The notes under the pieces were generated by a model. It did no database searches. It was not told the DNA's origin and was given only the letters and a program-made list of their open reading frames with translations. DNA of 64,000 nt from Gemmatimonadales bacterium (lineage in GTDB: Bacteria; Gemmatimonadota; Gemmatimonadetes; Gemmatimonadales; GWC2-71-9): contig JBBCJC010000001.1 in NCBI GenBank assembly GCA_037189525.1, forward strand, positions 672,001 to 736,000. Reading direction: 5' to 3'. The position numbers and the translations under genes were made by a program. How positions within the stretch are numbered: the first letter of the stretch is position 1; each line of letters begins with the position of its first letter. Below, piece after piece: positions 1 through 64,000 of this stretch.

Positions 1-457
1 CCACCCCGAGCTTGGGATAGCGGAACTCCCACCACCACTGATGCCCGATGACCTCGACTTCGACTTCCGGATTGGGCGTCGGCAGGGAGGTCTTGAAGAT
101 CGTCTTGACCGTCGGCACCGCGATGAAGACCAGAATAATCGCCGGGATGACGGTCCAGATGATTTCGAGCGTCGTGTTGCCGTGGCTCTGCTCGGGTTCC
201 GCATCACCAGGCTTGGCCCGGAACCGCCACAACACATAGATCAGGGCCGCTTCCACCAGGACGAAGACGATGACCGCCCACCAGAAGGTCTGGCGGAACA
301 GGCTGTCGACCAACCGGGTGAAATCACTGCGCGGATCGAGTGTCGTCTGCGGATAGTTCGGGTAGCTGTCGGCACACGCTGCGGCGAGTACGACCAGACC
401 TAAAAGGGCGGCCTTGGCCATCCACGCATGCTTGGCGCGGTTGGGGCTTCGTTCCAT
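1..457 (-). CDS. coxB: Cytochrome c oxidase subunit II, N-terminal part (runs off the window)
   Basis: Not in the ORF track. Manual minus-strand translation from ATG 457 (alternative 421) gives ...LVVLAAAC (lipobox)...HGNTTLEIIWTVIPAIIL...VEVIGHQWWWEFRYP, the typical COX2 TM and QWxW motifs. Confidence 0.93.
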   Translation of the reverse strand, partial: MERSPNRAKHAWMAKAALLGLVVLAAACADSYPNYPQTTLDPRSDFTRLVDSLFRQTFWWAVIVFVLVEAALIYVLWRFRAKPGDAEPEQSHGNTTLEIIWTVIPAIILVFIAVPTVKTIFKTSLPTPNPEVEVEVIGHQWWWEFRYPKLGV

Positions 458-524
458 GCGCTGCAAATCCGAGATTAATGAGGATTCGTAGTGAGGCCGG
501 AGAGGGCCCTCCACGACGGTCCGA

Positions 525-553
525 AGTTTAATAGCGACAAGCGTTTGCGTCAA
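525..553 (-). promoter_or_regulatory. Putative sigma70 promoter for coxB
   Basis: Minus strand TTGACG (553-548), 17-nt spacer, TAAACT (530-525), about 70 nt upstream of the ATG. Confidence 0.6.
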
Positions 554-802
554 GAAAACCGGTCACTTGCATGATTGTTATTTCCGATCAAGAAGCCCCC
601 TGATTCCGTGGTGCCAGAACCGCGACGACCTGCCCTTCACGGGTGGTTCATATGCCTCGACACGACAACTACTTAGGCGTGTCCGACGCCCCCGTTCCGC
701 TCCGAAGCAATTGTAGGTACCTTACGATTTGGCGGTTGATTCACCCTGCGCCCGGCTGTAATCCAGCCGGGCCAGCGTCTTTTCTGGAGCCTGGGAGTCG
801 CC

Positions 803-1273
803 ATGATCCGCGAGATGCGAGAAAAACTCGGCGCGGAAATCGAAGCGCTGACGCATGAACTCAAGATCACGCTGCCGCAGGCCATTGCGACGGCCGTGGC
901 GCTGGGTGATCTCCGGGAAAACTCGGAATACAAGGCCGCGCTGGAACGGCAGCAGCTGGTCCAGGCCCGGCTGGGACAACTCCATCAGCGGCTTGCCCAG
1001 CTGACCCAGCTCGCCAACACCGAGGCGCCGATCGATCGGGTGGGCCTGGGCTCCAAGGTCACCGTCATCGATATCGAGACCGAAGAAACCGAGACCTACC
1101 AGCTGGTCCTGGCCGAAATGATGGACATCGACGCGGGACACATCTCCCTGATGTCGCCGCTCGGTCGCGCCCTCAACGACCGCAAGGTCGGCGACGAGGT
1201 GACCCTCCGGCTCCCGACGCTGACGCGCCGGCTCCGGGTCACCGAACTCGTTACGGTCCATCAGGCAGGCTGA
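803..1273 (+). CDS. greA: Transcription elongation factor GreA/GreB family
   Basis: GDLRENSEYKAA acidic-tip motif, VGLGSKV and ISLMSPLGRAL. Confidence 0.93.
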   Translation: MIREMREKLGAEIEALTHELKITLPQAIATAVALGDLRENSEYKAALERQQLVQARLGQLHQRLAQLTQLANTEAPIDRVGLGSKVTVIDIETEETETYQLVLAEMMDIDAGHISLMSPLGRALNDRKVGDEVTLRLPTLTRRLRVTELVTVHQAG

Positions 1274-1277
1274 GTGT

Positions 1278-1643
1278 ATGGAGTTCCCGAAGAAACTGCT
1301 GGTCGTGGGCGATCGCGTCCTGGTCACCCCGGAAGACGGTGAAGACCGGACCCGGGTCGGGCTCTACCTGCCGGCCACCGCCATCGATACCCAGCAGATC
1401 CAGGGCGGGCTGATCGTCGCCACCGGCCCCGGCGACCCCGTTCCCGACGCCTCGAGCTTCGACGAAGAGCCCTGGCGCGCGCTGGAAAAGACCCCGCGCT
1501 TCCGCCCGATGCAGGCCCGGGTCGGCGATCACGCCATCTTCTTCCGTAAGGCCGCGGTCGAGATCTCCTTCGAAGACAAGAAGTACCTGGTCGTTCCCCA
1601 GGGCGCGATCCTGGTGCTGGTGCGCGATGAATTCCCCATCTGA
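1278..1643 (+). CDS. GroES/Cpn10-family co-chaperonin (orphan, long-loop type)
   Basis: GDRVLV, TRVGLYLP mobile loop, VATGPG, RVGDHAIF. Confidence 0.85.
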   Translation: MEFPKKLLVVGDRVLVTPEDGEDRTRVGLYLPATAIDTQQIQGGLIVATGPGDPVPDASSFDEEPWRALEKTPRFRPMQARVGDHAIFFRKAAVEISFEDKKYLVVPQGAILVLVRDEFPI

Positions 1644-2091
1644 CCCTCGGGTCAGCACCTCGAAGCCGCTGCCCCGACCGAAGACCATCTTCAGCCGCGC
1701 GCTCCGGCTCCGCTGCCCGGCCTGCGGCGGACGTCCCGTTCTGCTCAGCTGGCTCAAAGTGGCGCCGAACTGCCCCACCTGCGGCTTCCGATTCGATCGC
1801 CACGAGCCCGGATACTGGATCGGGAGTTACAGCATCAACATCTTCGCGACCGAAGGGGTGTTCGCGGTCTTCTTCGTGTTCGGGATGGTCGTCACCTGGC
1901 CCGACGTACCCTGGACCCGGCTCCTGATCATCGGACTGGGACTCGCCGTGGTAACGCCGTTCATCATTTTCCCCTACGCCCGCATGCTCTACCTGGCGCT
2001 CGATTTGAGCGTCCGGCCGCCGGAGCTCGCGGACCTGGCCGATCCGGCGGAGCCATCTCTCGTCAAACGCAATCAGACACCCCGGCCCTGA
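1627..2091 (+). CDS. DUF983-like zinc-ribbon membrane protein
   Basis: LRCPACG...CPTCG followed by two hydrophobic helices. Confidence 0.8.
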   Translation: MNSPSDPRVSTSKPLPRPKTIFSRALRLRCPACGGRPVLLSWLKVAPNCPTCGFRFDRHEPGYWIGSYSINIFATEGVFAVFFVFGMVVTWPDVPWTRLLIIGLGLAVVTPFIIFPYARMLYLALDLSVRPPELADLADPAEPSLVKRNQTPRP

Positions 2092-2122
2092 CGCTCGTCA
2101 ACACCGCGAAGGACTGACAACA

Positions 2123-2147
2123 GGGGCGTCCACCAGCACGACGCCCC
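2123..2147. terminator. Hairpin between convergent genes
   Basis: GGGGCGTC-N9-GACGCCCC; no clear U-tract. Confidence 0.45.
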
Positions 2148-2156
2148 CGCCGATCC

Positions 2157-3050
2157 TCAGCGCCCGGCTGCCGCCAGCCGGCGACGCCAGGTACGCACGC
2201 CGAACCAGCCACCGGCCAGCACCAGCCCGACCGGCACCACCACACCAAGCAGCGCAATCCCGCCCGCCACGACGGCCACGAAGTTCCGCCACGCGTTCTT
2301 GAAGGCCTCCTGGATCACGTTTTCACCGGGGCTCCCGACCAACGGCCCGGCCTCGAACACCGTGACGGCCAGCGTGCTCATGGCCACCTGGCGCTCCAGA
2401 TACCGGAGCCGCCCTTCATACCGCTCGATTTCCTGACGCACCCGGGCCAGTTCGCGTTCGACCCCAAGGACTTCCTCGAGCTTGCCGGCACGGGTCGCCA
2501 AGAGTGAGACGAGACGCTCCTCGAGCCGCTTGGCATTGGCCGTGCGCGCCGAGATATCGACGTACTCCTCGCCGACATCCTGGGTCGAGGTGGAAGCGTT
2601 GGTGACCGTACCGACCCCGCTCAGGCGATCGAAAGCCTCCTGGTACCGCGCGGCCGGCAGCTTGATCTCCAGCATGGCGCTTCGGACGGCCTGCTCGCCG
2701 GTCTGGAAGGAACTGTTGGCGACATACCCGCCCATCGCAGTCGCGACCTCGGTCACTCGCCGAATCGCGGCCTCCAGCGAATCGACCCGAATCGATGCGT
2801 ATCCGGTGCGGATCAGCATTCGATCGGGCAGTGGAACCGTCATCGGCGGTTCCTGCGGAGCGTCCTTGCCAAACCCTGCCGCATCGGCAGCCACGCTTCG
2901 GGTCGCCTGGTTGCCCACCAATCCGGGCGCAACGTTGGACGGCGCCGGAGCCTCGTCCATCAACGCTTCGGCCTCCGTCGGCTGATCCATCCCGCACCCA
3001 ACCAGCATCGAGACCAGGAACCCCACGGCAACGACGACTCGACCCGACAT
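2157..3050 (-). CDS. DUF4349-domain lipoprotein
   Basis: Lipobox LVGC; RMLIRTG, QDVGEEYVD, coiled coil ERELARVRQEIERYEGRLRYL; C-terminal TM helix. Confidence 0.88.
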   Translation of the reverse strand: MSGRVVVAVGFLVSMLVGCGMDQPTEAEALMDEAPAPSNVAPGLVGNQATRSVAADAAGFGKDAPQEPPMTVPLPDRMLIRTGYASIRVDSLEAAIRRVTEVATAMGGYVANSSFQTGEQAVRSAMLEIKLPAARYQEAFDRLSGVGTVTNASTSTQDVGEEYVDISARTANAKRLEERLVSLLATRAGKLEEVLGVERELARVRQEIERYEGRLRYLERQVAMSTLAVTVFEAGPLVGSPGENVIQEAFKNAWRNFVAVVAGGIALLGVVVPVGLVLAGGWFGVRTWRRRLAAAGR

Positions 3051-3206
3051 ATCCCGTTTCCTTTGACCGAAGTGGCCCGGGAGATGCCCCTGTCCCCGAA
3101 ACGTGCACAGCCCGCCTGCCTGTGAGTCCTGCCGCGGTCCCGCGGCGGTAACGCCGAGGTCACGCCGCGTCGGTATCGTGCCCCATATTCGTTGGGAGGA
3201 TTATGG

Positions 3207-3845
3207 ATGATGAGACAGCATATGGCTCGAGCCGGCGCGCTGGTGATCCTCGCCGCGGCCACCTGGACGGCCGGCGCCGCCGCCCAGACGCCCCGCGCCT
3301 GGTCTCCGGGCATCGGGATAAACCTCAACACGGCGCTCGGCCGTGAGGACGCGCCGTGGGGTCCCGGCGTGACCGTCGATCTGCTGCGTCGCTCCGGCCG
3401 GTTCGCCTTCGGGATCGAGGCCGGCTATCAATCGTTTGGTACGCAGGTGAGTCGGGTCGACGACTTCAATAATCAGCCGGGCTGGGTCTACCACGAGGAA
3501 TTCCGCCGCTCATGGTACCGCGCGGCGGCGATTGCCCGAATCGAGTTTGGCACCGCGCCGGTGCGTCCGTACCTGATCGGTGGCGGCGGTCCGTACGACG
3601 GCCACTATCGCGATCGCATCGAAGTCCGCGACGACAACGGCCAGCGCGTGCCGTTCTACGATTTCGAGGGCTCCGGCAGCGACGTCAAAGTCGGGGCCAC
3701 CGCGGGAGCCGGCCTAACGTTCGCGCGGCTCCGCGGGGGGATGCGTCTCGCACTCGAGGGTCGCTGGCACGGAATCTTCGACGTCACGGAAGACGGCTTC
3801 GGTACCGCCGACTTCCTCTCGGTGGGCCTGTCGCTGCGCTGGTAG
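3207..3845 (+). CDS. Putative outer-membrane beta-barrel protein
   Basis: GGGAGG RBS before ATG 3207; signal peptide ending AAAQ; amphipathic strands (VRPYLIGGGG, LALEGRWH); terminal VGLSLRW. Confidence 0.7.
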   Translation: MMRQHMARAGALVILAAATWTAGAAAQTPRAWSPGIGINLNTALGREDAPWGPGVTVDLLRRSGRFAFGIEAGYQSFGTQVSRVDDFNNQPGWVYHEEFRRSWYRAAAIARIEFGTAPVRPYLIGGGGPYDGHYRDRIEVRDDNGQRVPFYDFEGSGSDVKVGATAGAGLTFARLRGGMRLALEGRWHGIFDVTEDGFGTADFLSVGLSLRW

Positions 3846-3862
3846 CCACGCATCGTCTGCCA

Positions 3863-3886
3863 CCGCGACCTGACCCCAGGTCGCGG
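3863..3886. terminator. Hairpin between convergent genes
   Basis: CCGCGACCTG-accc-CAGGTCGCGG, a perfect 10-bp stem. Confidence 0.55.
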
Positions 3887-3900
3887 AGCCGACGCGTCGA

Positions 3901-5517
3901 TCAGCCTGGCATGGAGGACGGACTTCCGGAATCGCCCCACCCCGCCAGCAGGACCTGCAGCAGGCGATCGCTCTCCCCGACCGCCACCGGCTCGGTTTCC
4001 TCCTCGTCCTCCGGCTCGGCCGTCGACAGAAATGCCGGCACCTGAGGCGGGGGAGGGGTCGGAGGCTCGGGCCGCTCGAACAACCGGATCCGCGGCGGAT
4101 CCTTGGGCATGATGTTCTGATCCGGATCGAAATACGGATTGGGATCGAACAGATTGCGGAACGGCGGGTCGAACCGGTAGTTCGGCACCCGGGCAATCAC
4201 CGGCTGGTCGCCGCTGATCTGGAGGATCATCTCGTGATTCTCCAAATCGATGATGGCGTCGGGCGACCCGAATCCCGTCAGTTCGTGGAGCTCGGTGGCA
4301 GCCAGCGAGTTGAACGCCCCGAAGCACTGCAGCACCTGGCAGTTGTTCACCATGGTCTGCCAGTCCGACGGATAGAGCAACCGAAGCTGGCTCAGGTCCT
4401 GCCAGAAGCTCCAGGTGCGCAGACCGTAGCCGCGCAGCAGCGTGATGGCCTGCCGGAGCTGCGGCAGCGTGCCGAGCTGGGCCGCTTCATCGAGCAGGAA
4501 CAGCGTGGCCTGTTTGGCCCGGCGCCGCCGCCGCGTAATCGCCATCATCAGCGCCGCAATCCAGAGCCGCAGCAACTTGCCGTGGCTCTCGAGCATATGG
4601 GGCGGGACCACGATGTAGATCGAGAGTGGCTTGCCTAACGTAATGTCGTCGAGATCGAAGGTCGTTTCCCGGATGGCGTGCTGGACCAGCGGACCCCGCA
4701 GAAAATCGACGCCGTCCTGGGCCACCGCTACGATCGACCCGCGGGTTTCCGTGGCACCGACCGCCAACGATTGCGCCACGGCCCTGACCTCGGGATGCAC
4801 CGAGCCGCGCATCGCCTCGACCAGTTTGTCCGGGTCGCCGGAACTCAACCCGATCAAGTTCCGCACCGTGGTCAGGTTGCGCTCTTCAACGGGATAGTCC
4901 GCGATGGTGTGGAGAATCACCCCGAAGAGGAGGTGGGTCGCCCGCTCGTACCAGAACCGGTTCTTCTCATCCTGCCGATGATCGATCAGGATCTTGGCCA
5001 GCGCCGCCGCTTCGTCGACCGTCGTCGCCGAGGTGGGGTCGAGCATGTCGAGCGGATTGAGCGCGGCGGCCGGCTGATCGGTCACGCCGATCGGGTCGAG
5101 CACGATGACCTCGTGTCCCAATTCGCGCCGCCGCCGGGCCGTGATCGCCACGTTCTCGCCCTTCGGATCGATCGCGATGATCGGCCCTTCGTATCGCAGC
5201 AGCGCCGGGATGATACAGCCTACACCTTTGCCAGCCCCGGTGGGCGCAACCGTGATCAGGTGGCCATCGGTCTCCATCAGGATCGGATCGATGTATCCCG
5301 ATCGTGGCGTTCGCTCCGTGTCGCCGGCTCCGAACCCCATCGGGCGGCGCCCCCGCTCCATTTCGAGCGACCAGCCGATCAGCAGGCCCGGCGTTCCCAA
5401 CTCATCCGGCATCTTGAGGGTGGCCACCGGCATCTGCCGCCGCGAGCCCGCTCCGCTGCCGTCCCGCTCCGCCATCGTTGCCCAGGTATCGGGCAACCGT
5501 CGTCCGTCCGGGCTCAT
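3901..5517 (-). CDS. VirD4/TraG-like type IV coupling-protein ATPase, no obvious TM segment
   Basis: Walker A APTGAGKG, IDPKGE, LNPLDML, FWYERA, Walker B LFLLDEAAQLG, RGYGLRTWSFWQDLSQL; Pro/acidic tail; GGAG RBS. Confidence 0.9.
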   Translation of the reverse strand: MSPDGRRLPDTWATMAERDGSGAGSRRQMPVATLKMPDELGTPGLLIGWSLEMERGRRPMGFGAGDTERTPRSGYIDPILMETDGHLITVAPTGAGKGVGCIIPALLRYEGPIIAIDPKGENVAITARRRRELGHEVIVLDPIGVTDQPAAALNPLDMLDPTSATTVDEAAALAKILIDHRQDEKNRFWYERATHLLFGVILHTIADYPVEERNLTTVRNLIGLSSGDPDKLVEAMRGSVHPEVRAVAQSLAVGATETRGSIVAVAQDGVDFLRGPLVQHAIRETTFDLDDITLGKPLSIYIVVPPHMLESHGKLLRLWIAALMMAITRRRRRAKQATLFLLDEAAQLGTLPQLRQAITLLRGYGLRTWSFWQDLSQLRLLYPSDWQTMVNNCQVLQCFGAFNSLAATELHELTGFGSPDAIIDLENHEMILQISGDQPVIARVPNYRFDPPFRNLFDPNPYFDPDQNIMPKDPPRIRLFERPEPPTPPPPQVPAFLSTAEPEDEEETEPVAVGESDRLLQVLLAGWGDSGSPSSMPG

Positions 5518-5532
5518 CTCACGGCTCCATCG

Positions 5533-6258
5533 TTAGGCATCATACGTTTCGGCCTCGACGATCCTGAAGGGCGGACGAAAGAGTTCGCGACGGACCGGCA
5601 GGCGGGCCACCGGCTCGTCGTCGATCATGGTGATGCTGCCGGTCGACTGGATGGCAAACTTGGCCTGGAAGAGGCTGCCGCCATACAGCACCGACCCGTG
5701 GCCGATATAGGAGTCCTGCACGGCGAGCACCCCGGCCTCCCGGAGCGACTCGGACACCGCAAGGACCTTGGCGCGGGCGGCCGCGTCCTCACCCGGCAGC
5801 AGATCGAACTTCGTCTCGACGATCTGAAATCGTCCCTCTTCGCCATGGATGGCGCTACAGAAGAACCGCAGGTAATCGAGCGCCACCGCCGACTCCTTGA
5901 TCACCAGCGCCCCGGTGCCGTTCAAATCATGGATTGGGGCGGAGCTGCCGTCGATGGTGGTGATCCCGCCAGGTCCGTACAGAAACGCCAGCAATCCGGC
6001 CACTCCGTCTGGCAGTATGACCTGCACCTCCGCCAGAATCCACCCCGGATAGAACCGCGGCCGCATGGCCCGAACTCTGACGGGCCAATGCTCCGTGAAC
6101 AGGCGCCGCTGTCGATCCGACTCCGCCTTCTGCCCATAGCGGATCAGCAGCGGGACGGCCTCGGCCACGGCCAAGTCACGCCAGTCCCCGACGATGAGTG
6201 GCGGCGCCACCCACTCGTCGGGAACCGCCGGGGGTGTTACGACTTCCGGAACGCTCAC
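5533..6258 (-). CDS. Hypothetical protein (241 aa) coupled to the VirD4-like gene
   Basis: GTG start overlaps the upstream stop (GTGA); 15 nt from the VirD4 start; globular sequence with motif-like DGSSAPIHDLN and YLRFFCSAIHGEEGRFQIVE. Confidence 0.8.
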   Translation of the reverse strand: MSVPEVVTPPAVPDEWVAPPLIVGDWRDLAVAEAVPLLIRYGQKAESDRQRRLFTEHWPVRVRAMRPRFYPGWILAEVQVILPDGVAGLLAFLYGPGGITTIDGSSAPIHDLNGTGALVIKESAVALDYLRFFCSAIHGEEGRFQIVETKFDLLPGEDAAARAKVLAVSESLREAGVLAVQDSYIGHGSVLYGGSLFQAKFAIQSTGSITMIDDEPVARLPVRRELFRPPFRIVEAETYDA

Positions 6259-7889
6259 GGCGTTGCCGCCGGCCCGCAGCTGCCGTTCGGCGCCCGCACC
6301 ATCGGATACCGGATGCCGAGCTGTTCGAGATAGGTCGGATACTTGGAGGCGTCGTAATAGAACGGCCGCATCTGCTCGCGATACCGCGCCAGGATCCCCT
6401 CGTTGAGGTGGATCGCCGGCTTGTCCTGCGGGCGAATCAGCGGCTCGTACTTGACGTCCTTGGTCTGCACGTTCCGATAGTAGTCCCAGGCATCCGTCAC
6501 CAGCTGCGGCGTGAGCAGGATGTCGAGCATCGTCATGGCCAGGGCCTTGGCGCCGGCCGTAGCGCCCTTGTGCGCAACTGGCGTGGCCATGGCGATGGCG
6601 TCGGTCCAGTTGTGACCCGGCAGGCCGGGAATGTTGGACGGGAACCGGAGGGTCACCGACGGCAGCGTCCAGGTCACGTCACCGATGTCGTCCGAGCCTC
6701 CGCCGCGCATGTCCTCGAGCCGCGGCGGTGGCCGGAGTTCGGTTCCCACGTCGGTGTTGAGACCGCGCACCGGCACCTTCATCTCGGTCTGGAGCGCCTT
6801 GGCAAAGCGCTGGTCGTCCTCCGACCACTGCGGCATCCCCACCACCTTGATGTTCTCGTGCATCGCCTCGGCGATCGGCTTGTTGTGGTGCTGCGGCCAG
6901 GCGGAACCCAGCACGCGAGTCGGCTCCAGCGTGGTCCCGCTCATCATCGCCGCGCCGGCCGCGATCGAATCGGCGACGGCCCAGACGTACTTGATGTTCT
7001 GATAGTCGGTGTCACGGAAGTAGTACCAGACCGACGCGACCTGCGGCACCACGTTGGGCTGGTCACCGCCGTTGTTGACGATGTAGTGCGACCGGTGGGA
7101 GAGCCGGAGATGCTCACGCCGGAAATTCCAGCCTACGTTCATCAGTTCGACGGCATCGAGCGCGCTCCGCCCCCGCCACGGCGCGCCGGCCGAATGCGCC
7201 GAGATGCCGCGGAAGGTGTACTCGACCGAGACGAGCCCCGTCCCGTCGGGCTGTCCCCAGGACACGCCCAGCGAGTTCGAGACGTGGGAGAAGATGTTGA
7301 TATCGACATCCTTGAAGAGCCCGGCGCGCACGAAGTACGCCTTGGTCCCGATCTGCTCCTCGGCCACACCGGGCCAGATCTTGATGGTGCCGGGAATCTT
7401 TTCCCGCTCCATCAGGCGTTTGACCGCCAGCGCAGCGGTGATGTTGAGGCCCTGGCCCGCGTTGTGTCCCTCGCCATGTCCGGGCCCGCCCGGCACCATC
7501 GGGGCACGACACGCCACCCCGGGAAACTGCGAGGCCTGGGGAATCCCGTCGATATCCGAACCAAGTGCGATCACCGGCTTGCCCGAGCCCCAGGTGGCCA
7601 CCCAGGCCGTGGGGATTCCGGCATAGTTCTCTTCGATCGTGAATCCTTCGCGCCGCAGGATGTCGGTCAGATACTTCGAAGTCTCGAACTCCTGGAAGCC
7701 GAGTTCGCCGAAGCTGAAAACCTGATCGACCATTTCCTGGGTGGATTTGGCTCGCCCTTCGACATCCGTCACGACCTCTTTCTTGAGCCGCGCCAGGCGC
7801 GGATCGGGCCGGGTCGAGGGCCTGGCCTGCGCATCGAGCGTGCCGGCGGTAGGCCAGGCAAGAACGGCGAGGAGGAGGAGATGACGCAT
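6255..7889 (-). CDS. Secreted M20-family amidohydrolase (AbgB-like), copy 2
   Basis: GGAG RBS before ATG 7889; signal peptide; GSDIDGIP, GHGEGHN, GVAEE, AHSAGAPWRGRSALDAVELM, GGSDDIGDV. Confidence 0.92.
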   Translation of the reverse strand: MRHLLLLAVLAWPTAGTLDAQARPSTRPDPRLARLKKEVVTDVEGRAKSTQEMVDQVFSFGELGFQEFETSKYLTDILRREGFTIEENYAGIPTAWVATWGSGKPVIALGSDIDGIPQASQFPGVACRAPMVPGGPGHGEGHNAGQGLNITAALAVKRLMEREKIPGTIKIWPGVAEEQIGTKAYFVRAGLFKDVDINIFSHVSNSLGVSWGQPDGTGLVSVEYTFRGISAHSAGAPWRGRSALDAVELMNVGWNFRREHLRLSHRSHYIVNNGGDQPNVVPQVASVWYYFRDTDYQNIKYVWAVADSIAAGAAMMSGTTLEPTRVLGSAWPQHHNKPIAEAMHENIKVVGMPQWSEDDQRFAKALQTEMKVPVRGLNTDVGTELRPPPRLEDMRGGGSDDIGDVTWTLPSVTLRFPSNIPGLPGHNWTDAIAMATPVAHKGATAGAKALAMTMLDILLTPQLVTDAWDYYRNVQTKDVKYEPLIRPQDKPAIHLNEGILARYREQMRPFYYDASKYPTYLEQLGIRYPMVRAPNGSCGPAATP

Positions 7890-7914
7890 CAGAAGCTCCG
7901 TTCGCGTGTCATGG

Positions 7915-9558
7915 TCAGGGGCGGCCCCGTGGTCCGCAGCTGCCGTCGGCGGCCCGGAGCGTGGGATAGGCCACGCCGAGCTGTTCGAGGTAGCTGGGAT
8001 ACTTGGCCGGATCATAGTAGAAGGGTCGCATCCGCTCGCGGTACCGCGCCAGGATCAGTCCGTTGAGCTCGACGGCCGGGCGGTCTTCGGCGCGGACGAA
8101 CGGCTCGTACTTCACGTCCTTGGTCTGTTCATTGCGAAAATAGTCCCATGCAGCCGTCACGAGCGCTGGGGTCAGCAGGACGTCGAGCATGGTGAGGGCC
8201 AGCGCCTTGGCGCCGGCGACCGCACCTTTATGGGCGATCGGTGTCGCCATCGCGATCGCGTCGGCCCAGTTGTGACCGGGCGTGCCGGGCACGTTCGACG
8301 GATAGAAGAGCTGCACCGTGGGCACCGACCACGAGACGTCGCCGATGTCGTCCGAACCGCCGCCCTTGCGCTCCGCGGGAGGCGGCGGGCGATCGAGCCC
8401 GCGCGCGAGGGTATCGAGACCGCGCTCGGGCATCTTGAGCTCACGCTGGATGGCCTTGGCGAACCGGACGTCGTCGTCCGACCATTTCGGCATCCCGACG
8501 CGCGTGATGTTGGCTCCCATCGCCTCCGCGACCGGACGGTTGAAATGCGGCGGCCACGCGGCGCCGAGCACGCGGGTGCTCGCGAGGGTGGTGCCGGTCA
8601 TCATCGCGGCGCCGCGCGCGACGGAATCCGCGACGGCCCAGAGGGCTCGAACACCGGAGGCTTCGAGTTCGCGGAGGAAATACCAGACCGACGCCGTCGA
8701 CGGGACGACGTTAGGCTGATCGCCGCCGTCCCGGACGGTGTAGTGCGACCGGTGCTCGAGCCGGAGATGCTCGCGCCGGTAGTTCATGCCCACGTTCATC
8801 AATTCGACCGCGTCGAGCGCGCTCCGCCCGCGCCATGGCGCTCCCGCGCTGTGGGCGCTGGTGCCCTGGAACGAGTACAGCAGGGAAACCAGGCCGCTGT
8901 ACTCGTTAGGCGCCTCGGACGGCGTGGTGAAGTTGTCGAAAACGTGGGTAAAGAAGCTGATATCGACGTCCTTGAAGAGCCCGTCGCGCGCGAAGAATGC
9001 CTTGGCGGCCACCTGCTCTTCCGCAACCCCCGGCCAGATCTTGATAGTGCCCGGCAGCCGGTCGCGCTCCATCAGCTGCTTGACCGCCAGCGCCGCCGCG
9101 ACGACGACCGCCTGGCCGGAATTGTGACCTTCCCCGTGACCGGGGGCCCCTTCGACCATCGGAAGGCGACACGCCACGCCCGGCATCTGGGACGCCTGGG
9201 GAATCGCATCGATGTCGGAGCCCAGCGCGATGACCGGTTTGCCCGAGCCCCAGGTCGCCACCCAGGCGGTCGGCATGCCGGAGATGCCCTCCGTGACCGT
9301 GAACCCCTCTTTGCGCAGGAGCCCGACCAGGTATTTGGACGTCTCCGTTTCCTGGAAGCCGAGCTCCCCGTAGCTGAAGATCTGGTCGTTGATCTCCTGA
9401 ACCAGTTTGGCGCGCGCGTCGACCAGGGCCAGCGCCTCGCGCTTGAGCGGTTCCAGCCGTCGATCGACACCGGCCGCCCGCGAGCCCGTCTGCGCGCCCG
9501 CGGACACGACGACCGAGGCCAGGAGCGATCCGAGCAGGACGGGAAAACGGCGCCGCAT
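7915..9558 (-). CDS. Secreted M20-family amidohydrolase (AbgB-like), copy 1
   Basis: GGAG RBS before ATG 9558; signal peptide; same motifs as the neighbouring paralog. Confidence 0.92.
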   Translation of the reverse strand: MRRRFPVLLGSLLASVVVSAGAQTGSRAAGVDRRLEPLKREALALVDARAKLVQEINDQIFSYGELGFQETETSKYLVGLLRKEGFTVTEGISGMPTAWVATWGSGKPVIALGSDIDAIPQASQMPGVACRLPMVEGAPGHGEGHNSGQAVVVAAALAVKQLMERDRLPGTIKIWPGVAEEQVAAKAFFARDGLFKDVDISFFTHVFDNFTTPSEAPNEYSGLVSLLYSFQGTSAHSAGAPWRGRSALDAVELMNVGMNYRREHLRLEHRSHYTVRDGGDQPNVVPSTASVWYFLRELEASGVRALWAVADSVARGAAMMTGTTLASTRVLGAAWPPHFNRPVAEAMGANITRVGMPKWSDDDVRFAKAIQRELKMPERGLDTLARGLDRPPPPAERKGGGSDDIGDVSWSVPTVQLFYPSNVPGTPGHNWADAIAMATPIAHKGAVAGAKALALTMLDVLLTPALVTAAWDYFRNEQTKDVKYEPFVRAEDRPAVELNGLILARYRERMRPFYYDPAKYPSYLEQLGVAYPTLRAADGSCGPRGRP

Positions 9559-9794
9559 GGTGACTCCGGTCGGGGGAGGTGACGGCAGGAACTGGCAATG
9601 GATTGGAATCCTGCAAAGTACGCCCGGCCGACCCGCTCCGGGAGGGCGCCAACGAAATCCCGGGCCGGGGTGTCTCACTTTATATGGACGTCTCCGCTTC
9701 GTAATGGCGGCCGCCGCTCCGCCCGCCGCGTCCCGGGCACGACACCCTTCCCCACCGATTCGACGACGATCTCTTGCGGAAAAGTTCACAGGAC

Positions 9795-9819
9795 ATAGAT
9801 TATCTATCCCCTAGATAGA
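9795..9819. promoter_or_regulatory. Overlapping inverted repeats, probable PadR operator
   Basis: ATAGAT-T-ATCTAT (9795-9807) and TCTATC-N5-GATAGA (9803-9819); AT-rich patch just upstream of the padR start. Confidence 0.6.
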
Positions 9820-9829
9820 CGATGGCTTC

Positions 9830-10168
9830 ATGGCTCCCGACTCCAAGCGCGACCTCCTTCCCGGCACGCTCGACATGCTGATTCTCAAGACCCTGACCGC
9901 GCAGTCGATGCACGGCTATGGGATCGCCCAGCACATCCAGCGGCTCTCGCAGGACGTGCTCAAGGTCGAGGAAGGGTCGCTCTACCCGGCGCTGCAGCGG
10001 ATGCGGCAGAAGGGCTGGATCAAGGCCGAGTGGGGGGTGACGCCCAACAACCAGCGGGCGCGGTACTACACCGTTACCACCGCGGGTCGCCGGCAACTCG
10101 GCGAGCAGGAGACCGGCTTTGCCGACCTGGTGGCCGCCATCGCACGGGTGATGAAACCGGTCCAATGA
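9830..10168 (+). CDS. PadR-family regulator (acidobacterial ADOP-associated type)
   Basis: LLPGTLDMLILKTL, HGYGIAQ, VEEGSLYPAL, NNQRARYY. Confidence 0.95.
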   Translation: MAPDSKRDLLPGTLDMLILKTLTAQSMHGYGIAQHIQRLSQDVLKVEEGSLYPALQRMRQKGWIKAEWGVTPNNQRARYYTVTTAGRRQLGEQETGFADLVAAIARVMKPVQ

Positions 10169-12831
10169 ACTTCCGCGAACTGCTCGCCAAGCTGCGCGAC
10201 TGGCGCTCACGCGACCGGCTCGATGCCGAGCTGGCGGAGGAGCTCCGTTTCCACCAGGAGCAGCTCGCACGCGACGGCGGGGCGACCGCCGTTCGCCGGC
10301 TCGGTAACCTGACCCGTCTCAAGGAAGGAACCCGCGACATGTGGTCGATCCGCTGGCTCGATCAGCTCGGACAGGACGTCCGCTACGCGTTGCGAGGGCT
10401 CAGGCGCTCGCCCGGGTTCACCGCCACCGTCGTTCTGACTCTGGGTCTCGGCATCGGCGCCAACGCCGCGATGTTCGGTGTGGTGGACCGGCTGATGTTC
10501 CGGCCTCATGCCTACTTGCGCGATCCGGAGACGGTGCATCGGGTCTACCTGCGCAGCACGGATCGGGGCACCGTGCGTACCAACTCGAACCTCGAGTATG
10601 CTCGGGCCCTTGATCTCCAGAAATGGACATCGTCGTTCTCCCAGTACGCCGGCTTCACGGATCGGACCTTGGCCGTCGGCGTCGGCGAGGCCTCCCGCGA
10701 GCGGCGCGTGGCGCTCGTCAACGCCTCGTTCTTCGATTTCTTCGATGCCCGGCCGGCGCTGGGCCGGTACTTCACGCCGAGTGAAGACAGCATCCCACGC
10801 GGAGCGGACGTAGCGGTGCTCGGCTACGGCTACTGGACCTCGGAGTTCGGCGGCCGCGACGTGATCGGCGATGTCCTCCAGGTGGGCAACATCGCGGCCA
10901 CGATCATCGGCGTCGCCCCCAAGGGTTTCAGCGGGGTGGGCGACAACGACCCTCCCGCGATCTACCTCCCGATCACCACCTACGCCGGTTCCTCGGGTAG
11001 CGCACGCAACCGGACCACCTACTACAGCCGGTACAATTGGAGCTGGATGGAGCTGATGGTGCGCCGGAAGCCGGGCGTCACCGCTCCGCAGGCATCGTCG
11101 GACCTGACCCAGGCATATATCCGGAGCTGGCACGCCGAGCACGAGAGCGACCCGCTCCCGCCGGTCGACGTCGCGAAGCCGGAGGCCATAGCGGGGGCGA
11201 TGAAGCTCGGCGCCGGCCCGGACCCCGGCCTCGAGGCTCGGACCGCGCTGTGGGTAACCGGTGTCGCCGCGGTCGTGCTGCTGATCGCCTGCGCCAACGT
11301 GATCAATCTGTTCCTGGCCCGAGCTCTCCAACGCCAGCGGGAGTTGGCCGTCCGCATGGCGCTCGGCGTGAGCCGCGGTCGCTTGCTGCGGCAGTCGTTG
11401 ACGGAAAGCCTGCTGTTATCGGGCATCGGCGCAATCGTCGGTCTCCTGGTGGCGCAGTGGGGCGGTGCAGCCATCCGCAGCATGCTGATCACCGGCCAGG
11501 GAGCAGCACTCGACGTCTTCACCGACTGGCGGACGCTCGGCGTGGCGGCGGCCGTCGCGATCGGCACGGCGCTGCTGACCGGGTTGGCTCCGGCGCTGCT
11601 CGCCGGACGCGGCAGCCTGGTCGACTCGCTCAAGACAGGCACTCGTGACGGCACTGCCCGCCGGTCGAAGGCTCGGACGGCATTGCTCGTTGCGCAGGGA
11701 GCGCTCACCGTCGTCCTCCTGGTGGGGGCCGGACTGTTCGTGCGCAGCCTCGACCGGGTCACGTCGATGCGACTCGGCTACGACGCCGACAAGGTCCTCC
11801 TGGCGGCCACCAACATGCGAGGTATGGCTCTCGACGACAGCGGCTCCGCCCGTCTCGGCCGGACTCTGGTAGAGACGGCCCAAAACATCCAGGGTGTCGA
11901 GGCCGCCAGTTGGGTGAGCAGCGTCCCGTTCTACAGCACCGAGTCCACCAGCCTCTACGTCACCGGGATCGACTCGGTCCGGCGGCTCGGAAGCTTCACC
12001 TATCAGTCCGCCACTACCGACTATTTCGAGGCAATGGGTACCCGAATCATTCGGGGCCGAGGGTTCAGCCCGGAGGATCGCGCCGGCGCCCCGCCGATCG
12101 TGGTGGTGAGCGAGGCCATGGCCAATGTCCTCTGGCCCGGCAAGGATGCTCTAGGCGAGTGCATCCGGATCGGCGCGGATACGATGCCCTGCTCGACCGT
12201 GGTCGGGATCGCGGAAGACATGGTGCAGCAGAGCCTCGGCGATGCACAGCGCTTCCACTACTACCTGCCCATCGAGCAACGGAATGCCGCCGGGGGCTTC
12301 GCGCTGCTGCTCCGGATGCGAAACGATCCGGAAGCTTCGCAGGAAACGGTGCGGCAGGCGCTGCAGCAGGTCATGCCGGGCCAGTCGTACATCACCGTCC
12401 GACCCTTGGAGCGCCTGGTCGAGAGCCAACGCCGCTCGTGGCGGCTCGGAGCCACGATGTTCGTGGCATTCGGTGTCCTGGCGCTAGTGGTGGCAGCCGT
12501 CGGACTCTACGGGGTGATCGCCTACAACGTCAACCAGCGGATGCACGAGCTGGGAATCCGGGTGGCGTTAGGCGCCCGTTCTCCCGACGTGATGCGATTG
12601 GTTCTGGCACAGGGAGTCAAAGTGTCCATCGCAGGGGCAGTGATCGGATTGGCACTCGCGCTCGCCGCCGCGGGGCTCGTCGAGCCGCTCCTATTCCGCC
12701 AATCGGCGCGCGATCCGATGGTCTACGGCAGCGTGGGATTGCTGCTCCTTTCGGTGGCGATGCTGGCGAGCGCGGTGCCGGCGCGGCGCGCTACCAAGGC
12801 GGACCCCAACGCAGTCCTGCGGAACGACTGA
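10165..12831 (+). CDS. ADOP-family duplicated MacB/FtsX-type ABC permease 1
   Basis: ATGA overlap with padR; ELRFH prefix domain, DVRYALRGLRRSPGF, LLIACANV, ELGIRVALGA, PARRATKADP. Confidence 0.93.
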   Translation: MNFRELLAKLRDWRSRDRLDAELAEELRFHQEQLARDGGATAVRRLGNLTRLKEGTRDMWSIRWLDQLGQDVRYALRGLRRSPGFTATVVLTLGLGIGANAAMFGVVDRLMFRPHAYLRDPETVHRVYLRSTDRGTVRTNSNLEYARALDLQKWTSSFSQYAGFTDRTLAVGVGEASRERRVALVNASFFDFFDARPALGRYFTPSEDSIPRGADVAVLGYGYWTSEFGGRDVIGDVLQVGNIAATIIGVAPKGFSGVGDNDPPAIYLPITTYAGSSGSARNRTTYYSRYNWSWMELMVRRKPGVTAPQASSDLTQAYIRSWHAEHESDPLPPVDVAKPEAIAGAMKLGAGPDPGLEARTALWVTGVAAVVLLIACANVINLFLARALQRQRELAVRMALGVSRGRLLRQSLTESLLLSGIGAIVGLLVAQWGGAAIRSMLITGQGAALDVFTDWRTLGVAAAVAIGTALLTGLAPALLAGRGSLVDSLKTGTRDGTARRSKARTALLVAQGALTVVLLVGAGLFVRSLDRVTSMRLGYDADKVLLAATNMRGMALDDSGSARLGRTLVETAQNIQGVEAASWVSSVPFYSTESTSLYVTGIDSVRRLGSFTYQSATTDYFEAMGTRIIRGRGFSPEDRAGAPPIVVVSEAMANVLWPGKDALGECIRIGADTMPCSTVVGIAEDMVQQSLGDAQRFHYYLPIEQRNAAGGFALLLRMRNDPEASQETVRQALQQVMPGQSYITVRPLERLVESQRRSWRLGATMFVAFGVLALVVAAVGLYGVIAYNVNQRMHELGIRVALGARSPDVMRLVLAQGVKVSIAGAVIGLALALAAAGLVEPLLFRQSARDPMVYGSVGLLLLSVAMLASAVPARRATKADPNAVLRND

Positions 12832-12832
12832 G

Positions 12833-15502
12833 ATGCGAGAGTGGCTGGCCCGGCTCCGCGACCGATTTCGCCGCGAACAACTCGACGCCGAGCTGACGGA
12901 CGAGCTCCGCTTTCATCAGGACCAGCTGGAGCGCGACGGTGGCCCGGCGGCCTCTCGCCGGCTGGGCAACCTGACTCGTCTCAAGGAAAGCACGCGCGAT
13001 ATGTGGAGCATCCGCTGGCTCGACGACCTGCTGCAGGACATCCGGTACGCTTTGCGCGGCCTCCGTCGCTCGCCCGGGTTCGCGGCGACCGTCATCCTCA
13101 CCCTCGGGCTCGGCATCGGCGCCAACGCCGCGATGTTCGGGGTGATCGACCGGCTGATGTTCCGGCCCTATCCCTACCTGCGCGATCCCGCCACGGTGGA
13201 TCGGGTCTATCTACGGCTCACCGGCCGCGACCAGGCCACCGCCACCTCGGTGAGCTTCCCGTATACCCGCTACCTCGATCTGCAGCGCTGGACTTCGTCT
13301 TTCTCCGAATCCGCGGCGTTCGTAGCGGCGCGCCACGCGATCGGGAGCGGTGAAGACGCGCGCGAGCATCCGGTTTACGGGGTGAGCGCCTCCTTCTTCG
13401 ATTTCTTCGATGCGCGACCTGCGGCAGGCCGGTTCTTCGGGCCGGCCGAGGATGCACTGCCGACGGGCACCGACGTCGCAGTGCTGGGCCACCGATTCTG
13501 GCAAGCGGAGCTCGGTGGCCGGAACGTACTGGGCGAAACGATCCAGATCGGTTCGGCGCGCTACACGGTCGTCGGTGTGGCGCCGCCGGGCTTCGTGGGC
13601 GTGGCGCAGACGCGCGATCCGGCCGTCTTCATCCCAATCACGGCCTACGCCGCCCACGAAGGTTGGGGCGAACCGACCGACCATCATCATAAGTACACCT
13701 GGGACTGGACCGAGATGATGGTCCGCCGTAAGCCGGGCATCGATCGCGACCAGGCGACGACGGATCTGACGGCGGCGTTCGTCCGGAGCCGAATTGCGGC
13801 ACGCGCGGTCCACCCAACCTTCGCGCAGGTCGAACGCGCCAATCCCCGCGCGATCGCCGGACCGCTACAGACGGCGGCCGGGCCGGATGCCGGCCTCGAG
13901 ATGCGCACCCTGCTCTGGGTCGCGGGTGTCGCCGCAATCGTGCTGGTGATCGCCTGCGCCAACGTGGCCAACCTCTACCTGGCGCGCGCGGTGGGCCGGC
14001 GCCGGGAGCTCGCGCTGCGCCTCGCATTGGGCGTGAGCCGCGGACGCCTCGTCCGCCAGGCACTCACCGAGAGCCTGCTCCTCTCACTGCTCGGCTGCGC
14101 CGCCGGCCTGCTTGCCGCGCAATGGGCCGGCATCGGACTCCGGCGGCTGTTCCTGCCGTTCGCGAGCTCGTTCGAGGTGGTGACCGACTGGCGCACGCTT
14201 GGTCTCGCCAGCGCGGCCGCGCTGCTGGCAGCCGTAGCCACAGGGGTCGCTCCCGTGCTGTTCGCCAGGCGAGAGGCGCCCGCCGGCCGGCTCATGTCGG
14301 GTAGCCGCGCCGGCCCGGCAGATCGGTCGCGCGCCCGATCGATGCTCCTGGTGGCGCAAGCGGCGCTTTCCGTCCTCCTGCTGGTGGGCGCTGGCCTCTT
14401 CGTGCGCAGCCTGGTACGGGTCCAGGCGCTCCCGGCCGGCTTCGACCCCGAACCGGTGCTGCTGATGGTCTGGGAACGGCGCGGTTCCGCGGCGAGCGCG
14501 GACGAACGCATCGCAATCCGCGATCATATCCTCGACGTAGCTCACCGCCTTCCCGCCGTCGAGGCGGCGGCCTGGGTATCGACCGTGCCGATGCAGGGTA
14601 CCTCGACCTTCGGACTCGCGGTGCCGGGCATCGACTCGGTCACGCGCCTCGGCCGGTTCAACTATCAGATCGCCTCGCCCCGGTATTTCGACGTCGTAAA
14701 GACCCGCATCCTCCGCGGCCGGGCCTTTACCGACGCCGACCGGGCCGGCAGCCCGCCGGTCGTAGTGGTGAGTGCCGCGATGGCGCAGACCTTGTGGCCC
14801 GGCCGCGATCCGCTCGGCCAGTGCATCCGGGTGGGCTGGATGAACCGGCCGCCCGAGACGATGCCCTGCACCGCCGTGATCGGGGTCGCCGAGGATGCGC
14901 TCCAGGACCCGTTGGCGGAGCGCACCCTGCGCTACTACCTGCCGCAGGCCCAGCTCGACGAAGGCGGCTGGCAGCTCGCGCTCCGCATCCGGGGCGACGC
15001 CCGCGCCGAGGCGGAGGGTATCCGGCGGGCGCTCCAGCGTGAGCTGCCCGACCTGTCCTACCTCTACGTGCAGGCAATGGGCGACATGTACACGCAGCGC
15101 CACCGCTCCTGGCGAATGGGTGCCACGATGTTCCTCGCCTTCGGCGCGCTGGCGCTGGTGGTGGCCGCGGTCGGCCTCTACGGCGTAATGGGATACGACG
15201 TGGCGCAGCGGATGCATGAGCTGGGCGTCCGGACTGCGCTCGGCGCGCAGCGCGCGAACCTGGTTGCCCTGGTGCTCCGGCGCGCACTCAAGTTCACTCT
15301 CGCCGGTGTGGCAGTGGGCCTCGTTCTGGCGCTGCTCTTCTCCGGGTGGGTGGAGCCGCTCCTGTTCCGGCAATCGGCGCGCGATCCTCTCGTGTACGGC
15401 GGTGTCGGCGCGGTGCTGATCCTGGTGGCCCTCGTCGCCACTGCCGTGCCGACTCTGCGCGCGACGCGGGCGGACCCCAACATCGCACTGCGGAGCGAGT
15501 GA
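12833..15502 (+). CDS. ADOP-family permease 2
   Basis: Same architecture; LVIACANVANL, ELGVRTALGA, RATRADPNIALRSE. Confidence 0.93.
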   Translation: MREWLARLRDRFRREQLDAELTDELRFHQDQLERDGGPAASRRLGNLTRLKESTRDMWSIRWLDDLLQDIRYALRGLRRSPGFAATVILTLGLGIGANAAMFGVIDRLMFRPYPYLRDPATVDRVYLRLTGRDQATATSVSFPYTRYLDLQRWTSSFSESAAFVAARHAIGSGEDAREHPVYGVSASFFDFFDARPAAGRFFGPAEDALPTGTDVAVLGHRFWQAELGGRNVLGETIQIGSARYTVVGVAPPGFVGVAQTRDPAVFIPITAYAAHEGWGEPTDHHHKYTWDWTEMMVRRKPGIDRDQATTDLTAAFVRSRIAARAVHPTFAQVERANPRAIAGPLQTAAGPDAGLEMRTLLWVAGVAAIVLVIACANVANLYLARAVGRRRELALRLALGVSRGRLVRQALTESLLLSLLGCAAGLLAAQWAGIGLRRLFLPFASSFEVVTDWRTLGLASAAALLAAVATGVAPVLFARREAPAGRLMSGSRAGPADRSRARSMLLVAQAALSVLLLVGAGLFVRSLVRVQALPAGFDPEPVLLMVWERRGSAASADERIAIRDHILDVAHRLPAVEAAAWVSTVPMQGTSTFGLAVPGIDSVTRLGRFNYQIASPRYFDVVKTRILRGRAFTDADRAGSPPVVVVSAAMAQTLWPGRDPLGQCIRVGWMNRPPETMPCTAVIGVAEDALQDPLAERTLRYYLPQAQLDEGGWQLALRIRGDARAEAEGIRRALQRELPDLSYLYVQAMGDMYTQRHRSWRMGATMFLAFGALALVVAAVGLYGVMGYDVAQRMHELGVRTALGAQRANLVALVLRRALKFTLAGVAVGLVLALLFSGWVEPLLFRQSARDPLVYGGVGAVLILVALVATAVPTLRATRADPNIALRSE

Positions 15503-15503
15503 G

Positions 15504-18140
15504 ATGCGCGAATGGCTCGCCCGGCTCCGCGACCGATTCCGTCGTGACCAGCTCGATGCCGAGCTGGCGGATGAACTCCGGTTTCACCGTGAACAGCTGG
15601 AGCGGGACGGCGGTGCGACTGCCGTCCGCCGTCTCGGCAACCTGACCCGCGTCAAGGAGAATACCCGCGATATGTGGTCGATTCGCTGGCTCGATCAGCT
15701 TGGACGGGATGTCCGATACGCGCTGCGCGGTTTCCGCCGTGCTCCAGGGTTCACCGCTGCCGCGGTACTCACTCTCGCGCTCGGTGTCGGAGCTACCACG
15801 GCGATCTTCAGTATCGTGAACGGCGTTCTGATCCGCCCGCTTCCCTACCCGAACGCGAGCCGAGCCCTCCTCATCTGGAGCGGCGACCGGCGAACGCCGG
15901 AGACGAAGTTCCCCATCAGCCTCGCCAATCTGGTCGACATCCGGGAAGAAAGCCGCTCGCTCGAGCGAATCGCCGGGTTCCGCAGTTGGAACCATACGCT
16001 GGCCGAGCATGGCGACCCCGAGCAGATCTCGAGTGCCCTGGTCCTGCCCGGCCTCTTCGAGATCCTGGGCGTGCGGACAGCCCTTGGCCGGACCTTCATA
16101 GCAGAAGAGGAGCGGACGGGTGGTAGTGCCATCATCAGCGATCGGCTCTGGCGCAACCGCTTCGGCGCCGACCCCGCCATCATCGGGCGTTCCATCCAGC
16201 TGAGTGGCGTCCCGACGACGATCGTGGGTGTGATGCCGCCCGGCTTCCACTTTCCGCGCGGTGCCGAGCTGCCGTCGGGCCTGCGGTTCGGCCGGCGGAC
16301 CGACGTGTGGACGCCGCTCGTCGTCGATTCGATGGAGCTGTCGCTCCGCGGTCTCCAGAACCTCGCCGCGATCGCGGCGCCTACGCGCGGTCAGAACGCG
16401 GGTACGGTCACCGCCGACCTCGATCTCGTGGCGCGAGCGCTCATCGAGCGATATCCGGGCCTCGACCCCAACGGCACGTACACGGCCGAGTCGCTGCTGG
16501 AAACCGCGGTGGCGCCGGTTCGACCTGCCCTGCTGGTGCTGTTGGGCGCGGTAGGTTTCCTGCTCCTGATCGCTTGCGTCAACGTGTCCAGCCTGCTTCT
16601 GACGCGGGCCGAGGCGCGGCGGCGGGAAATCGCGGTCCGGGCCGCGATCGGCGCAGCAAGCGGCCGGCTCGCGCGGCAGTTCCTGACCGAGAACCTCGTC
16701 CTGACCGCGATCGGCGGCGGGCTTGGGGCGCTCATCGCAATGCTGACTCGCCAGGCCTTGCTGGCGCTCGCGCCGATCGACCTGCCACGCTTCGACGACA
16801 TCGTGCTCGACTGGCGCGTCTTCACCGGCATCATCGTGCTGGTGGTCGTGATCGGCGCCTCGCTCGGCACACTGGTTCTGGCCGAGACCGGTCGCGTGGA
16901 TCATGGCGCGCTCTTGCGCGAGGGCACTCGGGGTAGTGACGGACCGGGTCGCCATCGCGCCCGAAGCGGGTTGGTGGTGCTCCAGGTTGCCGTGTCGATG
17001 GTACTCCTCGCCGGCGCCGCGCTCCTGGGCCAGACGCTCCGCAACCTCCAGCATCAGAACCCGGGGTTCAACCCGGACCGGGTACTCACCGCCAAACCGA
17101 TCCTGCCGGTCACCACCACGGATATCGGGCAGATTCTCCGACTCATGCCCACCTGGGGACGGTTCTATCAGCAGGCCATCGACGAGGTCGCCGACCGGCC
17201 CGGTGTAGTCAGTGCCGCCGCAGTCTCCGCGCTGCCGTTGAGCGGCGCCCAGGAGTCGAGCAGCTTCATCATCGCAGGCCGGCCGCCGCTCGAGCCGGGA
17301 CAGCAGCAGAACGCGCTCTTCGCCGGCGTCTCGAATCGGTACTTTCAGACGATGGGCATTCCACTCGTCCGCGGACGAGTGTTCGAAGCAAGCGACCGGG
17401 ACTCCTCGGCGGCGACCGTCGTCATCAGCGAGTCCATGGCGCGCACCTACTGGCCCGGTGAGGATCCGCTGGGTTCCCGGATCCAGAGCTGGCTTGGCCG
17501 GAGCTTCGAAGTCGTAGGTGTCGTGGGCGATGTGCGACACCGGGGCATGATGGCCCCGCCGCAACCGATGATGTACGTCCCTCTGTCGACCTACAGCTCG
17601 GCAGCCATGACGATGATCGTGCGGAGCCAGGCCGGAGAGAGGGTCACCGCCGGGCTCATCCGCGAGGTGATTCGCGGTCTCGATCCGTCGGCCCCGGTCA
17701 CCGAAGTCGTGCCGATGGATGAGATCGTGGCGGAGTCGATGGCGCAGCAGCGTTTCAGCACGCTCCTGCTGGGCAGCTTCGGCATTGCCGCGGTAGCGCT
17801 GGCGGTGCTGGGCCTCTATGGGGTGATCAGCTATGGCGTGGCGCAGCGCGCCAAGGAACTGGGCATCCGGCTCGCGCTGGGTGCGGCGCCAAGCACCGTA
17901 CGCCGGCTGGTGATGCGCGAGGGCATGACGCTGGCTGCGACCGGGGTCGCGATCGGTCTGGTCGCCGCCATCCTACTGGGCCGGACGTTGACCACGTTGG
18001 TGTTCGGCGTGAGCCCGACGGATGCAGCCACGCTAGCCGGCGTAACGGCGCTCCTCGTCGTGGTGGCCGCCGTGGCGACGTTCATCCCCGCTCGGCGCGC
18101 AACTAGGATCGACGTGGTCACAGTCTTGCGGGAGGAATAG
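15504..18140 (+). CDS. ADOP-family permease 3 (different subfamily)
   Basis: GATTAIFSIVNGVLIRPLPY, LLIACVNV, ELGIRLALGA, PARRATRID. Confidence 0.93.
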   Translation: MREWLARLRDRFRRDQLDAELADELRFHREQLERDGGATAVRRLGNLTRVKENTRDMWSIRWLDQLGRDVRYALRGFRRAPGFTAAAVLTLALGVGATTAIFSIVNGVLIRPLPYPNASRALLIWSGDRRTPETKFPISLANLVDIREESRSLERIAGFRSWNHTLAEHGDPEQISSALVLPGLFEILGVRTALGRTFIAEEERTGGSAIISDRLWRNRFGADPAIIGRSIQLSGVPTTIVGVMPPGFHFPRGAELPSGLRFGRRTDVWTPLVVDSMELSLRGLQNLAAIAAPTRGQNAGTVTADLDLVARALIERYPGLDPNGTYTAESLLETAVAPVRPALLVLLGAVGFLLLIACVNVSSLLLTRAEARRREIAVRAAIGAASGRLARQFLTENLVLTAIGGGLGALIAMLTRQALLALAPIDLPRFDDIVLDWRVFTGIIVLVVVIGASLGTLVLAETGRVDHGALLREGTRGSDGPGRHRARSGLVVLQVAVSMVLLAGAALLGQTLRNLQHQNPGFNPDRVLTAKPILPVTTTDIGQILRLMPTWGRFYQQAIDEVADRPGVVSAAAVSALPLSGAQESSSFIIAGRPPLEPGQQQNALFAGVSNRYFQTMGIPLVRGRVFEASDRDSSAATVVISESMARTYWPGEDPLGSRIQSWLGRSFEVVGVVGDVRHRGMMAPPQPMMYVPLSTYSSAAMTMIVRSQAGERVTAGLIREVIRGLDPSAPVTEVVPMDEIVAESMAQQRFSTLLLGSFGIAAVALAVLGLYGVISYGVAQRAKELGIRLALGAAPSTVRRLVMREGMTLAATGVAIGLVAAILLGRTLTTLVFGVSPTDAATLAGVTALLVVVAAVATFIPARRATRIDVVTVLREE

Positions 18141-18272
18141 AATACCACCTGTACTGGTCAACGGATTAGCTTAGAGCGTGGCTTCGATATCCGTGCAGCG
18201 AAAGTCGTCGCCCAAAACAGCAGCGGCCAACCTGCAAGGCACACCATCGCGTAGGTAGAGAGCATCCGCCCT

Positions 18273-19325
18273 ATGGCCTGGACGAACCTGACCATTCCGC
18301 GCCGACAAGGCACCCGCACCGTGACCACACTCGATCTTCACGCCGCCGGTGAGCCGCTGCGGATCGTCACGGGCGGCCTGCCCCCGCTCGAAGGTGACAC
18401 CATACTCGCCCGGCGACGGTGGATGCGGGACCATCACGACGATATCCGGCGAGCCCTCATGTGGGAGCCACGCGGTCATTTCGACATGTACGGATGTGTC
18501 GTCACCCCGCCGGTCACGCCCGACGCGGATTGGGGTGTCCTGTTCATGCACAATGAGGGATACAGCACGATGTGCGGCCACGGTATCATCGCGCTCACCA
18601 CGGCGCTCGTCGAGACCGGCGTCGCGTCATCGGCAGGTGCGGAGGTCCACCTTTCCTTCGATACCCCGGCGGGGCTGGTGCGCGCCGTGGCGCATCGCGG
18701 CGACGACGATCGGGTGACCAGCGTCACCTTCGCGAACGTACCGTCGTTCCTCCACACTCAGGACCTTGCCATAACGATTCCGGGCGCCGGCTCACTGGAG
18801 GTGGATGTGGCGTTCGGCGGCGCCTACTACGCCCTCGTCCCTGCCGACCGGCTCGGCCTGACGATCGCTCCGGAGCATCGGAACGCGCTCGTCGAGGCCG
18901 GCGAAGCGGTCAAAGCGGCCGTCAACGACGGGCTGCGCATCGAAGACCCCGTCGACCCCGATCTCGGGTTCGTCTACGGAACGATATTTACCGGACCGCC
19001 GGAGGACCCGTCACACCACAGCCGCAACTGCTGCGTCTTCGCCAATGGCGAAGTGGATCGGTCTCCGACAGGCACCGGCGTGTCGGCCCGAGCGGCCCAA
19101 CTGTTCGCCACGGGCCAGCTTGCGCCAGGTCAGCCGATCCGCGTCGAGAGCATCCTCGGTCGAGAGAGCGTCTTCAGCGTCCAGGTCGGCGCCACCACGA
19201 CCCGTGCAGGACGGCCGGCAATCGTGCCCGAGGTGACGGGCTCGGCCTTCATCACAGGCCGGAGCGAGTTCATCCTGGACACCGACGACCGGCTCGGCGC
19301 AGGATTTCTGCTCGGGACATCCTGA
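18273..19325 (+). CDS. Proline racemase-family protein, likely trans-3-hydroxy-L-proline dehydratase
   Basis: HAAGEPLR, EPRGH, MCGHG and DRSPTGTG, giving a Cys/Thr catalytic pair. Confidence 0.88.
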   Translation: MAWTNLTIPRRQGTRTVTTLDLHAAGEPLRIVTGGLPPLEGDTILARRRWMRDHHDDIRRALMWEPRGHFDMYGCVVTPPVTPDADWGVLFMHNEGYSTMCGHGIIALTTALVETGVASSAGAEVHLSFDTPAGLVRAVAHRGDDDRVTSVTFANVPSFLHTQDLAITIPGAGSLEVDVAFGGAYYALVPADRLGLTIAPEHRNALVEAGEAVKAAVNDGLRIEDPVDPDLGFVYGTIFTGPPEDPSHHSRNCCVFANGEVDRSPTGTGVSARAAQLFATGQLAPGQPIRVESILGRESVFSVQVGATTTRAGRPAIVPEVTGSAFITGRSEFILDTDDRLGAGFLLGTS

Positions 19326-19361
19326 CGCCGAGAACGGCTCCTTGGTACGCGGCGAAACGGC

Positions 19362-21005
19362 TCACGGGACCGGGCGTTCCGTGGTGTCGCCGTCCCGGTA
19401 AGGATAGAGCTCCCGAAGCGGCGCATAACGATAGGGCAACTTGTCGAGATGCACCGTTCCGACGAATGGCTCGGGCGCGTCGACGATCATGATCGTCCTC
19501 GCATAACCCGTATCGTCGAAGCCGCGCCGGAAATGGGCGCGTGACTTGAGCACCCAGGTCGTGAAGCGCGCGGTGTCGATCGGCGCCCACGTCATCTGAC
19601 CCGGCTCGGTCACCTGGACCAGCTCCGGTGTGATCACGAGCCAGTTGCCCCGACCGAACTCTACGATCGCCACCGTCTTGTCTTCGCTGCCCAACTGCCG
19701 AGCCATCTGGGCGGGCTGTCCGAGATAGACGAGCGTGCCCCGGATTCGCACCGGTTTGCCGCTCTCCGGTGCGACCACGAAGCCACCCACCTCGCGATCG
19801 AACGGGTCGCCGGCCTTAGCGCCCTCCGCGACGAGCGCCCGCAGCACCCGCTCGTCGCGGAGGGTCGCATAGAGCACACCGCCCAGATCCTGCCGGACGA
19901 TCTCGGCCAGAATGTGGGTCGCGTCGCCCGAGCGGTCGGAATAGTCGGCGAGTACGATCGGCGTGCGCGACTGGCGCGTCGCCTGAATCGCCTGAGTCAC
20001 GGCCCGACCGGGCGCCACGATCGGCGTCGTGGCAATGAAATCCCGCCGCAGCCGCCACATATATCCGGCCATGTCGTCCGCGATCTCGTTGGCCAGCGCC
20101 TGATCGCCGTTCGTCATCACCTGGATCGTGGCGCCCACATCCGGCACGTCGCTCCACGGGAAACCGAAGAACACGCTGACATAGACATCTTTGCGGCGCG
20201 CCTCCCAGGTCAGCGCGCGCTGCACCAGGTTGATCCAGGGATACTGCCCCGTCCACTGCATTACCGTCGGGGTGATGATGCCCGGCTTGCGGGTGGCGGT
20301 GGTGGGCTGGTAATCGCCGCGCGCGGTCCGGATCAGGAGCCGCGCAGCGCGTTCGCCCTGGAGCCGGCCGTCGTAGTGCGGGAAGTATTTCATCACGAAC
20401 GAGAAGTTGGCCTGGCGCAGGAACTCCTCGTCTTCATTGCCGTGCGGATCGAAGGTGCCGGCGATCGGCACGTCCGGTCCCACCACTTCACGCACCCGCT
20501 TCGCCAGCTCCGCTTCGGGCTTCGGCACCCCTTCGACGGCCATGGCGCCGTGCAGAGAGAGATAGACCCCGTCGACGGGCCCGCTCGCGCGGAGATTGTC
20601 GATCATCAACTTGGCATAGTGCTCGAAGGCCTCGTTCGTGATCCAGCCTTTGGAACTACCGCCGATCGGCGGACCACCCGGCGACTCGAGCGGCACGAGT
20701 TCAACTCCGTGATGCTCCCGCGCGATCTGCACGAATCCCTGGATCGACTCCGAGCGGTAGTCGAGCAAGGCATCGCCGGTCAGATTGGGCTTGGGAAAGT
20801 CGTCGATGCCCGCCTTCTCGGGCATGAAGGTCGTGGCTTCGTGGGAGAAAAACCCGATCGCGATCCGGAGCGGCCGCTTGGTCGCATCGGCGGGATTGTC
20901 GCGCGCCGTACAACCCGCAACGAGCGTGACCAGCAGGCCGGACAGCAGGATCGACCACGGGCTCCGAAACTGGAATGGCCCATTCCTTCGGGAGTGGCAC
21001 AGCAT
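19362..21005 (-). CDS. M81 (MlrC-like) metallopeptidase, probable lipoprotein
   Basis: HEATTF, LSLHGAM, FDPHGN, YFPHYD, LKSRAHFR; VAGC lipobox; GAGG before ATG 21005. Confidence 0.88.
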   Translation of the reverse strand: MLCHSRRNGPFQFRSPWSILLSGLLVTLVAGCTARDNPADATKRPLRIAIGFFSHEATTFMPEKAGIDDFPKPNLTGDALLDYRSESIQGFVQIAREHHGVELVPLESPGGPPIGGSSKGWITNEAFEHYAKLMIDNLRASGPVDGVYLSLHGAMAVEGVPKPEAELAKRVREVVGPDVPIAGTFDPHGNEDEEFLRQANFSFVMKYFPHYDGRLQGERAARLLIRTARGDYQPTTATRKPGIITPTVMQWTGQYPWINLVQRALTWEARRKDVYVSVFFGFPWSDVPDVGATIQVMTNGDQALANEIADDMAGYMWRLRRDFIATTPIVAPGRAVTQAIQATRQSRTPIVLADYSDRSGDATHILAEIVRQDLGGVLYATLRDERVLRALVAEGAKAGDPFDREVGGFVVAPESGKPVRIRGTLVYLGQPAQMARQLGSEDKTVAIVEFGRGNWLVITPELVQVTEPGQMTWAPIDTARFTTWVLKSRAHFRRGFDDTGYARTIMIVDAPEPFVGTVHLDKLPYRYAPLRELYPYRDGDTTERPVP

Positions 21006-21055
21006 GATGGACCTCGTTGGCGGCACGTCGTGCGTGGAGAAGGACCCCGTGAAGT

Positions 21056-21451
21056 CTACCTCAGTCGGACGAGTCCCGGCATGCGGTCGAAGTCGGCGTC
21101 GAACGACATGACCCGAGTCACCCGGTGACGCTCCATCACCGCGACATGAAGCGCGTCGCGGGCACGGAGCGCGGGTCGACCCAGCACGATCGTCTTGGCA
21201 CGCTCGACATCGGCCAGAGTGATATCGAAAACCTGGTCGACCACGCCCGACAGCGCATCGAATGCTGGTTGGATCGCGTCTCGGCGCTCGAGCGCGGTAT
21301 AGCGGTGCAGGATCTCCTGGAAGACCTCGACGCTGGTCACCAGCTTTTCCCGATCGGTGATGGCGCGCTCCAGGATCCGCTGCGCGTCCACCTTGAGCGG
21401 GTGATCCGCTCCGACCAGATACATCGGAATGTTCGAGTCGACAAAGATCAT
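21056..21451 (-). CDS. vapC: VapC PIN-domain toxin
   Basis: [35 protein letters not shown]. Confidence 0.92.
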
Positions 21452-21452
21452 C

Positions 21453-21704
21453 TCAACGCTCGTCGAGATAGCCGCGCTCGATATCCCGGAGCATGAGGTC
21501 GATATCGGCCGTGGGATAGGCCGCTCGCGCCGCCTCCCGGACCACCGCAAGCTTCCGATCGGGACCGGCCGCCGGCTCCAGCCGGCTCGCCTCGCGAATC
21601 AGACGGCGGACCCACTCGGAAACCGTGAGCCGGTGTCGGCGCGCGGTTCGCTGGAGATCCCGATATTCAGCATCGTCGACGATGACCTGCAGTCGTTTAC
21701 TCAT
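21453..21704 (-). CDS. Ribbon-helix-helix antitoxin (VapB-like)
   Basis: [11 protein letters not shown]...TVSEWVRR; 1 nt upstream of vapC. Confidence 0.85.
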
Positions 21705-21739
21705 GAGATGAGTATAATTCACTGCCACCATACGTGCAA
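21698..21739 (-). promoter_or_regulatory. Leaderless promoter and operator of vapBC
   Basis: TTGCAC-N17-TATACT, then 6 nt to the ATG; perfect inverted repeat TACTCAT-N3-ATGAGTA (21698-21714) covers the -10 and start codon. Confidence 0.75.
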
Positions 21740-21845
21740 TCCTGTTTGAGCCGGCTCCAGATATACATCGGCCGCGCCAGGAGCAGGGTACCGTTTCTAC
21801 GCATTCATTATCTAAATACGACGCGCGCCGAGACTCGGTGTGCCT

Positions 21846-22595
21846 TCACCACGCCCCCATCTCGCCGCGGGCATCGATCACGGCGCCGAGCCGGATGGCG
21901 CTGTTCGTCCAGTTGCGCATCATCGCGGCTCGCGCGGCGTCGGGATCACCCCGCCGAATGGCTCGCTCGACCGCCTGGTGCTCAGCAACCGACAACGCCA
22001 CTTCCCTTCCGAGATGGGCGACGTAGAGGCGGTCGTAGCGGTCGGCCTGCGGCTTGAGGGATCGGAGCAGACCGGTGAGCCGAGGACCGGCACCGGCCGT
22101 CACGATGAGCCAATGCCACTCGGCGTCGAGCTCATGGTTTCTGATCGGGTCGTCCGACGGACCCCTCACCATCGCTCCCAGCTCACGATTGATGGCGGCC
22201 AGGCGACCGGCGATCACGAGCCGCTCCGCGCGGGGTGCCTGGGCCGCCCGGAACGCCGCCCATCCCTGGAGGTCGCCGATCAGGAAGTAGAGCTCCTCCA
22301 TGTCCGCGCGGCGGAGCGGAGCGACCGCGATGCGCGTGCCTCGGCCGGAACCGATCGAGTCGAAGTATCCCTGCTGACCGAGCCGATGCAGAGCAGCCCG
22401 CACCGGGGTGGGACTCATCCCCAACCTGCGGGCCAGGTCCCGTTCGCCGATCCGGCTCCCCGGCGGGAGGCCGCCCGTGGTGATCAGATCGCGGATCGTC
22501 TGGTACGCCCGGTCGACCAGCCGGCTCGACGCCGGGTCTCCCGGAGACCGACGCTTGCGGACTGCGGTTTGACGCGCTAGCGTTTGAGATCTCAT
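21846..22595 (-). CDS. GntR-family regulator (FCD domain)
   Basis: AYQTIRDLITTGGLPPGSRIGERDLARRLGMSPTPVRAAL; EHQAVERAIRRGD; start uncertain. Confidence 0.88.
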   Translation of the reverse strand: MRSQTLARQTAVRKRRSPGDPASSRLVDRAYQTIRDLITTGGLPPGSRIGERDLARRLGMSPTPVRAALHRLGQQGYFDSIGSGRGTRIAVAPLRRADMEELYFLIGDLQGWAAFRAAQAPRAERLVIAGRLAAINRELGAMVRGPSDDPIRNHELDAEWHWLIVTAGAGPRLTGLLRSLKPQADRYDRLYVAHLGREVALSVAEHQAVERAIRRGDPDAARAAMMRNWTNSAIRLGAVIDARGEMGAW

Positions 22596-22596
22596 T

Positions 22597-22606
22597 ATGT
22601 ATACAA
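22597..22606. promoter_or_regulatory. GntR-type operator
   Basis: aTGTATACAa palindrome between the divergent GntR and hydrolase genes; resembles TTGTATACAA-type GntR boxes. Confidence 0.55.
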
Positions 22607-24528
22607 TATCGCGCCTCTTCCGAGCCGGCAACCGCCGGCGCCTCTGTCCTGCCGTGGTCGCCCTCTGCCTGGCCGGCGCCATCCCGCTCGGTGGGCAGAC
22701 TCACGACGTGCGCGACACCGTGGCCCTCGGCGCCTTCGTCGACGGAGTGATTCGGGCTCAGATGGCCGAGCTTCGCATCCCGTCGGCCGCAGTAGCCATC
22801 GTCCAGGGTGAGCGCGTCCTCTATGCCGCGGGATATGGGTACGCAGATATTGCCAAGCGGGTCCCGGTCGATCCGGCCACCAGCATGTTTCACATCGGCT
22901 CCACCGGCAAGCTCTTCACCTGGACCGCCGTGATGCAGCTGGTGGAGCAAGGGAAGCTCGATCTCGACCAGGACGTGAACCGGTACCTGACGACATTCCA
23001 GATTCCCGAGGCCTTCGGGAAGCCGATCACCCTTCGGCATCTGATGACGCACACCGCCGGCTTTCAGGAAGGGATCATCGGCTACTTCATCGGCCACGAC
23101 AGCGTCAACATCCGGTCGATCGACGAAACCCTGCGCGGTCACATCCCGGCACGGGTTCGGCCGCCAGGTGAGCTACCGTCGTATTCGAACTACGGCGCAT
23201 CGCTCGCGGGGCTGATCGTCGAGCAGGTGAGCGGCGAGCCGTTCGCGGAGTACATCGAGCGGCACATCTACCAGCCACTCGGCATCCAATACGCCACCTT
23301 CCGGGAGCCACTCCCGGACGCACTCCGCCCGCATACCGTGCTCGGGTATTCGTTCGCCAGTGGCGCGTTCCAGCCGATGCCGTCCGAGATCAACCACGGG
23401 TTCGTGCCGTCGGGCGGCACGGTCATGTCGGCGCTCGACGCGGCGCGGTTCATGAGCGCCCATCTGCAGGAGGGCCGGCTCGGCGACTCGACCATTCTCC
23501 AACCCACCACTGCGCGGCTGATGCACGCCCGCGCCTTCGGCGTCGACGCCCGACTACCCGGAACCGGCCTCGGTTTCGTCGAAGAACGGTTTCGAGGCCA
23601 GCGCACCATCGGACACAGCGGCGACAGCCAGTACTTCCACGTCGATCTGGTCTTGGTGCCGGAGCAGCAGTTGGGTGTGTTCGTCGCCTATGGTGGAGAA
23701 GGCCAGAGCACCATGGCCAGGGAGCGGTTCAAGGCGGCATTCTTCGAGCGCTACCTCGCGCCAAGCCCTCCGGATTCCACCACAGCTTCATCCGCCGGCC
23801 TCAGCGCCGGATCCGCCAGGTACGCAGGTGAGTACCGGCACATCCGGATGAACTATACCGACATCGACAAGTTCATCTATCTGGTGGCACTTCCCCCGAT
23901 CACCGTCGAGGCGCTCGAGGGCGGGCGGATCCTGGTTTCGGGCGGATTCGAGCCCGATTGGGTGCCGACCCAGTTCGAGCCCGTCGGGGAGCATCTCTTT
24001 CGCCAGGTGGGGGGCGAGCAGTTGATTGCCTTTCGGGTGACTGGCTCGGGCGACGTCAGCCATCTCCTGTCAAACCCGACTGTGGCAGCCGAGCGGATGC
24101 CCTGGAACGAATCGCCGTCGTTCTGGTACCCGGTGCTCGCGATCGCGGCCGTGGTGCTGCTGTCGGTCCTGATGGATGCCGGTTATCGTCGGGCCGAGGT
24201 GGGCGACCCTTCTTTGCGCCGGACGGGGCGGCTGGTCACCCTGACCGCGGCGTGGCCCTTCTTGACCCTGATCGCCGCGGCGCTGGTCATCGGTACGTAC
24301 CAAGCGTCGATCCTGGAGCGGATCCCGGTGGCGTTGAAGCTCGTGCTGGCCATGCCGCTGGTCTTCCTGATCCTGACTGCCGCCCTCACGGTTGCCGTGC
24401 TGGTGGTCTGGCGGAGCCGGTCAGCGACGTTAGGCCGTCGGATCCATCTCACCCTTACTGTCGTTGCCGCGATCGCCCTCTGCTGGTTCTCATGGCAGTG
24501 GAACATCCTCGGCTGGCAGTTCGGATAG
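22597..24528 (+). CDS. Beta-lactamase-related serine hydrolase with C-terminal TM helices
   Basis: SxxK (GSTGK), LRHLMTHTAG, YSN, GHSG; hydrophobic C-terminus; the real start may lie further downstream. Confidence 0.9.
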   Translation: MYTISRLFRAGNRRRLCPAVVALCLAGAIPLGGQTHDVRDTVALGAFVDGVIRAQMAELRIPSAAVAIVQGERVLYAAGYGYADIAKRVPVDPATSMFHIGSTGKLFTWTAVMQLVEQGKLDLDQDVNRYLTTFQIPEAFGKPITLRHLMTHTAGFQEGIIGYFIGHDSVNIRSIDETLRGHIPARVRPPGELPSYSNYGASLAGLIVEQVSGEPFAEYIERHIYQPLGIQYATFREPLPDALRPHTVLGYSFASGAFQPMPSEINHGFVPSGGTVMSALDAARFMSAHLQEGRLGDSTILQPTTARLMHARAFGVDARLPGTGLGFVEERFRGQRTIGHSGDSQYFHVDLVLVPEQQLGVFVAYGGEGQSTMARERFKAAFFERYLAPSPPDSTTASSAGLSAGSARYAGEYRHIRMNYTDIDKFIYLVALPPITVEALEGGRILVSGGFEPDWVPTQFEPVGEHLFRQVGGEQLIAFRVTGSGDVSHLLSNPTVAAERMPWNESPSFWYPVLAIAAVVLLSVLMDAGYRRAEVGDPSLRRTGRLVTLTAAWPFLTLIAAALVIGTYQASILERIPVALKLVLAMPLVFLILTAALTVAVLVVWRSRSATLGRRIHLTLTVVAAIALCWFSWQWNILGWQFG

Positions 24529-24535
24529 AGGCTCC

Positions 24536-26587
24536 TCAGCTGACCGGCCGGCGCTCCACCAGTGTCAGGATCGAGTAGACCGCGCAGACCTCTTTATCCT
24601 GGTTGGTCACCTCGACGTCCCATTCCACCACGCCTTGCGGCACCCCGTCGGGCGGGGTCTCCTTGAGCGTCTTCTGCTTGGCGGTGAAGCGAACGGCAAT
24701 CGTGTCGCCCGGGTAGACGGGCTTGGTGAAGCGCAACCGCTCGAGCCCGTAGTTGGCAAGGACGGGACCCTTGGGCGGATAGACGAAGAGGCCGGCAGCT
24801 GCGGAGAGCACGAAGTAGCCGTGCGCCACCCGCTTCCCGAAGAGCGGCGACTCTTTGGCCGCGATCTCGTCGGTGTGGGCATAGAAGTAGTCGCCCGAGA
24901 TCCCGGCAAAGTTCACCACATCGGCTTCGGTGACCGTGCGGCGATGCGTGAAGAGCGTGTCGCCGATCTCGATGTCGTCGAAATATTTCGAGAAGGGATG
25001 CGCCACGTCGGTCGGCGTGTTGGCGCCCTTCATCCAGAGATTGGTGATCCGGGTCAGGGTCTCGGGCGAACCCTGGATCGCGGTCCGCTGCAGGTAGTGC
25101 ATCACCCCGCGGATACCGCCCATCTCCTCGCCGCCGCCCGCGCGACCAGGACCGCCGTGAATCAGGTGCGGCATCGGCGATCCGTGCCCGGTCGATTCCC
25201 CGGCCGAGTGACGGTTGATCACGAGCAACCGACCGTGATAGGCGGCGGTGCCCAGCACGATCTCACGAGCCACCCGATCATCGGCCGTAAAGAGGGAGCC
25301 GACCAGACTGCCCTTGCCGCGCTTGGTCAGCTCGACGGCCTCGTCGAGCGTCCGGTATCCCATCACGGTATTGACGGGACCGAACGCTTCGACATCGTGG
25401 ACGTAGCTGCTGCCGAGCGGGTCGGCGCAATGCAACAGGACCGGGGCAAAGAACGCGCCCTTATTCTTGTCTGCCCCCTTCACGGCAAAGTCGTCGAGGC
25501 TGCCGTACGCTACAGTCGCTGCGGACGTGAGCAACTCGACATTCTTCCGGACCTCGGCCACCTGCCCCCTGGTTGCGAGAGGACCCATCCGAACGCCTTC
25601 GACCGAGGGGTCGCCCAGGACGGCGCCGCCGAGCCGTTTACCGAGCGCCTCGATCACGGCGCCGACCAGCGGTTCGGGCACGAAGGTGCGGCGAATGGCG
25701 GTACAGCGCTGCCCCGACTTGAGCGTCATTTCCCGAGCGACTTCTTTGATGAACAAGTCGAACTCGGGTGTGCCCGGCGCGTCGTTCGGCCCCAACATGC
25801 AGAAGTTGAGCGAATCCGCCTCCATGTTGAAGCGGATCGACTCCTCGATGATCTTGGGATGCGCGCGCAGCTTGCGACCGGTTGCCGCGGAACCGGTAAA
25901 GGTCACCACGTCCTGCAGCGTCAGGTGATCGAAGAGGTCGCCCACCCCGCCCACGATCAGCTGCAGCGCACCTTCCGGCAGCAGCTTCGACTCGATGATG
26001 GCCCGCACGACCGCTTCGGTCAGAAAACTCGTCGCGGTTGCCGGCTTGACGATGGACGGCATGCCGCCCAGGAAGGTCGGCGCCAGTTTTTCCAGCATGC
26101 CCCAGACGGGGAAATTGTAGGCGTTGATATGGACCGCCACGCCTTCGAGCGGCACGGCGATGTGCCGGCCGACGAAAGTTCCGCCTTTGGAGAGCGGCTC
26201 CAGATCACCGTCGATGTAGAAGGTCTCGTCGGGGAGTTCGCGCCGGCCCTTGCTGGCAAAGGTGAAGAGCGTGCCGAAGCCGCCTTCGATATCGACCCAG
26301 GAATCGTTCCGGGTGGCGCCGGTGGCTTTGGAGATCTCGTAGAACTCCTCTTTCCGCTCCATCAGATACTGAGCCAGGGCTTTGATCATCCGGGCGCGCT
26401 CATGGAACGTCATCTTGCGCAGCACCGGCCCGCCCACGCGGCGGCCGTACTCGAGCATCGTTTTGAAGTCGAGCCCTTCGCTGGATGCCTGGGCTACCGG
26501 CTCACCGGTGACGGCGTGCACCAGCGTGGCGGCTTTCCCCGTTCCGGCCACCCACTGTCCCTGCGCATAAGAAGTCAGCGTACGCAC
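24536..26587 (-). CDS. paaZ: Bifunctional oxepin-CoA hydrolase / aldehyde dehydrogenase PaaZ
   Basis: ALDH domain (HINAYNFPVWGMLEK, MEADSLN, GQRCTAIRR) plus MaoC domain (GDYFYAH, RVAHGYF). Confidence 0.95.
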   Translation of the reverse strand: MRTLTSYAQGQWVAGTGKAATLVHAVTGEPVAQASSEGLDFKTMLEYGRRVGGPVLRKMTFHERARMIKALAQYLMERKEEFYEISKATGATRNDSWVDIEGGFGTLFTFASKGRRELPDETFYIDGDLEPLSKGGTFVGRHIAVPLEGVAVHINAYNFPVWGMLEKLAPTFLGGMPSIVKPATATSFLTEAVVRAIIESKLLPEGALQLIVGGVGDLFDHLTLQDVVTFTGSAATGRKLRAHPKIIEESIRFNMEADSLNFCMLGPNDAPGTPEFDLFIKEVAREMTLKSGQRCTAIRRTFVPEPLVGAVIEALGKRLGGAVLGDPSVEGVRMGPLATRGQVAEVRKNVELLTSAATVAYGSLDDFAVKGADKNKGAFFAPVLLHCADPLGSSYVHDVEAFGPVNTVMGYRTLDEAVELTKRGKGSLVGSLFTADDRVAREIVLGTAAYHGRLLVINRHSAGESTGHGSPMPHLIHGGPGRAGGGEEMGGIRGVMHYLQRTAIQGSPETLTRITNLWMKGANTPTDVAHPFSKYFDDIEIGDTLFTHRRTVTEADVVNFAGISGDYFYAHTDEIAAKESPLFGKRVAHGYFVLSAAAGLFVYPPKGPVLANYGLERLRFTKPVYPGDTIAVRFTAKQKTLKETPPDGVPQGVVEWDVEVTNQDKEVCAVYSILTLVERRPVS

Positions 26588-26642
26588 CGATCACTCCTCG
26601 AATTGACGGGTCCGTCGCCCGGGGCGACGCACCACTGCGGCG

Positions 26643-27227
26643 TCAGGCCGCGTGATCCGCACCGAGCGCCCGGAGGGTGAGCGCGGCAAAATGATCGGCC
26701 ACCTCGTCGATCGTGAGCGAGGCGGCCGGTTTGAACCACTGATAACTCCAGTTGAGCACGGAGAGCACGTAGATCGCCGCCAGTTTGGCGTCGGCGACGC
26801 GAAAGACGCCCTCGGTGATGCCCTGATCGATGGTACGGCGAAAGATGGCCTCGTACGCATCACGACGGCGCGCGATTTCCCGACGACGGGAATCCGAGAG
26901 GCATTGCCATTCATTCGAAAATACGGTCGCGGACGACAACTCGGCCGCGACCGTCTCGAGATGGCTCCGAATCAGGCGACCGAGCCTGCTCACCGGGTTC
27001 GGGTCGTCAGCCACGGCGTCGGCCGACCGCTGAAACCGGGCCGCAATCCGGTCGACGATCTGCCAGAGGAGGTCTTCCTTGGACTCGATGTGGGCGTAGA
27101 GACTGCCGCCCTGAACGTCGAGTTCGCGGGCCAGATCGCGCACGGTGGTTCCGTGGTAGCCCCGGCGGCTGAACATGGCGCCGGCCGCCTGCAATAACTC
27201 TTCTTTACGTGTGATGGTCGTGCTCAT
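26643..27227 (-). CDS. TetR-family regulator (PaaR/KstR2-like)
   Basis: FSRRGYHGTTVRDLA...SLYAHIESKEDLL; LNWSYQWFKP; directly upstream of paaZ. Confidence 0.9.
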   Translation of the reverse strand: MSTTITRKEELLQAAGAMFSRRGYHGTTVRDLARELDVQGGSLYAHIESKEDLLWQIVDRIAARFQRSADAVADDPNPVSRLGRLIRSHLETVAAELSSATVFSNEWQCLSDSRRREIARRRDAYEAIFRRTIDQGITEGVFRVADAKLAAIYVLSVLNWSYQWFKPAASLTIDEVADHFAALTLRALGADHAA

Positions 27228-27269
27228 CCGAGGCCTCCGCCAGGGCGGAATGTAGGGTCGGCAGTCGAC

Positions 27270-27285
27270 CCAAACAAGCGTTTGG
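27270..27285. promoter_or_regulatory. Palindromic TetR operator
   Basis: CCAAAC-AAGC-GTTTGG about 45 nt upstream of the tetR start; one mismatch to the Thermus PaaR consensus CNAACGNNCGTTNG as I recall it. Confidence 0.65.
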
Positions 27286-27391
27286 TAGTAGACCGGACGG
27301 CTGGGACCCTCGCGGACTATGAAGCGTCCGGTAGGTCGCCTGGAGCGGTTCGGTCACCAATCCGACCGGAGTGGCACTTCGCGTTGCGCGG

Positions 27392-27799
27392 CTACCGGAA
27401 GAGGAGCGACATCAGGCCGAGCGGCTGGCGCGCCCGCGCCGTGAGGATCACGCTGCCGTAGCAGGTCAACGCGGCGACGAATGCCAGCGCCTGGACGGTG
27501 CGCGTCCGGCCCCGATCCAGAGTCAGGAGACCAAACAGGATATAGAGGACAATCAGGCTCAGTTTTGCCAGCAGCCAGGGCGTCCTGCTCGGCTCGATGC
27601 GCAGAATCACGAGCAACAGGAGCGCCGTCAGCAATAGCGCCGTATCGAGGAGATGACTCACTCGGCGCGCCAGCCGGTCCAGCGACGTGGCGACTCCGAG
27701 CAACATCCCGACCCCGCGGCAGAGGAACAACGCGCCGCTGGTCAGGGCCAGGCTCACATGCGCCGTGCGGATGAAGGGATACAACTCGGCGAGCGTCAT
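27392..27799 (-). CDS. SirB2-family membrane protein
   Basis: HVSLALTSGALFLCRG, SHLLDTALLLTAL, WLLAKL..LYILFG. Confidence 0.85.
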   Translation of the reverse strand: MTLAELYPFIRTAHVSLALTSGALFLCRGVGMLLGVATSLDRLARRVSHLLDTALLLTALLLLVILRIEPSRTPWLLAKLSLIVLYILFGLLTLDRGRTRTVQALAFVAALTCYGSVILTARARQPLGLMSLLFR

Positions 27800-27811
27800 A
27801 GGACCCGGGAA

Positions 27812-28252
27812 CTACCAGTGCAGGTAGAGCATCGCTTTGGCGAGGACGACGATCAGCAGCACGTGGCAGAAGACGCTCAGATGCAGCCGCTTGGAGCGCA
27901 CACCGGAGAGCATCCCACGCCGCCGCCAGGTCATGGCCGTGGCGAAATGACCGAACACACTGATGGCCAGCAGGATTTTGATGCTGAGCAGCAGGCCGAG
28001 ACTACTGTCGAACGGCCGAGCCAGCGCCGCGCGATATCCCCAGGCCAGGCCAATACCAGCCGTGAACAACACCAGCAGGACCCAGGGCATGATGGCGACG
28101 GCGCGGCGGCCTATCGTCCGCTCCACTTCGCGCACCAACTCCCGTGGCAGATGCTTGCGGACCGCGTCGAGCATCACCACCTCGAAGAACACCGTACCCG
28201 CGAAGACAATGGCCGCGAGCAGATGGAGGGTAACGAGGATGCCGCGATTCAT
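27812..28252 (-). CDS. CopD-like four-helix membrane protein
   Basis: LHLLAAIVFAGTVFFEV, LLSIKILLA..GHF, HLSVFCH..LAKAM. Confidence 0.75.
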   Translation of the reverse strand: MNRGILVTLHLLAAIVFAGTVFFEVVMLDAVRKHLPRELVREVERTIGRRAVAIMPWVLLVLFTAGIGLAWGYRAALARPFDSSLGLLLSIKILLAISVFGHFATAMTWRRRGMLSGVRSKRLHLSVFCHVLLIVVLAKAMLYLHW

Positions 28253-28701
28253 GAGGCCCGACGCCGCTCCAGGCGAACGCGTTGCCCCGGCGACGGAGGA
28301 CCCCGATCAACCAGCAGGTCGGCCAGTGTGAAGCCGTCCAGGTGCGACAGGAATCCCCGCATGGCTCCGTCGAGCACTCCGGCAAGCCGGCAGTCGCCTG
28401 TCAGGGTACAGCGGTTGCCGCTTCCCCAGCACTCCACCAGGTCGAAATCGGGCTCGACGCTGCGCACCACGGCGCCCAGGTTGATGGCGTCGGGCGCCGC
28501 GCCGAGCCGCATGCCGCCGCCCTTGCCACGCACGGTCTCGATCCACCGCTGGCGACCCAACCGGTGCGTCACCTTCATCAGGTGCGCTTCGGAAATGCCA
28601 TATGCCTGGGCAATCTCTGCGATGGTGCAGAGCCGCTCCGGTCGCTGCGCAACGTAGATCAGGAGGCGCAGCGAGAAATCAGTCATCGCGGTCAGGCGCA
28701 T
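28249..28701 (-). CDS. nsrR: Rrf2-family NO-responsive repressor NsrR
   Basis: MRLTAMTDFSLRLLIY, HLMKV, RGKGGG; three cluster-ligand Cys in LVECW...RCTL..DCRL. Confidence 0.9.
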   Translation of the reverse strand: MRLTAMTDFSLRLLIYVAQRPERLCTIAEIAQAYGISEAHLMKVTHRLGRQRWIETVRGKGGGMRLGAAPDAINLGAVVRSVEPDFDLVECWGSGNRCTLTGDCRLAGVLDGAMRGFLSHLDGFTLADLLVDRGPPSPGQRVRLERRRAS

Positions 28702-28719
28702 CTGCGGATCACCAACCGG

Positions 28720-29124
28720 TCAGTCGTACACCAGGGTCGACGGAATTCCTCCCGGACGGCGCCGCGCCTGATATCCCATCCAGAGGCTCTGGGCAATCCG
28801 CTCGGCGAAAGACAAGGCCTGCAGCGCCATGGCCTGATTGGGCTGCGCAGCCGTCGTTTCGCGAAAGAGCGCCACCCAGCGCTGGAATAACTCGGCGGTC
28901 AAACCCGGAAGCACCGCGTGCTTCGGCATGGGCGCGCCCGCGAACCGGCCGGTGTGCAGCAGGAGGGCCGACCAGAAGTCGACCATCACGCCCAGATGGC
29001 GGTCCCAATTGCTGATGTGGGCATCGAAGATGGGGCCGAGCGCCTCATCTTCCCGGATCCGGCCGTAAAAATCGTGAACCAGACGGGTGATCTCGTCTTC
29101 GGTGCAAAGTGCGGTGGCAGACAT
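28720..29124 (-). CDS. Group III truncated hemoglobin
   Basis: LVHDFYGRIRED..LGPIF, WDRHL..MVDFWS, PMPKH, FQRWVALF, AERIAQSL; RBS GGAGAGGG. Confidence 0.92.
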   Translation of the reverse strand: MSATALCTEDEITRLVHDFYGRIREDEALGPIFDAHISNWDRHLGVMVDFWSALLLHTGRFAGAPMPKHAVLPGLTAELFQRWVALFRETTAAQPNQAMALQALSFAERIAQSLWMGYQARRRPGGIPSTLVYD

Positions 29125-29152
29125 CGACAATCCCTCTCCGGGCGTCGCGGAT

Positions 29153-29175
29153 AAGATCTATTTCAAATACATCTT
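29153..29175. promoter_or_regulatory. NsrR box
   Basis: AAGATCTATTT-C-AAATACATCTT, an 11-1-11 inverted repeat with one mismatch, matching the proteobacterial NsrR consensus; upstream of the globin-nsrR operon. Confidence 0.88.
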
Positions 29176-29248
29176 TTAAGGTGTGGGAGACGGCGTTCGA
29201 AGTCAATCTCCTAGAGTTGGGGCGCCATGGCCGAACAGCAGGCTCGCG

Positions 29249-30061
29249 TCAGGTATCCGGCCAGTAGTGGGAATCCGGCAGCGCACGCGGTCCGAAGATC
29301 GCCTGGCCGACCCGGACCGTGGTGGCGCCTTCCTCGACGGCGATCTCGAAATCACCCGACATCCCCATCGACAGCTCGTCCAGGCCGAACCCGTCGATAG
29401 CAGCGTCCCGGAGCTGGTCGCGGAGCACGCGAAGGCGGCGGAAACAGGCCCGTACCTGGTCCTGATCCGCCGAAAACACGGCGAGCGTCATCAGCCCGCG
29501 TACCCGCAGCCTCGAATACGCCGGGAGCGCGCGCAGCAACGGCAAGGCCGCGTCCGGTTCGACGCCGAATTTGCTCGATTCACCCGAGGTATTGACCTGA
29601 ACCAGTACGTCCAGGGTCCGGTCTTCCAGTTCGAGCCGCCGTTGCAGGGCGTCGGCGAGCCGGAGCCGGTCCAGCGCCTGGAACTCGCTCGCAAAGCGGG
29701 CTACGACTCCCGCCTTGTTGCGCTGCAGATGCCCGATGATGACCCACCGCGGCGACAGATCGGCCAGTTCCCGGGATTTCCGCTCCGCTTCCTGGACCAT
29801 GTTCTCGCCGAGTTCGGTGCAGCCCGCGGCGATGGCCGCGCGCAGCCGCTCGGCCGGAATGGTCTTCGACACCGGCAGCAGGCGGACCGACGCCGGGTCG
29901 CGACCCGCTCGTGCGCAGGCAGCGTCAATCCGTTCTCGGACCTGGATCAGACGCCCGGCAAAATCCCGGACGAGCGAGGCGTCCGGCGGAGGCGGACCGC
30001 CGAACAGGAGATGCTCGAACTCGTGCATGTAACAGGGCGGTGAGCCGAAGTCGTCGGTCAT
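29249..30061 (-). CDS. yggS: YggS-family PLP homeostasis protein with N-terminal extension
   Basis: LLPVSKT (PLP lysine), LGENMVQEA, IGHLQRNK, QVNTSGESSKFG, LSMGMSGDFE..VRVGQAIFG. Confidence 0.93.
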   Translation of the reverse strand: MTDDFGSPPCYMHEFEHLLFGGPPPPDASLVRDFAGRLIQVRERIDAACARAGRDPASVRLLPVSKTIPAERLRAAIAAGCTELGENMVQEAERKSRELADLSPRWVIIGHLQRNKAGVVARFASEFQALDRLRLADALQRRLELEDRTLDVLVQVNTSGESSKFGVEPDAALPLLRALPAYSRLRVRGLMTLAVFSADQDQVRACFRRLRVLRDQLRDAAIDGFGLDELSMGMSGDFEIAVEEGATTVRVGQAIFGPRALPDSHYWPDT

Positions 30062-30065
30062 CGCG

Positions 30066-30644
30066 TCACGCGCTCTGCGCGGCTGGCATGGTCCATTCCC
30101 GGCAGAGCCGCACCGTCTGCTCCTCGGCCAGGGGCTCGCGCGTCAGGCCACAGCGGCTACCATCGGCTTCGCGCAGGTAGTGCGCGCAATGGTGGCAGAT
30201 CCCGAAGGGACGCTGGCCGTTCCGCCGCTGCAATCCAGTCAGCAGGCCACGGAGCGTATCCTCCAGTTGCCCGGCCAGCATCGGTGCCGCGGCCAGCTCG
30301 GCGTCCAGGTCCTTGGTCCAGCTGTCTTCCAGAACGGCGCGGCCGGCCGGCGTGAGCAGGAGCTGCACCCGGCGACCGTGACGTTCATCGGGCTTCTTCT
30401 CGATCAGGCCCTTTCGCTCCAACACCGCCAGGGACTGCGATACCGTGCCGCGGGTCAGACCGAAATACTCGGCGATGGCAATCGGGATATCGCTGTACCG
30501 ATTGGCCCGGGCCAGGTAGCTCAGGACCTGGACGTGGATCGGCAACAGGCCGTGGCGCGCGGCATCGTCACGCGTCGATTGGTGGATCAACGCGCCGAGT
30601 CGTTCGAGCAGCAACAAAGAGCCGTTCATGGCAGCCGGGGTCAC
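30066..30644 (-). CDS. MarR-family regulator with Cys-rich C-terminal domain
   Basis: wHTH (GLTRGTVSQSL, DERHGR..LTPAG); tail CHHCAH...RCGLT...LCRE; start may be ATG 30629. Confidence 0.88.
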   Translation of the reverse strand: MTPAAMNGSLLLLERLGALIHQSTRDDAARHGLLPIHVQVLSYLARANRYSDIPIAIAEYFGLTRGTVSQSLAVLERKGLIEKKPDERHGRRVQLLLTPAGRAVLEDSWTKDLDAELAAAPMLAGQLEDTLRGLLTGLQRRNGQRPFGICHHCAHYLREADGSRCGLTREPLAEEQTVRLCREWTMPAAQSA

Positions 30645-30663
30645 TCCCTTCTTGACGACCGGA

Positions 30664-30704
30664 ATGTATCGACTCTATACTTAAAATGTATTTAGTCGAT
30701 ACAT
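30664..30704. promoter_or_regulatory. Inverted-repeat operator between divergent marR and thioredoxin genes
   Basis: ATGTATCGACT-N19-AGTCGATACAT, a perfect 11-bp inverted repeat in an AT-rich spacer. Confidence 0.75.
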
Positions 30705-30726
30705 AAATAACTCTCAGGAGGTCCTC

Positions 30727-30960
30727 ATGAGCAAGGTCCAGTTCTTTCACGCCGGATGCCCGGTGTGCGTCTCCGCCGAGCAGCAGTTCGCCAATGCCCT
30801 GGATCCGGCCCGTTACGACGTCGAGATCGTCCACCTGGGCGAACAGAAGAACCGGGTTGCCGAGGCCGAGGGGTTCGGGGTCAAGTCGGTCCCGGCCCTG
30901 GTGATCGACGGGACGCCTTTCCATATCAACTTCGGGGCGGCCATCGCGGATTTGAAGTGA
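30727..30960 (+). CDS. Small thioredoxin/glutaredoxin-like protein
   Basis: AGGAGG RBS; CPVC; GVKSVPALVIDG cis-Pro motif. Confidence 0.88.
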   Translation: MSKVQFFHAGCPVCVSAEQQFANALDPARYDVEIVHLGEQKNRVAEAEGFGVKSVPALVIDGTPFHINFGAAIADLK

Positions 30961-31451
30961 TGCGACCCGTTTCGCGGCCCGCCGACGGCGCTCCCGACTG
31001 GCACGTCAGCCAGTGGTTCAACACGCCGGTTACGCTCGACCTTGTCGCCCTCCGCGGCAAGGTCGTCGTGCTCCATGCCTTCCAGATGCTGTGTCCGGGC
31101 TGCGTCAGCCACGCCATTCCACAGGCGGAGCGGATCCATCGTCTTTTCTCGGACGAGGGCGTGGCGGTCGTCGGCCTCCATACGGTCTTCGAGCATCATG
31201 CGGCCATGCAGCCGGTGTCGCTGGAGGCCTTTCTGCACGAGTACCGTATCACCCATCCCGTTGGAGTCGACCTGGCGGTGCCCGGCCAACCGATTCCCAC
31301 GACCATGCAACGGTATCGGATGCAGGGCACACCGACCCTGATCCTGATCGATCGCGCGGGCCGGTTGCGGCTGCAGCACTTCGGCCGCATCGACGACCTG
31401 GCGGCGGGCGCGGAAATCATGCGCCTCGTCGCGGAAACGCCGAGCAGCTAG
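30960..31451 (+). CDS. Redoxin / TlpA-like thioredoxin-fold protein
   Basis: TGATG overlap; LRGKVVVLHAFQMLCPGC, GLHTVFEHH, QGTPTLILIDRAG. Confidence 0.88.
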   Translation: MRPVSRPADGAPDWHVSQWFNTPVTLDLVALRGKVVVLHAFQMLCPGCVSHAIPQAERIHRLFSDEGVAVVGLHTVFEHHAAMQPVSLEAFLHEYRITHPVGVDLAVPGQPIPTTMQRYRMQGTPTLILIDRAGRLRLQHFGRIDDLAAGAEIMRLVAETPSS

Positions 31452-31461
31452 TCCCAGTTGC

Positions 31462-32712
31462 TCAGCGGTGCCGGCCGGCTGCCGTCATGATCTCGCGGAG
31501 CCGGTCGTGCGGCAGCTCCGGCACCCGAAGGCCGTCCGCGCCAATCATGGTTTCGGCGGCGACCATCGCATTCAGGATCGACTCCTCGGTGGCCTGCACG
31601 GTCGCTTCGAAGAGCGGGTTCATCAGCGAGTTGGGCACCATCTCGAGCGCCACCACCGAGTCGCCTCGGCCGATGGAGCGATTCGCGGTCGAGAAGGCCA
31701 GGAAGATGTCGCCCGAGGAATTCTCACCCAGGCCGCCCATCCGCCCGATCGCCAGCGCGACCCGCCGGGTGAGCCGCTGCAGTTGGTGCGGAAGCAGCGG
31801 CGCATCGGTCGCCACGACCACGATGATCGAACCGGCTCCGTCGTCGAGCGGCCCCGGCATCCCGGGTCGAGTCGAGCCGGAAGGTCCGCACTCGGGAATC
31901 CGTCCGGCAAAACGGGTAGCGGAATCGGGCTTGATCGTGAAGCAGATGCCCAGTTCGGAGTTGGGAATCGCCTCGCCGACCGGTACCCCATCGACCCGGA
32001 ACCGCGGCCGCGCGCCATAGTTGCACTGGGCTAGCACACCAAGCGTATAGCTCCCGCCGCCGACATTGATGACGCGTGATGCGGTACCGATCCCTGCCTT
32101 GAATCCATGGCAGATCATGCCTGTCCCGCCCCCGACATTGCCTTCGGCCACCGGTCCGCTCTTCGCCGCATCGAGCGCGGCAAGCACATGCGGCCGCTGG
32201 ACATGGAAACCGTTCATGTCGTTGAGGAGAGCGTCGGCTGTTTCGGCCACTACCGGCAACGCAAAGGAAAAACCGGGGCGGTGACCCAGCATCCACTCGA
32301 CGGCCGCGTCGCGCGCCACGCCAACGCTGTGGGTGTTGGTGATCAGGACCGGTGTGTCGAGAATGCCCGACTCTTCCAGCCACGCGACACCGGTCATCTC
32401 GCCGTTGCCGTTCAGTCGATACCAGGAAGCGAAGGTGCTGTCCGGCCCCGCCTGCCCCCGCGGCAGGATGGCCGTCACCCCGGTGCGCACCGGGCCTTTG
32501 CCTCTGACCAGCCGGCCGGACCCTTCGATGATGGTGGTGTGTCCGACGGCGACACCCGCGACATCGGTGATGGCATTGAGCGGCCCCGGCGTTCCCGGCA
32601 ACACCACGCCGAGATCCCGGGCACGGACTCCGGGCTGAGCCAAGGCGGGGGCTGACATCAGCAGCACGACAGCGAGGCCCGGCAGGCTGCGCCGGAGAGC
32701 GGTCAACGACAT
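31462..32712 (-). CDS. DmpA/P1-family aminopeptidase, secreted
   Basis: RARDLG, NAITDVAGV.VGH, GNVGGGTGM, autoproteolysis site G-SIIVVVATDAP. Confidence 0.92.
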   Translation of the reverse strand: MSLTALRRSLPGLAVVLLMSAPALAQPGVRARDLGVVLPGTPGPLNAITDVAGVAVGHTTIIEGSGRLVRGKGPVRTGVTAILPRGQAGPDSTFASWYRLNGNGEMTGVAWLEESGILDTPVLITNTHSVGVARDAAVEWMLGHRPGFSFALPVVAETADALLNDMNGFHVQRPHVLAALDAAKSGPVAEGNVGGGTGMICHGFKAGIGTASRVINVGGGSYTLGVLAQCNYGARPRFRVDGVPVGEAIPNSELGICFTIKPDSATRFAGRIPECGPSGSTRPGMPGPLDDGAGSIIVVVATDAPLLPHQLQRLTRRVALAIGRMGGLGENSSGDIFLAFSTANRSIGRGDSVVALEMVPNSLMNPLFEATVQATEESILNAMVAAETMIGADGLRVPELPHDRLREIMTAAGRHR

Positions 32713-32911
32713 CGATGACTCCAGGAATGGACGGTGCAGAATCTAGCCGGGAATCGGTGGTTCTAAATCCGCGGCGAAGCCAGGACCTCGTCTTGACAGG
32801 GGCAGATCCATCGAGCAAGCTACCCACGTTACAGATCCGTCGGCCTTCGCGCCAATCAGGTCCCAATCCGTTCGCGGTTCGCGCCGCGGGCATCCATCAC
32901 GTCAGGACATC

Positions 32912-34219
32912 ATGATCCGATCACTTGCAAGCGTGCTGACTCTCGCGACCGTGTTCGGTCTCGGGACACTCGACGCCCAGGACCGCCCCAGGGCATTTCG
33001 GGGCGCTCACATCATCCCCATTGCCGGGCCGGAAATCCCGAACGGCGTGCTGATCGTTCAGGGCGGTAAGATCACCGCCGTCGGCGCCGCTGGCTCGGTT
33101 TCGATCCCCTCCGGGGCCGAGGTCGTCGATGTCTCCGGTAAAGTCATCATGCCAGGCCTGGTCGACACCCATTCACACCTGGGGAGTGGCGACGGGGGCG
33201 ACCGCTCCTCCAGTCTCCACTCCGATGTTCGGATTCTGGATGCGATGGACGCGGCCGACCCCGGATTTCAGCGGGCGCGCGCCGGCGGACTCACGACCAT
33301 CAACGTCATGCCGGGTTCGGGCCTGCTGATCAGCGGACAGACCGCGTACATCAAACTCAAGCAGGGCCGAATCATTACCGATCTGCTGTACTGCAGCGAT
33401 CCGATCACGGAGATCTGCGGCGGACTCAAGATGGCCAACGGCACCAACCCGCGCGGCACTCCCCCGGCGCCGGGTACCCGGGCCAAGGCAGCTGCGCTGG
33501 TGCGCGCCAAGTTCGTCGCTGCGCAGGAGTATCGCGATAAGATCCGGGCGGCCGGCAGCGACTCCAGCAAGCGGCCCCGGCGCGACCTGGAACTCGAGAC
33601 CCTCGCGGACGTGCTGGACGGGCGGCGAACGGTCCACTTCCACACCCACCGGCACGACGATATCCTCACCGTGCTCCGTCTCAAGCAGGAGTTCGGATTC
33701 CGGCTGGTGCTGCAGCACGTGAGTGAGGGCTGGAAGGTTGCGAAGGAAATCGCGGAAGCCAAAGTACCTGCCTCGGTCATCATGATCGATGCGCCGGGCG
33801 GCAAACTCGAGGCGGTCGGGATGAGCCTGACCACGCCGTTCGTGATCGACAGCGCGGGCGCCCTGGTCGGCTTCCACACCGACGACGGTATTACCGATTC
33901 ACGCTTCTTCCTCCGCTCGGCGGGCCTGGCCGTACGCGCCGGGATGCCGCGCACCAAGGCACTGCACGCCATGACGCTGGCCGGCGCCATCATGCTCGAC
34001 CTGGACAAGCGGGTCGGCAGCCTCGAACGGGGCAAGGACGCCGACTTCATCATCCTCTCGGGCGATCCGCTGTCTGTCTACTCCCACGTCGAGCAGACCT
34101 GGGTACTCGGCAACAAAGTCTTCGATCTGTCCGACCCGAAAGACCGCGTCTTTGCCTATGGCGGCCGCGGCTCCAACTCTGCGGGCAGCATCCTGCACGT
34201 TCACGAGGACCACGACTGA
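32912..34219 (+). CDS. Secreted metal-dependent amidohydrolase (active-type subunit)
   Basis: PGLVDTHSH, LKMANG, FHTHR, LQH, HTDD, VGSLERGKDAD. Confidence 0.9.
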   Translation: MIRSLASVLTLATVFGLGTLDAQDRPRAFRGAHIIPIAGPEIPNGVLIVQGGKITAVGAAGSVSIPSGAEVVDVSGKVIMPGLVDTHSHLGSGDGGDRSSSLHSDVRILDAMDAADPGFQRARAGGLTTINVMPGSGLLISGQTAYIKLKQGRIITDLLYCSDPITEICGGLKMANGTNPRGTPPAPGTRAKAAALVRAKFVAAQEYRDKIRAAGSDSSKRPRRDLELETLADVLDGRRTVHFHTHRHDDILTVLRLKQEFGFRLVLQHVSEGWKVAKEIAEAKVPASVIMIDAPGGKLEAVGMSLTTPFVIDSAGALVGFHTDDGITDSRFFLRSAGLAVRAGMPRTKALHAMTLAGAIMLDLDKRVGSLERGKDADFIILSGDPLSVYSHVEQTWVLGNKVFDLSDPKDRVFAYGGRGSNSAGSILHVHEDHD

Positions 34220-35436
34220 TGCGCAACTCACTTCTGTGCGCGATTGCGCTTGCGAGCCTCGTAGCGCCGGCCGCATTTGCCCAGGTAGCAGTGCGCGGCG
34301 AAACCGTGCATACCATGGCCGGCGCGCCAATCCAGAACGGCGTCGTCCTGATCGGCCGGAACGGCAAGATCGAACGAGTCGGACCTGCTTCGAGCATCTC
34401 GATTCCCAACGGCTACCGAACCCTCTCGGCCAAGATCGTCACGCCCGGCCTGATCGATGCGCATACGGTGGTCGGCCTGGCCGGCTACCTCAATCAGCCG
34501 CATGACCAGGATCAGCTCGATCGCACCAACGCGATCCAGCCCGAACTCCGTGCTTTCGACGCCTACAATGCAGAGGAAGCGCTGGTCGAGTATCTGCGTA
34601 CCATGGGCGTGACGACACTGCACACCGGTCATGGCCCCGGCGCACTGATGAGCGGACAAACCATGATCGTGAAGACCCGCGGCCGTAACGTGGGTGAGGC
34701 GCTGGTCGACTCGGTCACCATGGTGGCGATGACGCTGGGACCGGAGGTCAGCCAGAACTTTGCCGGCCGCCCGGGTACGCGCAGCAAGGGGATGGCGCTG
34801 ATCCGCGCGGAGCTGATCAAGGGGCAGGAATACGCCCGAAATCGGAAGAACGCGACGGCCGACAAGCCCGTCACCCGCGACCTCAAGCTCGAGATCCTGG
34901 CCGACCTGCTCGAAGGCAAGGTCAAAGGCCTCGTGACGGCCAACCGGGTGAGCGAGATCCTGGCGGCCCTCCGGCTCCAGAAGGAGTTCGGCTTCCCGCT
35001 GGTGCTCGACGGCGCGGCCGAGTCGTACCTGGTGATCGATGAGATCAAGGCGGCGGGTGTGCCGGTGATCATTCACCCGACCATGGCGCGCCATGGCGGG
35101 ACGCTTCAGAACGCCACGTTCGAAACCGCCAAACTGCTGCGCGATGCCGGCATCCCGGTTGCTCTGCAGAGCGGATTCGAAGGCTATGTTCCGAAGACGC
35201 GGGTGGTGCTGTTCGAGGCGGCCATTGCGGCGGGCTACGGCCTTTCGTTCCAGGAAGCGCTGAACACGATCACCCTGGGCGCGGCGCGGATCCTGGGTAT
35301 CGCGAATCGGGTCGGGTCGCTCGAAGCCGGTAAGGACGGCGACGTGGCGCTGTTCGACGGTGATCCGTTCGAGTATCAGACGCGGGTTTGTGGTGTGGTG
35401 ATCGAAGGTGCGGTCGTGAGCGAGCGCTGTATCTGA
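34219..35436 (+). CDS. Secreted amidohydrolase homolog with degenerate metal ligands
   Basis: TGATG overlap; PGLIDAHT, VGSLEAGKDGD; most ligand positions substituted. Confidence 0.88.
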   Translation: MRNSLLCAIALASLVAPAAFAQVAVRGETVHTMAGAPIQNGVVLIGRNGKIERVGPASSISIPNGYRTLSAKIVTPGLIDAHTVVGLAGYLNQPHDQDQLDRTNAIQPELRAFDAYNAEEALVEYLRTMGVTTLHTGHGPGALMSGQTMIVKTRGRNVGEALVDSVTMVAMTLGPEVSQNFAGRPGTRSKGMALIRAELIKGQEYARNRKNATADKPVTRDLKLEILADLLEGKVKGLVTANRVSEILAALRLQKEFGFPLVLDGAAESYLVIDEIKAAGVPVIIHPTMARHGGTLQNATFETAKLLRDAGIPVALQSGFEGYVPKTRVVLFEAAIAAGYGLSFQEALNTITLGAARILGIANRVGSLEAGKDGDVALFDGDPFEYQTRVCGVVIEGAVVSERCI

Positions 35437-35444
35437 TCAAATGG

Positions 35445-35480
35445 GATGGCGGCCGGCTCCTCTCGAGAGCGGCCGCCATC
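35445..35480. terminator. Hairpin between convergent genes
   Basis: GATGGCGGCCG...CGGCCGCCATC, an 11-bp stem. Confidence 0.6.
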
Positions 35481-35501
35481 GCTACACTCGGCCTTACCAG
35501 A

Positions 35502-38105
35502 CTACCAATCGACGGCGAACTTGACGGTAAACGTTCGCGGTAGCGGAATTACCTCCCGATCGAGCGGCGCGTACTCATGGGCCCGTTGGCGAACCTCCGG
35601 GTCCCAGTATCGGAAGCCTGAGATCGTGAACAGGTTGCGCGCGGTCAAGCTCAGAGACACACGTTCGGCGCTGAGCCATCGCGCCAACCCACCGGAGGTC
35701 TGCCAGGCCAGCGCGAGTTCCCGCATCCGGCCGAACGAGGCATCGCGCAGAAAGTAGGTCTCTGGCTGGGCGAAGGCGGCGGCTTGTTCCTGGATCGAGG
35801 ACGACGGGTCGTTGGCCTCACGGCATGCGGCGTAAAAGCACTGCGCCATCGCCATGTAGCCTTCCGACCAATGTCCCCCCAGATAGTCGAAATGTCCGAG
35901 TAGGGAGACAGCACCGAATCGAAGCGTCCGTGTCACATCGAACCATACGCCCGCCGTTCGTGTGGGAATGGAGGATCCCCGCGGACCGAAAGACGTCGGG
36001 GCCGTGACTTGATACTCGGCTGCCGACAAGAGGCCGTCGCCGTCGAGATCCCTCACGTCTCCCATTGGCCAACCACATCGCGAGAACGGGTGGTGGCCCT
36101 CGTAGTAACTGCAGACACCAGGCGCAACGCTCGGCGGCGTTCCTTCACCACTCGACTTCAACGTGCTGGAGAGCAGCGCCCCGACGAATCCGGTGCGCAG
36201 CTGCCACGTCGGACCTCTCGCGAGCCAGGCCGTCGCGTCGACCTCGATACCAGTGTTGGCGATTTCCGCGCCGACATTAGTGGTAACGGTTCTCAATACC
36301 ATAGATGAGAAATCGAGCCTCGAACCCCATCCGTCGGTGGTACGCTGGGAGAAGCCGACCACCCCGACGTCCCACCACCCGCCGGGATCGCGGGTGCGGA
36401 GCCCGGCCTCCAGCTCTCGCGTTCGCTCCGGTTTCATTTCCCGAACCAGCTCAGGCCCCACCGTGATTGCTGGGGAAATCATCGGACCATCCACATCCGG
36501 CCGCCGTGCGGCAACGCCGAGCGCGACGTGCCCGGAGACCATACCGGTCCACCAGCCGCGCAGGTTGTATCCCCAAATCGGCGCTTCCCATCGCTCGAAG
36601 CGGCGGGCCTCATCGCGGCGCACCACCCCGCTCACGCCGACCCGACCGTCGCGCGTGGTCAGATCGGTGCGCAGCGCTCCCCCCGCCACACGGTACGCAT
36701 CCTCCATCCAGGCTTCCGTACCGCTGTCGCCATACCCCTCACGTATGTATCGGGTCGGCTGACGATCGCGCATCTGGTACGCCGGCGCCACCGTCAACCG
36801 AACCGGGCCGAGATCCACCGCCTGACTGAGCCCCAGCTCGAGCTGGACCTGATCGTCCTGATAAGCAAGCGAGTCAACCCGGATCAGGTTCTGCCCTCCG
36901 AAGGTGAACGTGTCCGGTGCCGCAATGCGTTGGTGGTGGCGATCCCATACCCCAGCCACCCGAAGCCAGGACCGGAAGTGCCGGGTCGGTTCCCAGGTTA
37001 CACCCGCGGACACGACGCGACGCAACAGCTCGCGATCGGATGCGCGACGATAGAAATCCGCCGGCCTGAGCAGGTCTCCCGTAATCCACGCCGCGGAATC
37101 CGGATACCTGGGGTCGGCCAGGTAATTCATCAAGAACGTTCCACCACCCGACGGCATACGCGGCGTCGCGGGCGTGAGCACCGTTTGCCGGGCCACGTTC
37201 CCTGCCACGGCAACCGACACGCCTTTCCCCAGATCGAGATCGATGGACCCGCGGCCGAACAACTCGCCTAGGCGATCGGGTCGAGCCAGGCGCGCAGCCT
37301 GATCACCGATCACCGTCTCGAGCCGCGCGCGTTCGCTGGGGGGCAGGTCAATTGCCCCGCGCCCACTGCTCCAGCGACCGCTTGCTGCGTAGCGCAGCCG
37401 CCCCGTCGTGCCCCTGGCGCCCAGGCGGAAACGGCCATGCGTTCCCGTCCCAGCCTGGCGGATGAGCGGATCAGTCGCCCCGTTTCGCAGCAGGAGCTGA
37501 CCGGGCTCGCAGGCACGGAGCGCCTGCGACATGAGCGGGCAGCCGCCCGGACCGCCCCCCGCCGCGGTCGTGAAATAGTTTGGCAAGCCGAAGTCAAACG
37601 GGGTACTGCTCGCACCCCATTCTGATCCCGCCGAGAATCGCGTACCGGGACTGCCGCGCCTGGTGGTCACACGGATCACGCCGTTGACCAGCCCCGCGCC
37701 GCGCCCCACCCCGGTCGTCAGGCCCGGTTCGACCTCGATGCGGTCGATCTCATCGGGGTCGAGCAGGTCGAGCAGAGGGACGAACAACAGCTGCGTACCG
37801 CCGAGCCCCGCAGCCGGCTGCACGGGCAGGATCACGCCATCGATCTCGAGCGCCGGATCGTTGGAGAACAGCAGGCTTCGCCAGCCCCGCATCCGCAACA
37901 GGCCGCCCGTACTGGAGAGCCCATCGGGTCGCAACATCGTCGCGCCGGCGAAGCGTCCCCCAATGGCTTCGGTGAGGTTCGGAACGGTGACCCGGTCGGT
38001 CGGCACGCGCGACGGGGCGGGTGGTGTACTGTCGGACTGCGCACTGAGGGGCTGGCCAGCAAGCACAAGAGCCAGCCCTGTGACGATGCCTCGGTAAATG
38101 GTCAT
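35502..38105 (-). CDS. Divergent SusC/RagA-like TonB-dependent receptor
   Basis: Signal peptide; plug LDPDEIDRIEV...NGVIRVTTRRG; KPERTRELEAG, NTGIEVD, DASFGRMRELAL, TARNL; terminal W. Confidence 0.82.
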   Translation of the reverse strand: MTIYRGIVTGLALVLAGQPLSAQSDSTPPAPSRVPTDRVTVPNLTEAIGGRFAGATMLRPDGLSSTGGLLRMRGWRSLLFSNDPALEIDGVILPVQPAAGLGGTQLLFVPLLDLLDPDEIDRIEVEPGLTTGVGRGAGLVNGVIRVTTRRGSPGTRFSAGSEWGASSTPFDFGLPNYFTTAAGGGPGGCPLMSQALRACEPGQLLLRNGATDPLIRQAGTGTHGRFRLGARGTTGRLRYAASGRWSSGRGAIDLPPSERARLETVIGDQAARLARPDRLGELFGRGSIDLDLGKGVSVAVAGNVARQTVLTPATPRMPSGGGTFLMNYLADPRYPDSAAWITGDLLRPADFYRRASDRELLRRVVSAGVTWEPTRHFRSWLRVAGVWDRHHQRIAAPDTFTFGGQNLIRVDSLAYQDDQVQLELGLSQAVDLGPVRLTVAPAYQMRDRQPTRYIREGYGDSGTEAWMEDAYRVAGGALRTDLTTRDGRVGVSGVVRRDEARRFERWEAPIWGYNLRGWWTGMVSGHVALGVAARRPDVDGPMISPAITVGPELVREMKPERTRELEAGLRTRDPGGWWDVGVVGFSQRTTDGWGSRLDFSSMVLRTVTTNVGAEIANTGIEVDATAWLARGPTWQLRTGFVGALLSSTLKSSGEGTPPSVAPGVCSYYEGHHPFSRCGWPMGDVRDLDGDGLLSAAEYQVTAPTSFGPRGSSIPTRTAGVWFDVTRTLRFGAVSLLGHFDYLGGHWSEGYMAMAQCFYAACREANDPSSSIQEQAAAFAQPETYFLRDASFGRMRELALAWQTSGGLARWLSAERVSLSLTARNLFTISGFRYWDPEVRQRAHEYAPLDREVIPLPRTFTVKFAVDW

Positions 38106-38179
38106 GGGGACGACGACGCTCTGCCTCTCGGGAAGGAGGTGCCGACCTGTCAGGCCGGCCTTGAACCTATCCTGCCAAG

Positions 38180-39397
38180 TTAGACCCGCTCCAGAATCGC
38201 CGCCATCCCCTGCCCGACGCCGATACAGAGCGCCACCAGCGCATAGCGCAGCTTCCGCTCCTCCAGTTCACGAACCGCGGTAAGTACGAGCCGCGCACCC
38301 GACATACCAAGCGGATGACCCAGCGCGATTGCGCCGCCGTTGGGATTGAGCCGCGGATCGTCGTCCGCAATGCCCAGCTCGCGGGTACAGGAGAGCACCT
38401 GCGCAGCAAAGGCCTCGTTGATTTCGATCAGATCCATTTGATCGAGCGTGAGTTCGGTCCGCGCCAGCAGCTTCCGGATCGCAAAGACCGGCCCGATCCC
38501 CATGATCCTGGGCTCGACCCCGGCCACCGCCGTGGCCACGATCCGGGCCTTGGGAATCAATCCGGCCCGGGCCGCTCCGGCCTCCGAGGCGAGCAGGAGC
38601 GCCGCGGCCCCGTCATTGAGCCCGGAGGCGTTGCCCGCCGTGACTGACCCCTTCCCGTCGGTGCGGAACGCCGGCTTGAGGCGCGCTAGCCCTTCGAGCG
38701 TCGAATCCGGGCGGATGAACTCATCGTGTTCGAAGAGGGTCGGCTCCTTGCCCTTACCCGCCGCGGGAATGGGTACTCCGACGATTTCCTTGGCAAACCG
38801 TCCGCGCGAGCGCGCCGCCGCCGCATTCTGCTGCGACCTGAGCGCGAACTTGTCCTGGTCTTCCCGGCTGATGGACCGGGTCTCCAACAGGTTCTCGGCG
38901 GTCTGGCCCATCGCGTCGACCCCGTAGGCCTCCTTCATCTTGGGATTGACGAACCGCCACCCCAGGCTGGTGTCGAATATCTCGATGTCCCGGGCAAAGG
39001 GCCGAGCCGCTTTGCCGAGCACGAAGGGAGCCCGGGTCATCTGCTCAACCCCGCCGGCGATATAGAGGTCGCCCTCCCCCACCGCGATGGCCCGCGCCGC
39101 ATTGGCCACCGCGCCGAGCCCGGAGGCGCAGAGCCGATTGACCGTTTCTCCCGGTACCGACGTCGGCAGCCCGGCCAGGAGCCCGGCCATCCGGGCCACG
39201 TTCCGGTTGTCCTCGCCGGCCTGGTTGGCGCAACCGAGAATGACGTCCGCGATTTGGGTGGGGTCGAGCCCGGGGTGGCGAGCTACCAGGCTCCGAATGG
39301 TGTGAGCAGCGAGGTCGTCGGCCCGAACCGGCGACAGGGCACCACCAAGAGATCCGATCGGCGTCCGAACGCCGTCTACGACGAAGGCATGTGACAT
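38180..39397 (-). CDS. paaJ: 3-oxoadipyl-CoA thiolase (PaaJ/PcaF)
   Basis: GCANQAGEDNRNVARM, NRLCASG, NEAFAAQ, GHPLGMSG, LCIGVGQG. Confidence 0.92.
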   Translation of the reverse strand: MSHAFVVDGVRTPIGSLGGALSPVRADDLAAHTIRSLVARHPGLDPTQIADVILGCANQAGEDNRNVARMAGLLAGLPTSVPGETVNRLCASGLGAVANAARAIAVGEGDLYIAGGVEQMTRAPFVLGKAARPFARDIEIFDTSLGWRFVNPKMKEAYGVDAMGQTAENLLETRSISREDQDKFALRSQQNAAAARSRGRFAKEIVGVPIPAAGKGKEPTLFEHDEFIRPDSTLEGLARLKPAFRTDGKGSVTAGNASGLNDGAAALLLASEAGAARAGLIPKARIVATAVAGVEPRIMGIGPVFAIRKLLARTELTLDQMDLIEINEAFAAQVLSCTRELGIADDDPRLNPNGGAIALGHPLGMSGARLVLTAVRELEERKLRYALVALCIGVGQGMAAILERV

Positions 39398-39478
39398 GAC
39401 AGGAAAATAGCCGCGCCGCGTGACTCACCCCATTGCACCGATGGGGACTAGGACGACGTGAGGCTGTGCGATAGCTAC

Positions 39479-39763
39479 CTATCGCTTCGACACCTGCTCC
39501 CGATAGACCTCGAGCACGCGCTTCATGAGGCGTTGATACCCTCCCTTTCCCGCATGCTGCTTGTACCAGGCAAGGGTGTCCTGGGCCAGCCGGATCGAGA
39601 TGGCTTTGGTGGGCTCGACGAGGCGGACCGTCGACCAGTCGATATCATCTGGAATATCCGGGTCTCGCACTGCCTCGATCTCCTCGTCCGTCATGGCATC
39701 GAGTCGAGCGCGATCGACCCGCCCCAAGCCTGGACCGACCCGCGTCCTACGAACCTTGTGCAT
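39479..39763 (-). CDS. brnA: BrnA-family antitoxin
   Basis: LDAMTDEEI..DPD; ISIRLAQDTLAWYK...GYQRLM; overlaps brnT. Confidence 0.85.
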   Translation of the reverse strand: MHKVRRTRVGPGLGRVDRARLDAMTDEEIEAVRDPDIPDDIDWSTVRLVEPTKAISIRLAQDTLAWYKQHAGKGGYQRLMKRVLEVYREQVSKR

Positions 39764-40013
39764 ACAGTGTGCGCTCCTTGCGTGTACTGAGGCGAGCAGA
39801 AATGATCCGCCGCGCTGTGTCGCGATCCGTATACACCACGGTCAGCGCTCGACCATCGACCATACCCACGGCGACCATCCGTACCTCGCCGTATTCCCGC
39901 GGGTACTCCCACTCGACCGTCGGCCCGAGAAAAATGCGGACTGCGAAGCCGAAGTCGAAGCCACGCTTCTGGAGGCACCGCTCGGACTTGTCGGGGTCGT
40001 ATTCGACGATCAT
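39747..40013 (-). CDS. brnT: BrnT-family toxin
   Basis: EYDPDK...GFDF, YGEVR..AVG, VVYTDR...RIISAR...ER..Y. Confidence 0.9.
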   Translation of the reverse strand: MIVEYDPDKSERCLQKRGFDFGFAVRIFLGPTVEWEYPREYGEVRMVAVGMVDGRALTVVYTDRDTARRIISARLSTRKERTLYAQGS

Positions 40014-40016
40014 TCG

Positions 40017-40045
40017 AGTATATACAAATACATATACACGATCAA
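40017..40045 (-). promoter_or_regulatory. Putative brnTA promoter/operator
   Basis: TTGATC-N17-TATACT on the minus strand; inverted repeat GTATAT-N8-ATATAC (40018-40037); only 3 nt from the -10 to the ATG. Confidence 0.55.
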
Positions 40046-40291
40046 TAGCAGAGTGTTTAGGACGGCGAGCGACGCACTATCGGCCGAAGGACCGGTTTTG
40101 CCCCAAATGTCAGGCGCACCGATCAACCGATCCTCATCCCGTCCGCAACCCCGGATGAGACCGAGCCGTAATCGCTGCAACCACTGGGGCGGGCTGCGTC
40201 CGGGTCGCGCCCGCTCAGGTGCCTCAGATCCTGGGCTCGTGCTAAACTTCGGAGTTGTCCATTTGCCGTCCCACAACGAATCAGGACCCCG

Positions 40292-41068
40292 ATGAGCCAG
40301 GACTCCGTCCTCCTCGAGCGCCGCGATGCGGTCGCCCGCGTGACCCTCAACCGACCGGACGTTCTCAACAGCTTCGACAACCCGATGTTCGAGCGGTTCC
40401 TCGCCGTCCTGGATGAGATCCGGGCCGATCGCTCGCTTCGGGCCGTCTACCTGACAGGCGCGGGTCGAGGGTTCTGCGCCGGGCAGGACATCAGTGGCGG
40501 GGTTCCAGCAGGCCCCTACGGCACCCATCTCGAAAAGCACTGGAATCCGGTCGCGCGCGGACTTCGGACCCTCGACATCCCGGTCGTGGCCGCCGTGAAC
40601 GGTGTCGCAGCCGGGGCCGGCGCCAACGTGGCCCTGGCCGCCGACTTCGTGATCGCGGCCGAGGAGGCGTCATTCATCCAGGCATTCGTGAACATCGGCC
40701 TGGTTCCCGACACCGCCGGCACCTGGACCCTGCCCCGCCGAGTCGGTTACGCACGCGCCGCGGCGCTGCTGATGCTGGGCGACAAGCTGCCCGCCAAGCA
40801 GGCAGCCGATTGGGGACTGATCCTGAAGGCGGTGCCACTTGCCAACCTGGAAGCCGAAGCCTGGGGGCTGGCTCAACGCCTGGCCGCGATGCCGACCCTC
40901 GCCATCGGGCTCACCAAGCGCCTGCTCGACGCGTCGGCCACCAACACGCTGGAGCAGCAGTTGGCGCTCGAGGCCGAGTATCAGACCATTGCCGGTAACA
41001 GCGCCGACCACGCCGAGGGCGTCGCCGCTTTCCGTGAGAAGCGGAAACCCGCCTTCGGAGGCAAGTAA
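40292..41068 (+). CDS. paaG: Crotonase-family ring-1,2-epoxyphenylacetyl-CoA isomerase
   Basis: LNRPDVLNSF, GFCAGQD, NGVAAGAGAN, IGLVPD, EKRKPAF; paa context. Confidence 0.85.
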   Translation: MSQDSVLLERRDAVARVTLNRPDVLNSFDNPMFERFLAVLDEIRADRSLRAVYLTGAGRGFCAGQDISGGVPAGPYGTHLEKHWNPVARGLRTLDIPVVAAVNGVAAGAGANVALAADFVIAAEEASFIQAFVNIGLVPDTAGTWTLPRRVGYARAAALLMLGDKLPAKQAADWGLILKAVPLANLEAEAWGLAQRLAAMPTLAIGLTKRLLDASATNTLEQQLALEAEYQTIAGNSADHAEGVAAFREKRKPAFGGK

Positions 41069-41071
41069 GCG

Positions 41072-42259
41072 ATGGTGATCGATCGACAGACCGTCGTCGG
41101 TGTGCTGGGCGCCGGTACGATGGGGAGCGGGATTGCGCAGGTAGCGGCTGCGGCGGGCCATCGCGTCATCCTAGCCGACGTCTTTGCCGGTGCGGCCGAC
41201 AAAGCGAGGATCGCGCATGCCAAGACCATCGGGCGCGAAGTCGAGAAGGGCCGTCTCTCCGCCGAGGCGGCAGAGGCGCTGCTCAGCCGGATCGAGTATC
41301 ACACTCTGGCGCCGGGCGATTTTCTCGCGTTCGGCCCTTGCGGACTGGTGATCGAAGCGATCGTCGAAGACCTCGAGGTCAAACGGGCCACCTTCCGCCA
41401 CCTGGAGAATGTGCTGACCCGGAATGCGGTGCTCGGCACCAATACTTCATCGCTGTCCGTCACGGCCATCGGGGCCGGGTGTGAGCATCCGGAACGGGTC
41501 ATCGGGATCCACTTCTTCAACCCGGCGCCGGTGCTACCCCTGGTCGAGATCGTCCCAGGCGTTGCCACCGATCCGGCAGTGACGGAGTCGGTTCGCACGC
41601 TGGTCGACAGCTGGGGTAAAATCACGGTGCTTGCTTCGGACACGCCGGGCTTCATCGTCAATCGTGTAGCCCGTCCGTTTTACGGTGAGGCGCTCCGCAT
41701 CTTCGAAGAAGGCATTGCCGACAAAGCCACGATCGACTGGGCCATGCGCGATGCCGGACACTTCAAAATGGGTCCCTTCGAATTGATGGACCTGATCGGC
41801 AACGACGTGAACTACGCCGTGTCGCGATCGGTGTTCGAAGCCTTCGGATACGACCCGCGTTACCGCCCGTTCCTGACCCAGAAGCAACTGGTCGACGGAC
41901 GGTTGCTGGGTAGAAAAACCGGCCGCGGGCACTTCGACTACCGCGCGGGCGCCGTCAATCCCGAACCGACGCGCGACACCGATCTCGCCATCGCCATCTT
42001 CCCGCGCATCCTGGCCGTGCTGATCAACGCCGCCGTCGACGCGCTCTTCTGGCGAGTGGCCAATCGGGACGACCTCGATCTGGCCATGACCAAGGGCGTC
42101 AACTATCCCAAGGGCCTGCTCCGCTGGGCCGACGACATCGGGCTCGACCGGGTCCTCGAGCGCCTCGATCAGCTGCACGCTGAGTATGGCGACGATCGCT
42201 ATCGCGCGAGCCCGCTGCTCCGCCGGATGGTGGCGGAGGGCCGGACTTTCTACGGATGA
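41072..42259 (+). CDS. paaH: 3-hydroxyacyl-CoA dehydrogenase
   Basis: GAGTMGSGIA, EAIVE, TNTSSLS, HFFNP, DTPGFIVNRVARPFYGEA. Confidence 0.88.
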   Translation: MVIDRQTVVGVLGAGTMGSGIAQVAAAAGHRVILADVFAGAADKARIAHAKTIGREVEKGRLSAEAAEALLSRIEYHTLAPGDFLAFGPCGLVIEAIVEDLEVKRATFRHLENVLTRNAVLGTNTSSLSVTAIGAGCEHPERVIGIHFFNPAPVLPLVEIVPGVATDPAVTESVRTLVDSWGKITVLASDTPGFIVNRVARPFYGEALRIFEEGIADKATIDWAMRDAGHFKMGPFELMDLIGNDVNYAVSRSVFEAFGYDPRYRPFLTQKQLVDGRLLGRKTGRGHFDYRAGAVNPEPTRDTDLAIAIFPRILAVLINAAVDALFWRVANRDDLDLAMTKGVNYPKGLLRWADDIGLDRVLERLDQLHAEYGDDRYRASPLLRRMVAEGRTFYG

Positions 42260-42723
42260 GCGCCCAAGCCAGCCCGCAGCAGCAGGCGGAAGCGATCTTT
42301 GCCGCGATGACCGAGCGCGACAGTTTCAGCCGGTGGCTGGGCATCGAACTGCTCGAGCTCGCGCCGGAGCGAGCCGTGCTACGGATGGTCGTACGCGACG
42401 AGATGGTGAACGGATTCGGCGTCTGCCACGGCGGCGTCACCTTTGCTTTTGCCGACAGCGCCTTTGCCTTTGCCTGCAACACCCAGGGCAATGTGGCGGT
42501 CAGCATCGACGCCTCGATGAGCTATCCCGCCGCAGTGCACCCGGGTGATGTCCTGACGGCCAGCGCACGCGAAGTATCGCGCAGCAAGCGGATACTCTAC
42601 CATCAGGTCGACGTCACCAAAGCCGACGGCACGGTCGTCGGATTGTTTCGCGGTACCGCGTACCGCACCGAGAAACCTCACCTCCTCTCGCCGAACCCCG
42701 AAGCACCGGGGACGGCCCGCTAG
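42256..42723 (+). CDS. paaI: Phenylacetyl-CoA thioesterase (hotdog fold)
   Basis: DSFSRWLG, NGFGVCHGG..FAFADSAFAFACN. Confidence 0.92.
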   Translation: MSAQASPQQQAEAIFAAMTERDSFSRWLGIELLELAPERAVLRMVVRDEMVNGFGVCHGGVTFAFADSAFAFACNTQGNVAVSIDASMSYPAAVHPGDVLTASAREVSRSKRILYHQVDVTKADGTVVGLFRGTAYRTEKPHLLSPNPEAPGTAR

Positions 42724-42729
42724 GATATC

Positions 42730-44796
42730 ATGACCAAGCAGATCGATTGGAAGCGCGTTTACTATCTGACGCTGGTGTCCCGACAGCTCGACGAAACCGA
42801 GGAAACCAAGCTCGTCCCCGAGAAGAAGGTCGCCTATCAGTTCACGGCGCGTGGCCATGACGTGGCGCAGACCATTCTCGCCCAGTATCTCGATCACCCG
42901 CAGGATGCCGCCAGCGCGTACTACCGCTCTCGGCCGCTGCTGTTGGCTCTGGGTCTTTCGATCGACGACGCGTTCGCCGGTCCGATGGGCAAGTCGGGAG
43001 GGTTCAGCAACGGCCGCGATATCGGCGTGGTCTGCAATCTCCCGAGCGTGCCTGGTCCGGTCGTCCTGCCGATGGCGGGTGACGTCGGCTCGCAGTACAC
43101 CCCGCTGATCGGGTGGGCCCAGGCCATCACCTATCATCGGGATGTGCTGGGTGACGCATCGTATGCCGGCGCCATCGGCTGCGTCCTAGGCGGCGACTCC
43201 AGTGTTGCCACCAGCGGCTTCTGGTCGGCGCTGACCATTGCGACGACGCTCAATTTGCCGGTCCTGTTCTACATCGAGGACAACGGCTACGGCATCTCGG
43301 TTCCATCCCGGTTTCAGACGCCGGGCGCCAACATCGCGGAGAATCTGGCCTCATTCAAGAACCTCCGGATTACGCAGGGCGACGGCACCGACGCTGCGCA
43401 GACGGCACAGTTGTTCGACGAGGCCACCCGGTACGTGCGCGAAGGCAACGGCCCCGCGATGGTGCGGCTCACCGTACCGCGCCTGTCAGGGCATTCGGGT
43501 CAGGACACCCAAGCCTACAAGCCCGGCGACCTGCTCGACCACGAACGCGCGAATGATCCGCTGCCCAAACTGCGCGCCTTCCTGGCCGCCGGGGTCCTAA
43601 CCGAAGCGGAGCTGGCAGACATCGAAGCGCAGGCCACTCGCGACGTCGAGTCCGGCCTGGCGGCTGCCCTGGCCCGCCCCGAACCGACCGGTGAGAATAT
43701 CACTCGGCACCGGTTTGCCGAGCTGAACGACGACGGGACCCCCGATCTGCAGGCGCGGGGCGGTCTGGCGCCCTCGGGCCATCGGTTCCCGGAGACGACG
43801 GAAACGCCGGCACCGGAAGGCCCGCGAATCAACATGCTCACGGCCATCCGCCGCGCGCTCGAGCATGAACTCGCCACCAACCCCAAGCTGCTGCTGTTCG
43901 GCGAAGATGTCGGGCCCAAGGGTGGCGTTCATGCGGCTACGCTCGGTCTGCAGGATGCGTTTGGCGACCAGCGCGTCTTCGATACGAGCTTGTCGGAGGA
44001 AGGAATCATCGGCCGCGCGGTCGGGATGGCGCTGGCCGGGTTGATGCCAGTGCCGGAGATCCAGTTCCGGAAGTACGCCGACCCCGCTACCGAGCAGCTC
44101 AACAACTGCGGCACGATTCGCTGGCGCACCAACAACCGCTGGGCCGCGCCGATCGTGGTCCGGATGCCCGGCGGCTACGCACCAAAGTGCGGCGACCCGT
44201 GGCACAGCGTCTGTGGTGAGGTGGTCTTTGCTCATGCGACGGGTTGGCAGGTTGCAGTGCCGTCGAACGCCGAAGATGCCGTAGGCCTGATTCGAACGGC
44301 GATGCGCAGCAACGACCCGACCATCTTCTTCGAGCACCGCGCCCTGCTCGACGGCACCTGGGCTCGGCGCCCGTACCCCGGCAACGACTTCGCGATTCCG
44401 TTCGGTAAGGCGCGCACGGTCGTCGATGGAGACAAACTGACCTGCGTGACCTGGGGCGCCATGGTGGAGCGTTGCGAAGCTGCCGCCAAGCAGTCGGGCT
44501 ACGCCGTCCATGTGCTCGACCTTCGCACCATTGCGCCGTGGGATCGCGAAGCGGTGCTGGCCTCGGTCAAGCGGACCCGCCGCTGCCTGATCGTCCACGA
44601 GGACACCATGACCGCCGGGTTCGGCGCCGAAGTGAGCGCGGTGGTGGCGGAACAGGCGTTCCTGTCGCTCGACGCACCGATCCACCGGATGGCCATTCCG
44701 GACATCCCGACGCCGTACAACGTGGCGCTGATGAACGCGACATTGCCGCAGGTGGACGAGATCACCGACCGGATGGTGGAGCTGATCGAGTTCTGA
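42730..44796 (+). CDS. Fused alpha/beta E1 of a 2-oxoacid dehydrogenase (TPP-dependent)
   Basis: YYRSRP, TPP motif GGDSS...IEDNGY, RLSGHS; beta part FGEDVG, FDTSLSEEGIIG, EIQF, LDLRTI, VHED. Confidence 0.92.
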   Translation: MTKQIDWKRVYYLTLVSRQLDETEETKLVPEKKVAYQFTARGHDVAQTILAQYLDHPQDAASAYYRSRPLLLALGLSIDDAFAGPMGKSGGFSNGRDIGVVCNLPSVPGPVVLPMAGDVGSQYTPLIGWAQAITYHRDVLGDASYAGAIGCVLGGDSSVATSGFWSALTIATTLNLPVLFYIEDNGYGISVPSRFQTPGANIAENLASFKNLRITQGDGTDAAQTAQLFDEATRYVREGNGPAMVRLTVPRLSGHSGQDTQAYKPGDLLDHERANDPLPKLRAFLAAGVLTEAELADIEAQATRDVESGLAAALARPEPTGENITRHRFAELNDDGTPDLQARGGLAPSGHRFPETTETPAPEGPRINMLTAIRRALEHELATNPKLLLFGEDVGPKGGVHAATLGLQDAFGDQRVFDTSLSEEGIIGRAVGMALAGLMPVPEIQFRKYADPATEQLNNCGTIRWRTNNRWAAPIVVRMPGGYAPKCGDPWHSVCGEVVFAHATGWQVAVPSNAEDAVGLIRTAMRSNDPTIFFEHRALLDGTWARRPYPGNDFAIPFGKARTVVDGDKLTCVTWGAMVERCEAAAKQSGYAVHVLDLRTIAPWDREAVLASVKRTRRCLIVHEDTMTAGFGAEVSAVVAEQAFLSLDAPIHRMAIPDIPTPYNVALMNATLPQVDEITDRMVELIEF

Positions 44797-44819
44797 TCTC
44801 GAAATTGGGGAGGAGCACC

Positions 44820-45782
44820 ATGACGACGTCGCGCCGCGAGTTCCTGCGTCACACCGGCTCCTGCGCTGCGCATCTGGCGTTCGCAGCCACGCTTCTCCCG
44901 CCCGCGGCCCGCGCCACCTGGGCCCGTCGTCCGGCGGGTCCGGTCGTTGCCCAGGAACCCTTTGGCCGGCTGGAGGCGGTGGCGCCGGGCGTCTGGGCGC
45001 TCATCTCCACCCCGCTCTCCGGCGATCGCACCACCCTCTCCAACGGTGGCCTCATCGCCGGGCGGAACGGAGTCCTGGCCGTCGAGGGCTTCATGATGCC
45101 GGCGGGCGCCAAGTGGCTTGCGGACCAGGCGGTTGCGCTCACCGGCATGCGACCGACGCACGTGGTGCTGAGCCACTATCACGCCGATCACGTCAACGGC
45201 GTCGCAGGCTACGGCGACGGCGCCACCGCACCCGTCACCATCCACGCCACTCGCGCCACCGCGGACCAGGCACGGGAACGAAATGCCCCGGCCGATGAGG
45301 CCCGGACGCGCGCCCTGTCCGGCGCCGAAACCGTCGATCCCGCCGCCGCCTCGACACTCGACCTGGGCGGGCGCACTGTCATTATCACGCCGTATACGGG
45401 CCACACGGCGAGCGACGTCACCGTCACGGTGGACGACGTGGTCTTCTGCGGTGACCTGGTCTGGAACGCGATGTTCCCGAATTATGTGGATGCGAGACCC
45501 TCGGTACTGGCCCAAGCGGTCCGGTCGATTCGCGCCGGCCAGGCGACCCGATACGTACCTGGTCACGGTGGCATGAGTACGGTGTCTGACGTCGATCGCT
45601 ACCTGAGCATGCTCGACGAGGTGGAGCGGGCCGCCCGCGCCGCGCATACTCGAGGCCTGCCAGTCGCAGATGCTGCCAAAGATTATCGGGTGCCGGAGTC
45701 ACTCGGCGAGTGGCTGCTCTTCAGCCCGCGTTTCATCGAGGTCGCGTTCCAGGCCTGGTATCGCGAACTAGGGAGCACCTGA
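44820..45782 (+). CDS. Tat-exported metallo-beta-lactamase-fold hydrolase (cyclase-like)
   Basis: GGAGGAG RBS; SRREFL twin-arginine signal; SHYHADH, GHT, GDL, VPGHG. Confidence 0.9.
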   Translation: MTTSRREFLRHTGSCAAHLAFAATLLPPAARATWARRPAGPVVAQEPFGRLEAVAPGVWALISTPLSGDRTTLSNGGLIAGRNGVLAVEGFMMPAGAKWLADQAVALTGMRPTHVVLSHYHADHVNGVAGYGDGATAPVTIHATRATADQARERNAPADEARTRALSGAETVDPAAASTLDLGGRTVIITPYTGHTASDVTVTVDDVVFCGDLVWNAMFPNYVDARPSVLAQAVRSIRAGQATRYVPGHGGMSTVSDVDRYLSMLDEVERAARAAHTRGLPVADAAKDYRVPESLGEWLLFSPRFIEVAFQAWYRELGST

Positions 45783-45962
45783 CACCCCAAGCAGCTTGCC
45801 TGCCGCCCGCCTTTTCATCGTCGGGGCCTCTGCCAACCGGTGACGGCGCGGGGGTACGCCGCCTCCTGCCGCTGCGATTTACCTCATGGAACGATCGCGA
45901 CGGGCTATCGGAGAGCCGGCCAGCGCTTTATTCTGCGCGACTATAGACGGCAGGAGAACCTC

Positions 45963-46607
45963 GTGTCGCCGCGCATCCGCGCAGGTATTGTGATGTGGGT
46001 CACATCGATTGTTTGCTTCGCACCTTCCAACGCCACGGCGCAAGCGATCGGGCTCCGCGCCATCGCAGCCGACGTCGACCACCAGATGATGCGAAGCATG
46101 CTCGGCGGCGGATTGACACTTGCCGTGCCGCTCGGCACGAGCCCGCTACGCTTCCGCCTGGGGGTAGATCATCTCCGAGGATCAGCAGATCGAACCGGCC
46201 AGTTGTGTCCGTTCCCCCTGTCTTGCGAATCCGCACCCCTGCACGACGAATCGTCCTCGACGGCGGCATCCGCCGAGTTGATCTGGTCACTCCTCAGGCT
46301 GTCCTCATTCACGCTCGGTACGCTGGGGTCACTCTCGCTGATGCATGCGCGAGTGCGCTCGAACAATCTCACATCGGGATATGATGTGCAGGACACCCGG
46401 ACGCTGGCGCGACTCGAAGCCGGCATCGAGGCATCCTGGCGTCCGTGGTCCACCCGTTCGATCGTGATCGAACTCGGCGCCACGGTCGGTGTGCAGGGAC
46501 CGCCATCCGGCGGAAAGGCCACCGTAGGCGGCGGGTACCCTTTGGACAACGACGCCAGGGTCAGCCGCCTCCAGCTTGGTCTGTCGTGGAGCCGACCTCG
46601 TTCCTAG
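45963..46607 (+). CDS. Hypothetical secreted protein, possible beta-barrel
   Basis: AGGAG RBS before GTG 45963; signal peptide (ATAQ); amphipathic strands; LQLGLSW near the C-terminus. Confidence 0.6.
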   Translation: MSPRIRAGIVMWVTSIVCFAPSNATAQAIGLRAIAADVDHQMMRSMLGGGLTLAVPLGTSPLRFRLGVDHLRGSADRTGQLCPFPLSCESAPLHDESSSTAASAELIWSLLRLSSFTLGTLGSLSLMHARVRSNNLTSGYDVQDTRTLARLEAGIEASWRPWSTRSIVIELGATVGVQGPPSGGKATVGGGYPLDNDARVSRLQLGLSWSRPRS

Positions 46608-49600
46608 CGAATCACGGCGGGGCCATCGACGCGACCGGCGCCGTTGCCCGTGAGCGTCGGCGGCACGGCAGAGTTCGCCCGTGAAACCGGTCGCCGCGCT
46701 GCCGTTGCCGCCGGGCGAACTGCCCGCTGGATCCGTGCCGAGCTGGCGGTGGCGCCGAACTCGAAGGCACCCACGTCGCAGACGCCCTGGCGCAGAAATC
46801 CACGCTGATCCGGGCCGGGACAGAAACCGGCGTTGCCTGCGTCGATCGCCGGACTTCCCTGCTGCAAAGCGTGCGTCCGCGTCGCCCCACCGTTGTCGGC
46901 CAGCTCGGCGTCGACGCCCGGGGCGGCAACGTCATTCTGGTTACCGGCGCCGCCCAGGAACGGCGTGCAGGTCGCATCGGCGCTGAGGTTGCCGCCGTTC
47001 GAAATGATCGTCGATGCTCCACCGCCCGTCGCGCAGTTGGCGGCAGCTCCGCCCTGGAGATTACCGACCAGCAACACGTTCGTGAGGGTCGGGGATCCGG
47101 CGGCGGCCCCGACCACGGCAGCCGTTACGCCGCCGCCCAGATCGGTCGCCGTATTGCCGACGATGGACACGTTCTGCAGCGTGGCGGGGCCAGTCAGCCC
47201 GATCCCGCCGCCGACGGCCGCAGTATTCCCGGAGAGCGTCGAGTTGACGATCAGGCTCATCGCCGACGAGGACGAGAAGATTCCGCCGCCAATGGCACCA
47301 GAGGTGTTGCCCGAAACGGTCGAAGCACTGACCGTCACGTTCGTCCCGGACGTTATCCCACCGCCGCTGTTGGTCGCCGTGTTGTTGGCAACCGTGCTCC
47401 GGTCGATCGAGACCGATCCCGTCCCCGTGAGTTGCAACCCGCCGCCCTGATTGGCTGATGTGTTGTTGAGGATCGAGAGATCGGAAAGGTTGACCACCGA
47501 CGACGCGGCTTTGACGAGGCCCCCACCCACTCCGGATGCGCTCTGCGCCTCGTTACGCGCAATCGTGCCTCGGGCGATATCGAGCCGCGCAGACCCGCCG
47601 ACCCAGATCCCACCCGCCGAAATCGACGCCGTGTTATCCGTGACGGCAAGATTGGTTGCCGTGACCTCTCCGGTATCGAAGAGACCGAGGCCGCCGCCAA
47701 GACCGTTGGTACCACCGGTACCGGTCACGCGGTTGCCGCGGATCGTCACGTCAACCAGGGTCACGACATTGGCGCCGAGGAATTGAACGCCGCCACCCTG
47801 AATGAAGGCAGAGTTGTCGGCAATCTCGGTTCCCGTCATCGAAACCGTCATTGCCCGACTGAAAATGCCGCCGCCCGCACCCACAAGCGCTTCATTGCCC
47901 TCGAACGTTCCGCCCGTCACCGTCAGCGTCCCGCCGTCGAGCACCACCATTCCACCGCCGGCACCGGCCGTGACCGCGCGATTGGCTTTGACCGCAACGT
48001 TCTCGAGTGTCATCGTGTTGGTAAACGCGTAGATCCCCCCGCCCCATCCCGCCGACGTCTCGTTCTCGGAAACGGAGACATCCTCGAGATGCAGTTGCGT
48101 GCCGCCACTCGCGTAGATCCCACCGCCGTTCAGGTTTGCACCCACCGTCTGGTTCTTGGTGATCTGCGTACCTTCCGCGCGAACGACGGAGGTATTCTGC
48201 AGGAAAATTCCTCCGCCGCCGAAATCGCCCTGACTGCGATTTTCGGTGATGGCCCCGCCCGAGAAGGCCACTTCAGCGGACCCCCAGGTAAAGAGACCGC
48301 CGCCCCGCCCGGTTGCGATGTTCTCCCGCACCGTGACGTTGGTCAGTGTCAGGGACGGCGTGCCCGAGAGCGTAGCGGCCGCATCGTTCGACACGGTCAG
48401 TCCCGCTCCGCGAAATGCCCGGTTGCCCGCGATCGTCGTATTGGTCAGAGAAGTGGTCATGGCCCGGCCGTTGATTCGCAGGCCACCGCCCTCGGAACTG
48501 GTTTCATTGTTGGCGAAACTGCCGCCCGTGACCACTAGAGCACCCATCCCCTCGGCAAAGAGACCACCTCCGCTGTTGCCGGTCGTCTGATTGCCATCCA
48601 CGGCGACATCTGTCAGGGTCAGAGTGCCGTTCAGCACCCGGATGCCACCACCCCATCCGGCGGCGACCCGGTTGTCCGCCACGCTACCACCCCGCATGGT
48701 GACGGTGGACCCGCTTGTTACGGAAAGTCCGCCGCCCGGGGTGTTCGCGCCCGAGGCCCGGTTGTTCCGAATCTCCACGCCGTCGAGCGACGCCCGGCTG
48801 TTGTCCTGGACGAGAATCCCGCCTCCACCGCCCGCGGTCACTTCATTGTCGTCGACCACGGCATCGGTGAGTACCAGCTCCGAAGCGCCGTCCACCAGAA
48901 TCCCGCCCCCGCCGCTCGAGACCCCGCCGGTAATCCGCAAGCCGGAAATGCTGACGATGGCGCCGTCCGTGATCCGGAACACACGCCGCGGCGATCCGGC
49001 CGATGCATCGGCATCGATCCGCAACTCGTTGGCTCCGGGGCCCTGAATCGCTATGTGCCGCGCGAGTGACGGCAGCGCAGACGTGAGGGTGATGACGCCG
49101 CCAGGCACGCTGGACAAGCGAATCCTACCGCCGACCTCCGCCGCAGCACTCGATCGCACCCGGGCCCCGATCGGCGGCGCGGGCAGCGCCTGATTGATGG
49201 CCAGGATCGCCTCCCGCAACGAGCAATGGGCAGGCGTGCAGGCGCCGTCGTCGACGTCATCTCCGGCCGACACGACCCAATCGGGGCGTACCGTCACGGT
49301 CGCCGTTGCGGTCTTGGTGTTGTCGAGCGTGCTGGTGACAGTCACCGTGCAGGTTCCAGCCTCGGCCGGCGCTGTGTAGCCGACGGCGCCGCCCGTCCCG
49401 GTGACGGTACCGCAGCTGGCGTTCCAGGTGACACCGGTCTGCCCCGTGCCCGTCACGGTCGCCGTCAAATTCTGGCTTCCAAGGCGATCCAGCTCGATCT
49501 CCGCCGGTGTCACGGTCACGACCACGGGCGTTACTGTCACCGACGCCGTTCCCGTCTTCGTGGCATCCTGCGCGCTGGTAGCCGTCACGGTGACGGTACC

Positions 49601-49879
49601 GCCCGCGACGGGTGCAGTGAGCGTGGCCGTGGCGCCGTTGGCCTGGATGGTGCCCGCCGACGTCGTCCAGGTCACGGAGGTATTGGTGGCGTTGGTCACG
49701 GTCGCCGTGAACTGCTCAGTTCCGCCGGCGCCCACGGTCGCGGTGTTGGGCGAGATCGTGACCGTCACTGCCGGAGGCGGCGGGGGCGGAGGAGGGTTGA
49801 CCGGTCCGTCGCCGCCGCAGGCCGCGAGAATCAGCAGTGACGACAACGCCGTCTGGCAACGCAAACTGTGTAGAGACAT
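46604..49879 (-). CDS. Large surface lipoprotein: Ig-like repeats, CSLREA motif, Pmp-like beta-helix repeats, choice-of-anchor Q
   Basis: GAGG RBS; LAAC lipobox; poly-Pro; two VTISP..FTATV..VTW domains; CSLREA; many NxA..GGG[IL] repeats; LADNGGATRTHAL..GSPAIDAG..DQRG..CDVGAFE. Confidence 0.9.
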   Translation of the reverse strand: MSLHSLRCQTALSSLLILAACGGDGPVNPPPPPPPPAVTVTISPNTATVGAGGTEQFTATVTNATNTSVTWTTSAGTIQANGATATLTAPVAGGTVTVTATSAQDATKTGTASVTVTPVVVTVTPAEIELDRLGSQNLTATVTGTGQTGVTWNASCGTVTGTGGAVGYTAPAEAGTCTVTVTSTLDNTKTATATVTVRPDWVVSAGDDVDDGACTPAHCSLREAILAINQALPAPPIGARVRSSAAAEVGGRIRLSSVPGGVITLTSALPSLARHIAIQGPGANELRIDADASAGSPRRVFRITDGAIVSISGLRITGGVSSGGGGILVDGASELVLTDAVVDDNEVTAGGGGGILVQDNSRASLDGVEIRNNRASGANTPGGGLSVTSGSTVTMRGGSVADNRVAAGWGGGIRVLNGTLTLTDVAVDGNQTTGNSGGGLFAEGMGALVVTGGSFANNETSSEGGGLRINGRAMTTSLTNTTIAGNRAFRGAGLTVSNDAAATLSGTPSLTLTNVTVRENIATGRGGGLFTWGSAEVAFSGGAITENRSQGDFGGGGIFLQNTSVVRAEGTQITKNQTVGANLNGGGIYASGGTQLHLEDVSVSENETSAGWGGGIYAFTNTMTLENVAVKANRAVTAGAGGGMVVLDGGTLTVTGGTFEGNEALVGAGGGIFSRAMTVSMTGTEIADNSAFIQGGGVQFLGANVVTLVDVTIRGNRVTGTGGTNGLGGGLGLFDTGEVTATNLAVTDNTASISAGGIWVGGSARLDIARGTIARNEAQSASGVGGGLVKAASSVVNLSDLSILNNTSANQGGGLQLTGTGSVSIDRSTVANNTATNSGGGITSGTNVTVSASTVSGNTSGAIGGGIFSSSSAMSLIVNSTLSGNTAAVGGGIGLTGPATLQNVSIVGNTATDLGGGVTAAVVGAAAGSPTLTNVLLVGNLQGGAAANCATGGGASTIISNGGNLSADATCTPFLGGAGNQNDVAAPGVDAELADNGGATRTHALQQGSPAIDAGNAGFCPGPDQRGFLRQGVCDVGAFEFGATASSARIQRAVRPAATAARRPVSRANSAVPPTLTGNGAGRVDGPAVIR

Positions 49880-50255
49880 ACGAACCTCGTAGCGTGGGAC
49901 GGGAGTCCGGACCCAAGTGTCGTTCTGGGAATGGAACGGCGAGCGGCGGCCTCGAGCTATTTGGCCGAGCAACGAGTCTTTCTATTCGCGCAAAGTCCGC
50001 CGCAATCGGCTCATCGGCCGGGGTCGGACGTCGAATAGCGGAGCGCGGGCACTCCCGATCGGACGAATCGAATGTCACCGAGCGGATGGCCCGCACGGTC
50101 CGAATCGAACGGGCACAACCAGACACCGGCGCAGGGCCGTCCGATGCTCGATTCTAAGTCATCTTAACCCAAAGCCAGGGAGGTGCAAGCATTGTCGAAG
50201 CTGGGATTTGAGCCTGAACCGACCACATTTCGATCTGGCCGCTATCTTCCCAGAC

Positions 50256-51179
50256 ATGGATCGCACTCTCTCCAATACCGCTGCTGCCCTCCGTGAAGGG
50301 ATCGTTCGCGGGTTCCTTTCCGAGGCCGACGCCATCGAGTGGGCTGCACGAGAACTCGGCGATGATCCGGAGGACGGCTCGATCCTGCTCTCCGAGCTCT
50401 CGCTCGCGGAGAATCAGCCGACCTCCCGCATTCTCAACATGCTTGGGCAGTTGAGCTGGGGAGCCGATCTTCCGGCCGCCGGGCGGATTGCGGTGTCGTA
50501 CCTCCACGACCGGTTGAGCGACAGCCACCTGCGGCCTGAAGTCGCGGTCGATGCGATCCACCATCTGGCCCGGGACGGGTTCGCGCCCGATCCCTGGTTC
50601 GAACGCGGGGCGGAGCGGATCCACAACGGCGAGACGGCCGGCACCGCCGCCGACCTGACCGAGGCGTTGCTCGCCTTCCTGTCACCCTATCGGCACGACG
50701 CACCGGATGTCGAGACCGAGCCGCCGGCGCCGATCCACGATCAGTTCGTCGTGGCGATCGACCCCGCGGCGCCGGAACTCTCCGAGGCCGACGTCGCCCT
50801 GTCGTGGCAATCCTGGTCGGGACATGGCCGGATCCGCACCGCCCCTGCCCAGCTGGCAGCATTTGCCGACGCCCTGCGTGACTTTGCCGGCCACCGGGTC
50901 GACCGCGTCGTGTTCGCGCCGGACCCCGGCGCCGACGGCGAACGCCTCACGGCGACGATCGTGGAATACGGCCGAGCCCGTCGCGCCGCCGTTCTCGTCG
51001 AGATCCGGTCCGTCGAACGCCCGGGCGATCTGGGAGCCGACGACACCCTGCTTCGCATCGCGGTGCCGACCGAGCACGCCTTGCTCGGCGATTTCGCCGC
51101 CGACCTGGGAGAACTGGTGTCGACCGGCGAAGGCATTGCCCGCCTTCGGCTCTCGGCCCGCTGGCCTCACGATACCTGA
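50256..51179 (+). CDS. Hypothetical two-domain protein
   Basis: Protein-like acidic sequence from ATG 50256 with a Pro/Glu linker; ends before a strong hairpin. Confidence 0.7.
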   Translation: MDRTLSNTAAALREGIVRGFLSEADAIEWAARELGDDPEDGSILLSELSLAENQPTSRILNMLGQLSWGADLPAAGRIAVSYLHDRLSDSHLRPEVAVDAIHHLARDGFAPDPWFERGAERIHNGETAGTAADLTEALLAFLSPYRHDAPDVETEPPAPIHDQFVVAIDPAAPELSEADVALSWQSWSGHGRIRTAPAQLAAFADALRDFAGHRVDRVVFAPDPGADGERLTATIVEYGRARRAAVLVEIRSVERPGDLGADDTLLRIAVPTEHALLGDFAADLGELVSTGEGIARLRLSARWPHDT

Positions 51180-51197
51180 GCCTGCACCATACGAACG

Positions 51198-51236
51198 ACG
51201 ACGGGCCGGGAACGTCATCCGTTCCCGGCCCGTCGT
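51198..51236. terminator. Probable bidirectional terminator hairpin
   Basis: ACGACGGGCCGGGAACG-tcatc-CGTTCCCGGCCCGTCGT, a perfect 17-bp stem between convergent genes. Confidence 0.75.
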
Positions 51237-51257
51237 GTTGCGCGCCTAACGTTCGGC

Positions 51258-52646
51258 TCAGACCGCTTCGGAAAGCGACGTGAAGTTGAAGTCGCGCACT
51301 CGGAGCGGGGGCACCACGACACTGCTGCCGGGGCTACCGCTTTCACTCGACGAAACCCGCACCGGGGCGCCCATGGCCTCGATGTTGTTGAGCATGAAGA
51401 TGGGCGACTCGTTGAAGCGCAGGTTGCGCACCGCGCGCGTGATCTTGCCGTTTTCGATCAGGAAGGTTCCGTCTCGCGTCAGGCCGGTGTAGAGGATGGT
51501 GCGCGGATCGACCGGCCGGATGTACCAGAAGCGGGTGACCAGCAAGCCCCGCTGGCATCCGGCAATCATCGACTCCAGCGTCTCGTTCCCGCCCGACATC
51601 TTGAGCACGCCGCTGAAGCCGAAGCCGCCGCCCGACACGCCGGTCGGCTGCTTGCCCTGCTTTTCGGCCCAGTACCGATCATAGTTGAGATTCCGCACCA
51701 CCCCGTTCTCGATCCAGACCACGCGGTCGGTGGGCAGGCCATCTCCGGTAAAGGGACTTCCCGGCGTTTGCCGATCGAACGGATCGCTGACCAGCGAGAC
51801 CCGCTCGTCGATCACCTTGCTGCCGATCTTGTTGCCGCCACCCTGCTTGGTGAAGAAGCTCCGGCCCTCATCGGCGTTGCGCGCGCTGGTCGCGCCGAGA
51901 ATGAGCTGCACCAGGTTGCCGACCGCGGTGGGTTCGAGAATGACGGTGTAGCGGCCCGGCTCGATGGCAGAGGCGGGCGTCGAGCGCCGCGCCTTGTCGA
52001 CCGCGCGCGCACCGAGCGCGGCGGGTTCGATCTCACCCCAATCGCTCGAGGTGCTGCCGGCCCATCCGGAGCCGGTTCCTTCTTCGTTGCGCACCGTGGT
52101 CGTGAGTGCGACGCTGGTATCACGGGTGTAGGCGAACAGCCCTTTGGAATTGGCAATGGCCTGCGCGGTGGCCCTGGTCTCGAGGTATCCGGTGCTGACC
52201 AGGCCGGCCGACTTGGCCTGATCCGTGATCAGTCGAACGCCTGCTGCGCGACCTGCCGGGTCGAGCGCCGCGGTGCGATCGCTCCATCCCAAACCTTCGC
52301 GGTACTGCTGCGGCCCGAGCTCAGGCATCAGCTCGACATCGTCCGGCGACAACTTCGCCAGCCGCTCGGATGACTCGACCACCGCCTTGAGACCGGCATC
52401 GTCGACCCGATTGGTGGTGGCCGATCCGACCTTTTTGCCGACGACGCTGCGCACCACGATCGTGGTGTCGGCGTTGTCGCCCGCGGTGGACACCTGGTTG
52501 ACGGCAAAGCGGGTGTTGCCGCGCACGCCGTTGACGATCGAGACCCGGGTTTCCGTCGCCGTCGCAAAGGCCAGGACGCGTTTGGCCAATGCTTCCGCTT
52601 CGGCGCGCGACATGACCCGCGGCTGATCCTGCGATGCCCGGCTCAT
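51258..52646 (-). CDS. TldE/PmbA-like protein
   Basis: NTRFAVN, EPGRYTVILEP, GLLVTRFWYIR, TGLTRDGTFLIENG, RFNESP; no HExxxH. Confidence 0.9.
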   Translation of the reverse strand: MSRASQDQPRVMSRAEAEALAKRVLAFATATETRVSIVNGVRGNTRFAVNQVSTAGDNADTTIVVRSVVGKKVGSATTNRVDDAGLKAVVESSERLAKLSPDDVELMPELGPQQYREGLGWSDRTAALDPAGRAAGVRLITDQAKSAGLVSTGYLETRATAQAIANSKGLFAYTRDTSVALTTTVRNEEGTGSGWAGSTSSDWGEIEPAALGARAVDKARRSTPASAIEPGRYTVILEPTAVGNLVQLILGATSARNADEGRSFFTKQGGGNKIGSKVIDERVSLVSDPFDRQTPGSPFTGDGLPTDRVVWIENGVVRNLNYDRYWAEKQGKQPTGVSGGGFGFSGVLKMSGGNETLESMIAGCQRGLLVTRFWYIRPVDPRTILYTGLTRDGTFLIENGKITRAVRNLRFNESPIFMLNNIEAMGAPVRVSSSESGSPGSSVVVPPLRVRDFNFTSLSEAV

Positions 52647-54271
52647 GCCTGCCTCCCGGTATTGATGACGTTGATCTGGCGGTGGCGCGTCGGCACGCAG
52701 CCGTGGCTCACCGCATTGGACTGGGACGGCTGTCCTTTACCGTCGTTGAACGCCCCGCCAAGTTCGTAGCTCTTGGGTCCGCCCAGCATGTCGAGGTTGG
52801 CCCAGAAATCCGGGGTCCGGATCTGGTACGCCACATCCTTCAGCATGCCCACGATTTTGCCGCCGCGGATTTCATAGAAGAGCTGCCCACCGAACTGCGC
52901 ATTGAACCGCTGCTGATCGATCGAGAAAGATCCATCGCCGATGATGGCAATGCCGCGATCGGTCGCCGAGATCAGGTCGTTCCAGCCCAGGTCTTTATCT
53001 CCCGGTAAAAGCGAGATGTTCGGCATCCGCTGGAACTGAACGTCGGACCACGACTGCGCATACGAGCAGCCATGCGAGCGCGTCGGCTTGCCGGCTTTCT
53101 TATAGTACGAATCGAGCCAGAGCGCCTGTTCCCGAGTGGTCTGATAGTCGACGAAGATCCCGTCCTTGATGACGTCGAACTCGTCGGGCTGCACTCCGTC
53201 GTCGTCCCAGCCGCAGGCGGCCAGCGACCCGGGCTGCGACCGGTCGCCGCGCACGTTCAGGAGCGGGGAACCGAACTTGAGCGAACCAAGCACCTTATCC
53301 GGCGGAAATACGAAGCTGGTTCCGGCATAGTTCGCCTCATAGCCCATGGCCCGGTCGAGCTCGGTCGGATGCGCAATCGATTCGTGGATGGTGAGCCAGA
53401 GATGGTTGGGATGCAGCACCAGATCGTAGCGGCCCACTTCGACCGGCTTGGCCGAAAGCTTCTGAACGGCTTCGTCGGCCCAGCGCACCACATTTTCCTC
53501 GAGCTTGTTCTCGGTGACATGCTCATAGCCGCGGCCCATCGGCGCGATGTCGTTGCTCTGGCGCGACTGAAAATCCGTGAAATCTTTCGATACCGCTGTC
53601 ACGGTCACGGACGGCTGCGACCGGATGATGGTCTGCGACACCAGCGTCCCCTCGGTATTCGCATAGCTCTTCTCATCTTTGAGGAAGAACATGCTCGAGT
53701 TGACGAAACGCGCCTGGGGATTCTTGAGTGCGATGGCGTTGACCGAAAGCAGCAGCTGGACTTTGTCTTCGATCGGGATGGTAAACGGGTCGACCTTGGC
53801 CTCACTCCGCCAGGTGCCCCGCTGATTCCCGGGGGCCGGCGCAAGCACGACGGGACGTTGCCCCGGCGCGCGATTGGCCTTGGCCTGCGCGACCGCCTGA
53901 CGCGCCACCCGCGCAACCGAATCCGGCTCGAGGTTGCTGGTAGCCACAAAGCCCCAGGCGCCCTCGACCAGGACCCGGACGCCGATACCGAACGTTTCGT
54001 TATCCGAAAGGCCCGCCACCCGGTTCTCGCGGGTGAAGATGTTCTGGGTCCGATTGAGGCTGATCCGCGCATCGGCATACTGCGCACCAGCCGATTTTGC
54101 GGCATCGAGCGCCCGCAACAGCAGATCGTTCAGCACCGCATCGCCCGGCGAGGGTGCAATCAGCCTGCTCGACAGTTCGGCCGCGTCGGCACGCCCGGTA
54201 ATCCCGAGCGCCAGGCCGGCAGCCGCCGCGGCAGAAGTGGTTCGGAGAAATTCCCGGCGACTCGGGGACAC
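52643..54271 (-). CDS. tldD: TldD-family metalloprotease with Tat signal
   Basis: SRREFL; GAQYADAR; HESIAHPTELD (HExxxH); WDDDG; QRMPN; SHG. Confidence 0.92.
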   Translation of the reverse strand: MSPSRREFLRTTSAAAAAGLALGITGRADAAELSSRLIAPSPGDAVLNDLLLRALDAAKSAGAQYADARISLNRTQNIFTRENRVAGLSDNETFGIGVRVLVEGAWGFVATSNLEPDSVARVARQAVAQAKANRAPGQRPVVLAPAPGNQRGTWRSEAKVDPFTIPIEDKVQLLLSVNAIALKNPQARFVNSSMFFLKDEKSYANTEGTLVSQTIIRSQPSVTVTAVSKDFTDFQSRQSNDIAPMGRGYEHVTENKLEENVVRWADEAVQKLSAKPVEVGRYDLVLHPNHLWLTIHESIAHPTELDRAMGYEANYAGTSFVFPPDKVLGSLKFGSPLLNVRGDRSQPGSLAACGWDDDGVQPDEFDVIKDGIFVDYQTTREQALWLDSYYKKAGKPTRSHGCSYAQSWSDVQFQRMPNISLLPGDKDLGWNDLISATDRGIAIIGDGSFSIDQQRFNAQFGGQLFYEIRGGKIVGMLKDVAYQIRTPDFWANLDMLGGPKSYELGGAFNDGKGQPSQSNAVSHGCVPTRHRQINVINTGRQA

Positions 54272-54481
54272 GGCAACCTCATCGAATGAAGGAGTTGACC
54301 CAAGCGCAGGAGGCGAGCGCGCCTGGAGGACCGGTCCATCAGGTCCATCTCAGCAAGATACGCGAATCGGGCCCCGAATGTTGTCGCCCGCGAACGAGAT
54401 CGGAGCCGCCCGTAGCCATAACCCGACCAACGGCTCCCGATACCATGGATCGCGACCATCCACCATGTATACTTCGACCCC

Positions 54482-55510
54482 TTGACCAACACCGTGCCGA
54501 CCACCCAGCCGTCCGCCACCGGACGAGAATCCCTGATCGCCTCCGTCGGACGCCTTCGGGCGGCAGTCGGACGCCGTATCGTCGGCCAGGACGACGTGGT
54601 CGACCACCTGCTCCTGGCCATTCTGGCCGGCGGACACGCCCTCCTGGTCGGCGTTCCCGGCCTGGCCAAGACCCTGATCGTCCGATCCGTTGCCGAAGCC
54701 ATGCGGCTCGAATTCCGCCGGATCCAGTTCACCCCCGACCTCGTGCCGAGCGACATCACCGGCACCGAGATCATGGAGGAGGACTCGGCCACCGGCATCC
54801 GGGGCTTCCGATTCGTTCGGGGACCGGTCTTTGCCAATATCATCCTGGCCGACGAGATCAATCGAACCCCGCCGCGCACTCAGGCGGCGCTCCTCGAAGC
54901 GATGCAGGAACACCGCGTCACGGCCAACGGCGAGTCGATGCCCTTGCCGGAACCGTTTTTCGTGCTGGCCACTCAGAATCCGATCGAGCAGGAAGGAACC
55001 TATCCGCTGCCGGAAGCTCAGCTCGACCGGTTCCTATTCGATATCCGGATCGGCTATCCGTCGGAAGACGACGAGGTTGCCATCCTCCGCAACACGACCG
55101 GGGCAGCTGCCGCTCCGATCGAACCGGTCCTGGACGCTTCCGACGTGCTGGCCCTGCAGCAACTGGTCCGCGAAATTCCCGCCGCCGAACCGGTCCTCCG
55201 TTATGCCGCGGCACTGGTGCGCGCAACCCGGCCCGATCAGGCCCAGGCGCCGGCCGGCGTCAAACGCTTCGTGCGCTGGGGCGCCGGCCCGCGCGCAGGC
55301 CAGGCTCTGATTCTCGGCGCCAAGGCCCACGCGCTGCTCGATGGGCGTCTCGCGGTAACACCGGACGACATCCGCCGGGTTGCCCTGCCGGTCCTGCGAC
55401 ACCGGGTCCTGCCCAACTTCGCCGCGGATGCCGAAGGCGTGTCGGCCGAGCGGCTGATTGCCGAAGTGCTCGAGACGGTGACCCCGCCGGCGAGCGGTAT
55501 CCGCGCCTAG
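54482..55510 (+). CDS. moxR: MoxR-family AAA+ ATPase
   Basis: GVPGLAKT, RIQFTPDLVPSDITG, LADEINR, ATQNPIEQEGTYPLPEAQLDRF, WGAGPRA; start approximate. Confidence 0.95.
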   Translation: MTNTVPTTQPSATGRESLIASVGRLRAAVGRRIVGQDDVVDHLLLAILAGGHALLVGVPGLAKTLIVRSVAEAMRLEFRRIQFTPDLVPSDITGTEIMEEDSATGIRGFRFVRGPVFANIILADEINRTPPRTQAALLEAMQEHRVTANGESMPLPEPFFVLATQNPIEQEGTYPLPEAQLDRFLFDIRIGYPSEDDEVAILRNTTGAAAAPIEPVLDASDVLALQQLVREIPAAEPVLRYAAALVRATRPDQAQAPAGVKRFVRWGAGPRAGQALILGAKAHALLDGRLAVTPDDIRRVALPVLRHRVLPNFAADAEGVSAERLIAEVLETVTPPASGIRA

Positions 55511-55560
55511 CGCACCGTACCGTGCGGAGAGCGTCGAACGCCCCCTCGACCGATCCACCG

Positions 55561-56430
55561 ATGGTGGCGAACGGCCACGCCCCGCCACAGCACGGCTATG
55601 GTCCGCTCCTCGACGCGCTGCGCGGCCTCCGGTGGCCGAGTCGGGCCCGGTCGCGCGCACCGAGCGCCGGACAACATCCGTCGCGCCGGCGCGGCACCGA
55701 CATCGAGCTGACCGAGTACCGCGCCTACCGGCAGGGCGACGACCCCCGCCGGCTCGACTGGAAGCTCCTGGCCCGAACCGACCGCGCCTACCTGCGCATC
55801 ACCGACGAACATGCGGTCCTCCCGACTCTGATTGCCGTCGACGCGTCGGCATCGATGGCGTTTCCCGAACCCGGCCACGCAAAATGGCGCCAGGCCGCAG
55901 CCATTGCGATCGGTCTCGCGAGTCTGGCTCATGCCGCCGGTGACCCGGTCGGTCTGGTCGTCGGCGGACCCACCAATGCGCAGCTGCCGTTTCGGACTCG
56001 TCGCAGCCTGCTGCCCGAGGTGATCCGGACCCTCGACGGGATCTCTCCCGGCGGGACGACCGACCTGGGACGCTGGTTGTCCGGATTCCCAGCGACCGGT
56101 CGGCTCGTCGTGATTTCCGACCTCCTGAGCGACGATAGCGCGCTATACCGAATGGCGAACCAGTGGCGCCGCCAGGCGGTCGACCTGGTCGTGGCGCATA
56201 TCGTAGCAACCGAAGAGCTCGACCCTCCAGAGGCGCCGCGGGTCGTCGACCCCGAAGACCCGTCGACCATCCGCACCCTGGATAGTCCGGGCCGTTCAGC
56301 CTACCACACTGCATTTGCCGCCTGGCGGGCCGCCGTCGCTACGCGTTGGCGAGAACTCGGTGCGCAGTATCTCGTCATCGACACCAGCGAAGCACCCGAT
56401 CACGCGGTGCGCCGAATCGTTGCGGCATGA
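55561..56430 (+). CDS. DUF58-domain protein
   Basis: EYRAYRQGDDPRRLDWKL, DASASM, VVISD. Confidence 0.92.
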   Translation: MVANGHAPPQHGYGPLLDALRGLRWPSRARSRAPSAGQHPSRRRGTDIELTEYRAYRQGDDPRRLDWKLLARTDRAYLRITDEHAVLPTLIAVDASASMAFPEPGHAKWRQAAAIAIGLASLAHAAGDPVGLVVGGPTNAQLPFRTRRSLLPEVIRTLDGISPGGTTDLGRWLSGFPATGRLVVISDLLSDDSALYRMANQWRRQAVDLVVAHIVATEELDPPEAPRVVDPEDPSTIRTLDSPGRSAYHTAFAAWRAAVATRWRELGAQYLVIDTSEAPDHAVRRIVAA

Positions 56431-57614
56431 GCTTCACGGCTCCGTGGTGGCTGCTGGCGGGAGCCGTTGCGGCCGCGGTCATCAGCGCACTCCATCTGCT
56501 GACCAAACGGGACCCGTCGCCGCAACCGCTCCCGACCGCGCGGTTCATTCCCGAAACACCGAACCGGCTGGTGAGCCGAAGTGTGGCCCTCAGCGATCGC
56601 GCAGTGCTCGGTTTGCGGCTGCTCGCGATCCTGGCGGCGACACTCGCTTTTGCGCAGCCAGGCTTTTCGCGAGCCCGACGCCCGCTGACACAGATCATCC
56701 TGATCGACACCTCACGCGCCGCCGACAGCGCCCGGGTCGAGGCCGCCGTCCAAACGCTGGCCCGCGATCATGACCGGTCGATCCGCTTCAGCTCCCTCTC
56801 GGCCGGACTGATCGCCGCCATCCGAGAGGCGCGATCGCTCCGCAGCGAAACCGACAGCGTCAGCTTGGTCATCGTCTCGCCCCTGGCTCGCGAGTCGTTC
56901 GACGCGGCGACGGTGGCAGTACGCGCTACCTGGCCCGCCGGAATCACCTGGGTACCGGTCGAACCGGTTCTCCCCCCTGCCCGCCCGCGAATGGTCGCGC
57001 TGTACGCCGACGACGATGACCCGCTCCGCAGTACCCTTGCCCTGAGCGGCTGGTCGACGAGCGACACGGCTCCCGTCAGGCTGGTACGCACAGCCGCCCT
57101 CGGTGCCGCGGACTCGGCCTGGGTCGCCGACGCAGGCACGACGTCGCGCCTGCTGATCCATTGGCCCGCATCGCCGGCGGTCGGCGGAGATACAGTCGGC
57201 GCCGTGGCAACGGATCGCACGGTGCTGGTGGCCGCGTTCCTGCGAAGCAGCCGCAATCTCGAAGGGACGGCCAGAGCCTGGTGGGTAGACGGCATCGCGG
57301 CTGCGGCCGATCAACCGTTCGGGAACGGTTGTATTCGGCGCGTCGAGATTCCCATCGATCCCGCCGGTGATTTGGCGTTGCGCCAGACAACCCGCGATCT
57401 GGTGCGCGATCTCCTGGCGCCCTGCGGCGGGCGGCGGGATGCCGAACCCATCGACTCGGCGGCGATCGCGCTGATGCAGGGAAACACCCAAACGGCGTGG
57501 CCGGCTGCGAACCTGCCTGCACTGCCGGTACAGGAACGGACCGTGCCATGGTTGCTGGGCCTGGCCGTGGCGGCTCTGATCGCCGAACAACTGTTGCGCA
57601 GGCGGCCGGCATGA
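56427..57614 (+). CDS. BatA N-terminal-domain membrane protein
   Basis: ATGA overlap; MSFTAPWWL...LHLL...PTARF...LRLLA..LAFAQP; VWA-like LIDTSRA; C-terminal TM..EQLLRRR. Confidence 0.85.
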   Translation: MSFTAPWWLLAGAVAAAVISALHLLTKRDPSPQPLPTARFIPETPNRLVSRSVALSDRAVLGLRLLAILAATLAFAQPGFSRARRPLTQIILIDTSRAADSARVEAAVQTLARDHDRSIRFSSLSAGLIAAIREARSLRSETDSVSLVIVSPLARESFDAATVAVRATWPAGITWVPVEPVLPPARPRMVALYADDDDPLRSTLALSGWSTSDTAPVRLVRTAALGAADSAWVADAGTTSRLLIHWPASPAVGGDTVGAVATDRTVLVAAFLRSSRNLEGTARAWWVDGIAAAADQPFGNGCIRRVEIPIDPAGDLALRQTTRDLVRDLLAPCGGRRDAEPIDSAAIALMQGNTQTAWPAANLPALPVQERTVPWLLGLAVAALIAEQLLRRRPA

Positions 57615-59617
57615 CCGTACTCGCCCGCCTGCTCCGATCCCAGCGAGCGCTGATCGTTGGCAGCGTTGCGGGCGCGGTCCTTTGGACGGCAGCCTTCGCG
57701 ATACCGGTCTGGCTCGTCCTCGGTTCGCGGCCGTGGGCCGCCATCGTGGCGACAGCCGTTCTCGCGATGTCGCTCTGGCGACGACGCGCGGTGTTCGAGG
57801 CTGATCGTGTCGCACTATGGCTGGAAGAGCGCCATCCCGAACTCCAGTACGCGCTGATCACCGCGATCGACCCCGCCACGGAGTCTGCCCGCTCGGCGCT
57901 CGAGCACAAAGTGGCGCCGGTTGCGTTCGAACGAACTGCGTACCGAGCGGCTTCCCGGCTCGCACTCGTTCCGCTCGTCATCGCCGGCGCCGCCATCATC
58001 GCCACCATCGGGATGACACGCCTGGGAGCACGACGGCCTGGCAGCGGCGTGGTACTCACGGGCACCGCGGAGCCGAAGCCCGGCGATTCGGCGATTCGCC
58101 TAACCGTCACCCTCACCCCGCCGCCCCATACCCGCCTGCCGGCCGAGCGCCTGCCCGACCCCATCCGCGTAGCAGGCGTCACGGGCAGCCGAATTCGGAT
58201 CGACGGATCAGCGCCGGCCAACGAGATCAGCATCCAACTCGACAACCGCTCACTCGCGGTAGCAACGGAAGCATCCGGCTGGCGTGCCGATCTGACCATG
58301 CCGAGCGCACCGGCCGTCGTCCGAGTACGGACCAGCGCTCGGGAACGGCTCATTCTGCTGGAGCCCAGGGCGGATTCGCTGCCCGTGGTCCGGCTCGACC
58401 TGCCGGAGCGCGATACCCTGCTCAGCCGAGCAACCGGAACGCTACCGCTTACTGCGTCGTTCCACGACGATTTCGGGCTGGCCGAGACGTGGTGGGAACT
58501 GATCGTCAGCCGGGGCGACGGAGAAAACTTTGAGTTCCGCACCGTCACCCTGGATCGCGCTGCCGCGGGGAGCGCCAGGACGGCCACGCGGTCGCTGGCG
58601 CTCTCGCTCGACTCCCTGACATTGTCCCCCGGCGACATCGTGCTGCTCCGCGCCGTCGCGCGCGACGGTAACACCAGTCCGGGGCCTGGTATCGCCGGTT
58701 CCGATCCGCGCACCATCCGAATCGCCGCGAACCGGCAGGATGATTCGCTCGACATCGAAGTCCTGCCGCCACCCGAGCCGCTCGCCAACCTGCTGAGCCA
58801 GCGGATGCTGATTCTGCTGACCGAAGCTCTCGAGAAGAAGCGGCCTCGATTGGCCCGGTCCGCGGTGGTGACCGAATCGGCCCGGATCGGTCGGGATCAG
58901 ACCAGCCTGCGCCGCCAGATCGGCGATCTGGTCTTTGCGCGCCTCGAAGATCTGGGCGAGACCGGCGAGCATTCGCATGACGACGGCCACGATCACAGTG
59001 CCATGACGCCCGAGGAACTGCTCCGAGCCGCGGAAGCCGCCAATCGGCACGCCACCGGTGAATCACTCGACTTTGCCGCGGGGGAATCGCCGGTCATCGC
59101 GGTCAACCGTCCCCTGCTCGAAGCCTATCACGCCATGTGGGATGCGACCCGGGAACTCAACCAGGGCGAACCCCGGGCGGCGCTGCCCCATATGTACGCC
59201 GCCCTCGATGCGATCCAGCGTGCCCGGCTGGCGGACAGGATTTACCTGCGCGGCCGCACCAGGCCCGTCGTCGTGGACGTGGCCAAAGTCCGCCTGGTCG
59301 GCAAGCGGGACGGCATCGCGCCGGGGCCGCGCACGCCGCAGCCATCGCTCGATCCCGCTGTGAAACGCATTGCGGAGCGGTTCGACCGGGCACTCGACCT
59401 GCTGGGCCAAAACCGGGACGCGGCCATCGACTCGCTGCTCCTGCTCCGCGCCGAGTTGCTCACCGACCATCCTCGGATCGCGGCCCCGCTGGCGCAGGCG
59501 ATCGATACACTGCGCACCGATCGTGATGCCACCGCGGCCCTGGCACGAGCCCGCCGCGCCATCGGCCAGCCGACGACGGTCCGCTCGGGACTCCGGCGCT
59601 GGAGTACCGCGCCATGA
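57611..59617 (+). CDS. Membrane protein with Ig-like and helical regions (DUF4175-like)
   Basis: N-terminal TMs, ALWLEERHPELQYAL, DSLPVV, DDFGL, LSPGD..RAVARD, SQRMLI. Confidence 0.75.
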   Translation: MTVLARLLRSQRALIVGSVAGAVLWTAAFAIPVWLVLGSRPWAAIVATAVLAMSLWRRRAVFEADRVALWLEERHPELQYALITAIDPATESARSALEHKVAPVAFERTAYRAASRLALVPLVIAGAAIIATIGMTRLGARRPGSGVVLTGTAEPKPGDSAIRLTVTLTPPPHTRLPAERLPDPIRVAGVTGSRIRIDGSAPANEISIQLDNRSLAVATEASGWRADLTMPSAPAVVRVRTSARERLILLEPRADSLPVVRLDLPERDTLLSRATGTLPLTASFHDDFGLAETWWELIVSRGDGENFEFRTVTLDRAAAGSARTATRSLALSLDSLTLSPGDIVLLRAVARDGNTSPGPGIAGSDPRTIRIAANRQDDSLDIEVLPPPEPLANLLSQRMLILLTEALEKKRPRLARSAVVTESARIGRDQTSLRRQIGDLVFARLEDLGETGEHSHDDGHDHSAMTPEELLRAAEAANRHATGESLDFAAGESPVIAVNRPLLEAYHAMWDATRELNQGEPRAALPHMYAALDAIQRARLADRIYLRGRTRPVVVDVAKVRLVGKRDGIAPGPRTPQPSLDPAVKRIAERFDRALDLLGQNRDAAIDSLLLLRAELLTDHPRIAAPLAQAIDTLRTDRDATAALARARRAIGQPTTVRSGLRRWSTAP

Positions 59618-60228
59618 CGCCCTTTACCTTCGCCACGGCCCAGTACGAGTCGGGCGACTGGGACTCGGCGCCGTTGGTCGGTCCCAACGTGATCGATGCC
59701 GTGGCCCGGTACACCAGCATCGAGGTGAACCCCGGCGCGGTGGTGGTTCCCCTGGCCAGCCGTGACCTGCTCCGCTATCCCCTCACGTTCTTGACGGGAC
59801 ACCTACCGGTCCGCTTCACGACGGCCGAGCGCGCCATGCTGCGGACCTACCTGGATCGGGGCGGACTGCTATTCGTCGACGACCACAATCACGACATCGA
59901 CGGGCAGTTCCACAAAACGGCCACCGAAGAACTGGCGCTGGTCACCGGCCGGCCGCTCCGCCAGCTGCCCAATGATCACGCGCTCTACTCCGCCTTCTTT
60001 ACCTTCCCGGACGGGCCTCCCACCACGAGCCACGAGTTGAACGGCTGGGGTGACAACCTGATCCACGAGCACCTCTTGGCATCGCTCGACGGCGATCGGA
60101 TCCGGGTGCTCTACAGCAACAAAGATTACAGCTCGGAATGGAGTTATCACCCGGACAACAAGCGCTTCCTCTCGGTGGACAACACCCGCTTCGGGGTCAA
60201 CCTGGTGGTCTATGCCCTCACCCGCTGA
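59614..60228 (+). CDS. DUF4159-domain protein
   Basis: YESGDWD, FLTGH, GGLLFVDD, LYSNKDY..W, NTRFGVNLVVYALT. Confidence 0.88.
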   Translation: MTPFTFATAQYESGDWDSAPLVGPNVIDAVARYTSIEVNPGAVVVPLASRDLLRYPLTFLTGHLPVRFTTAERAMLRTYLDRGGLLFVDDHNHDIDGQFHKTATEELALVTGRPLRQLPNDHALYSAFFTFPDGPPTTSHELNGWGDNLIHEHLLASLDGDRIRVLYSNKDYSSEWSYHPDNKRFLSVDNTRFGVNLVVYALTR

Positions 60229-61507
60229 CCGCGGAATCGTGTTCGAGCGCGCGATGCGCCTGGTGGCCTATGCCGCGTTGGCGGGCGCCGCCATCCTGTC
60301 GCTGCGCACAGGACCGGGCCGGCCGATCGCCGATCGCCGAGTCGAGGCGGGTGACTTAACCACGCTGCTGAGCCGGCACGACATCGGACCTGATCCGATC
60401 ACCCTGGTGAGCGACACGGCCCTCGACCCGATCCGCCGCGATTGGCTGGCTGCTACCCGCGCACCGGTCCGCTGGGGTAGTCCTCGGCTCGTCGCAACGG
60501 CGCTCAGCGCGGAGCCGCTGGGCGATCCGGCTGGAGGTTACCGTATTGCCGTCGCGGCGCCGTCGGACCGGATGGTCCATCTCGCCGACAGCCTGGGACC
60601 GATCGACAGTGTGCCGAGCGCGGGTGGAGGCGCCAGCATCGATGTCGATGCCCCGGTAGGCGCGCTGACCGGATCGATCGGCCCGCAGCACGCCGTCGTC
60701 CACCCCAGCGACGCGCCAGCCACTCGCCGCGTGGTGGTGTTCGGCCGGGCATCCTGGGAAACCAAGTTCGTGATTGCCGCTCTGGAGGAGCGCGGCTGGG
60801 GCGTCGATGCGCGTATTGCCATCGGTCCGGAGGATGAGAGCCGGCAGGGCACTCCTGGCACCCTCGACACGGCGCGCGTCGGGGCCGTCGTCGCACTCGA
60901 TCAGACCGCAGCTGGATACGCCACTCAGATCGGCCGGTTCGTCCGTCAAGGAGGCGGCCTGGTCCTGAGCGCCGAGGCTGCGGCGGTCCCGGCGCTGGCG
61001 CCGCTTCGGGTTGGAATCGCCGGCCAGAAACTCGTTTCGAGCAGCCTGGAGATCGATCGCCGGGACCCTCGGCGCGCTTTGCCCCTGACGCCGATTACGC
61101 GGCTCGGCGCCCTCGCAACACCCCTCGAGACCCGGGGCGCCGCGATCGCGGTGGCTGCGCATCGGATCGGACTCGGTCAGGTGATTCAGGCCGGTTACCA
61201 CGACACCTGGCGTTGGCGGATGACCGGCCCCGACGGTTCCGTCGAAGCCCACCGCGGCTGGTGGTCCGCCCTGGTGCGCAGCGTCGCCCATCGCTCTGAT
61301 CACGAAACGCATACCAACTGGCCGGTGCTACATGACGCGCCGCTAGCGCGGATGACGGCCACCTTCGGCCCTCCCGAGACCGATCCAGCCGGGAGCGGCC
61401 CCGCGCTCCCTACTCCACCCAAGCGTCTCGACTGGTGGCTCGGCGCCGTGGCCCTCGTGGCGCTGCTGGCCGAATGGGCCTCGCGACGCCTTCGAGGCGC
61501 TGTCTAG
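60212..61507 (+). CDS. Hypothetical membrane protein of the MoxR operon
   Basis: N-terminal TM; SWETKFV..ALEE; FVRQGGGLVL; DTWRWRM; C-terminal TM EWASRRLRG. Confidence 0.8.
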   Translation: MPSPADRGIVFERAMRLVAYAALAGAAILSLRTGPGRPIADRRVEAGDLTTLLSRHDIGPDPITLVSDTALDPIRRDWLAATRAPVRWGSPRLVATALSAEPLGDPAGGYRIAVAAPSDRMVHLADSLGPIDSVPSAGGGASIDVDAPVGALTGSIGPQHAVVHPSDAPATRRVVVFGRASWETKFVIAALEERGWGVDARIAIGPEDESRQGTPGTLDTARVGAVVALDQTAAGYATQIGRFVRQGGGLVLSAEAAAVPALAPLRVGIAGQKLVSSSLEIDRRDPRRALPLTPITRLGALATPLETRGAAIAVAAHRIGLGQVIQAGYHDTWRWRMTGPDGSVEAHRGWWSALVRSVAHRSDHETHTNWPVLHDAPLARMTATFGPPETDPAGSGPALPTPPKRLDWWLGAVALVALLAEWASRRLRGAV

Positions 61508-61567
61508 TCGGCTAGATTTCGCATCGGCTGACGCACCGCTTCGAACCTGATCCTGTCGACGGATACC

Positions 61568-63922
61568 TTGCCGCTGATCGAAGACGAATGGCTTTGGGGC
61601 TGGGATCCGACTCCCGGCATCGTCTCCGTCTGGGCGCAATCGGATGGTCGGGCGACGATTTGGCGGCGAATCCCCGCAACCGGCGTGCTGGTGCGCGAAG
61701 AAACCCGGTTCCGGCCCTGGCTCCTCATCGACCGCCTCGACGACCTCGAACATTTGGGTACCGATCTCGGCCCGGAAGGGTCAACGGCGCTGGTTACCTG
61801 GCGCGAGTTGAACGGACCGGGCGCGCTCCGCTTCCAGGTGTCCGCCCCGAAAGGCGAGATCCTTACTACCGCTCTGCTCCGCGGGGCCAGCGCCCGCCTC
61901 GGCCGAAGCATCAGCCACCTGCGCAGTCTCGACCGAAATTCTTATCTCGCCCTTTCGCCCGAGGACCAGTATCTCACCGCCACCGGTCGCACCTATTTCC
62001 GCGACCTGTCCTTCGATGCGCTGCATCGGCTCCAGTTCGACCTCGAGACGACCGGCCTCGACCCAAATCGCCACCGCATCTTCATGATCGCGGTGCGCGA
62101 CCCGGCCGGAACGACCCATATCCTCGAAGCCGACGGCGATGACGACGCAGCGGAAGCCGACCTGCTCAGCCGCCTGGTGGGCATGATTCAGGCGGCTGAT
62201 CCCGACGTGATCGAGAACCACAATCTCCACGGCTTCGACCTCCCCTTCCTCGACCGCCGAGCACGCCGGCTCGGCGTGACTCTCTCGCTGGGCCGGATCG
62301 GGCGTGGAGGTCTTCGACCGCGCGCCGCGCGGCGCGGTGATCGCGGGGCCGACGGCCGCACGGTTCGCCTGATCGTGCCGGGGCGGGAACTGATCGATAC
62401 CCTCGATGCGGTACGCCGGCACGACTTCGCCACCCGCGATTTTCCGGGTCACGGCCTCAAAGCCGTCGCACGCCACCTGGGCATCGCCGAGCCGGATCGG
62501 GAACTGATTCCCGGGGCGGAGATCTATCAGGTTTTTCGGACTGATCCCGACCGGGTACGTCGCTATGCGGGGTCCGACGTCACCGAGGTGGCCGCTCTGG
62601 CCCGGATGCTGGGAGGCGCGGCGTTCGCGCTGGCCCGGATGGCCCCGAGACGATACGAACGTCTGGCCGATGCCGGCGCAGCAACCGGGGTGATCGACCC
62701 GCTCCTGGTTCGCGCCTACCTGCGGTCGGGAACGGCGCTTCCGGCCCACCAGCCGGGTGACGGTACCCCGCACAGTGGAGCGGCGCTCTACCTCTTTGCC
62801 ACCGGGGTCGCGCACCGGGTCGTCAAGGCCGACGTGGCCAGCCTGTATCCATCCCTGATGCGCGCCTATCGGATCGGGCCGAACCGGGATCACCTGGGAG
62901 TCCTGGTCTCACTGGTCGACCGGCTGGTGGAGCAGCGTCTCGCGGCCAAGGCGGCTGCGCGGGCAGCGCCAGCCGGTTCCTCCGAGCGGTATACCCACGA
63001 AGCCGTGTCCGCGGCCATGAAACTGGTCGTCAACACCGCTTACGGCTATCTCGCGGCGGGCGGCGACCTGACCCGGTTTGCCGATGTCCACGCCGCCAAC
63101 GAGGTCACCCGGCGCGGACGCGAGACCCTGGCCCTGATGTGCCGAGAACTGGCCGATCGCGGTGTGACGCTGCTGGAAGCCGATACGGACGGGGTGTACT
63201 TCGCCGTTCCCGACAGCTGGACCGAGGCGGACGAACGCCGAGTGGTGGGCGAAGTCGCGGCACTGCTGCCGGCGCTGGTCCAGTTGGAGTTCGACGGCCG
63301 CTATGCCGCCATGCTCTCGCACGAACCGAAGAATTACGCGCTGCTCGAACATACCGGCCGACTGACGCTGCGTGGCGTCGCGTTTCGCTCCAGTCGCAAC
63401 GAGCCCTTTGCCGACAGCTTTCTCCGTCAGGCCATCGGTGCGCTGCTCACCGGGGACATTCCCGGGGTTCGCCAGGCGTATCTCGATGCCGTGGCTGCGC
63501 TTCGCCGCCGCGAGCTGCCCACCAGCCAGGTGGCCTCTCTGGTTCGCCTCACCAAAACCCCGGACCAATATCGGGAAACCCGGGACGGGCGAAAAGAACT
63601 GCCCTACGAAGCGCTCCTGGCCAGCGGAAGGACAACGTGGCGGCGGGGCGAACGGGTCCGGATCTACCGGGTTCGCCACGGCGGGGCCCGGCTGGCCCCC
63701 GACCGGGATGGCAGCGGGGACCGGCCCGAACAGCGCGACTACGACATCGACCACTATCTCCGGCTGCTGCGCGAGCAGTACGCGGCCCGGCTGGCTCGGG
63801 CGCTGTCGCCGGACGACTTTGCGGCCGTCTTTGCCGACCCGGAGCAGCCCTCCCTCTTTACCCCCGCCTTGGACACCATCCGCCCGATCCTGACGACCCT
63901 CTCGTCACCTCGAATCGTCTGA
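61568..63922 (+). CDS. Family B DNA polymerase with 3'-5' exonuclease domain
   Basis: ExoI FDLETTG, ExoII NHNLHGFDLPFL, ExoIII YAGSD; polymerase motifs DVASLYPS, KLVVNTAYGY, EADTDGVYF, KNYAL; TTG start. Confidence 0.93.
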   Translation: MPLIEDEWLWGWDPTPGIVSVWAQSDGRATIWRRIPATGVLVREETRFRPWLLIDRLDDLEHLGTDLGPEGSTALVTWRELNGPGALRFQVSAPKGEILTTALLRGASARLGRSISHLRSLDRNSYLALSPEDQYLTATGRTYFRDLSFDALHRLQFDLETTGLDPNRHRIFMIAVRDPAGTTHILEADGDDDAAEADLLSRLVGMIQAADPDVIENHNLHGFDLPFLDRRARRLGVTLSLGRIGRGGLRPRAARRGDRGADGRTVRLIVPGRELIDTLDAVRRHDFATRDFPGHGLKAVARHLGIAEPDRELIPGAEIYQVFRTDPDRVRRYAGSDVTEVAALARMLGGAAFALARMAPRRYERLADAGAATGVIDPLLVRAYLRSGTALPAHQPGDGTPHSGAALYLFATGVAHRVVKADVASLYPSLMRAYRIGPNRDHLGVLVSLVDRLVEQRLAAKAAARAAPAGSSERYTHEAVSAAMKLVVNTAYGYLAAGGDLTRFADVHAANEVTRRGRETLALMCRELADRGVTLLEADTDGVYFAVPDSWTEADERRVVGEVAALLPALVQLEFDGRYAAMLSHEPKNYALLEHTGRLTLRGVAFRSSRNEPFADSFLRQAIGALLTGDIPGVRQAYLDAVAALRRRELPTSQVASLVRLTKTPDQYRETRDGRKELPYEALLASGRTTWRRGERVRIYRVRHGGARLAPDRDGSGDRPEQRDYDIDHYLRLLREQYAARLARALSPDDFAAVFADPEQPSLFTPALDTIRPILTTLSSPRIV

Positions 63923-64000
63923 AATTTTGTCCGGACGTCTTACCGTGGCCCGACCCGGGCAATACTATGTATTCTACGGGGCTAACCTGCGGGCGACCCC

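What the first reader, a model, noticed from the sequence alone, without database searches (positions are those of the whole stretch)
3901..6258. Orphan, membrane-anchor-less VirD4-like ATPase paired with an unknown protein: candidate undescribed system
Seen: a 538-aa VirD4/TraG-type protein with intact Walker A (APTGAGKG) and Walker B (LLDE), no hydrophobic N-terminal helices and a Pro/acidic tail. It lies 15 nt downstream of a 241-aa unknown gene. No virB, relaxase or integrase gene is recognisable anywhere in the 64 kb. Known: canonical coupling proteins are usually membrane-anchored and sit beside T4SS or relaxase genes. Inference: this is a domesticated two-gene module in which the ATPase works with the upstream protein outside conjugation, for example in defence, protein translocation or substrate recruitment in trans.
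Basis: partly seen in the sequence, partly recalled or inferred. Interest (0 to 1): 0.75.

Follow-up and report, generated by a model that had tools for sequence, protein, structure and literature searches.

The report
Soluble VirD4-like ATPase with unknown partner
A conjugation-type motor protein that has lost its membrane anchor is inherited together with an uncharacterised partner domain in many unrelated bacteria, often among immune-like genes and without any secretion machine, which suggests a new defence or signalling use for a DNA-transfer motor.

Summary
Observation confirmed: a 538-aa VirD4/TraG-type ATPase with intact motifs and no membrane helix, behind a 241-aa gene ('U') with no family or fold match. 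It is no remnant. Both genes are under purifying selection (dN/dS 0.09, 0.18). The genome has no VirB4 or tested relaxase. In 80 GTDB loci of this ATPase family, U lies directly upstream in 53 and is fused to it in 6; 35 of 50 pair-bearing genomes show no VirB4. U is a mobile ~200-aa domain also fused to NLR-like STAND-ankyrin/TPR proteins, FtsH-like proteases, DotN-like proteins and beta-solenoids. About a third of pair loci sit among STAND, patatin or TrkA-RyR genes. This genome has a second U protein (beta-solenoid, coupled to a membrane protein), found only in the pair-bearing relatives. Best reading: a cytoplasmic ring motor plus recognition subunit in a conflict system. Binding, substrate and defence are untested; U is far more widespread than the ATPase, and many genomes hold only the bare pair. 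Not found in my paper searches; the scan had no look-alike by sequence.

The parts
3901..5517 (-). Soluble VirD4/TraG-type (T4CP-fold) ATPase, 538 aa
   Evidence: PF02534 E 7.5e-57; model matches Cag-beta 8dol E 8e-19 and TrwB 1e9s E 1e-14
5533..6258 (-). U protein, 241 aa: stand-alone copy of an unnamed two-lobed alpha/beta domain
   Evidence: No Pfam, NCBIfam or PADLOC hit; model pLDDT 92; 2771 relatives at 50% clustering
5224..5247 (-). Walker A (residues 91-98)
   Evidence: Lys kept in 119 of 120 homologues; position
4486..4497 (-). Walker B (residues 341-344)
   Evidence: D343 and E344 invariant in 35 aligned sequences
5362..5388 (-). Family-specific N-terminal motif (residues 44-52) where canonical coupling proteins have membrane helices
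   Evidence: G44, L46, W49, S50 invariant; low model confidence, pLDDT < 50
3937..3969 (-). Conserved terminal amphipathic helix (517-527) after a variable Pro/acidic linker; candidate docking motif (inference)
   Evidence: Alignment; helix 518-527 in model; 22 of 52 U-linked versus 0 of 18 U-less ATPases score >= 5 bits, profile built from U-linked clade
5525..5528 (-). GGAG ribosome-binding-like motif in the 15-nt spacer
   Evidence: Sequence

Best explanation
The ATPase is a type IV coupling protein that lost its membrane anchor and was recruited, with U as its dedicated partner, as the core of a cytoplasmic conflict (anti-invader) module that needs no secretion channel. Shown: soluble, motif-intact, T4CP fold, purifying selection, tight linkage and repeated fusion with U, patchy distribution, frequent immune-like neighbours. 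Inferred from family knowledge: it forms an ATP-driven hexameric ring that threads a macromolecule. Inferred and untested: U is the recognition subunit. It docks on the ATPase (all-alpha domain or terminal helix) and engages a client or trigger, which the ring then unfolds or remodels, switching effectors on or off. The same domain gives the same input to STAND-ankyrin/TPR proteins, FtsH-like proteases and beta-solenoid/membrane proteins. In this genome the likeliest client is the U-beta-solenoid plus membrane-protein pair at G000:C2:522746-527304. I put about 0.65 on the non-secretory conflict core and about 0.4 on this loading mechanism.
For: U upstream in 53 and fused in 6 of 80 loci; fusions fall in two separate parts of the ATPase tree. 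U and ATPase distances correlate in 51 pairs (rho 0.56, same nearest neighbour in 38 of 51). dN/dS 0.09 and 0.18 versus 0.06-0.14 for three neighbours. In 151 family genomes ATPase and U occur in the same 2, both with the second U protein. The same U-solenoid type lies directly behind the ATPase in L021 and L127. STAND, SLOG-like, TrkA-RyR, patatin or DotN-like neighbours in 15 of 48 long loci after removing self-hits, against 0 of 16 stand-alone-U loci and 0 of 214 windows of this genome. 41 of 74 long U proteins carry ankyrin, TPR or Sel1 repeats and at least 19 a STAND-type NTPase. A complete island in Sinorhizobium meliloti pEm1132b. No VirB4 in 35 of 50 pair genomes.
Against: 33 of 48 long loci, including this one, show none of the immune-like neighbours tested. 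28 of 50 pair genomes show no second U gene at E <= 1e-5 (many are incomplete and the profile is narrow). U occurs in 34 of 401 Alphaproteobacteria but the ATPase clade in at most 5, so most U copies work without it. U copies in one locus are no closer to each other than to others (ranks 9-58 of 60 in 12 scored cases), unlike homotypic adaptors. A sister ATPase clade has no U at all. Some U proteins begin with signal-peptide-like stretches (read by eye). The neighbour search used seeds from these same loci, so the controls are lenient.
Confidence: 0.5

Rival explanations
1. U is a CagZ-like brake or sensor and the ATPase is itself the output: released by an invader signal, it oligomerises and acts on DNA or drains ATP, like HerA-type defence motors. 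The pair is then a self-sufficient two-gene system.
For: 28 of 50 genomes show only the linked U. The best fold match, Cag-beta, is held monomeric by CagZ (PMC9886983, abstract). HerA antiphage complexes appear in the fold list at lower rank. U's lobes weakly resemble cystatin/PepSY/BLIP-like folds, Z <= 5.5, and U often lies beside DUF6782 metallopeptidases.
Against: A pure inhibitor would be odd as a permanent fusion (6 of 80 loci) and as the terminal domain of many unrelated proteins. No nuclease or NADase is linked here. Z under 8 may be only a common arrangement.
Confidence: 0.2
2. Non-defence role: U is a general protein- or ligand-binding domain and the pair is a cytoplasmic remodelling or stress-signalling motor.
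For: Here the pair is wedged into a housekeeping string and U's start overlaps an amidohydrolase stop, at the same site in three genomes. Stand-alone U sits among core genes in many small alphaproteobacterial genomes. U is the N-terminal domain of FtsH-like AAA+/M41 proteases.
Against: Very patchy: 2 of 151 family genomes, scattered over several phyla. No conserved metabolic neighbour; the recurrent neighbours are immune-like.
Confidence: 0.15
3. A detached coupling protein that serves a type IV secretion system in trans, with U as the secretion signal (like XVIPCD) and DotN-like proteins as adaptors.
For: T4CP fold. U is C-terminal in 65 of 148 top relatives, as XVIPCD is (PMC8740702, abstract). 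IcmJ/DotN-like neighbours (NF038221 E about 1e-19, below cut-off) in 7 of 60 loci, once fused to U (P0288). 15 of 50 pair genomes have VirB4.
Against: This 98%-complete genome has no PF03135 or PF19044 match and only a sub-threshold VirB10 hit. 35 of 50 pair genomes show no PF03135 (type IVB homologues were tested only in this genome). No membrane anchor. Clients of 1500-1800 aa with STAND domains look like cytoplasmic sensors (inference).
Confidence: 0.1
4. A decaying remnant of an ICE or plasmid.
For: Family annotation as a conjugative DNA transfer protein.
Against: dN/dS 0.09; all motifs intact; 120 top homologues share the same soluble 484-581-aa form; no mobile genes nearby; only 3 of 72,556 plasmids hold a close relative.
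Confidence: 0.02

Closest known systems
Type IV coupling proteins VirD4 / TrwB / H. pylori Cag-beta (PDB 8dol, 1e9s)
   Same: Nucleotide-binding plus all-alpha fold (TM 0.52-0.60 over the whole query), Walker A/B, PF02534.
   Different: No N-terminal membrane helices (canonical VirD4 has two: PMC6536674, passages), no VirB or relaxase genes, own N-terminal motif and tail helix, constant partner U.
Cag-beta/CagZ regulator pair (PMC9886983)
   Same: A small dedicated partner for a VirD4-type ATPase.
   Different: CagZ is specific to H. pylori and works inside a full T4SS; U gave no sequence or fold match to it and is fused to many proteins.
Effector-associated domains (EADs) of NTP-dependent conflict systems (PMC7159879)
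   Same: One domain fused to the ends of a core NTPase and of sensors/effectors, nearby and elsewhere in the genome.
   Different: U is about 200 aa, two-lobed alpha/beta; adjacent copies are not more alike; often present without the core; the paper's main text never mentions VirD4 or TraG.
XVIPCD secretion signal of Xanthomonas T4SS effectors (PMC8740702)
   Same: Terminal domain on diverse proteins, linked to a VirD4.
   Different: No Pfam hit at E <= 0.1; larger; no secretion channel; also N-terminal and stand-alone.
HerA-type antiphage ATPases (SIR2-HerA, PADLOC mad8)
   Same: Soluble FtsK/HerA-superfamily ring motor used outside transfer.
   Different: Only distant likeness (fold E about 1e-8; mad8 E 5e-6); no SIR2 or nuclease partner.
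Legionella DotL-DotN coupling complex
   Same: DotN-like neighbours in 7 of 60 loci; ATPase with a C-terminal extension.
   Different: ATPase is VirD4-type, DotL ranks 39th by fold; no DotN-like gene in this genome (the one weak hit is an HNH-type protein).

Membership tests
Type IV coupling protein (VirD4/TraG) | RecA-like NBD with Walker A/B plus all-alpha domain | tested here: met
Type IV coupling protein (VirD4/TraG) | N-terminal transmembrane helices | tested here: not met
   0 of 120 homologues >= 1.6 before Walker A; control positive
Type IV coupling protein (VirD4/TraG) | Cognate T4SS channel and/or relaxase in locus or genome | tested here: not met
   No PF03135, PF19044, PF03432, PF08751, PF03389, PF07514; PF03743 sub-threshold; genome 98% complete; other relaxase families not tested
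Type IV coupling protein (VirD4/TraG) | Curated NCBIfam cut-off (TraG, VirD4, CD1115, TraD) | tested here: not met
   best 131 bits versus 674; 124 versus 250
Type IV coupling protein (VirD4/TraG) | Hexamer formation and ATP hydrolysis | not testable with these tools
   motifs intact only
EAD-type coupling adaptor | Terminal fusion to a core NTPase and to separate effector or sensor proteins | tested here: met
EAD-type coupling adaptor | [quoted passage not shown] | tested here: not met
   ranks 9-58 of 60 in 12 scored cases, 2 not scored
EAD-type coupling adaptor | Extra copies strongly correlated with the core system | tested here: inconclusive
   true in own family, not in Alphaproteobacteria
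EAD-type coupling adaptor | Homotypic binding | not tested
   the one co-fold job went to the ATPase-U pair
Catalogued defence system (PADLOC 2.0) | Match of both genes to one system's models | tested here: not met
   U no hit; ATPase only mad8 at E 5e-6
Cystatin / NTF2 / PepSY / BLIP-like fold (U) | Significant structural match over a whole lobe | tested here: inconclusive
   best Z 5.5, rmsd 3.5, 81 aligned; none at Z >= 8; lobes not folded separately
Type IVB coupling complex (DotL/DotM/DotN) | DotN, DotM and IcmS/W partners in the genome | tested here: inconclusive
   DotN not found here; DotM and IcmS/W not tested

The most novel reading that the evidence does not exclude
U is an unrecognised plug-in recognition domain of bacterial immunity that links NLR-like STAND proteins, AAA+ proteases and membrane effectors to a conjugation coupling protein turned into a cytoplasmic unfoldase: a secretion-free type IV coupling machine that arms or disarms immune effectors.
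Probability: 0.3. Interest if true: 0.87.

Novelty: new variant of a known kind. Interest (0 to 1): 0.66.

Why it matters
It would be a type IV coupling protein recruited away from secretion into immunity or protein remodelling, and it explains a class of 'orphan VirD4' annotations. It also defines a large unnamed domain family (2771 clusters at 50% identity) at the end of many bacterial NLR-like proteins. Its ligand may show what those receptors detect or how they are reset. Cultured, non-pathogenic hosts carry it (S. meliloti pEm1132b, Sphingopyxis panaciterrulae, Halomonas litopenaei), so it is directly testable.

Tried and rejected
Co-fold of ATPase 28-492 with U 10-238: no verdict (0.01); the construct left out the terminal helix 517-527. 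U fold searches: no match at E <= 0.001 in PDB or viral libraries, no PDB sequence hit at E <= 10, Atlas gave only unnamed clusters. U as an enzyme: no invariant catalytic set in 277 non-redundant domains; the best polar columns are Asn 90%, Asp 89%, His 82%, Ser 81%, Cys 70%, so not adopted. Homotypic-adaptor signature not found. U not found in 50,697 phage records. No RNA holder was listed. Promoter/terminator scan at chance level. No GC anomaly at the locus. The convergent 217-aa gene at 3192-3845 is absent from the syntenic loci L002 and L172 and is not part of the module. The upstream M20 amidohydrolases are not conserved neighbours beyond the genus. Scan look-ups by sequence gave nothing.

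Full report
OBSERVATION. Both ORFs are real and as described. The ATPase (3901-5517, minus, 538 aa) hits PF02534 at E 7.5e-57 and stays below every NCBIfam coupling-protein cut-off. Its model (pLDDT 73, core 80-95) best matches Cag-beta and TrwB, with DotL and HerA far lower. It has no hydrophobic stretch before Walker A, nor do 120 of 120 top homologues. U (5533-6258, 241 aa) has no Pfam, NCBIfam or PADLOC hit. It folds confidently (pLDDT 92) into two helix-plus-sheet lobes with only weak matches (Z <= 5.5). Named close homologues are Gemmatimonadales.

NO CONJUGATION CONTEXT. The genome (98% complete) holds one PF02534 gene and no match to two VirB4-type families or four relaxase families; VirB10 gives one sub-threshold hit. 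Of 51 window proteins scanned, none but the ATPase is a transfer or integrase gene. Among 50 of the 60 U-linked genomes tested, 15 have a VirB4 somewhere and 35 none (many are incomplete MAGs). Only 3 of 72,556 plasmids, all Sinorhizobium, carry a close relative. Against L002, dN/dS is 0.09 (ATPase) and 0.18 (U), versus 0.06-0.14 for three neighbours at similar dS. The pair sits at the same site in G000, G048 and G151. It is a maintained accessory module.

THE PAIR IS A UNIT. The genome scan confirmed 323 relatives and kept the best 80. In these, U is directly upstream on the same strand in 53, fused C-terminally in 6, divergent in 1, absent in 16, and not visible in 4 truncated contigs. Hosts span Proteobacteria, Gemmatimonadota, Verrucomicrobia, Spirochaetes and Acidobacteria. 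In the ATPase tree the U-linked genes form one clade with a single loss (L069/L071); fusions occur in two separate places; most U-less genes form a sister group whose genomes mostly lack U altogether (2 of 20 have it, both from short contigs). Pair distances correlate, as linkage alone would also give. In the window's family both genes are in the same 2 of 151 genomes.

U IS A MOBILE DOMAIN. A profile search found 2771 clusters. Among the top 148, U is C-terminal in 65, stand-alone in 48, internal in 22, at both ends in 7, N-terminal in 6. Of 74 long ones scanned (75 available), 26 carry ankyrin and 15 TPR or Sel1 repeats, at least 19 a STAND-type NTPase, 3 an AAA+ domain (2 with M41 protease), 4 pentapeptide repeats, and 23 nothing. 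U is also encoded as a separate gene right after STAND-ankyrin genes (L036, L152), the same split-or-fused pattern as with the ATPase. P0288 fuses it to a DotN-like domain, and P0187 to a small helical domain that recurs near these loci.

NEIGHBOURS. Recurrent neighbours are nSTAND1-ankyrin-U giants, IcmJ/DotN-like proteins, patatin, TrkA-N/RyR and SLATT proteins, and a family I call SLOG-like from recall (no library hit). They occur in 15 of 48 loci of 12 kb or more without self-hits, or 22 of 48 counting seed loci, the helical domain and extra U genes. Controls were 0 of 16 and 0 of 214, but the seeds came from these loci. S. meliloti pEm1132b has STAND-ankyrin-U, patatin, U, ATPase, SLOG-like, TPR and TrkA/RyR-like genes in a row. 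The window has none of these. Its genome has a second U protein, a 1017-aa predicted beta-solenoid (read by eye) whose stop overlaps the start of a protein with three hydrophobic segments. It is conserved at about 75% in G048 and G151 and was found in no other family genome searched. Similar U-solenoid genes directly follow the ATPase in L021 and L127.

AGAINST. U is much commoner than the ATPase: 34 versus at most 5 of 401 Alphaproteobacteria, one of the 5 being a canonical membrane VirD4; these searches scored few candidates per genome. Many small genomes hold one to three stand-alone copies among core genes or beside DUF6782 metallopeptidases. 28 of 50 pair genomes show no second U gene (my count). 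Same-locus U copies are not especially alike. So U is not a simple homotypic adaptor, and defence is inferred from company only.

MECHANISM. From family knowledge, coupling proteins form hexamers that thread substrates recognised through the all-alpha domain (PMC9886983, PMC8740702, PMC6536674). With anchor and channel gone, the ring can only remodel a cytoplasmic client. I propose that U is the recognition subunit that docks on the motor and presents the client, in a conflict pathway. The terminal helix tracks with U, but that is essentially one clade contrast with a profile built from that clade. Rivals are a CagZ-like brake on a self-acting motor, a non-defence remodeller, and an in-trans secretion coupler.

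LITERATURE. Seven full-text searches listed no paper on this pair or domain; I judged most from listings. Seen: PMC7159879 passages and section 30; PMC8195603 and 10.64898/2026.10.19.760177 passages, with no VirD4 or TraG in the main text; PMC9886983 and PMC8740702 abstracts; PMC6536674 passages. No supplements were read; domain tables there could list U. The library lacks most subscription papers. Earlier scan notes describe other anchor-less coupling ATPases, mostly in Patescibacteria, with different partners; none matched by sequence.

VERDICT. A real, conserved and apparently undescribed module: a new variant of NTPase-centred conflict systems, built on a coupling protein that fails the membership tests for anchor and channel. 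Interest 0.66.

Noticed in passing
G000:C2:522746-527304 (L162:8747-13305): Second U protein (1017 aa, solenoid-like) coupled to a 503-aa membrane protein, no Pfam hit for either; present in the three pair-bearing relatives only.
   Followed up: partly
L010:7917-9176, L137:414-1283, L059:13087-13353, P0187: A 60-70-aa helical domain occurs alone, doubled behind DotN-like proteins, or fused to U: a possible second adaptor of the same network.
   Followed up: partly
L136, L145, L148, L149, L151, L157, L160: FtsH-like AAA+/M41 proteases with an N-terminal U domain in place of the usual membrane region (membrane helices not tested).
   Followed up: partly
L176, L178-L180, L189, L202, L203, L207: Tandem stand-alone U genes alternating with DUF6782-type metallopeptidases in small alphaproteobacterial genomes.
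   Followed up: partly
L055-L078, L205: U-less sister clade of the ATPase beside STAND-TPR, NYN and CARF genes, sometimes as two tandem ATPases (L065, L073, L078).
   Followed up: partly
P0213, P0226, P0227, P0255, P0274: U fused behind signal-peptide-like or lipoprotein-like N-termini, so the domain may also work outside the cytoplasm.
   Followed up: no
window 3192-3845 (+): 217-aa secreted-looking gene with no family hit, inserted next to the ATPase in this genome only.
   Followed up: partly
window 9830-18140: PadR gene followed by three tandem MacB/FtsX-type permeases, also in L002.
   Followed up: no
window 61568-63922 (+): Divergent family-B DNA polymerase-like gene with weak Pfam scores.
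   Followed up: no
window 39482-40013 and 21059-21451: BrnT/BrnA toxin-antitoxin pair and a PIN-domain gene.
   Followed up: no
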